Of a DNA stretch of 64,000 nucleotides, positions 1 to 64,000 are shown piece by piece. The DNA is taken from NCBI GenBank assembly GCA_037379345.1, contig CM074517.1, positions 18,352,001 to 18,416,000 on the forward strand, read 5' to 3'. Source of the DNA: Perna viridis. Lineage: Eukaryota. A program made the position numbers and the translations under genes. Positions within the stretch are counted from its first letter, which is position 1; each line of letters opens with the position of its first letter. The notes under the pieces are model-generated. The model worked only from the letters and a program-made list of their open reading frames with translations, did not search any database and was not told where the DNA came from.

Positions 1-470
1 GCATGGTGGTCTATATAATTTCATATCAGTCCATTTAATTTTAAATGGACCACCAGTTATATCTAAGAAAGTAAACAATCTTAGAAGTATAATATTTACT
101 TGTAGATAGAAACAAAAATATATAAATACTGACTTTGAGCAAACATAAATTTGTTTCCTTTTCTCAAATAAGTCTGATACCAAAAAAAAAAATAAAAACA
201 AATGCTCTGATACTAGGAAAGGACCTATATTTTAGCACAATTACAATGATTAAAACATATGAAGAGTAGAAAATTTAGAAAATGTGACAGTGACACTAAA
301 ACAAATATTTGAATATTCAACGTACCCTCAAAGTGGTTATTTTTGTAAGATCAAAATATTCTAATTTCTTCAAAATACAGAACATTTATATTAAAAATTA
401 AATTTTAGAAATTTCATCATTTTTTACTTGCAATAATCATGTCAATGAGACTTACCACAAAAAGGATAAA

Positions 471-1459
471 TAGGGCAAGCCAAAGTGGACAAAACTGAGT
501 GTCTTCTTATATTAAAAAAAAATTTTTAATATTAGAAAATCATTTTTTTATACTACAAATTTGATTTCTAATATCACAAAACCCCTTTTTTAATATTAAA
601 AAATTAATATTATTTTAATTATTTTAATATTATAATTATATTAATATTAGAAAATGGACTTCTTGTTTTCAATTACGATTTTTCAATGCTAGAAAATCAT
701 TTTGTGATATTTAAAAATGTGACTGATTTTGCAATATTGTAAATTGATTTTTTAATATTAGAAATTCATTTTCTAATATAACAAATTAATTTTCTAAAAT
801 TACAAATTCAATTTGTAATATTACCAAATGTGTGCTATTTTATAAATCAAAAATTTGTAATATTAGAAAATGAATTTTTAATATTGCAAATGAATTTATA
901 ATATTAAAAAATATTTTTTGATATTAAACAAAATAAGTGTTTTCTACTATAAAAAAATGACTTTTTAATATTTAACAAATTCATTTTACAAATTTGGTTT
1001 CTAACATCACAAAACCCTTTTTTAATATTAAAAAATCAATTTTTAATATTAAAAATTTAATTGAATTCTAATTTTAAAAAAATATTTTTTGATATTAGAA
1101 ATTGATTTTCTAATATTAGAAAATGAATTTGTTGTATTCAGTTTCGATTTTTTTAATATTAGAAAATCATTTTGTGATATTAGAAAATGTGACTGATTTT
1201 GCAATATTGCTAAATGATTTTTTTAATATTAGAAATTTTCTAAAATTACAAATTCATTTTCTAATATTACAAATTCAATTTGTAATATTACAAATTCAAT
1301 TTGTAATAATGCGTCATATATATCAGATTACTTAATCAAGAATTTGTAATATTAGAAAATGAATTTTTAATTTCTAATATTAAAAAATATTTTATAATAT
1401 TAAACATGTATTTTCTAATATTATAAAATATTGATTTTTGTCCACTTTGGCTTGCCATA
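471..1459. mobile_element. Non-autonomous DNA transposon (MITE-like) with ~24-bp TIRs and 6-bp TSD; IS3EU-like termini
   Basis: Left end TAGGGCAAGCCAAAGTGGACAAAA (471-494) is the reverse complement, with 1 mismatch, of right end TTTTGTCCACTTTGGCTTGCCATA (1436-1459). GATAAA flanks both sides (465-470, 1460-1465). The interior is built of short AATATTAGAAA-type repeats with an internal duplication. Confidence 0.8.
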
Positions 1460-1803
1460 GATAAATCAAAGTTTGGATAGCCACTTTCATGAGATACAAA
1501 ATGAGAAAGACACATTAATAATTGTTCACACTGACTTTGTTAAAAGGCTTCCATTAACGAAACCTGAATGCCAACATTCTCTTTCACAATTGAGAATGTT
1601 AGTCCTGGCATTGAATAATTTAGCACTGAATGTAGAGGTTTCTGCCTTGTTCATGCCAATCTGTACATTTTGTTAGCACTGTGAATTTGACACACACACT
1701 CTGAAGAACACAGTGAGAAGGTTCCAACCCTTGCTGTTTTGAATCACCAGCTGATACATTTTTCAATAAACCTAGACCTTCAACATCCCTAGGTCATGAA
1801 CTT

Positions 1804-4800
1804 TCAATCAACCACAGGTATGCCTTGTGTAAATTGTCTCCAGTTTGTTCCACCTTTACTTGCACTTTCCTCTGAAAGCTTAGTTTTTCTCCTAAATGCA
1901 CGGCCGCCATATGAGGGTTTAGTTGTTGGAGGTGGTAATGGCCCTACCCTACCTCCTGTGTACTTCAATGATTTTCTGTCTATTAAAACAGTCTTCACAT
2001 CTTCATGAACCTATGAAAAACAAATGAGAAACAGTCACTAAAAGATGTGGATGAAAATTTATTTCAGTACATGTGACATTGCATATTCTAACCTCGCATC
2101 AATTTCTTAACTCTCATTAAAGCAAATGTTATAAAAGCTTTATATTTAATTTTAAAAAAAAATGATTTTCAGTAATCTGTACTTGTTGACAGATATTTCT
2201 CTAACTCTCTAACATGGCAAGATATTTAAAAATAGTTAAGATATTGAGAGTAATTGTGACATCATCAGATCTTTATAGTTTTAAATGAAAATGATGAACT
2301 CACACTGCTAGATTTTTTGCATCACCAAAACTATATGTACATTAAAATACTTAAAATTGCAATAACTCAATTACCTATAAACATAACAATAGTTTCTTTT
2401 CATTTTGATATTGTCAGTATTAAAACAAAAAGTAACTTCATCATTCTATATTTATTTTTGAATGTTTTATAGAAAAACATAGTATGTTTCTGACCTCAGG
2501 GTATCAGACATATTTAGAACAACGTTTCATTTCTCCATAATGATGTTCACCTTAACAAGGATAACTGAAATAATGTAAAACCTTTCATAAGCAAGACAAC
2601 ACAGATGTATACCTTCTTCTTCTCAACTGCCAACTTTATATTGAATTCCTTTTCCTCCATACATGCTTTCAAGTCTGGGACACATCTTCCTGATTGGTAC
2701 ATTCTCTCCTCCACATTAGAGATGTCAGTATCATCTTGACTCCATTCTGACTTGGCAGAGCCAGTCATCAAACCTGGATCTTTGGTATGTTCATCTAATT
2801 CACCAATGCCAGAGCTGAAATACAATAAGTTCAGTCATATCAACAGAATTCTAGATAGTACTGGGTAAAAGAAAAAGGTGATATGAGCACTATATTCCCC
2901 ATTTCTAAACAATCGATATACCAGGGGTAGTAGGCTTTGTAAGTCTGCTTATTCCTTTCCGGAATTTCTGATGTAGAATGTATTGAAATACAAAGACTGA
3001 CCTTCATTTTATTGTTTAATTTGGGGATCGGGAAACACTGCACTACAATGCAAAGTCTTCTGATTTTTTATGTTTTTTTTTTTTATTTTAAACATTTTTA
3101 TCAATGTAGAACTAGATATTTGTCTTTTTTTATCAGTATTTTTACATAAAAAGATTTTTTGCTTTTAATATCAAACCCAATGCTGTTTTAATGACAAATG
3201 TCTATGCACTTGAATGTTAGATGAGGACCCATTCCCATGAAACCACATAGTCACCTAATGAGAATTGCATACCCTGCAGGAATTCTTTATTCACCTCTTA
3301 AATAACTATGTAATATTTGAGCGTTTTTGAAACCACCTGACAATAGTGTCCACTTTAGGTACCAGTGCTAATACTTACTTTACCATAGTTACTATCTCAG
3401 GTACCAGTTTAAAATGATACAGGATCGCCCTGAGAGTGAGCTTGGATTGGTACAGATAAATATCTGATAATAGTCTCTGTTTTTGGTACTAGTGTAGGTG
3501 GATACAGAATTCCCCTGAGAATGAGCGCGGACTGGTACAGATAAATACCTGATAATAGTTTCTGTTTTTGGTACTAGTGTAGGTGGATACAGGATTGCCC
3601 TGAGAGCAAGTTTGGATTGATCAGCTGCCCTGCTGTTGATCACATCTCCAACTGATTTCCCTGGGAACAATCTGGACAAGATTGATAGGACCTCATCATT
3701 GGTTGGGTCTAGTAACAGTCCCATGATTAAATCTTGTCTAGCACCTTGTACATTCTAAAGACAGAGAACACCATAATTAAAAAAAACCTATTTGGGAGAA
3801 ATTAAATGATATTGTAGTATAATAATGTAAACACTTCTACTTTTCTTTATGTAGAATATATGAACATAAACCTGAGAACATCAGAAAGAAAAGTCATTGT
3901 GTTAATAATACTAATGTACATGTATCTCCCTATATCTTTGTTTGGTTTGTCAACATTAATATTTCACAATCATGTAATAAACAGCAAGATACGGCAGTTT
4001 TTCAAGAATACATAAATTTCACACAAAAAAATAACCATTAAAATCTCTCAGAGTGAGTTTTCATATCTGTATGGACAGGCACTTTGTACACCATTACATT
4101 AAAAATTGTAAAGCAAAGAGAGACAATTTACCTCCATCATATATCTAGTTCTGGACCTGGCAACATAATAACTACCCATTTTAGGGTTATACTGTATGGC
4201 AAGTGTAAATTTAGATTCTGCTTCCTACAAAAAAAAATGAATGCATTATCAGAATCAAATCGAAATAAAACGAAAGTAAATTGCCCATGGATTTTCCTTC
4301 AATGCCCTTTTAAGTCAGGCCATATCCCTTGATTTTTTTTAATAACCTATACAAAGCCCATTAAAAGGGCTCAAATACTCTTTAATTTTTCCCTTTTCAT
4401 GAGTGTATTCATACACAAAATGGCCCTGAGATGTACCAAGATGTCCTACCTTGATGTATAGTATATTTGATATATTCTGATACTTATCTAGTGACTCTAA
4501 TACATATACTGAACTGTAAACATGTTGATGTGTAACTGGAGTCATATTAATTTTTTTAAAGTAATTAAACTTACAGGGTAATTTTTGTCTTGGTATGCCA
4601 CAGTTGCATATTCATTATAAATGACAGAGACTCTAGTTTTGACATTATTGTCATTAGCATCAAGATCCAGAGCTTGGTGATAGTCCTGAAGAGCAAAATT
4701 ATAATCACCTTGGCGGAAGAAACAATCTGTAAAAAAAAATAATAGACTTATCAATTATTTTTCTCGCACATTTAATTTTTTTCTTTTTCTGCACTCACAA

Positions 4801-7800
4801 GACTATAAAAGCACGAAAAATGGTCCAATATCTATTTAAAATATTGAAGTACTGAAGCAATTCTATTGTTGACTGTCGTTTGTTTTACTTAACATCAAGG
4901 TAGTTATTAGGATACAGATATATAAGATAAGGAAGACTGTTTTATTCTACTAATACAATAGATCATTTAAATTGTTCCAAAAGTAAATGAAACATTTATA
5001 AATTACCAGTACTTCATTTTTCAACAATCGCGAGCCTCAACAGAAACCTGATGGCCAAAGTCACCATTGTAATAAATGAGTGATAGCAAATACATGTAAC
5101 ATATACTCATGGTATGAATAGCCAACTAAAATAACAGAAAATAAAATCGCATACCATTTAAAACAGTAATTATTGTAGAATCAATCACAGTTGGCCCCCG
5201 ATAAGTTTTACTGAAATAGTCTAGCTACCTTTTAAAAAAAAAGGAAAACATTGCTAATTACCTCCCCTGTTTATGTACAATCCTTTTTCTCGTTTCTCTC
5301 CCTTGATTGCTTTATTAAGCAGAATTATAGCTTCATCATAATATCCTTTGGTAAAGCACTCTACAGCAAAATCATTGTAAGTCAATAATAATTGTCTCTG
5401 TGATTCAATATAAACAGGACTTTCTTCATTATGATCACATTTATCTAGAGCTAAGAGAAAGTCATCAATGGCCGAGTTAAAATCTGTTAATCTCCTGTGT
5501 AATGTACCCCTAAAAAAAGAAGAAATGTGATGAAGGATCAAGAGAAAATTTTCAAATACATATACAACATCAGAATCTAAAGAAGCTTCATTAAACTTGA
5601 CTATGGTGACCATGTTTAAAGTAAGAATACTGACATTTGTTGTTTTTATTTTTTTTTTTTGCACTCAAACTACCATTGCTTGGCAGTATTTTTCAATTTT
5701 ATATATTTATTCATTTTTTTTGTCTGTTGTTTCATATTTTTACTTTTCAGCATCACTGAACACCATTAAACTTGTGTAACTTAAACATCAGCAAATTTTG
5801 AAACATTCCATTATAACATTTGAAGCCAAAACCAATGCCAGTGCATTTGTATATATATGGTGTGTTAACTGTATTCAACTACAGACAAGGTAAAAATATG
5901 ATTCTACCATAGATGAGACTTAAAACTGACAGAAAAAAAAGCAGAGTATATTTTCACTGGCCAAATTCATGTATGAAAGTTTTCCACAAGTAAACTCAAT
6001 GTTATTATTTTTACATGTACTATGAATTTTGGTCCATTTACCACAAAAAAAAAGAAATAGATGAATTCAGGTTAAGGGGGCGGGCTAAATACAAAAAAAT
6101 GGTCGAGCATTGTGATGCAAAAAAATGATATGGACGCAGAATTTGTAAAAAAATCCAGATTTCATACATAAAAATTTATTTCCCATTTTGAAGGGGGCTA
6201 AGCCTGGCACATCTTTCCTTGTATCTGTGTCTGGAAGAAGGAAGATCTATTGATTTTGTCTTTAAGTAGGATAACAACCATTTAACACTTTTTAACAAAT
6301 TTACCAGTAACTTAATCAGAAAGTTATAAATAGTAAGTGCAATTTACTACAAAGAAAAAATGGTTGTACTTCAAAATAAGTGAAAACTCATTTTCAATTT
6401 AGTACCTGAGAACATGGAAGTCTGCTACAGCAGGATCAGTTTCTATGGCAACAGATATTTTCTGTAATGCCTCCCTGTGTTTACCCAGTAGGTTAAGCTG
6501 CATTGCATGGTGTTTGTTTTCCTGAGCTCGCTTCTCTAACTTTTGCATCATAGATTTGGCTTCAGGATGTTCTTCATTGAGTCTCATGGCATCTTTCACA
6601 TCATAGTAACATAAAGTGGTCTGAAATACAATTTGTTGAGAACATAAAAACTTCCAGTCTGCTGTTAGTTATAGTTGTATACATGTACATTTCTACTTAA
6701 TGCAATATTGTCAAACACATGTTATTTTTTTTTTCATCCATTTGCTTTCCCAATAATTATATGCAACAAGTAGAGCATAAATTTTGTCAACTTTATTTTT
6801 TATTTTTTCAAGTTAAAATTTCAGAAATTGAAGTCCTTTGTTTTAGTTAAGTGAGTTCCTAGTGTGAATTTAAACTTCTGGTATCATGTAAAATATATAT
6901 ATCATACATAAAATACAGTCCTTCATTTGTTCATGGGAGTTAGATAAGAAAAACTCAATATCAATTTACCGTACACACGGGAAATAATTCCCAAGTTATA
7001 GATCAATTGAATCAAATAAATAATTTCATTTTTTCCCTAAGGGAAAGTTTATGATAATGTATGATTTTAGACACATGTATTCACTTGAAGAACAATCAAA
7101 TCATATTTCAAAAGCCAGTTTCCCTGGGAAATTTTACCATTACTAACAAAAATGACTGTATATATAAATAATGACATTGTAAATGTGTACCTACATTTCT
7201 GAACATTTCATGAAGCCTTGCTCTCATCACATACAGATCAGGATTATCATTCTCTGATTCTAAACGTTTGTTGACAAGGGCCAAACATTCACCGTGTCTA
7301 TGTAAGGCAGCTAAACAGGTCATACTGAAATAAAGACAGGTGATAGAGATGTTACAGCAAGAATACTAAATGATCCTTAAGTTTGATTACAATTAACCTG
7401 AAGTGTAATCTTTTGTAAGGATCAGGCAAAATGGAAAAAAATCAGAACCTTCAATGTCAAAAACCCACTGATCTGACAATACAATTATACTCAAGGATGC
7501 TTTATCTTTTTTAAAAGACCATTATTTGATTTCTGCATCACTGGATTTGCTAAGAAATTTTTCAATAGAATGTCAGAAAAATGAGGTTTTCATCAGTTAT
7601 CTGCCCATGAAATGCTCATTTTCAGTGCATTTCAATGAAATTATACTCAATTTACCAAAATGATATGACAAATCTTGTCTTTTTTTCCTTGATTCTGATG
7701 GTGCAAATAGTCAAACTTTCTAAATGGTGGTTTTTTCATACCATATTTAACCCATTGCCTGATTCTTACAAAGACTGACATTAAAAAGAACTCAGAATTA

Positions 7801-10800
7801 TGACACCAGATTTTTATGACGTAATTACATGGCATTTCGTGTGATAAAGAATTGTGTGATACATAATATGAAGCTGAATTATTAAAATGGAAAAAAAAGT
7901 GATTTATCTCCCTTTGCATATGCATAATATGTAAGTGCTTATCTCATACAATTGGTGAAGCAAGATCTGTTTGAATCATTCAAGGCATTACTGGCATTTT
8001 ACAACTTAATTTATGATTCAAATAATTTATCTTCACAAAATTATGCAAAGTGAAAGCTAATTTCCAAAATTGATGAAAAATTTATGTTAGCTCTACCTTC
8101 TAATATGATAGCCCACATTATCAGGTGCCATTTCTGCTGCTCTGGCAAAGGATTCTAAAGCTTCAGGATATAACCTTTGATCAAACAATGTCTGACCTTG
8201 GAAGTAGAATAAAAATGCAAGTCTCTTATAATAATCATCATTGTCAGGCTCCATCAGACAGACACGTTTATAGTTCAAAATAGCAGACTGAAAATCACAT
8301 AACTGGATATAGGCTTCAGCCCTCTCAACATAGTAGAAATGTTGCTCTTTTAAGGATAAAGCCTTGTTGATGAAATTTATAGTACCATTAAAATCCTTCT
8401 TCTCTTTTAGTTCCATAGCTTTAGCAAAGCTGTAAACAAAAAAACAAAAAAATAAGTCTAATATTAAGACAATTCTTGAGTATTTAAAATTAAAAATTTA
8501 CGTGTTCAATGTGTGATGATTTTTTTTAGTGTAATCACAGATTAATTGTCATATGTCTTATCAAAATACAAGGGATCCCGCCAATCATATATGCCTTTGG
8601 ACCAAAACAATATGTTGAATAAGAAGTTTTAGGATTCCTACTTCCGTCATCCTCTGCACGTGAATGTTTGGTCTTGGGAATGGTAGTTACTTCGTCACAC
8701 TTTACAACGTGGAAGCTGAAAACTTCAACTGCTGTATTGATTTCTCTGGTTAAGAAAACAGTCATTCACTGAGTGATATTTAAATTTATGAGGAGCGTTC
8801 TGATGAAATCCCCATTTTTTTAAAGTCCTAGGCCACTAAAATTGCTGAACTTTCATCCTGAACTATTATCCTCTTCATTTACTTACTGTTCATCTGCTCT
8901 ACTGTTAATGATCTCCTGCATTCCTGGTGAGTATTGACTGACTGGTTCCCAGGATTCTGGTTGGAACAAGTTAGGTCTCCGGGCTTTAGCACTGTCTAAA
9001 GTTTCTTGGTCAACTGCTGTTGTGAACACATTACCAGTCTAAATATTAAAAGGTAAAAGCTTGATTTAAGTGGTCATTGAAATTTGATTTTTGTAGTCTT
9101 CAAATGATTTTGAAAGTAAGCATACTAAGAAACCATGCCTAGCAAAGAATAACAGGGTTGCAATTGGATTTTCTTCTAGATTGGTTTGTCTTTTCTCCTT
9201 ACATGTATAATTTCACTAAATTACAAATCTAACATAAATGACTTTAAATTGCTGACAAAACTCGCAGTATTAAGCACAATATGTCCATTTTTGTGGTTCT
9301 CTGATTAATTGAAAATATTGGTATTCAACAGTACCAGGTACAATCTCAACCAGTGTGACATAAATAAACACGAAATTTCAAAAATAGTGATCAAAACCCT
9401 GGGTGGAGACTTCGAATTGTTAGGTAAAGTAATTCTGTACAATAATAGTGAAGACAAACGGAGGAGAGAGGTGAAAATAAGCGATACAAACTGGAGTTGG
9501 ACATGATGATACATATATAGAACATTTAAAGATTGGCAAATAATTGGTCAACAAACAATAATTTGACTCTAAGCATCATAAATGGTTTAACAGTTAAAAA
9601 TTAAAATGAGTATATATAAATGTTTGTTGTTTATAATCAGTCCTGCTAATTTTCTAGTCCTCAAATCTAAACACAATCTGAATTTTTATTCTTTGTAAAA
9701 TGTTTCCAAAACTTGAACATGCAAAGTAATACAAAAATGTAATTAAAAACAGTTCTTAGACATGTACATTGATTTCTCTAATGAATTTGAAGATATGTTG
9801 ATTTAAATTTTTGGCAATGAAACAGTCATTATCTTTACAATTACAGGCAAAGGCATATTTCTTATTTGAATTCACAGTATTCCAATAATCATTAATATTC
9901 TGAATAGATCATGAAAACAGTTGGAAACACAGAATATGAGAATTATTTACAAGCAAGTGAAGAAATAAAACATTCAAACATAAGGAACTATTTTCCAAGA
10001 TTTCTTTCTTACCCCAAAGAAAACTCTTGCAAGAGATTTTTTTTCATTTTTGTCAATCTGAAATTCCAATCCATGATATTTTAATAGTTTCAAGGTTGAA
10101 TAAAATGTAAGAAGAAATAAGCAGTAAAATTAAGAAAATAATTCTATTCAATATTTATTTACAAATCAAGCTTATGATAACAAAACATTTACTATTTCCA
10201 GAGTTACCAGATGTATACATAGAAAAAACAACAGATATACTTGTACATGTATGGTGAAACACAACAAATGCACCAGCGTATAATTTAAATACAAAATAAT
10301 TAATACTTTCAGAGGTCACCAAAAGGTCTTTAACAAGAGTAAAATAACACCTTGAAGTCACCTCTGAAAAGCCACGACAATCAAAGTAATAAAATCCACG
10401 GTAACTGAACAATATACATGTATGTCTTTTTTACCTGTTTTTTGTTTTATTAGCATTATTTGAAATTTTTTAGTTGATATATTAATCAATATTATTACCT
10501 GTTTAGCAGAGTTATTATCATCATTACTCAATTTTTCGGCCTCTTCATTATCCTTTTGTTCAGTACCAGGAACCTTAACCAAAGCCATTGATGCTTCACT
10601 ATCCTCAGGACCAATAGTACTTGTTTCATCATAAGTAAATGTTGAAGATTCCTCCACTATTTCCTTCATTGCTCTTTCAACCCTCTTGTCTTGCTCTTCC
10701 ATAAATTTAGATTTAGATTTATTAAACTGATGTTCTAACTGAGGATAAAACTGGTCCACCTTAACCAACCTCGGATCAGGTTTGAATGTCGATATTTTGA

Positions 10801-11059
10801 CATCAAAAGGATTTTCACTTCCTTGTTGTTTAAGAAATTCACCTCCACCTAAATCACTTGTATTCTGTTTTGGAGGATCTGGTTTATCAACAGGTTTGAT
10901 TGGGTCTTTCTCTTTAGCCTTTTCATCATTCTGTTTTTGTGGTTCTTTCTCCACCTTACTTTCTTCTTGTGGTTCTTCATCTGGCTGGTCTTTAGTCAAA
11001 CTAGTATCCACCCCACCAGAAATAACATATTCTGTCTTCTTTTTCCTTTTATCTGCCAT
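1804..11059 (-). CDS. TTC16: Tetratricopeptide repeat protein 16 (832 aa, 11 coding exons)
   Basis: Exons 11059-10499, 9038-8887, 8429-8097, 7324-7195, 6620-6406, 5509-5262, 4726-4575, 4224-4132, 3754-3549, 2814-2613, 2010-1804. All introns are GT-AG and phase-consistent, total 2499 nt. Peptides RAEAYIQLCDFQSA, QRQLLLTYNDFAV, EKGLYINRGDCFF and GARQDL...LFPGKSV match vertebrate TTC16 as I recall it. An acceptor at 11101-11102 implies an upstream non-coding exon. Confidence 0.92.
3415..3619. repeat. 85-bp tandem duplication (about 2.4 copies) spanning the 3' end of TTC16 coding exon 9 and its splice donor
   Basis: Unit GTACAGATAAATA(C/T)CTGATAATAGT(T/C)TCTGTTTTTGGTACTAGTGTAGGTGGATACAG... starts at 3450 and 3535; partial copy at 3415-3449. 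Confidence 0.85.
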
Positions 11060-11216
11060 TTTGCAGTGAATATTTGATCATGTAATTATTTTCCTTCCAT
11101 CTGAAAAAAAGAAGATATTTTGAACAATTTAGAAATAAATACATGAATAAATAAGTATGAAAAAAAACACTTGAGCTGATGAATTGCTGAAATAATAAAC
11201 ATTAGAATTTTCACCT

Positions 11217-11835
11217 TAACTAGAAAAATGTGTGAGCTCACAAATTTGATATCTTCACTCCTCCATTAGATAACATGCACCTTGTAACCTCCATATTGAT
11301 TTGGATCAAAATCAAAAATAGGAGGTGCCTACCGGGAATACAAGATAGAGGAAGGTTTTATTCAATTCCATTTAGTGATGTAGCAGGAGAAACAGAAAAG
11401 AGATGGGTTTTCAATATTCACAAACGACTAAGTCTATGTTTTGATTTGTGAAACATCCAAATTGATTAGGATCAAAATCTGAACTAGTAGTTGCATTGGA
11501 AACAGGTAATAATGATTCTGTGAAAGTTTTATTCAATTTAATTCAGTAGGAGGAGTAATTGATAAGAGATGCCCCCCCCCCATATTCACAAATGACAAAG
11601 TCCATGGTTCTGAACAAAATCTAAAATAGAAGGTGCACAAAGGGGACATGTAATTATGATTCTCAGAAAGTTTCATTCAATTCCATTCAGTGGTATAGGA
11701 GGAGTAACAAATAAGAGATGGGTCCCCCTTGTGTTATTGAAGGAAGGAAGGAGGTACATGTATGTATGGAAGGACAGACATGGGGATGACCCCTATCACT
11801 ATATACTCCCACTTTGCAATTGGAGGATATGAAAA
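11217..11835 (+). mobile_element. Degenerate non-autonomous Helentron/HINE-like repeat
   Basis: About three diverged internal repeats (AAAATC..AATAG.AGGTGC...GTTTTATTCAATTCCATT.AGTG), then a GGAA/GACA-type microsatellite and a short terminal hairpin (CTCCCAC...TTGGAG) before an A-run. This is the layout of bivalve HINE elements; boundaries are approximate. Confidence 0.5.
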
Positions 11836-13749
11836 AAAGCAGTGACCAGAATTACTTGAAGATGTAATAATAAAAATTTTAATGGGTTCCTTGGACCAAA
11901 ATGAAGAGTTTAATTTTAGTAGTAAGGCTTAATTAAAATAGGAAAATACCAAGAAACAATAACTACATGTATCATGGTTAGAGTTACTTTTTCTTATTCT
12001 TATTTGGTACAGAAATTAATTTCATAAAAGAGTATTATTTTAGTTTGAAAACTTATGATCTGATTTTGTTAATTGTAACTACAGCTACAATTTCTTTGTT
12101 GATTATTAAATCTTTATTATCATATTGATAAATCACTCCTTGAGCACAATATACCTATAAGCATACAGTGAGAATATGCTCAATATTGTTTCAGAAAGAA
12201 TTCAAAATTTATATCCTATTCATAACTAAGTCTGCTCTACCTTACTCAGTATTTATAGATGTGAACTCAATTCTATCCCAACAGTGAAAAATAAGAACCA
12301 TTAACGATATAAATTTGATTACCATCCTATTCAGGATGTTTGTATGTTAAAAACAATTAACTAAATTTAACATTACCACTACAAAAAAAAGCGATCATTT
12401 TTCTTATATAAATGATTTAACATACACCAAAATTTTCTACATGGGAAACCGTATGAACTACATGATAATTTTAATTTTTATTGTTCTTCTGTTTTTATTT
12501 TTTTTATTTTTGTAAATAAGGGGTTGATCCTAGAGTTTAGTTATTTAAGTAACAATATTTTTTTTCATTATTGTTAATTTTACCAAGATTTCCAAAGTAA
12601 TCCTAGTCACCACCTTAAAGAAACTTTTGATTTTGTGAACTTTCAATTGAGATTTGACAAAAGTTGGAAAGATCAATAGGAAAAAAAACAACAGATCAAA
12701 GGAAAAGGCTGCCAAATCAGCTTTACAATGTGTTCTTCTCATGCAGAATGTGTAACAGTTGACACTATTTGCTAGAATTGACCATAACAATTAATTGGAA
12801 AATGTGTACGCATAATACAGTTATTCACACTTGATATACTTATTTATTACATGTTATGATAACAATGCAAATAAATATCTGGAAGTCTAACTTTCATAAA
12901 TTTAAATCCCATACAATAAATGTCAAGATTAATAATTATAATAGAAACTTCTTGCCAAAATTTAGACAAAAACAATAGAAAAATTAACAGTGGAAGAAGG
13001 GAAACTAGACTGAATTAAGAATCTTATGTACATTCAGGATGGAGAAGTATATATAGAAATTTTGAATGATATTCCAATGGAAAAAATTTACAAAGTTCAA
13101 AATAAGCAATCATAAATTAAAAGTTGAAACCAGCCGACATGAGAAACCATATAAAATTTATAAAAATTCTTTTCTTGAGTGTGCATGTTACAACCATAAA
13201 AGACATCATTTGTTTTCAATGACTATGGGAAAACAAAGATATTACACTTAATTTGTCAAATTTTCAATTCAAAACTACCCAAATATTATTGTTATACATG
13301 TCATACATTCTAAATGTACAATCATCAAGTTTTGTCTGTCACATTAAAATGCATTATACTGGCCAGAGGTCTCAGCGTTTTCAAAACAGAAGCAATTCTT
13401 GCCAATCTGATCATCAAAATTTTATTCCTCAATGATAATCGTGTATGTTAACTAGAAAGCAAAATATCAGCAACATGTTTTTCTTAAATTTTGGGCATAC
13501 AATGACAATGTAAACATGTCTGACAGGAGAGGACAAAAAAATTGGTTAGCGAGAATTACTTGCTGGCAAGAATTACATGTACTCCTTGCATGACCAGTAC
13601 TTGTTGTCATTTAATAATAGTAAAAATCATTTACATGTACACAAAATGTCAAAACAAAAAGCAATTGAAATGTAATGACAGCATAAAAACAAAATTCAAA
13701 ACTTTGGTCTGTCAGTTATTAGCGGTGAGAAATCGAGGTTAACATATCA

Positions 13750-14070
13750 ATATACCTATGTTTATAATGATTGACAGTTTAACGCAAAACTATTTTGCGT
13801 TAAAATTTGTTTTTCACAGTTTCTGCAGCATGGCTATCTAGCGCCATATTGTTGACAATCATCGCTATGGTTTTCATCTGAAGACCAAAGTGAGTATAAA
13901 AAACTACATGTGATTGGCTTTAATTTATCTTTTGACCAATCAAAACGTATGTTACAATTTGCTGACTCAAAATTATTGTAAACAGTATGGCGACCAAATT
14001 CAAGTGTTAAAAAACTTCAAACCTCCAAAAAAGTATATATTTACCAGGATGCCAGCCATTGATTGACGGT
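13750..14070. promoter_or_regulatory. Probable bidirectional promoter shared by TTC16 and the plus-strand gene
   Basis: Local CpG enrichment in otherwise CpG-poor DNA. Two oppositely oriented CCAAT boxes (ATTGG 13913-13917, CCAAT 13936-13940). RFX half-site ATGGCGAC near 13987. Candidate minus-strand donor for a TTC16 5'UTR exon at 13754-13755. The plus-strand ATG is at 14071. Confidence 0.55.
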
Positions 14071-17000
14071 ATGACTGATATTTACGGAAGCGACGAGTAT
14101 GGCATCGAGACAGCTGATTCAAAGAAAGCGACTTCTACCGTAAGTGACCATTTATTTTACTTTTTTTAGAAGTTTTGTTAAGACATCTCTCATGCCATGA
14201 ACTGTTGCAGAGTGCTCCAGACACTGAATCCCAAAAGGGATAACTGTCATGGCCTTCCACATAACGTCGTACATGTAAAAAGGGGGGAGACTCCCACAAA
14301 ATAAAAGAAAAAATGAGAGGCTAACTTGAAAATGTAAGTTTGTGGTTAAAATTACTAAAGTAATTAAATAAAGTACCATAATTTCTTATCATTTATCAAT
14401 TTTGCTGAGTTTGATAAGAATATTTTCATCAGATGGAAGCAGCAACAAACATTCTTTTTGTTGTCAGCGCATTTGTGCAAACTGCCAACCCCTTCTTGGC
14501 AAAGGGGATCAACCAAAAAGGTTTTCGTGTTAAACGCAACATTGGAAGCGATGAATAATCACCAGCAGAAGACCACATTAAGATGAAAGGATTCCAGTAA
14601 ATTCCTTGAAATGTGCATCTTTTATAAATAAAAAGTATTTTTTAATGTTTCCCTGCGTTAGCAAGCCATTTATTGATTTCAGTGATGTATTGGATCCATT
14701 CAACCAGTCAGCTAAAATGTTCACATTTCCTGTTCATATACCAATCAGGTGTTTTACTAAAACAATGGCATCAAGTCTGACCATCTATAAAAAAAAAAGA
14801 TGTTTTAATTTGATTAACTTGTGTATTAATATTTGACATCTGGAAACAATTCATCGAGCATATTAAAGGATTAGTAACAATTGTTTTCACCTTTGGAATT
14901 GATTTTTTGTTATTTAATAAGTAAATGACAATGGGCCGGAGGACATTTTGGCACTCCTGTTACTGCATATTTGACGCTTCACCACACACAGGTGAAGAAG
15001 TTGTAATTAGGACAGCATATTTTGAGAAAAAAAATAAGAAGCTAATCATGGTTTTTTTATACAAACTATGACATGGAAGAAAATGGCATTGATGGATAAA
15101 ACAACTATTGAATAGCAGTAAAATTTTATTTTTTATTTCAAATGAAACTGTTCTCAAAAATACAAAATGACTCAATGTTGTCTTCTGTTGACAACTTTGG
15201 TTTCTGATTCCCAAAATATCTTCAGGAAAAAACCTAGAAACATTTGTTTTGGTGTATACTGCACACCCCTTTCCTGGAATAATAATACAGTAAAAAAGGG
15301 CATTGAATACACGCAAGAATATGGTAACATATAATGTAGATGTCTTCGAAATGTATTGTCTAGGCAGCATTTTTGGCTGTTTCTTAAACTTCAATAGATC
15401 ATGATTGCAAAAGTGTTTTGCCTTGACGAAAGTTTTCTCAAGTGTCAGTATGTTGATTTTTTTAGGTGAACTTCTATACATTCATCTAGCTCGAATGAGA
15501 CAAAGTTGTACATGTATGCATGAATACCTAAATTTCCTTTATTTATTGTATTCTATGTTTAAGTAGACGCATGATTTTATGATTTGTTTTCCTTCTTCTT
15601 AGAAATGGCTGAAATCATCCAATGCTTCTCTTGCTAACCTACAGCAGGTGAGACCTGTATCTGTTTACAACTTTGGTATCACCAACAAACATGATTTAAA
15701 GGCAACAAATCTAGCATCACAGAGAAGTAATAGTTACACAAACCTGGTAGCAGAGCCAGTACTCCAACCTGTGGACTTACAGAAAACTGCTTGGTAAGTC
15801 ATTAGATTGACTCGTACATTTTGTACATGTTGGTCCTATGGTGTACATTACACAACTAACTGAATTTTTCTATTGAGGGAAAAATTATGTTGTAAATAGT
15901 AAACTATTGTGTCCTCCTCAGAGCTGTTGGTTTATACTTAATATTCTACCTAAACCATCATACATGTAGGGATTAATCAAACTATTATTGATTCTATATT
16001 ACCTTTATTAGAAGATGTACAAAAAAATATATTTTGTATGAACAAATCAGGAATAAGTTTAACACATCCACTTAACATTAAATCGACATACACAAGTACA
16101 ATGTACAACACATCCACAATACACAACTCAACACACACATGTAAAAATGTACAATATACTCACAGAACACAAATCAACATGAAAAATGTACAACACATCC
16201 ACTAAACACAAATTAATGTGCTTCTGTACAAATGTATACACAGGCAGGTATTTTTCTCATGAAATTCATGTTAATCGAGCTTCATGTGAACTTCACATGA
16301 AATTAACATGATAAGCACATTAAATTCACTTAAAACGAATTTCATTTGAACAATTTATGTGAACTTCATGTGAAGGCTCAATTTACCCAAATTTCATGTG
16401 AACCTGACATCTAAATCATTTCATGGAATACTTTGATGATACACATACATATAACATCCTAACTAGTGCAAAAGTGCACATGAACATGTAATTATAATGT
16501 TATGTTTTTTGGTTTTTTTTTAATAAATTAAGCAAATGATTTTTTGCAGGGGAAGTAATGGATCAATACCAGATTTACTCAAGCCCAACACAAAAGTCGC
16601 CCAACGTCCAGGTAGTGCTAAATCTGAAAGAAAATGTCCTGCTCCCAGTGGCAGGAGACAACGACCACAAAGTGCTAAAGAAACTGTTGTAAAACAGTCA
16701 GGACCTGGCATAGCAGGTATAAATTACTGATTGGAAACTGATAAGCAATCTGTAGGTCATTTAATAACAAGACACCTAATTTATAATTCTATTTTGTTTT
16801 TATTACTTAAACAAATGGTGGTACATCTGTACATTGTATCTGCCTGTTACATCAACAGTAAAATTGTAGTAGAAATTCTTCTTACATGTAAAATATTTTT
16901 TTTTTGCAAATTCAGGGTAACATTATTTAATTTCTATAACTACATGCATTTATGAATGAATTTCTCTTTATATGGTAGAGTTGAAAAATATAAGAATAGG

Positions 17001-20000
17001 TTTTGCCTGTAATAATCTCATGCCGTTATTTATACCTCACGACACGTTGAATTCAGATCAAGTTTAGTTTTTAGCACAATTCCTCTTTGTAGTTTTGACT
17101 TTCTGTTATGAACATTTATTATCATCCTTTTTGTGATTTCTAGACAACACATATAACCTTATTCAGACTTCACACTATTGTTAAAATACTTTTACAAAAA
17201 AGTCAAATCAAGTTTGTTTTTCAGCAAATTGTTTTCTCTAACAATGCTATTGTAAACTTTTGCCAGCTCCTGTTTAATGGTTTTGAATTTTGATGTGAAT
17301 AGTACATATATTTATATGTATTTATTGTTACTCCACAATGTGGTAGGGTAAAATTTCATATCCTATTATGTGCCCTATTTTATGCAATAGAAGTTGTACA
17401 TGCATTCACACTTGAAATTATTGTTTTTAATTTCAAGTAAAAGGAGCCAAATATGACCCTTCAGGGAGACCACCCAAGTCATTCACCTCAACTACAGGAT
17501 GGATAGGACCTCCTGCAGGACTAAAATTCTCAGAAGATAGAAATGGTAGGTAATGGTGATCAGTGAGGATAAAAAAAATGAAGAAAATTTCTATAATTTT
17601 GGTTGTATTACATATAAGAAAAAAGAGTTGCTAAAATAATATTTACACATATTGAATGATTAAAGACGCCTACATACATGTTCAATACGCATACAATTTG
17701 CAAAATAAATGCTCAATTTGGAAGTCAATGTCTCAAGAGATATTTTCATATCCATGCTTTGAATAAATTTGGTAACTCTAACTTGGAAAAACATAAACTC
17801 ATCCAATAGAAAAATAATTTTATTTTTATCATTTGAAATTAAAATCATGTCAATGTTAGCTGTATTTCCTTTTCTCATGAATGTAACACTAAGTTATTTG
17901 TATAACGACTATTTTAGAGAACCCCAGTGTCCCACCAGCTCCTGCAGGGTCTCCAACAACACTGCATATAGATGTTGATTTACAAAGCAAGTAAGTGATG
18001 TTATCCTTTAGTGTACAAATTCTCTTTCTTTTTCATGTCGTTATATATCATCACATAATTGACACCATGATTGATTGATTGATCACCATTTATTCTAGTT
18101 ATTTGCTATTTAGTATTATTAATATTACAAGGAAAAATGTTAGGTAACCCCAGTTTTCTTTTTGAAGTATGAAAGAATCTTAAATAAGTTGACTTAATGC
18201 AAATTTCTAAAAAAAAATCTATTTATCAGTTTTTTAATAGTTTGCGAAATAGTGAAAATTACCTACAAAATCTATATGATATGTTGTCAAAAAAAACTAT
18301 TTTTAGACTCAGTTATCCTGAAAGGTAAGTTTGATGACTTATGTCTACATTAAAAGTTCACTGTACCTGGTCTGTTTGTTCAGTTTATCATATGGAAAAA
18401 AATTTAAAAATCTAGATGCTAAAATCATTAGGTACAATCTACCTTTAATAGCGTTTAGTTAATTTTGGTTTGTGTTGTGACAATAATTATTACAGCATTT
18501 TATGATATGACTGCCAGACATGTAGCATCATTGTTTAAGAGATAAAATTTCTTGTTTACAAATTTTTGTGTATACATAATCTGGAGGTTTATAAATTTAT
18601 TGAGTACAGAAAAATTTGTTTGCAAAACAGCAATTTGATTTGGCAATCTTTCCCTTTTGCAGTACAACACATGAAGAGGAATCGTCACCCAGATTGAAGT
18701 ATACCCATGCTGAGCCACCTAGAACACCCACACCTCCACGCTTACCCCCAACCCCCATCCATCTTATGTTACCTACCATGTATGACGATGCAGAGGAACA
18801 AGAAGAAGATGAACTTGACACTGACAGGTAAATTTGTCATACTCCCCCTAAAAGTGGGATATAATTTTGTTCAGTGGAAAAAGAAACAAACTTATGAATG
18901 AAAGCCTGTCAACACAACCTATTATCTTAAAATACCAACAAATTATGTGTTCCCAAAATAGAATAGGCTTGCAAAAACTATGTAGATTTATAAAATGCAT
19001 TGCAAAAACAGACTTTTTCTAGGCTTACCTTTTTACCTTCTTAAGAATTAAATGTTTGTTTCATTTTTTTTTATTATGTAATGTCTCTGTAGCATTGTAC
19101 ATGTATTTATTGCCTATGAGAAAAAAATATCTGTCTGTCTGAAATGTGATAAATTGATCTGAGCTAGAAAATGATTTAGATGGTCAATTTATTTTTTTGG
19201 TAAAAATTATGGTCCTTATAATATAATATATAATAATTTTTGACTTGTCTTCTAGATTGCTTCAAATGGCTGATCAACACATTGATGCAGACAAAAGGTC
19301 AATCAGTGACGGTAACAATCATCATCCTATAGATGTCTTGCCAGGCTATACCTATACCTACATCAATGGTCATCATTCCCATCAGAGCAAATTAGAAATA
19401 CATGGGGATGGTGAAAGTGAGATAGTGTCTTGGGAAAAAGAGGATGTGAATGAATCATTAGATTTTTCTGATTCCGAGGGCTCAGATATTTCAACTACAA
19501 TTCCTGGAAGTGAGTCAGAAAAATACAGTCATCCTCATCCGCTGGAGAAAGTTTCTGTTAAGTTCAGTGAAGAGAAAAATGTAACTATTGATATCACACC
19601 TCGAAATACTGGTCACAAAGTGGCTGAACTGATGAGGAAAAGGCCAGAGAAAACAGATGACACTGGTGAACTTTTATCGGCTTTGTCAGTGTCAGGTGCA
19701 AGTACACAATGTTCTAAAGAAATTTCATCTCCTAAAAATAAAGTGTCATTGACTGAAATGAAACATGAGAACAAATCTGTAAGGACATTGACAAACAAGA
19801 AAAGCTTTACCAGATCAGAAAAACCAAGCAATGAAAATCTGGACTTCAAATTCTCATCCACTGAGAATAGCAAGTGTGAAAAAAGTTTTAGCAATAGACC
19901 AAAAAGTGCTGTTAATAGACCAACTACACCATTGACTTCAGTGACAGTTGCTTACTGTGATCTGGATAATGCAAGGAATAAGAAAAAATACAGAGGTTTA

Positions 20001-23000
20001 AAGAGTGAAAAGGATATTATCACAATGGTCCAACAATGTCAAGTCTCAGACAGTGACGAAGAGAATCAAAAAGAGGTCATCACGCCAAATAAGCTAGACC
20101 CATGGATGACAACCAAAACTACATCTCAAAAATCAAAAAATTATTATGAACTTGCCAGACAGTCTGGTCCTCCAGTCAAAAATAATCATAAAGTCAAGAA
20201 GCTGGAACCAGACTTAGTATCAGGTGCACCTCTTCTGAAAACAACAAAAACAATTGAGTTAGATGAAACTGGGATTGAAATGAAAGAAGTAAAAACTCAG
20301 AGTTTTATCCCTGTTGATAAACAGCCAACTGCTTACTTGGAGAGAGATCGTCAGCTAAGGGAGGCAACCAGAGTTAGAACAAAACCTAGACCAGCAAGTG
20401 AAATGGTATGTTTTTTTCATGTGTTTAGTATCTGGAGATTATTGGCCTCTAAAACAATTTGTTATGGTAAAAATTAATGTGTGTATGCCACTTTTTCTTT
20501 AGTGTTGCCGTTAATTTTTGGAGTTACTGATAATTTCATTTACTTTTTATATGTTGTAGATAAACAGAGCTGATGTAGTGAAGAAAAAAGAAAATGAGCA
20601 GTTTAAGAATGAAGCTGTTAATCAGAAAAAGGTGAGAATAATGCAATAATTTGGTCTGTCCCTGGTAAAGCACACCTCTAAAGGTGAAAATAATGCAATA
20701 ATTTGGTCTGTCCCTGGTAAAGCACACCTCTAAAGGTGAAAATAATGCAATAATTTGGTCTGTCCCAGGTAAAGCACACCTCTAAAGGTGAAAATAATGC
20801 AATAATTTGGTTTGTCCCTGGTAAAGCACACCTCTTACTTCTGTATTACTTCTCTCTACCCTTTAAATTAGTTAAAGTGTTGATTGTCTTTTTAACTTTA
20901 CCTCTCAATATTCAATTCTACTTTACATTATATTTTTTTTCTTGAACCAAAGCAGTCATAATTTCAGTTACATTGTATAAAGTGTTCTGATTCTGTATAA
21001 GCATTTTTTTACTGTCCTATTTCTCTAACTAGAACTCTATTTGTTTCAAGCCATATTACTGCAATGAAATAAAAAGGTAAGAAAAAAATCCAAATAATAT
21101 ACATTGAAAGAGTAATCAAGGGAACCAAGGTTATAGCGGTAATCAAAAGAATGCAATCCAGGGACAAAGACCAGACACGGAAAACAGACACACACAACAA
21201 AGAACATAAAGTAACTAAAATCATACATACAAAGTAACAAAAGTAAATGAGCAACTCGGACTCCACTAAAAACTGGGAGCATGGACCAGGTGCACCAGTA
21301 TGGTAAGCGTCCTCTGCTTTTCTAGAAACACCCGCCGAGTTGCTCATAAAAAGTCAAGTCCGGGGTAGACAAACGAGGGAAGGAAAACTATGACCCGTTG
21401 AATAATCAGTTTTCATGGTGCTGATGGATACACCATAACGATTCACAAGTTTATGATAACGGCCATAAAACTTCTGTATTGATGACTTCAATCTTGTAGC
21501 AACATAACTCTGTTCCAGAAGCCTATTTGTTAGAGTTCTAGCGCGATACAAAAAGTCTGTGTAGTTTCGGCAAGCTCTGGCATAACGTATGAGTTGTGAT
21601 ACGAACACTCCGTACGCAGGAGCCGAAGGGATGTTGCCACAAATGAAAGGGAAGTTGACAATTCTGAATGAAAAGTCATCACGTTTGTCGTAAAGTTTGG
21701 TCAATAGTTTTTCTTTACCATCGATTTCTAAGTGTAGGTCAAGATATGAGGCTGACTTCACAGTGTCTGTAGTATCCTTTATCTCAAGTTCTTTTGGGTA
21801 GATGCGATGTATCAAATCCCTGAAATTAGGATTGTTTAAAGATAATACGTCATCTATATAGCAGAAACTGAGATTGAAGGATCTAGCCAAACGATATTCT
21901 TTCTTTCTGATCAGATCAGCTATAAAGTCAGCCTCATAAGAGTGAAGGAATAGGTCAGCAAGTAAAGGAACAAATTGTGGAATTGATATTGAACTAAGCA
22001 ACTAGAGTTTATAGCATGATGGCATGCTCCAAGGAAGTAAAAAAAAGAAACTGATCAAACCTTACTTACAGTAAGAAATATAGTTGTTAGTGTGTATGCA
22101 AAAAAATGAACACTCATTGTACTTTGATATGAAGAATGTTTTATGTAACATTTATTTATTATAAAGATTTTGTTGTTTCCATTTTTTGTGAGGGTTGAAT
22201 CTGATTATGGATGTATTCTAATATATATATATATATAGCTGATGAAAAGACCATTCTCAGCTCCATCCCAGAGAAGACCAATGTCAGCTTCCAGGCAACA
22301 AAATGTAATTAAGAAAACAGTTCAACATGCAGAGGAAAAGGAAGATTCCTTAACCAATGGTATGAATACTACTTGCCCAATACACAATCAAAACAACACA
22401 AATCCATCAGACACAACCAGGGAAGAAACTGTTGCCATGGATACAGATGATGATCAAATGTCAGATCATAGTTATGGACCAGATTCAGCAAGTGATACTG
22501 AAGTTTTAGAGAAAACAGACAAAGATTTAGAAATTGAGAAGATTATCGAGCGACATCTTGGGAAGCCGTCACTTCCTGTTGATTTGTCAATAAATGAGAA
22601 TGAATCTCAGAAACAAACTAGAAAGGTAATATGGACACATATTGAAGTTCTATTATGTTTAGCCCTTCCAAGTTTAATTTTTTATTCACATGCAATTTTT
22701 CATGAAAACCAGTGTAGGAGAAAGAAATATTTTTTTAGCATTTTAGGTCCAAAATCTTAATTGTTCATAGTCAATAAAGTCTTTGCTGTCTAAATTTCAG
22801 ACAAGCCCCTACCCTTAATCTGAAAAGAATTTTATATAGGTTACAATTGCATGGAAGTATAATTTCTGCTAGACTGCCACTATTTTTTACTAGCATTTGC
22901 TGGTGGGCTGATCCCAATTTCAGAGACTTTAGTAAAAATGAAGAGGGAGGGGTGGTTCTTTATTTTTTTTTATTGTATTGATATGGCAGTAAAAATGGGT

Positions 23001-26000
23001 AGTGAAGTACCCTCTGAAGAGACAATGGTCGAATGGAAGGTTTGAGAATCAAGTACAGTGCAATTAAATTTTGTGTAGTCAATATGGTTCAATTAGCAAT
23101 TACTTTTAATTCTAACAGAATCAAATGTTCAATGCATTTTATTTGGATGCTTTTGTATTTATAGAAATATATTACATAGTACAAAGAGTGCCATGATATA
23201 TCTTGCAATGAAGTTAATTTCTTCACCTAAAAAATGTGAAAAAATGTGATAATAAAGGAGTCTATATTGCAGAAATGTGTGCCCAAGAAATTCTACAACC
23301 CTAATGGTTTGACTTTCTTTTCAGGCTACAAGAACAACATCAGTAAGGGCGTCCTCGGAGAAGAAAACTACAGCACATTCACATCTTCACTGTAACTGTC
23401 CATCTAATAGGTATAAATAAGATATAATACATGAAGCATGTCCCAGCATATTACCAGTATGACACTGATACTTAATATCAAAGAAAACTTCAGAATTTTA
23501 ATGGAACTAAAACAATAACTTCATCAAAATTTCCAGCAAAGTTGACAGAATTTAGCATCCATTCCTTAATAAGTAATCAGGGTCTACTTGCCAATTATTT
23601 TTTTCCTTGTCATTCCTTTATCCTAAAGTCATGGGTATGTCCTGATAAAATGAATAATTTCTCATTTTTAAACAGTAAAAAGGAAGAAAAGAAACCAACA
23701 AACTTTACAGTACAGCTCCCTAGCAGTGAAAAAGTCAATAACAGTAAGCTTGATTTTATTATACTCCTGCTTATTTATAGCAGGCATGGATACATGGTTA
23801 TGGAATTCAGTTAACTGTCTTAACCTTGGTTGTCTCTTTCTTTAATATTTTTGGAGGGGTGGTTACATTTTTCTTTGCACCTACTTGTCACTGCAATCAA
23901 TATTTTGACACAAGCTTTTTGTAAGTGCATCGTATCAGTTGATTTGATTTCAGGCTTACGTGACAGTTATTTCCTGTTTGGCAGCTCAGATATTTTGACT
24001 ATGTACTAAAGTTTGAGTGTATGATTAGCGAACGTAGGATGAAATGATTCTTGTTTTTCAAGTCTCTGTCTTTTTCAATTGTTATCTGTGAAGCCTTTTT
24101 GTTCTTCTACATGGGAAACTGGTAAAATGAATGAAACAAAGTTTTTGAAGAAAATAATGTAAGACTCTGATCACTTCCAATGGATTAACTGTATAAATTC
24201 AACACTGTGACAGTGGTTTGTCTAAAAGGCCAAAACTAAATCCACAAATTATTCCAGGCATAAGTACTTAGTGCACTACTTAGTATCTGCCAAAATGTGA
24301 AATTTTATCATATCAATAAATTTTACACTAGTCCTATGATAATTTACATTCCTCATCACATGTGGAGTTACAATAATGACAATGGTTATTTTTTACCTTT
24401 CTGATTACAGAAGTGTATGGTGCCTTTGCCAGAAATAAGTCAGCGCCACCACTACGAACCAAGCCAAAAGAGACCACCAGACCTAGGACCGGTAAACCTG
24501 TGTTCATCACCTCTAAAGTACCTGATGGGGTAAAATGAAATACCAGTACTTATATGACTTTATGAATTAAGTTAGCATAGTTTTTGTATATGTAAAGTGA
24601 CATGTAATCTGAATATTTGTTTTCATAGAAACAAGATAAAATGAATTTTACTATTGAATTGGGAAATAGGGACAGAGCATCAGTGTGAGTTATTTTGTAC
24701 TGATCATGATTTTTCTTTTGTAGGATTTTGAGTCAGAAGAAAATGTAGAATGTCAACAACTTCAAGCCAAACTTGCTGCTAATGGTGTTCATATTAGAGC
24801 AGAAACTTTAGAAAGGTACTGAAAAACTCATTTGATAATACTGTCATTTTCTATGTCGGTATCTGAGTCACTGTCAAGAATAAGTCAAAATTAGTCAGGT
24901 TATGATGTTGTGGATAACCAGACAGTCAAAAGCAAAAGAATATCTATTTATTATTACATTGTTAGAAGATTTCATAGAAATTCTTAAACTGAAAATTTTC
25001 TCAAATCCATCCTCAACTCAAGTTTTGACCAATCAGATCACTTGAAATTGAAGATTTGAGGAAATTGTCTATTGGAGATTTTTTATGAAATGCAGGCCTT
25101 ATAAATACTTTTTATGATATCAAAACAATAAAGAATCCTATATGTACTTAGGCTGTAGACAGCACTGCTGAATTCAGGCATGATTTTTTCCTGCTCTCCG
25201 CTATTTCAAATCCAGATTTTACCATTACAATTCTTTTTTTTTACCGTATATTTACTTCTGATTTGCCAATTTCTGCTTTGTTTGTTGACATCATTAAATC
25301 AAGTCGGTTAATTAACTGAAGATACAAAAATCAATCAGAATTGTGAAAGAAAAATGCTCTGTGATACACACTCTGAAACATTACAGGATAAGACTACTAC
25401 TCAACAGAATACTACCTCAGGCTAGGTACACACAAAGTACAGACAAAATACAAACTGATTTAGCATCTTTGCTGATACATGAGGAAAGAAATTAAGTTCA
25501 CTTGTGCAAAATTACAGAATAATTTAATTTTTAATTGAATGTAAAAAATTAATATAAAATGTTTGTTATCTCCTATACAGAGCCTTGTATCCACCATCTG
25601 GTAAAACAAAGTATTATGAAGTAAATGCAACTCTTCCAAAGAGTTCTTCCTCAAAGTAAGTATGAAGTTAATGATTATGAATGCCATGTACTCCTACACC
25701 AACAATTAACTTTAAAATTTAAAAGATTTCAGATAAAAAAGATCAAAATATATGTATAAAAGGAAAATATATATACTTCATTGAATTAGATTTCTTTTAA
25801 GCTTTTAATAATAACGATTATTTAACTTCACTCCAGCTAAGGATCAAGCAAGATGTTACTCATGGATTAAAAGCCTACATATTTTTATTTTTGATATTTT
25901 GTTTGAATTGCCATAGTAAACAGTAATAAACATTCAGTTTTTCATATAATCTGTGTTCTTAGGAGATAAAAATTATATAGAATGCACTGTAGATTTCCAA

Positions 26001-37500: not shown

Positions 37501-38305
37501 AAAGAGTAATCAAGGGAACCAAGATTCTAGCCGAAATCAAAAGAATGCAATCCAGGGACACAGACCAGACCTGGGAAACGGACTATCACAACAAAAAACA
37601 TAGAGTAACTATAATAATGCATACACAAATAGTGTTACTTTTCTAGAAACACCCATCGAGTTGCTCATCGAATGTCAAGTCCTGTGTAGACGAAAGAGGA
37701 AACGAAAATTATGATACGACGAACAAATCGGTTCTTACGGGGCAGATGGATACACCGTAAGGATCAGAGAGTTCATGATGACGAACATAAAATGTTTGTA
37801 GTGCTGTAGCAATATAAACCTATTCCAGAAGCCTAATTGTAAGAAGTGGAGCACGGTACAAAAATATAACGAGAATAGGTATGGTGTATATGTCAAAGAG
37901 ACAACAACCCCACTAGGATGGAAATGTCAGCCCAAGGCCATCCATTGGTCATCATTAAACGACAAAGATACCCTCATACCACAGGACAGACTGAAGCTGG
38001 CGACAAAACATCATTATACATAGGTACAGCGAAATAGTTGCCCCTATATACTCAAGTAAAAAAATCTAAAGGTAAAAACAAAACACGACACATAAAAGTC
38101 GGCGTAGTTATAGCAAGCTCTGACATAACGTATGATATGAAAATTCCTTACGCAGGTGCTGATGGGAAAGTTGACAATATGAAATGACAAGTCATTGCGT
38201 TTGTCGTTTGGTTTTGTCATGAATTTTCCTTCACCATCGATAAATGAGTGTAGGGCAAGATATGAGGATATGGGGCTGACTTCATAGTGTCTGTAGTGTC
38301 TTCTC
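37501..38305 (-). mobile_element. Degenerate copy of the Penelope-like family, interrupted by another repeat at about 37864-38092
   Basis: Same 3' terminus (AAAGAGTAATCAAGGGAACCAAG on +) and RT remnants (EDTTDTMKSAPY). The insert shares GAATAGGT...GTGTATATGTCAAAGAGACAACAACCC...GTCAGCCCAAG with the repeat at 61084-61272 (opposite strand). Confidence 0.75.
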
Positions 38306-38834
38306 TAAAGTACTTCCGTGAAGTTACGATGTAATGAAAATACTGTAGACACTTAGACTCGAAAGCTTTAGTTGCATATGAGTTTAATTCTAATTTAAAG
38401 CATGTACTCAAACTGGAGAGAATGCCGTCTTCTTGCATCTAGCCATTTCTATTTCTGAAAAAGTAAGTCGTTACAAACATAATATGTCTATATATTTGAA
38501 AGAAACCTTGAACATTGTACAAACTAACTGAAAACGCATTGAATTATGTTACCTGCTGCACCAAAAGCACGCATTCAAAGGTAAAACGTGTTAAATTTGT
38601 GTTATTTCCAAGATTTAAGAAATCCTTTCAAACATTCACGGACGTCATTATGACCTCCATCATCATCATTGTATCTACCCCCTTTCTGCTTGTCTTTCTT
38701 GTCATGGTCTTTTTTTTATACATGAGCGTTTCGAGAGCAATAAGAATTTGCTCTAAGTGTAATCAAGTGAGTCAGGATTTGAGCAATAATCAAAAGAATG
38801 TATTTCAAGGATAAAACCTGGACAGGGGAAATAT

Positions 38835-38932
38835 ATACACAGCAAATAACATGAAATAACCAAACCAACGGGCACAAAGAAACAAAAGTAAATGAGCAAC
38901 CCAGACTCCACTAAACCTGGGAGCATGGACAC
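38835..38932 (-). mobile_element. Short 3'UTR fragment of the Penelope-like family
   Basis: AAAAGTAAATGAGCAACCCAGACTCCACTAAACCTGGGAGCATGGAC matches 21239-21286. Confidence 0.65.
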
Positions 38933-39451
38933 GGTTCATGTCCTTCGTCCTTTGTCTCTTTAGTATATGTACTCAGTTTGAAACGTTCTGAACAAACTTT
39001 AGTAACATTTGACATTATTATCATAGAAATAATAACATCATATAATTTCTATTAAATTTTGTAAATGCTTATATTTCATTACTCTAATATATTATTGAAG
39101 TCATCAATATTTCTATTTAGTTTCAGTTTTTGTGCTATAGAGATTTTCATTTGTGATTTCACGTGACACTGGTCACAATGCTCTTTAACTCGTGTTGGTA
39201 ACCGTAATGAGGAATTAGATATGTATTGGTCTAATCAAAGCATTCGACAATATCATATTCTGTCATTATCTGTCGAAGTCAAAGCTAAGCTTTTGAATCT
39301 GACGTTTAATTCTGTGGAAGAATACAACATAAGAACTGAAAACTCTTTTCCAAGAAAAAGAATTGACAAAAAAAACTTATCTTTAAAATTTCAAGATATC
39401 GGATTAGACTGATTTCTTTGAAATTTATATCTGTTCATCCTGTGCTATTAA

Positions 39452-39664
39452 GGAGGTAGACCTAAGGTAATGGACACAAGTCTTTATAATCATTGGAATG
39501 TTTGTATTCAGTCTCCTTATATCAATCTCATCTAAGCATCAAAGTAACTCGGATTGATTTCATTCTGTTTCAAGTGGAAACTTGAAAGTCTCAAGTGAAA
39601 TTGAATATGATACGAACATATCACTGATTTCAAGAGTTATGCCCTTTACCCTAGGTCTACCTCC
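39452..39664. mobile_element. Kolobok-like MITE
   Basis: TIRs GGAGGTAGACCTAAGGTAA and TTACCCTAGGTCTACCTCC, flanked by TTAA (39448-39451) and TGAA (degenerate TTAA TSD). Confidence 0.65.
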
Positions 39665-39937
39665 TGAAGTCTGGTTTAGTCTTTAACGAAGTGTCAGAAA
39701 TTCAGACTGATGATATACATCAAAATATTATTTTCTTACTTTAAAAAAAGTATGGACAGAAGTGACCTGTCATAGGACGACATCATATTTATGGATATAT
39801 CACCGGTCATAACTTGGTGAACGTTCTAAGACCTAGCAGACTTGGGATCCCTTTTCTGCAGACAAGCAGAAATAGCTGTCCCAAACGTTAAGCTTTCGTA
39901 TTTGCACCACCTGTTTTACATGGCAGATCACTTCCTT

Positions 39938-42900
39938 TCAGACTGAAATCAGACCCTAAATGAATCTAAATTAATAGGTAAATTTGTACAGATAAACGTG
40001 AAGAGCCATGATGATGATTTGTTTGTGTTATCAAAATAAGTTCTTTGCAACAACTCACTTCACAAATATATTGGTGTTTTCCAGAGCAAGGTGTATCGTC
40101 CCATTTGTCAACTCCAGATGCGTTCCAGAACTCACCACAACGATCATCCCTAGGTTCGTGCGGATGCCAGTCAGTGAATTCGGCGACAGAATTGTCCGAT
40201 TCCCATCTCCACTCACCCGTCTTTGAAAGAAAGAGCCCGAACCAAACCAGTCCTGCATCTCTATCTGTTTATTTGATGTAAAAAGAAAAATTGGTAATTG
40301 TTACAGAAGAAATATGTTAAATAGAGAGTTATTGCTGTGCTTTTAACATGTTTGTACTCTTCATTTAACTGTGAAATGCAAGTACTTTATTGAAATTTCA
40401 TTTTGTAAATCATAAAATCATAATTATAATTGTAGACACAAAATATGGAACTCAGTGAATGCAACTAGAAAGGTTGAGGATTCTAGAAAAGTAACTCTTT
40501 GCTCATTGTTAAAAATGTAAATATTTTAGTGTTCTACTAGTTAACTGTATACACAAGCATTAAAACGGGGCTATAGCTGTATACATAGGGAAATGCACTA
40601 GTTCATAACATCATTCATCAAATAAAATAATTACACCCAAACATATATATATAATATTGATTTGTTGTGACATGCATCATTTATTTGATCCTCTATTCTA
40701 CATAATAACATCTAAATTAACTGTCCCGTACTACCATACATCGTGTACTAAGTTATAGCCCTAGATTAATCCTACGAGGAGGAATGACCCAGCCAGCGAA
40801 AGCTATATTTTTATATAGCCTAGCTGGCCGAGTGGTCTCGGGCGCTGGACATAGTGCAGGCGGTGTTGCCATAGATGTCACAACGGTACGAGTTCGAGGG
40901 ACGACCAAAAATTTGCTTCGCAAAATTGACAGTTCTAATATCGTTGGGAATTTTTCAGACCCTTCGATAAGTTTACGTTATCTTCCCTGTATCAATTTGA
41001 TCCGATGGAGCAGTGTAGCGAATAGAGTCATCACATTCTGAGACGTTGTATATATATATATATATATATATAAGAATAGTATTTTTATTATATAATATAC
41101 GTCTCTTATCGCTACACTGCTCCATCGAATTATGTTTTATCATAATGCATTGAATGAAAACTGAATGAAACCCGTATTGCTGAGACATCTATGACTATAT
41201 CGCTTACACTTATTCTAGCGTCCTATGGATCACTCACCCGGTCAGGGTGAGCTTAATTTTCGTGTAGCAGTGTAGTTTCGGACACTGAACTTAGTACGAT
41301 GTTACCATAAATGTCACAAGAGTACGACTAGGGAACGGCCAAGTACTTGTTTTGCGAAGTTCAAATGCTGACCATATACATCATGTTGGCACAGACACTG
41401 ATAACTATCTTACCTTGAATTAACGCTTTAAGCCAATTGTTTTCTTTCTCATCTTTAATAGTTACTAAATTAGCTCCGTGTTTGGTGCATGCAATCTAGA
41501 AAAGTAGATAAAGTTGCGTTTTGTATCGGTGGTCTGATATTTATTTAATACTTCTCCCTGATATACAATACTACTACTAAACATAATACGCAAATGACTG
41601 CTAAAACAGACCGACCCTTTTGCTATTCAATGACATTTTCAGTACATATTTTTTTTGTATGTTATATACTGCTAAATAGCATTTTCATTGCGAACAGTGA
41701 ATTATTGCATTTATATAAATCAGATTGTTACATGACTATTTTTCACTCTAACATTTAAAACTTAAGAAGTCGAGATCTTTTGAGTTTTTTCACATCTTCA
41801 CAATATGTACTTTAATAATGCACGGTCAGAGAAAATTCCTGATGGTATAGTAAGATTGAAGAAAATAGAAAAAAAATGCCACTAATTTATTGTAATCGTA
41901 AATTTGGAAAATGATTCCGATGGTTGTACTCAAACAGCGGTTTATGCTTATCTTTCTCCCTCGATGTAAAATTTATGTTACCGTTACATTTACAGTTTCA
42001 ACAGGCGAGTTAAGTATCAATCTTGATATTACTGAAAAATCCTTTAAATGTAGAACGATCACCTTCTTCACTATAAGTGCATTAAATCAGAATTACACCG
42101 TTAATGTATGTACATGAATTCACTAAATAACTTAAATCATGTAAAACATTGACAAAGGAGTACTCCAATTGCTCTAAAGGTCTTATTCACCTGTTTCAAA
42201 AAATAAATATATATAAAATTACAAAAATTAAAACTTACCTGCGCATTATGCCAATTTCTTTTTTCAACTGACAAGAAGTAACAATGTCCTTCATATTGAT
42301 TCCATCCTTCGTCACATTTTTTAATTAAATGACCTAATATATGTAAGAAAATCGACATTTTGATATTTTATATTTTATCCTACCGGTGCACCTGGTCCTG
42401 CACCAAGTTTTAGTTGGTGTGTTCGTTTACCTTTGTTTTATGTGCGCATTAATTTGGTTACTAGTATTTCCTGTTCTTTGTTGTGTTTTCTATTTTCTTG
42501 GTCTAGTTATTCCGGAATTACCGCTCGAATCTTGATTAAACAATATATCCTCCAAATTTCAACTTTCAATTTTAAATTTTACAAAATTTGACCTGGTCAA
42601 CTTAGTGTGCGAAACAGTGCGCCTAAATGTAACTGTATAATTCTTTTGATTACCGCTATAACCTTGGTTCCCTTGATTACTCTTTCAGCGTATTTAATGT
42701 TGAACTTCGCGAAAATTTAATTTTAAAATAGTACATACTTTCTAATAACTGCACACCCTGTTTGATAATGGAAATTTCGTTTGTAAGTTCCACCAGTACT
42801 TTGTTGATTTCAGAGAACTCATTCGGACATGTACATGTATCGTCTTGTAAAAAAATGTTTAAATTACTAGTTATTAAATTGGTTTATTATTTCATATTTC

Positions 42901-44290
42901 GTACATATTATTCACTTTAAACATTTGAATGAAAAAAAGATGAATTTGCAGAAGAGCTTTGTACAGCCAAAGCAGAATTTGAAAAGTTATAATTTTTATA
43001 CTCCGCCGTACACATTGGCGTGGTATTATGTGATGCTCTCTGAAAATTTGCTTCTCCGTCCCCGACGGTTTCTTAATGATAACTTGAGAACGGATCACAA
43101 TAACTTTGCACAGTTGTTAAATATAAAATAAATAAAGATTTTAAAAGTTCAATTTTCAGCGAAATCCAAAACGCATCTTTTGAGTCGAGTTTTTTTTAAT
43201 TAACTCATTTATCAAATTGAGGAATTAAGCCTAATCTTCGATGAAGAAAACTTTCCCTTTTAATATAAAGCGCTTGTAACTTTATATTCACTTCTGGCTA
43301 TACCGCTATTATGCAATGCTTCTATAATTATTTAGGTATTCCACGTAATATAAGTTTAATGTAAATAAAATAACTGGAAATGTTTTAGTTTGCTCTTTTT
43401 AAAATCTTGATGACATTGTATGCTACAATCTATGGAACACTAATAGACATTATCACTATTGTACAAACATTCGCAAAAAATACCGAAGCACCAAAATAGG
43501 ACAATTCTAGACATAAAAACCCGTACATGGCCTGAACGTTAAAACTAGAAAAAGAGAATTTCTTCATAATGAAGCCAACAGAATAATATAGGATTATAAA
43601 ATGAAGATAAAGATAACAAGACATCACACAAATACACAAAAACATTGGCAATATGAACTTCCACAAATAAACGAGAGTTACATCAGATGCTCCGACGGAA
43701 AAGCATGTCCTGCTCCGCTAATTGCAACCGTTTAATTGCATGTGATGTAGATCCGGTAAGAGCCTAAAATACATCTCGACAACAATCGCCATAAAACTTT
43801 AAAATGCAGACATAAGATGCAAGATTTATATGTTTGTTCGATTTGAAAATTGATTAAAATACACATTAAAATCTTCCCACCATTTTATTTTCTTTGTAGC
43901 TAGTACTTAGAAAATGATCGCTTTTAATGCCATTTCAAGATACCAATTGTGCTGGGTGTTTTTTTTTTTTTTTTCAGGAATATTAAAATCATTTTCTGAA
44001 AAAAAACAAGGTCCGCAAAAATTAATTTCTCTACCTGCTTGATTTCGACATTTCTAAAGTGTAGGGAAACGAGACAAACACGATCAAAAGAATTTATACA
44101 CACATCGTAAAAAAATAATTTGATGTGCTGCACATAAGGAATTCGACACACATGATCAGATAAATCATTGTTCATTGGTTAAAATACCTTCCTACATAAC
44201 TTCATAACATGACTTACATTTGGCATCAGCTACTGATATTAGCATTATCACGTTTAGAAGGAAAATTGCTTCTTTAAACAGCAACACCAT
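39938..44290 (-). CDS. Secreted C-type lectin (perlucin-like): signal peptide, short coiled-coil neck and single CTLD, about 192 aa
   Basis: Exons 44290-44218 (MVLLFKEAIFLLNVIMLISVADAK), 42843-42739, 42333-42239 (CDEGWNQYEGHCYF..NWHNAQ), 41495-41414 (IACTKHGANLVTIKDEKENNWL), 40264-40059 (VWFGL..EWRW..FTDWHPHEPRDDRC..WDDTPCSGKHQYICE) and 39955-39938 (GLISV*, least certain). All phase-consistent GT-AG. Confidence 0.88.
40816..40950 (+). mobile_element. tRNA-derived SINE fragment
   Basis: A-box TGGCCGAGTGG and B-box-like GAGTTCGAG, with no complete cloverleaf. A more degenerate related copy lies at about 41265-41390. Confidence 0.55.
41049..41072. repeat. (TA)n microsatellite
   Basis: Visible dinucleotide run. 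Confidence 0.85.
42379..42686 (+). mobile_element. Sense-strand 3'UTR fragments of the Penelope-like family
   Basis: CCTACCGGTGCACCTGGTCC at 42379 and the terminal TTCTTTTGATTACCGCTATAACCTTGGTTCCCTTGATTACTCTTT at 42641-42685. Confidence 0.68.
43590..43742 (-). mobile_element. Divergent relative of the Penelope-like 3'UTR
   Basis: Minus strand GGAGCAGGACATGCTTTTCCGTCGGAGCATCTGATG...GTGGAAGTTCATATTGC is colinear with AAAGCAGAGGACGCTTACCCTACCGGTGCACCTGGTC...GTGGAGTCCGAGTTGC. Confidence 0.5.
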
Positions 44291-44938
44291 TTTGACTGAA
44301 TACTCGGATATCAATAGGATCAACGATATAACACGATATTTTATAGTAGCCGTACCTTATAAGTTATTGAAATTCATGTCTAGTTTATGTTTCATAAAGC
44401 AGTATCTGTACAACCTGTCACAACGCTTGATATGTTTTTTTTTTTTTTTTTGAATATTTCTTCGATTCTATTCATTTGTTATATGTAATACTCATTTGAT
44501 ATGCGAAACCTGCTATAATACATGATATAATATGATATGATATTTGTAATTATACCCATAATAACCAATTGCAATTTAAACTCAAGAGCCCACGCCTGTG
44601 TTTCACGAATTAGACATTGTCTTCCCTTAATTTCCTGAACACCATAATCTTGACTGTTTTAATCGTACAATTCGACATTTTATACGACAAACCTGTTACG
44701 AAAAAAAACTATTTGATATGTATCATAACACCCTTTTTTCGGTACCTCAGTTTGTCTAATTAAAATGACGATACGGTTTAAAATTTCTACAATATACAAT
44801 ATCATAAATATATTTTGATCGAAAGAAATCTATTAGCAAATACTATAGATAAGTGCTGCATGGATTATCATAACGTGAATGTTGTCCTTAGAAATCAACT
44901 GACGATTAATATCTTGACTTGTGTACATCATGTACATT

Positions 44939-45173
44939 AAAGAGTAATCAAGGGAACCAAGATTATAGCGGTAATCAAAAGAATGTAATCCAGGGACAAA
45001 GACCAGACATGGAAAACAGACATACACAACAAAGAACATAAATAAACCAAAATCATACATACAAAGTAAGAAAAGTAAATGAGCAACTCGGATTCCACTA
45101 AAAACTGGGAGCATGGACAAGGTGCACCGGTAGGGTAAGCGTCCTCTGCTTTTCTAGAAACACCCGCCGAGTT
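44939..45173 (-). mobile_element. 3'-terminal fragment of the Penelope-like family
   Basis: Near-identical to 21107-21341. Confidence 0.85.
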
Positions 45174-45692
45174 AAAGCTATATCTATTCAATATTTTATA
45201 TTCAGACTTAAACGTATTGCAATGTAAGGAGGGGAGGGATTGACATTCAGGAGTAATAGCGTATACACTAGACTGAGGGTTTAAAATTTAAATTAAAAAA
45301 ATTGATTCCAAAAATATTTTCTTCATATCTAAATACCCAGTCTATGGTACCCTCGTAACGTGTATCAGAAAAATGATAATGAACTTTACATGCATTTGTG
45401 TCTCCTAGTGAACTCCAACAAACTAACAAACAATTGATTTTAAGACTCGAGATGTATCTCAATAAAAGAAATTGTGTGACTGTGTGAAAAGCATACTTGA
45501 ATTAAAAAGTTTCGTCCTTTACTTGATGATAACTGTCACCACTTTGAAAGTTATTCAGATGCATGGACGGACACAGAAGTTTCAAGAAAATGGAAACCCA
45601 GACATTTAGGGTGCTCTTAGACTATAGTTTTTCATTTTTTCCACATTTTGCAAAGTATATAATAATACTTTCTATCAAAAGTGAGGATTGGT

Positions 45693-45767
45693 GGATGGAA
45701 CACCACTGAGGTGCATAACCGTAAATGAGGGTTGATGGATGGAACACCACTGAGGTGCATAACCGTT
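45693..45767. repeat. Short tandem duplication
   Basis: TGGATGGAACACCACTGAGGTGCATAACCGT occurs twice. Confidence 0.75.
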
Positions 45768-45940
45768 AATATATCTTGTTGATGTGAGCGTTATTATGTA
45801 ACTGGAGTTAACAACTTTCAAGCATCAATAAATCACCATGATATAGAAACTGTATAATTCACAACACAATGAGAAGTGTATAACTGATGATGTTGTCAAT
45901 GGTCTTAAAATGACCATTTAACCTTGACTATAATTATATC

Positions 45941-46190
45941 GTGTGTTGGTGGCTTAATAACCACAGGGTAGTGATATGCGTCTAATGCAGTAGTGATCGA
46001 ACGTCTCTAGATCGCTACTGACGCTGGCTAGTCTACGTGTAGACGAAAAGGGGAGCAGCGTAAGCAGAAGCCTTCCTCTGCCAGTACATAGCCTCTACAC
46101 TACCAAGACTCCTTCAATTTGCCTCCCCGAGGTAACACACGGTAACTTGGGTCTAGTACTCAAGGCTAACATGAAGGGGATCTTGGAGTA
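45941..46190 (+). ncRNA. HDV-like self-cleaving ribozyme at the RTE 5' end
   Basis: P1 GTGTGTT (45941-45947) / AACACAC (46134-46140). P3 GCC/GGT with L3 TCCCCGA (46121-46133). P1.1 GG (46141-46142). P4 CTTGGGT/ACTCAAG (46146-46164). J4/2 GCTAA with candidate catalytic C46166. P2 CCAAGACTCCTTCA (46103-46116) / TGAAGGGGATCTTGG (46172-46186). Confidence 0.82.
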
Positions 46191-46553
46191 ACAAGGACCC
46201 TAGAGGTGTAGAGTGCAGGCCCACCGGCGCATGGAACACGCCCTGGCTCTCACCAACCTTGCCCCAGCTATGGGTTAAATAGATCGCTGCCTTGTGATGG
46301 ACTGTTGAGTCAAAGGCTACGGGAGACAACCCAGACAGAAAACGATGGTCAGACTGGGATCAAACCTTTGAAAGGGAACCTGTCTAGGAGAGGAAACTCT
46401 GATGTAAAACCCGGCTAGAAAAGAGTCGTCACCCATTGTAGGGAACCTATCTAGGAGAGCTGACTCTGATACAAAAGCATGTGAGGGACTTGCTGACCAC
46501 CACATTAAAATAAAGCTGAAGCTAGAGGGCCAACCCCCCACTAGTGGATACAA

Positions 46554-49500
46554 ATGGTTACAGAAACGATTACAGTAAAAGTCATTCCTCGGACTCGTCA
46601 ACGACTAGAGAAAGAGGACCAAACCAAACATCGAGGACAGCAAATGACGCGAAAGCTGATGAAATTGTTCTCACCAAAACAACAAACAACCATAGGCACT
46701 TGGAATGTTAGAACAATGTATCAAAGTGGCAAAAGCTTGCAAATTGCGAACGAAATGGATAGATACAATATCGAAATTCTAGGACTCAGCGAAGTAAGAT
46801 GGAATACAGCTGGAATGGCAACACTATCTTCAGGTCATACGGTCATATTCTCAGGAAATCCAAATGAAGACGACATACATGACAAAGGCGTGGGATTCAT
46901 GCTTACAAAGAAAGCCAAGAAATCGTTTGGAGTGGAATCCAATATCTGCAAGAGTGATATCAGCTAGATTTGACACTCGATTCCAGAAAACAACATTTAT
47001 ACAGGTGTATGCACCAACAAACACCGCAGACGAAGATGATAAAAATGACTTCTACAACTTATTACAATCAGTTGTTGATGCCGTTCCTAAAAGAGACATC
47101 CTTATCATCTTAGGAGATCTGAATGCCAAAGTAGGTGATGACAGAGGAGGTAGAGAAAGGGAGATAGGACCACATGGAATAGGGCAAATGAATGAGAACG
47201 GAGAGATGTTTGCTGACTTTTGCGCTATAAACAGTCTAGTAATTGGCGGTACTTGGTTTCCACATAAATCTTGTCATAAAACCACCTGGATTTCACCATC
47301 TGGAGACACTGAAAACAAAATAGACCACATAACAATAAGCCGTCAATGGAGATCATTACAAGATGTACGAACAAAACGTGGAGCAGACGCAGCATCAGAT
47401 CACCACCTTGTAATTGGAAAAATTAAACTCAAGCTTTTAACAACAAAGAAAAGAGAGACTACAAAAAGGAAGTTTAATGTTGAGAAGTTTAAAGATCAGA
47501 AAGTGAACGAAAACTTCCAAATTACACTCAGGAACAGATTTAGTACTTTACTAGATCTTGACAACGAAGAAATGAACAATGATATTGATGACATCTGGAA
47601 CTCAAGAAAGACAGCCATTCTGGAAGCATGCGAAGAAACAGTTGGTTTCATTCAAGTGAAAAGAAAGAAATGGATGTCAGATCAAACATGGGATACAATA
47701 TCTGAAAGAAGGGAAATAAAAGAAAAGTTGATGAGTGCCAAAACCAGACAGCAAAAGAAAAACCTGCAAGACCTTTACAGCGCAAAAGACAGAGAAGTGA
47801 AGAAAAGCTGTAAAAGAGATAAAAGAAACCATGCTGAAAAGTTAGCAGTAGAAGCTGAAAAAGCCTGCTTAAAAGGAGACATCAAAACATTGTATAACAT
47901 CACAAGACAACTCAGTGGAAACATCTCTCAAAATGAAAATTTACCAGTCAAAGATAAAAACAACAATACCCTCACAAAGCTAGAAGATCAGCTTGACAGA
48001 TGGAAAGAACACTTTAGTGAGGTATTGAACAGACCACCACCAACAAATCCACCAATACTTGAAGAAGGTCCAACACTTAACATAGAGACTGACAAAATTA
48101 CCGAAAATGAAGTAAGAAAAGCCCTAAAACATCTTAAGAATGGGAAAGCAGCGGGAATCGATGGCATACCACCAGAAGCCCTCAAGTCCATGAATGACAC
48201 TACCATTCAATATCTTCTTGGGCTATTAAACCAGATATGGGAAAAAGAAAAAATTCCAAAAGACTGGCAAAAGGGACTCTTGGTAAAACTACCTAAAAAG
48301 GGGGACAAATCCAATTGCAACAACTGGAGAGGAATAACTCTTTTGTCTATTCCTAGTAAAATCCTATGCAGTATAATCTTACAAAGAATGAAAGAAGAGA
48401 TTGATAGCAAGCTGAGAGATGAACAAGCTGGATTTAGACAAGAACGATCATGTGTCGACCAGATTGCAACACTCAGAATAATTATTGAGCAAACGATCGA
48501 ATGGCAGTCATCCCTATATCTAAACTTTATTGACTTCCAGAAAGCATTTGACAGCATAGATCATCAGGTCTTGTGGAACATTCTAGGACACTATGGGATT
48601 CCTCCAAAGATTATTTCCATGATTAAGTTACTGTATGAAGAATTCTCTTGTCAGGTCATACATGCTGGTACATTGACGGATCCTTTCCCTGTAACAACTG
48701 GCGTAAGGCAAGGATGCATTCTCTCTCCCCTTCTCTTTCTCATAGTCATCGACTGGATAGCAACAACAGCTTACAACGACCCTCATGGTATACAATGGAC
48801 ACTAACATCTCGTCTAGAAGACCTCGAATTTGCAGACGACATATGCACACTATCGCATCGTCTTCAAGATTCCCAACACCAGGTCAACCATCTCGAAGAA
48901 ACAGCTAAAAGAACAATATATCAACACAGCCAAAACCAAAGCCATGAGAATCCAACAAAACCAGATGGATCCAATATTGGTAAATAACCAACAGATAGAG
49001 AATGTAGATAAATTTACGTACCTTGGAAGTGCCATGAGTACAACTGGAGGCACTGACGAAGATGTACAAGCCAGAAAGATGAAAGCATTACAGGCTTTTT
49101 CCATTCTAAAACCAGTATGGAAAAGTAGAACACTGAGAACGACTACTAAGATCAAAATTTTCAACAGCAATGTTAAGTCTGTCCTGTTATATGGTTGCGA
49201 GACCTGGAGAGAAACAGAAAACACCATGAAATCTATACAAGTCTTTGTTAACAAGTGCCTAAGAAATATACTAAATATCAGATGGCCAGAAAAAATAACA
49301 AACAAGAAACTGTGGCAAAGAACAAAACAACAACCAATAGAAAACACCATTCGAGCCCGAAAATGGAAATGGATTGGTCATACTTTAAGGAAGAACAATA
49401 AAAACACTACAAAGCAAGCTTTAGATTGGAATCCCCAAGGGCAAAGAAAAAGAGGAAGACCAAAGAACACCTGGAGGAGGGGTTTGAACTCTGAACTGAA

Positions 49501-49595
49501 GAGAGTAGGACTAACGTGGAAGAATTGTCCAAAACCGAAGCGAATGGAGAGAAACTGTAGTCGCCCTATGTCCACCCATGGACGAAATGGAATAA
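46554..49595 (+). pseudogene. RTE endonuclease/reverse-transcriptase ORF broken by three frameshifts
   Basis: APE motifs IGTWNVRT, ILGLSEVRW, QVYAPT, GDLNAKVG, SDHHLV. RT motifs DFQKAFDSI, GVRQGCILSPLLF, EFADDI, FTYLGS. Frame changes near 46920, 48912 and 49522; the last restores VQNRSEWRETVVALCP..*. Confidence 0.9.
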
Positions 49596-49624
49596 ATCAA
49601 ATCAAATCAAATCATAATTATATC

Positions 49625-49800
49625 TTCATTCCATCCACCCGAAATATTAAGCATACAACAGACACAGTGAAGGTATTTTACAACTGATGAAACAGGAAGA
49701 AAACTTTCAATTAAACTCAATGACAAACACGACGACTATGATTTTTTTTCATTGTCAACTGTCATATTTTTTAATATTCTTTCTTTGCTTTCATATGGTA
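49625..49800 (+). mobile_element. Old Penelope-like RT remnant into which the RTE inserted
   Basis: Translates approximately IKHTTDTVK...KLSIKLNDKHDDYDF.IVN. The DDV-encoding part (ACTGATGATGTT, about 45883) lies on the other side of the RTE. Confidence 0.55.
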
Positions 49801-50397
49801 TTTTCATAATCTTGATCTGTTAAAATTTGGATATATACATTATATAAAGCTGATCAACTACTTTCGTTGCGTTTTTAAAGAGTTTCTGTTACTTTTCGCG
49901 ATAAATAATCATTATATAATTTTGCATAAAAGTTAAATAGTTTAGCTATAATGAGGTCTACGATCATATCATTTTTCAGAGAAACCTATATTATTGACTT
50001 TGAATTATGTCAAACTCATGTTTTTTCATGCATCCTTATTTCGAATGGTCATTGGGGATGGTCGCTTAAAGTAACATAAATACATAAATAAATTTCATAA
50101 CTTATTATAACCACTTTTTCAAAAAAGTTCATAATAAATAAATTCATCTACTAGTACTTGGTTAAAATCAATTAAAAAAAAAAGAAAATGGAATCGTTGC
50201 AAGTTATAAACAGAATTAAATTGAAGAAAATATCATCAAAATCCAAGCCGAACTCATTATAATAATTTAATTTCAGGAGATTGAATAAAAAAATTGTCCA
50301 TTATGACATATAGACCAAATTTTGTATAAGTCTGTGACGTCATCAACCTTTTTCAACGGTTTACTCGTTGAAATTTGACACTAAAATTAAATTATTA

Positions 50398-50510
50398 GAT
50401 ATGACTGTTATATTTTTTTTCGGTCAATGTGAAATAACCCCAATGCCCGTGGTGCACCACGTAATTTAGGTTATTTCTCCATATACCGAAAAAATATAAG
50501 TCATTCCTTA
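50398..50510. repeat. Imperfect inverted repeat, probably a transposon terminus
   Basis: ATGACTGTTATATTTTTTTTCGGT pairs with ACCGAAAAAATATAAGTCAT; inner GAAATAACC pairs with GGTTATTTC. Confidence 0.55.
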
Positions 50511-53500
50511 AAAACTTTCGGGAATCATCCTTCGATCGTCTTTTTCTCCAGTTTTTTTTCAACATTTTCTCCTTTTTAATTGCTGGTACTTATTTGCCGT
50601 TAATACTTTGATTTGTTCGTGTTTCATATGAACTTTTTGTGACAATCAAGTTCATATAGGAGATTGGGAAAATATAATCTGTTGAATGCAGATAAACTTG
50701 TAAAACTGATCATCGACGTTTCATTGCATGTGATATTAAGAAAACCTACAAAATTTTAAATATTTCGATTATTTTCGAATATTCTTGAATTGTTTTGTGC
50801 AATTCGTAAAAATTATTGAAGAGAACAGAGAAATAGACAAAATGTGTTATAAGGTTCTATAATTTTTAGGTGTCTGCCAATCTCGACTCATTAAGACTAT
50901 GCGACTTGTAGGAACCAGTGTAAAAAATAAACAGGAACATGGACTAAACGGAAGTAAGTTCAGTCCGTCAATTACCGCTTCCGCTCTTTATATAGAATTT
51001 TTTATTATTAAGTTGTACTTGTTTTGATGAGTATTTTCTTCATTTTATCCACCCAATTAACTTGAAATGAAAATCACTAAAGGAACGCAGAAGTCCCCTT
51101 CATGTATCGAAAACTTTTTTGGAATAGTGACAAGATCTTCGATTTACAATAAATCTCAATGGTTGATATTTAAAGCAACTTGACAAGGCGAGAGGTTAAG
51201 GTCGTCACTGCAAACAGTCTATAGTCGTTTTGATGATTAGCATTACGGAGTGTTACATTTCAGTACGACAATTGATCCCAATATGTCATAGATATTCTTC
51301 CTTTTTTCCAGACATGACCTTCAAAAGAAAACATGAAAAGAGGAGCATGAATTGTTTTTATATACACCCAATTTCAACCCCAGTTAATTGGGTTCGTGCT
51401 GTTTGTTTCTGCGTTCCATAGGTTTTTCTGTGACTTGTTTTTCAGTTGTTTGACGACTTTTGATTTTTCCCGGCTGTATAATATCCTCAGATTTCTCTTC
51501 GTTGTACTTCTTGGTATATCTTTAAGTTTCTTGTATAAAAAAAAATGAAGTCGTATGTGATTTCACGTACAAGTAATACTATTCATAATATAAGTATGGT
51601 GTAATCTGTTAGAAGACGTTTTTTTTTTCATAAATAATTATGACTTTTACAGTTTTACATCAACTAGGATTTTTTGTCATGAACTAATTAACATACCCTT
51701 AAGCTATTAATTAAAATAGATCTACATTTTGTTTTACTAAAGATACGAAAGAAGTAAAGATCCTTATTTCCTCTCAGACTGAAATCGGGCTCTCAGTGCA
51801 TGTAAGGTCAAAGGCTAAATTCGTAACTTCATCCTCTCTTAATGATTGAAAACTCCTAGAAGTACACCTAGCGTAGTGGATGATGAAATTTCATATCTAG
51901 AAATAATCAATTATAATTAGAAATTCTGAGATAAATTGAATTTTAGGTGCGACATTTATAGAAATTTCAATTACTTGCGCATTGTGAATACTTATATAAA
52001 TATCTGGAAGAGATCTGTGAAAGTCAATTAAGATATGCTTTGTTCTGATTTATTTTAGTCAACAAATTAGATTTTTGTTTCATTCTGATACGAGACCTGC
52101 ACTTCACATTTTGAAACGACTGAAATTTTTATATTTTGTTTCTGATATAAAGCTAAGATGACATTTACATTGATTAAATTTTTTTTAAAAGTAAGATGTC
52201 AAATTGCTTTTAAAAGTACAAAAAAGACATGATCGATTGTCTATATCATATGAATATTGCATTATATTTAGAATAATGTGTGCTAACTCTGCCAAAAAAA
52301 AGAATTTTAGCAGTTCATCCAACCTCTACTTGGAAAACTAGTTGCAAAATGGAGACAAAATAGGTAAACTTTGCTTCAGTGGGAAAACCACTAGATTTAA
52401 TAACTTTAAAAACTGAAATGTTTCAACAATGAAAGCCTACTATACCAAGATAACTTTGACAAAAACGCTGTTTTGTTGAAACATATGGCCCAAATAAACA
52501 GATCCGGAAACAACCTACAAACTTCATAATTTCGTAAAAATGATATTTTGTGGTTGTAACAGCTCGTAAAACCTTCTTGTCTCGGTTAAGTCATCTTTGT
52601 AACAAAAGATATGCAAATAAACCTTTTTTGGTAATTTTCAATAAATAACAAGGTATGAAACTGGTATTAGGTTGCACTATACAGATGCGATTGAGTTGCA
52701 CTGTGTTTCGTGCACAAAGTTGACCCAGTCTAATTTAGTAACGATTACAAATACACGGTAAAGAGGGATAAAATGCATGTTTAAGCTATCCGGAAATACT
52801 CAGGTCCTTACCCCAGTGGATTCTCTCCAGCAGGCTGGTTTTCAAAAATGCAAAATTTTGCACGAACTAAAGAATTAAAATCATGAACAAATGAGCAGAA
52901 AGAGGTACACATATTTTTTTTTTTGTTTTTTGTTTGTTTGTTTTTTTTTCAAAACAATACCATGCCTGCAATCTTTCCCTTGCAATTTTAAAGAGCCAGA
53001 TATTTTGACAATAAATTTTGGGAAGGCAACCAGACCTGGGGTCAATTACATGCAAAAGTAATTAATTACAACTCTATTAATTGCGAAAATTTTCAATTAA
53101 ATTATAATTACAATTACACAAAATTTGTAAAGAATTTATTATTAATTGAATTACAAATACTTTGGTAATGTTATTAATTACTTTTCAGAATTATAACTCG
53201 AAAGTTCTTATGGATGCCGTCGAGGGCTACGAAAGAAAATGAATAAAACGAGAACAAGAAGACATTAATTCTGGAACGATAACCGCACATTCGTTTGTTT
53301 AAAATTCTAGTATATCACCGGCATATACTAGACTGCACAAGTTGCATTCTAATCCGTAGATTACGTTTGTCGATTTTCAACTTATGTCATCATAACTTTT
53401 TGTATGAAAAGTTTTGTTCGTTAGGTAGATAGTGAGGATAGTCGGTTATAAGAAAATTCATATTTTGCACTTTTTGATTCCACATTTTGATATTGAACAA

Positions 53501-53829
53501 TGTGGTTCGTCATCGTTGTAGTCAAATATATCAATTTAATTGACGGAACTTGGTTTGATTACTTTGAAATAGTCAGAATAGTTGGTTATGGAATTGTCGG
53601 GACACTATCCATACCAAATGTGAGCATACTAGGATTCCCATATGACACATCACAGTCTTACAAGACAACAGTGTGTCCAATATGTCGTCAGTTTCAGACC
53701 TTTTTAGACTGGGCTACGTCCGAGCCAATTTTTCATTTGTTCCTCTGAATAAACCATTAATTATATTACTTGGCCGATGGTACCCTCGGGGTCAAAATCC
53801 ACCAGCAGCTGTATCGACCCAGTAGTGTG

Positions 53830-54587
53830 AAAGAGTAATCAAGGGAACCAAGATTATAGCGGAAATCAAAAGAATGTAATCGAGAGACAAAGACCAGACA
53901 GGGAAAACAGACACACACAACAAAGGAAATAAAATAACCAATTGTTTGTTTGTTTGTTTGTTTGTTTGTTGGGGTTTAACGTCCGAGCAGCAATATTTCA
54001 GCTATATTTAGTCGATGATTGATGATAAAATGAACATGAAATGATGAAATGAAAAAGGGATGGGACACAAGGACAATGGGGTCGACAAATTTTGATTGCC
54101 ACTGGAAATAGGGAGAGGTGGGTAGGGTCGGGGAATTTAGCCTCCTGTGGCGGAGCCCTAAGGTTCCTACTCCGGGAGAATACCACAGTAGGGTTCTTTA
54201 ACGTGCGAGGAACGTGGCATATTTCCTAACACGTTGCACCACTATGGTTTGCGGTCAGGTTTTCCGTATTATAGCCTGACAACCCCAGCATGTTACACGC
54301 CAGGGGTACCCCATTCCACCATCTGGGGCACACATTCCAGTTGCTCTGTAGGCAGAGCGCCCTAGCCTAAAATAACCAAAATAAAACATACAAAGTAACA
54401 AAAGTAAATGAGTACTCGGACTCCAATAAAAACTAGGAGCATGGACCAGGTGCACCGGTAGGTTAAGCGTCCTCTGCTTTTCTAGAAACACCCGCCGAGT
54501 TGCTCGAAAAGGTCAAGTCCGTGGTAGACTAAAGAAGTAAGGAAAACTATGACACGTTGAATAAATCAGTTTTCATGTTGCAGATTG
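53830..54587 (-). mobile_element. 3' fragment of the Penelope-like family split by a SINE
   Basis: 53830-53941 and 54368-54587 join to match 21106-21425. Confidence 0.82.
53942..54367 (-). mobile_element. 5'-truncated copy of the 33489-33999 SINE
   Basis: Reverse complement of about 33584-33999, with (TTTG)n tail and 12-bp TSD TAAAATAACCAA (53930-53941, 54368-54379). Confidence 0.88.
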
Positions 54588-54937
54588 CATTACTTTCAAT
54601 AACATGTAATAGAAAAAACGCTAAATAACACATGACATTGAATTACTTCAAAAATTGTTATTGAATACAGCTAATTAAAATATTACCCCAGGTCTGAAAG
54701 CACCCAAAATTTGTCATTAAACTGATATTCTTTTTTCTCCATTATGTAACCACATCTACAGATTTCTATGACAAAATGTAAGAGAGTATTAATCCATTTC
54801 GTTCATCTCCATAATGTATAGAAAAAAATTGTTGGATTTGCTTGTCCGAGTGTCTCGATATAGCTTTATTTCCACAAAATGTCATTAAATTATCTGCTAT
54901 GGCATGTCTATAGAGTAGCGCCTAAACGAATATACCA

Positions 54938-55165
54938 TGTAACAAAAGTAAATGAGTAACTCGAACTCCACTAAAAACTGAGAGCATGGACCAGGTGTAC
55001 CTGTAGGGTTAGCGTCCTCTGTTTTTCTAGAAACACCCGCCGAGCTGCTCATAAAAAGTCAAGTCTTGGGTAGACGAAAGAGGAAAGGAAAACTATGACA
55101 CGTTGAACAAATCAGTTTTCATGTTGCAGATGGATACACCGTAAAGATCTACGAGTTCATGATGA
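54938..55165 (-). mobile_element. Another Penelope-like 3' fragment
   Basis: Matches about 21234-21458. Confidence 0.78.
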
Positions 55166-56414
55166 AAGTGATAATGAAATATTGTCATTTCACATGTATT
55201 CACACAAATATTCTTAAACGGTCAACTTCCATGAAGCCATTTTGCCACAAGTTTATATACATATATTAAAACCCGCTCTTTGGATTTGTGTACGCCAAAA
55301 TTAATTTCTGTTAGTGTGGATTTTTCATAAATAGAATTCAGGCATGTTTTAACATTGTATGAAAATTTAATAATGTGTGGACGTTTTCGTTCTGTTCGTT
55401 TTTAATTTGTCTCGTTGGAGGTTGCATGTGATGGTATGCGTGTATGTTTTAATGCTGCTTTTTTTTCGTTTGTTTCTGTTACAAATTCTCTCTTACAAAA
55501 AATATAACTTTAGACACCTTTCATACTTCGATTTAAAATACAGATAGTCAATGATAACAACTTCAAACAAATTTGTTCAATTTTAATAACAAATAACAAA
55601 AATAAATAAAAGTTTAAAACATGAACAAAATAACATTATTTGTGGACGTTGTCTGGGACACCTTTAACATTTACACTAAGCCACTATTACAAGAAAGGAT
55701 AAAAAAAATGTCACTCTCGCAAACAATACTTTCAAATAAGGATTTATGCTCCTTCTCATCAAGCAGAAACTAATAGAGATCGAATAAACATGGTTAATTT
55801 GCATACAACATAATACTTTCAGCAATATGATTCAGAAACAAAAGGGGGAAAACTCGTTTTAATTAAAGGCTATAACAGTTTTTTTTTCGTTTTTTTCTTG
55901 ATATTGCCTATTGTTGAATGGACTTCCGTTTTTTTTTTACTATTTCTTTTTATTATTGCCTACTAATTTTGTTATTACTCTTAATTTACAGTTGCTTTTT
56001 AAGGAAATGAAAGAAAAAAATGCATTTAATGAATCAACATCGTATTTTCCTTATTGATGATTCAGCGAGAAAGATAACAAAAGTACATTTGACTACAAAA
56101 AGGCAAGACATCCATTTGCTCTTGAGCCATTAAGTAGATAGGCTGATTCACGCTGGTCACCTCAGATTAAAATTGCAACATTGACTAATAATACATTAAA
56201 AGCGAATGAACAATGCATAAATGATACAAATCTGTCACGTACAACTACAGAATCTTTTAGTATTCTTTCTTATTTTCTGCTTTGTAATTAATCAAAGCTA
56301 TTTCTTAACATCATCCAGAAATTGCAAAAAAATTAGATTTCATTTAAAAATGTCTTTAGCATAAATGATTCAAAGAGAATCTCGTCGTTCAACTATATAT
56401 TGCACTAAATATGG

Positions 56415-59400
56415 TCAGAAGGCCGGACGACATTGATAGGGAAGGGCCCAAATTGCACTGCCAACGGTTCTATCGCTTGTTCTATGTAACCAATGGTAAC
56501 AAGGTCTTGAACACGTACTACCACAAGCTGTTAGACAACATTTTTCACTTCCAGGACAATGAAGGTCACTAGTGCAGTCCATTCCACACATCGGTTGTCG
56601 CCTTAAGTCCCATGGACATGACCCAGGTTTTCCTTGGACAACTGCAAATATTAATTTTTATTTTTGTTTATAATAGAACAGAAAGTTTACCAATAACTAT
56701 CTTTTAAAGTAAAGGTAGCCGACGTAGTAAAAGTTGTTCTTTTTACTTATAATTTTCTACAGTAACACATGGCACACAATTTCAATTTTCAATTCATTTT
56801 TTTTTCAAACGCCACTAAGTTTCAGGATTTGGCAATCGAGAAATAGAATTGCGATCAGGTGACTTGCGTTTCTATTGAAGAGCGTCTTTAAGGTCAAAGG
56901 GGAAAACGAAACTATACTGACTGCGTCGGAATGATATCAACTATAACGTAAATGTAATGAATATGTAGTTTCCTTAGAATTGGAGGAATGATTCCAATTT
57001 TATAACAGTTTATACATAATAGAACTGATTTGTGGCAGTTTAAACTAATAAACCGCAACGCGTTTTATAAACAGCGTAAACTGGCCCATTCTGGGTTATT
57101 CTGTACAATCGGTCAAAAATTAGGAACGTTACTTATAATTTGATTTCTGATGGATACAAATCCCAATATTAAGAATTGGTTCGTTATCAAACGTAATCTT
57201 CTTTTTAATTATTTTAGTGCGGACCAATCGACCTTAATGACGGAATTGTAATGAAGCATATTATACAAAATAATTTGGTATGCTCAAAGAGAACCAACCA
57301 ATCAGAAAGCTTGTTACAAAACAAATCAAATTATTCATTTATACAAAAATAATGAAAATAAGTTCTTAATTAATTTTAATTTTTTACACTTGATTTTAAG
57401 GTTTTAAGGGGTGTTTAATTAGTAAAGTAAAAGTAAAGTAATTATCTGTTAACACAATAACACAATGCAATTTTATCAGACATTTTGGTTAAGGGGTCCT
57501 ATGGTACTGTCGTTCTATTTAAGCAACAAAAATTCATTGACAGTGTATTTATTGATGATGTGCGGTTAATGACAGTATATAATACTTTGGCTACTTTTCT
57601 ACTGTTGCATGAATTAGCTGTTTATCGGGGGCCGTAAGTGGGGAGGAAATGTAATAAACACGTCGTATGAAATACTTTTTGATTAAAAAAGTGATTAGGA
57701 TTGCAGTTTAAAGTATATTGACTAGAAATAAAAATGAAATACAAACTCGGCACGGAACCAAAAAAAAAATCGGCAGAGCCTCGCGTTTTACCACGATCCG
57801 AATTTTTTTTCAAACCAATACACTGTTACTGTCTATATACTAACCATTTTGAACTGGTTTACAAGTATTGCCACATCCATTAAAACAACATTTCTCGTTA
57901 TCTCTACAATCACCGTCATTTTGACATTGTTCCATACATGGGCCTGGTGTTAAAATGACAGGACATGTACCCGGATGTTCTGATATTACTTCTACTAGTT
58001 CATCTGTACTATTGTTGTCCTCTGCTATAAATACAAAACATTTTCTATTTTTGAACATTCGTTTTAGAATAACTACTTTGTAGATAAATGTGGTTACACT
58101 GTTGCGACTGTTTTTCCAATATAAGTTACTCCAGTGGCACTGAAACACACATTTTTGTTTTAATTTGGTATTCTTATATTTAACTTATATCATTGAGTAT
58201 TTATAATATTCCCATTATAGTTTTTTGGGCGTCAAATGTTACTTAACCGAGAACGACGGTTAACAGGGGCGGATCCAGGATTTGAGTTGGGGGGGGGGCG
58301 TTAATTGAATTAAATGCCGTGCAAAGCAAGGCAACAAGTATTATGGTGTGAAAATTGTGGTGAAAAAATGTTTTCTTGCCGATTTAGGGGGGAGCGTGCG
58401 CCTGGTGCGCCAGTCCTTGGATCCGCGCCTGGTTAATATAACAAATAAATATAGAACTCACCAATACATATTGGATACTTCGGGCATGGAGGGTATGAAC
58501 AAGTACTTCGCCTCAAAACGCATGTCTCTCCAATAGCACAATCTAAGTTCTGGAAAATAAAAGTATTCTTTGTTTTAGGGGTCAACGTAATAATATTTTA
58601 TTATTTCATAGTGGTTTAACGTGTCGTAAAATTATAAGTTTGATTTAATTTATTGAAATGAGAAACCAGTTAAACAGCAACAATGATACAAATATAGACA
58701 TTTTCATAGTATCCTATATTCTCACGACCCCCATTCATAAACACTATTAATCATTCATCACTATCTCTTTATCTCTCTAAGAATGGAATTGCCATTCCAA
58801 TATTCAATTCAGATAATTATGATCATTGGGAGTATTCATGACAATGTCTGTTACAATGCCTCTAGTTCCAGTGAGATATAATTGATTACTAGCAAGCTAA
58901 CCACCCACAATAGTTTGTTAACGCTTTTCCACCCTCTTTAGCTAATCATCACTATACAAACTCGTTACTTAATGCGTCTGATGAGAATCTATCACCCTAA
59001 TCAAATCTAAGCTTAAGTTGATGACGTAGTTCCCGAATTAACAATTTTTATCTAATTTATCTAAGTTTGACTACGTCCTCATTTTAGTATGATATTTTTT
59101 TTTACTTGGTCATACGTTGGATTTGAATAGAGACCAAGTAATTAGGGTAAATGCTCTTCATTCTTAAATATGGTGTATGAATCTCAATGTTCGCTAAGCT
59201 TGCCCGTTCCTTGAAAGAATATAATGGCAATTCTATAAATTCAAGCACTCGTTCATTTAATGCAGTTCTCATGGCAAAACATAAAAAAGTCAATTCTCTT
59301 CATATTTATTATATCTTGTAGTACGAAAATGTAAATTTTGATACCGTCAAATATAGTTCAAACTAAAAGCTAAATGTAATTGAATTACAGTAAACCTGTC

Positions 59401-60368
59401 TTAACGAACCTTTTTTAACTAAATATTCCGTTCGTTCTATGCAAGTTTTCGCTTTTCACAGGTTTAAAATGCATTGAATTAAAAGTCTGAATAGGTTTTA
59501 GACGAACTAATATGTCTATAGCAAGAAATTCGAAGATTTTTGAAACGTTTTAAATTGTTACTAAGAATGCTTGGCAAAGTGGAATGAAATGACAAATAGA
59601 AGGTTCACGTATTCGTTGAAATGCTTAAAATGATCCCCACACAAACGTAAATCATTTTCGTTTTTTTTTTCGTCTGGATTCATTTTGATTTTAAATTTGA
59701 CTATCTCATAGCAACCCAATAGCTATAAGTAAATTGTCCTTAATAAGAATTTGGCAATATGCAATGTAGGAAAAACAGTAGTAAAATTTTTATTTGAAAA
59801 ATGGTTTCATAAAACTTAGTTAACAAGTGATGTGTACTTACGCATTTTCTGTGTCGCGATTCGGCTTGTTGCATGGCAAGAATGAAGACCTAAAAAGCGT
59901 TTGAATATTTATAGCAAAATCAGAGAAATGGTATTTCAATGTGTGTCTGCTTCTGCAAGGTTTATTATGGTTTTGATGTTAAACTGTAACTTTAATTTTG
60001 CCGAGGAAAAACCATAATAAATTAAAAATAACCATAAAATCTAAGGCACAAACTTAATATTTATTCAAAATATTTAGATCACGATAGGACAGGCAAGAAA
60101 TCCCATTTTAATATTATTTAATTGCTTGAATTTAACGAACAAATAAAGTTGGCATGACATTCAAGTACATTGAAACAGTCTAGGATATAAAGTATAAACA
60201 AACAGTAAAACATCATGTACAACAAGGCAAGAAACAAAGCATAGGTCCCTTTTTGTCCAATAATTCAGCATGTATCAATTCAGCTAACGTGTAAAAGCAA
60301 CACACACCTAATTATTCAACAGTACTTACAATAATACAATAAGCAGCGTCGATGTAGCACCTTGTCAT
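56415..60368 (-). CDS. Secreted WAP four-disulfide-core protein (perlwapin/WFDC-like): signal peptide, 6-Cys module and 2 WAP domains, 193 aa
   Basis: Exons 60368-60330 (MTRCYIDAAYCII), 59889-59842 (VFILAMQQAESRHRKC), 58549-58462 (NLDCAIGETCVLRRSTCSYPPCPKYPICI), 58024-57845 (HPGTCP..CMEQCQNDGDCRDNEKCCFNGCGNTC) and 56641-56415 (KPGSCP..CGMDCTSDLHCPGSEKCCLTACGSTC...CRPAF*). Phases are consistent, 582 nt. Confidence 0.88.
58264..58431. mobile_element. Small GC-rich MITE (hAT-like termini) in an intron of the WAP gene
   Basis: Ends CAGGGGCGGATCCAGG and CTTGGATCCGCGCCTG; GTTAA lies directly on both flanks. Confidence 0.65.
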
Positions 60369-61083
60369 CTTTGAAGATCTCCGATACTAAAGATAAACCT
60401 TCTTTTAAATATTATCACGTGAAATCTGAGAAACAGGCAAACTGCGAAACTTTTAACAGCAGCACGTGGAAACAAACCTGTCAATCAAGTAATCTGTGTA
60501 TTTACCATAGCAAGCAATACACAAATAAACCAAGCCACGCCTCATCGTCAACAATAGTTAATTTAAGAATTATAGCTCATACCCAAAGAATTTTATAATA
60601 TTTCACAACGTCAACGGAAGGAACAATATTGGGTATAAGTTAGAATTACTGAATGTCAATAATGTTTAGATTATCGCTTATTAAAGTCAATGGTAAAATC
60701 AGATTAGGAGTAACCTATTTAATACAAGATTAGATACCAAACTTTCATTTTTATTTTGGAAACTTGTTAAATTTTGATCATATTTATTAATATAAATCGG
60801 TTTTAACCACTCTATTTTTCAATTGCATTCTATTTATTAATATTTTAGTTCTGTTATTCGTATTTCTGTCTTAGTTCTTCAAGTGTAAATCAAATTCATT
60901 GTAAAATTTGCATGATTATTTGTTATTAAAGTGTAACCTAAGTTGAACGGAATAAAGTATATGTATATATTGAGAGGTTATGTATCATTTTGTCTGGCTT
61001 ATTTAAATCCTCTATTCATGTCTATTACTTGCATAAATATATTTTACTTATTTAAAAACCATTGATTTGACTTTGAATGTACT

Positions 61084-61272
61084 CAAGAAGTGACAAAACA
61101 TTTACTGGTCTTGGGCTGACGTTTTCAACCCGGGTTGTTGTCTCTTTGACATATACACGTTACCTATTCTAGTTATATTCAAGAAGTGACAAAACATTTA
61201 CTGGTCTTGGGCTGAAGTTTTCTACCCGGGTTGTTTCTCTTTGACATATTCACGTTACCTATTCTAGTTATA
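61084..61272. repeat. Tandem duplication (about 96 bp, 2 copies) of a dispersed-repeat end
   Basis: CAAGAAGTGACAAAACATTTACTGGTCTTGGGCTGA...TCTCTTTGACATAT.CACGTTACCTATTCTAGTTATA occurs twice and is homologous to 37866-37938. Confidence 0.8.
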
Positions 61273-61451
61273 CTAACTTCATTGTTAATGTGTAGGAAAA
61301 TATAAGGAAAATATCCTTAAACTTCTCAATGCCTATATGTGAGTTTTGTTACACATTTTTTCAACTTTCAAAACCTTTTAAGTGCCACTGGTATAAACAC
61401 ATATACACTTTCATATCTTAAACAATTGTATGTATGTTGTTATTTTCTATA

Positions 61452-61470
61452 TGTGTGTGTGTGTGTGTGT
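61452..61470. repeat. (TG)n microsatellite
   Basis: Visible dinucleotide run. Confidence 0.8.
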
Positions 61471-64000
61471 TAGTTGTTCCTTTTTAATTTGTTGATGTGT
61501 GTTTCTTTGTTTCCGTTGCAAATAATCAACAACAGAAGAAACAAATCTAAAGAAAACATTTTATTTACATTATACATATATTTTTGCGTAAAAATAATCT
61601 TACAAAGGTGCCATGTTATCCTTAGATACAATTTGTTAGACACATGTTTATTGGTAGAAGAGTCCTGAGGTTAACCCTTAAGTAATTACTTCCAAGGATA
61701 TTCCATCTCTACAAAATATTTGTACAAGAAAAACGTAAGCTGAATGTGTCGCTTCGGTGACACCTTATAATGGAATATTCATAAGTATTTAGCAAACAGA
61801 ACCAAAGATTAATAATTATTGCTCTTGTGAGACATTTCAGCCATCACGTTACTAATGGTCATTTGTATGGAAATATTTCAATCATGTCATGACCATTAAA
61901 TTATGCCATAATGTTTCTTGTTTATCGCCAATTAAGCGATTGTGAAGCTCATTAAAAGCTAATTGTTCTGTTGAACTTTACATGTCCTTTGCATTGAAAA
62001 ACAAGTTCGCCTGACGCGTCATAACGCCGAAAAGGTAATATCAAGGCCAAACAGCAACGTGTATAATTTACATGTAGTGTTGATTTTTGCCTGCTGATCA
62101 CTTGTCCCATTGATTTTTACGTGAGTTGTAACAAAGATTTTGATTTGATTATATTCACTTTACAGTAATGAAATATTATCATCGTTAGACGTGTAACATT
62201 ATTCAATACGAAAGAAAAAAACCTAGAAGTTCAAGTTTCAAGTTTGAAATAAATAAAGTAACTTAGTATGGCAAGAAAACTTCTATTGCTTATATTGACG
62301 CTTCGAATTCACATTGAAAAAAGCAACTCAATAAATTGAAATAATATTTTTAAATACCAAAAAGTATTTGGATCCGCTTAGGACCGAGACAGAAACAACA
62401 TAAAGATACAAAAGCAGTTTCAAAACAACAAATTAAAAGAAACTTCATTCTTTTGTTTCTTCTCCTTTAGATGAATACAAGTATTCAAGCGATAAAACAC
62501 TTGATTTGAAAGAGATCTCAGCAGTGTGTGACACCATTGTCTTCCAATATAGTGTAATCATAAAGGGCGTTGCTTCATTTTTTTATTATGAATTTTAGTA
62601 TTGATGTATTCGAATAAACAATTTCATCAATATAAGTTTAAAAATAACAGTTCCCGATGCCTACGCTGAAATAACAGTCACTCAAAATGATTAAAAAAAT
62701 ACAAGAAAGTAGCTCATAGCAATAATAAACTTTGACATTTTCCCATGTTTAATTTACATTCTTAAATAATTCTCTTCCCTTTGATACTTTTTGTGATTTG
62801 TTAGACACCAACAATATCGAAATTCATTGATAGAAAGTGTTGTTCACTTTGTGGACCAATTCTATACTTAAATTGCGTCAAACAATAAAAATGTGTCAAT
62901 AAACATTTTAAACAACCGTTGAATAATTTGGACAAGAGTTCTGAATTTTCAAAAACACGGCAAACAGAGAAGTATGAATTCATTTTAGCTTGCTATAAAG
63001 TAGAAAATAGATATATATATACATGTAGACCAAAATATTTTCATGAATGATTGTAATTGTTTATATTCTCATGAAATTAAATGAATAATATATTTTACGG
63101 TCTAGATCTTGGACTAGTACTCTCCGCTGTCAAACTGTTCACTAAACCTTTTGACATCCACATGTTACGTTAAAAAAAACAACCGAATATTTATTATGCT
63201 CCTATTTCATTCAACTTGAAATTTTTACTTCCTCTCGATTTCTATTGCGAGAATTTTAAACTTTCCCCCTTCGAACATCATTCATGTTGTTATCAAATCA
63301 ATTTGAAGATTTCGTGTAGGTTTTTATATTGCATGGAATAGTCATGGTTTCTTTTGAGTAGAACTCACTTTCTCGTTAGATTTCAATTTAGTTGATGAAA
63401 TTTTCGGTATTACGTCGTATAGAACGTCCTAAGAAACTAATAAAGCATCAAATGCTTATCGTGAAATTTGAAGACCACAAATAGATTTAATGCTAACCTG
63501 AAACAAGGTATATAAACTTAATCTACGATTAGAAAGTGGAAAATGTCATTGATCTTATATTACGATTCTGCTACCAAACGCAGTTTGTTGCATTAGGTTT
63601 TTTGTATAATAAATGCGAGAAGTTTTATCCGAGTAGTATTTTAAAATACATTATAAAAAGTTATATTTCCCGGTATTCATTCAAATTCAGATTTTTAATT
63701 AAAAGAATTAAAAGAAAATGTTTCTAATGTGTATGTTTGTTTGTACTTATTGATGTGTTTATTTGCTCAATTCAGGTGAAAAACGATAGACAATTTACGA
63801 TGTGAGATTTACGTTGCGAATTTGCTATAATTTTTTTTATATTCAGTAGAATTAATACTTAATTGACATATGAGTTATTGGAAATTTGGCAAGTCATGAA
63901 AGGGTACCCCGAAAAAAGTATTTGCATTTGGGAATTCGAAATGATATCAAACTCAGAACACAATTTGCTTACTGAAAAATGCTGAAATAGTAATAATTTT

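Follow-up and report, generated by a model that had tools for sequence, protein, structure and literature searches.

A 3.7-kb endonuclease/reverse-transcriptase (RTE-type) element from Perna viridis opens with 246 bases that match a long-J1/2 HDV-like ribozyme fold, which likely cuts just before the first base of the element, G45941, and would trim longer transcripts to unit length. This reading, drawn from sequence, is held with good confidence for the family and with less for the single copy in the window (the whole stretch of 64,000 nucleotides analysed here). The predicted scissile position coincides with the element's 5′ end across five diverged families and many independent insertions, supporting the first-pass annotation, which had proposed an HDV-like fold whose cleavage position is the element's first base.

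Boundaries and coding capacity of the element

The first base of the element, G45941, was set by an 11-bp target-site duplication (TSD), ATAATTATATC, which is present on both sides, as the earlier reading of this DNA had held. Since the two TSD copies lie at 45930-45940 and, after a short TCAAA-type tail, at 49614-49624, the insertion spans 45941-49613. Its features, all on the plus strand, are the following:

45930..45940, plus strand: left TSD (ATAATTATATC), the longest repeat abutting the element, found again past the tail
45941..45947, plus strand: P1 5′ strand, GTGTGTT; G45941 is the predicted first base after cleavage
45948..46102, plus strand: long J1/2 (155 nt) with predicted helices (P1.2-like domain), three of them with two-sided changes across families
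46103..46120, plus strand: P2 5′ strand (46103-46116), then ATTT, which joins it imperfectly to P3
46121..46133, plus strand: P3, GCC (46121-46123) with GGT (46131-46133), closing L3 TCCCCGA (46124-46130)
46134..46142, plus strand: P1 3′ strand AACACAC (46134-46140) and P1.1 GG (46141-46142)
46146..46164, plus strand: P4 hairpin, 46146-46152 with 46158-46164; two-sided changes in 5 of 6 tested pairs
46165..46169, plus strand: J4/2 GCTAA, in which C46166 is the predicted catalytic base
46170..46186, plus strand: P2 3′ strand (pairing bases 46172-46186)
46187..46553, plus strand: remaining 5′ leader, with a predicted cross-family conserved stem at about 46201-46253, predicted on the same alignment
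46554..49595, plus strand: single endonuclease and reverse-transcriptase reading frame, broken at three places in the window copy
49593..49613, plus strand: short tandem tail (TAAATCAAATCAAATCAAATC)
49614..49624, plus strand: right TSD (ATAATTATATC), repeat of the left one

In the window copy, the endonuclease, reverse-transcriptase and DUF6451 matches were split over three frames, and RNA reads from other copies revealed indels near 46925, 48915 and 49528; it is a frameshifted and probably inactive member of its family. An unbroken frame of 1004-1040 aa was found in 6 of the 39 other copies compared, and the 1023-aa frame of copy L043 matched PF03372, PF00078 and PF20049 and combines an AP-type endonuclease with a reverse transcriptase, without ORF1. 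The single ORF, the lack of ORF1, the short tandem-repeat tail and the TSD are traits of the RTE clade. The nearest Atlas clusters to the element protein have the same build, and one of them is named Craniofacial development protein 2, a label that we take to be RTE-derived. The element fits the RTE clade, a placement based on anatomy and Atlas neighbours. The leader also holds two similar copies of GGGAACCT(G/A)TCTAGGAGA...ACTCTGAT, at 46386-46419 and 46443-46476, and related words occur in the leaders of another family described below (family C).

The element's first base opens a nested double pseudoknot

P1 consists of seven Watson-Crick pairs out of seven, within the 6-7 bp of HDV-like ribozymes, the first being G45941-C46140, and its strands lie 193 nt apart, confirming the perfect pairing with an AACACAC about 190 nt downstream that had been noticed initially. 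Within 2 kb upstream, no 7-nt stretch other than GTGTGTT at 45941 pairs perfectly with the P1 3′ strand. The remaining parts that had been named for the double pseudoknot (P3, L3, the P1.1 GG, P4, J4/2 and a J1/2 of about 155 nt) were all found where they had been placed. P3 is formed by three pairs (G.U, C-G and C-G), L3 UCCCCGA has the U-C-C/Y start of HDV-like ribozymes, and J4/2 follows the pattern of a catalytic C and then N-R-A (C46166-U-A-A), this C being present in 36 out of 36 aligned family copies. The J4/2 cytosine plays the catalytic role in HDV. This role is also described in the R2 literature (PMC3774820).

P2 was the part of the fold in which the initial description needed correction. 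The helix of about 14 bp does exist, since 46103-46116 and 46172-46186 form 14 pairs with one bulged A and one U.G, but the A46105-T46184 pair is private to the window copy, with C at that site in 35 out of 35 other aligned copies. Likewise, the end of P2 next to P3 is indeed imperfect, and is so in all 36 aligned copies, with a helix of 13-14 bp otherwise present; the opposed bases had been given as ATTT and ACA, whereas in the HDV register ATTT (46117-46120) faces CA (46170-46171) and the preceding A belongs to J4/2.

An HDV descriptor search had been proposed as a check. A purpose-written full descriptor, composed after the site was seen, matched the window at this single site and gave no match among 40 window and 300 leader shuffles, each shuffle being an approximate dinucleotide walk. 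In Rfam, the best match was drz-agam-2-2 (RF01788) with 18.7 bits and an E value of 0.044, under the gathering score of 38, and the element is not assigned to that Rfam family.

Copies of the family begin at the same base

The window family (family A) is a young jumping-gene family. Judged from the best 40 of 99 scored candidates, the genome carries at least 40 copies that are 96-99% identical across the 5′ end, and a pattern search yielded four further 5′-truncated family copies. Among the 39 copies other than that of the window, the alignment started at +1 in 25 and at +2 in seven, while +4, +6, +8, +21, +28, +52 and +71 occurred once each; the copy ranking prefers long 5′ ends, so these counts are not genome-wide proportions, although longer shared ends would still show. 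For the 32 copies with a start at +1 or +2, the adjoining 30 nt of upstream flank had a mean identity of 31% and a maximum of 53%, apart from the local duplicate pair L047/L053, and this pair was also the only exception to the absence of shared sequence upstream of G1 among the 39 copies. The 5′ ends of other copies thus cluster at G45941 with unrelated upstream flanks, as had been expected of a cleavage site, and none of the 39 extended further 5′ in shared sequence bar the local duplicates L047/L053.

The junctions themselves were then defined by TSDs. Within the 24 independent copies starting at +1, 19 had a TSD of at least 9 bp and five had no such TSD. The TSD ended exactly before G1 in 10 of these 19 copies and overlapped the element by 1-2 nt in three, and 1-8 extra bases, none ending in G, were carried at the junction by six. 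Junctions of this variable kind, with microhomology and added bases, are on record for R2 elements whose cleavage falls at the element's own 5′ end (PMC3774820), and an extra G, ascribed to the cap, was reported in two out of six full-length L1 insertions (PMC4038843). The lack of an extra G at the 19 family A junctions is therefore a weak hint of an uncapped template.

Other features of the insertions were also recorded. The base before G1 was T in 17 out of 24 family A copies (L032-L067) versus 37% T in the flanks (P ~0.0008), and the bases added at family A 5′ junctions were mostly T or TGTT-like. Some short copies consist of the element's two ends (L033, L058, L261, L267 and L271). Those of family A fuse bases 1-637 to 3614-3659 and 1-929 to 3229-3669, and two separate insertions of a second family, B, fuse 1-546/549 to 3552-3600; L130/L271 resembles a further decayed short copy. 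L061 (G000 C5:48571668) comprises element bases 1-629 only and has no 3′ tail, yet it is flanked by an 11-bp duplication; internal priming close to where the reading frame begins may have produced it.

Proposed processing and source of the precursor RNA

According to the mechanism that we favour, a transcript with upstream sequence would fold into the double pseudoknot, and C46166 would catalyse Mg2+-dependent scission before G1, as in other HDV-like ribozymes. The product would be a 5′-hydroxyl, uncapped, unit-length template RNA starting at G1, and reverse transcription would reach the end of this RNA and join the target via short microhomology or a few added bases. Because reverse transcription would run to the end of a trimmed RNA, each full-length copy would start at G1 and renew the ribozyme. 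The least supported step is the origin of the precursor, for which we lean towards transcription starting upstream of the element (host read-through). The first-pass annotation had gone further and proposed that read-through takes the place of a precise start site of the element's own, which is plausible. In a review, RTE and baggins elements with such ribozymes are described as lacking promoters of their own, their transcription coming from introns or from positions downstream of LTR elements (PMC6765202).

RNA evidence was taken from two raw sequencing runs, which gave 23 and 13 reads on 45600-46800; no place showed many read starts, and the reads were too few for a 5′-end test. With the read strand deduced from the neighbouring spliced gene, reads over the element body were mostly sense (5.5 versus 0.45 and 11.1 versus 1.66 at 47288-47951), and they carried alleles of other family copies. 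No sense host transcript into the window copy was seen in the two runs, the depth just upstream being at most 0.07. The neighbouring gene is a six-exon expressed C-type lectin gene (PF00059; 38367-44296, minus strand) that starts about 1.6 kb from the element and points away from it. A location of the window copy inside a host intron was checked and found no support, as the lectin transcript is on the opposite strand and its reads end at 44296, which places the element outside the gene and head to head with it. Read-through is unlikely to matter for the window copy, which is frameshifted, lies head to head with the lectin gene and has that low upstream depth.

A dual system as in L1Tc is possible, if doubtful: an internal promoter in the leader would make most of the RNA, and the ribozyme would trim upstream starts or host-derived leaders. 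The first 77 nt of L1Tc are both promoter and ribozyme (PMC3383444), and because that element carries the two, an internal promoter whose start lies at G1 or further upstream could also exist here. Insertion at unrelated sites together with mostly sense family RNA is what such a promoter would give, and a dual system agrees with all the structural evidence. Against it stand the review's statement on the lack of own promoters (PMC6765202) and, weakly as regards a capped start at G1, the count of extra G at TSD-defined junctions (0 out of 19 in family A and one possible case, L262, in family B), although neither the statement nor the count tests promoter activity.

Four other families keep the fold with different P1 sequences

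The first-pass annotation had suggested aligning genomic copies for covariation in P1, P2 and P4. Within family A this gave none, as its copies are too alike; the core varied in 0.5% of cells versus 0.9-1.4% in J1/2, a difference too weak to use. Two-sided changes did appear across diverged families. Four other families in the same genome keep the fold, and their protein segments are mostly 38-51% identical to those of the window family. They have different, compensated P1 pairs, and their insertions begin at their own P1 first base. These families were found by core sequence patterns, and each match was then checked for pairing, only the pairing ones being kept. Reversed-pattern controls matched as often or more (59 vs 48; 102 vs 35), so pattern counts were rejected as evidence. 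The pattern matches L116, L119, L123, L125 and L133 lacked P3 and were dropped.

Family B (L111-L136 and L254-L270) comprised 23 pattern matches and has an AGTA-repeat tail. It starts with GTGTGCT (GTGTACT in three) opposite AGCACAC in 17 out of 19 copies examined, four further matches having been excluded as 5′-truncated. Its TSD ends exactly before the P1 G in six copies and overlaps by one base in five. P2 is perfect up to P3 in this family, and in most copies the middle pair of P3 is C.A. Family C was represented by L101 (G000 C8:25236511), L108 (C5:43323077), L109 (C7:4907844) and L110 (C7:9388060). In C2 (L110) a 12-bp TSD ends exactly at the P1 G, and in C3 (L108), which has a U.U pair in P1, a 10-bp TSD ends three bases before it; L101 and L109 share sequence with L108/L110 from the same start position. 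The four family C ribozymes also have G.U as the first P1 pair, and their P2 5′ strand is separated from P3 by an extra short hairpin, CCC(C)-AGATAT-GGG(G), which is weaker in L110.

Over the five in-genome families, 33 out of 35 P1 pairs were formed. Watson-Crick pairs in P1 numbered 28, versus a mean of 21.6 when strands were swapped between families, and 28 was reached by one of 120 arrangements, the true one. A nine-row alignment was then built from the five in-genome families, one decayed locus and three metagenome loci. In it, 84.6% of cells were paired versus 75.4 ± 1.2 in shuffles (0 out of 500 as high), a test inflated by kinship among the rows. P1 was 96% paired, and two-sided changes were found in 4/6 pairs of P1, 5/6 of P4, 1/3 of P3 and 5/14 of P2; complementarity had guided the choice of 5′ ends for the metagenome loci, which also inflates the P1 counts. 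RNAalifold recovered P1, P3 and P4 unprompted and added helices in J1/2 and a stem just 3′ of P2. The P1.1 GG and its possible CC partners were invariant in nine out of nine rows, without covariation, and these bases had been used in the search patterns. GCTAA was also in the patterns, so its presence in the other families is by construction.

The metagenome search gave 117 pattern matches, most of them without P3. Five loci with RTE-like leaders were inspected (L185, L189, L203, L204 and L226), of which three were aligned and two had no 5′ end. Full or near-full P3 together with P2 pairing was seen in a further set (L151, L162, L169, L176, L188, L191, L193, L198, L206, L211, L217, L234, L237 and L245); many of these 14 have a short J1/2, and L211 sits upstream of an endonuclease-like frame.

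The comparison of the families also touched the leader and the limits of the core. In the five families a covarying stem is predicted right after P2, and a G/C-rich stretch precedes the V/I-T-E-T/A codons with which the long frame begins. Only the window family (46554-46568; compared with L256, L108, L109, L110 and L271) has an in-frame ATG immediately ahead of these codons. The core shows three departures among the families: the mispaired P2/P3 junction, the C.A in P3 and the hairpin inserted between P2 and P3. It is conceivable, but in our view unlikely, that the conserved leader of 600 nt, with the ribozyme as no more than its first domain, would first cut and then start translation without cap or AUG, on a core that tolerates three departures missed by standard descriptors.

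Features that weigh against activity

Some folding features point away from cleavage. Pseudoknot-free folding favoured an extended P3 hairpin without P1, although such energies cannot rank the active fold and serve only to flag competing pairings. When the window copy was folded with 60 nt of flank, bases -1 to -4 were predicted to pair with 46141-46144 (probability 0.54-0.71); this pairing would extend P1, so that the P1.1 GG would be lost to it. A possible flank extension of P1 by 4-6 bp was found in 6 out of 25 copies. J1/2 alone was no more stable than its shuffles (z -0.70), and the fast Agam-2-1 ribozyme is reported to owe its speed to stable J1/2 domains (PMC4908430). The C.A pair in P3 of family B and the U.U pair in P1 of C3 also count on this side, and P1 mismatches were linked to weak cleavage in R2 ribozymes (PMC3774820). 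In favour of activity, about one third of R2 ribozymes had mismatches within the first five P2 pairs (PMC3774820).

Taken further, the fold might be inherited without cutting, the 5′ end being set by a precise promoter or by a stop of the reverse transcriptase at P1 and the structure being kept for translation or protein binding. The family-wide imperfect P2/P3 junction, the L3 sequence (TCCCCGA in the window family versus TCCTCG.. in the other families), the predicted competing hairpin and the Rfam score below threshold all favour this explanation. We nevertheless regard it as quite improbable, since in five families that differ in P1 sequence the boundary follows P1's first base, C46166 is kept in all 36 aligned copies, and mismatches comparable to those of the window family occur in R2 ribozymes (PMC3774820). 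A chance fold with a coincidental boundary match is hardly credible, as the unselective core patterns and the many metagenome matches without P3 are outweighed by the full descriptor, with 0 matches in 340 shuffles, and by the compensatory P1 and P4 changes across families, which contradict it.

Relation to known systems

The closest structural relative is drz-Agam-2 of Anopheles gambiae (RF01788; Webb et al. 2016, PMC4908430), which, like the window element, has a long structured J1/2, the same core order and an extended P2 (12 bp versus 13-14 in the window element), and drz-agam-2-2 and the window element have GGUAAC and GGCUAA in common. The window element differs in its 18.7 bits under the threshold of 38, its L3 UCCCCGA and a P2 mispaired next to P3, and its activity is predicted here. 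For RTE retrotransposons, 5′-terminal HDV-like ribozymes have been published (Ruminski et al. 2011, as cited in PMC6765202, PMC5786205 and PMC7761336). As far as those accounts describe them, they resemble the window family in lying at the very 5′ end of a dispersed element whose single ORF encodes endonuclease and reverse transcriptase, with conserved sequence downstream, unrelated flanks upstream and bipartite short derivatives. No mollusc or bivalve case of such an RTE ribozyme was found by title or abstract, although the supplements of Ruminski 2011 and Webb 2009 might include one, and no literature pairing 'drz-Agam-2' with 'RTE' was found.

R2 (Eickbush et al. 2013, PMC3774820) and the window family have in common cleavage at their own 5′ end (predicted here), variable junctions, microhomology and added bases. 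However, R2 inserts site-specifically into 28S rDNA, where an upstream promoter is guaranteed, whereas the window element is dispersed and has an AP-type endonuclease. The L1Tc/ingi ribozyme (Pr77-L1TcRz, PMC3383444) is likewise dispersed and cleaves just before +1, the position predicted in the window element; L1TcRz is 77 nt long and overlaps a proven internal promoter, whereas in the window element an internal promoter is conjectural.

Altogether, the candidate ribozyme is well supported as a structure and as a boundary, and its catalysis is predicted. As the principle has already been published for R2, RTE and L1Tc, the gain is a well-documented example and no new mechanism: a clean genomic case of a dispersed LINE family whose 5′ end lies at a predicted ribozyme cleavage site. 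The five natural variants in one genome could show to what extent the HDV fold puts up with changes close to its active site.
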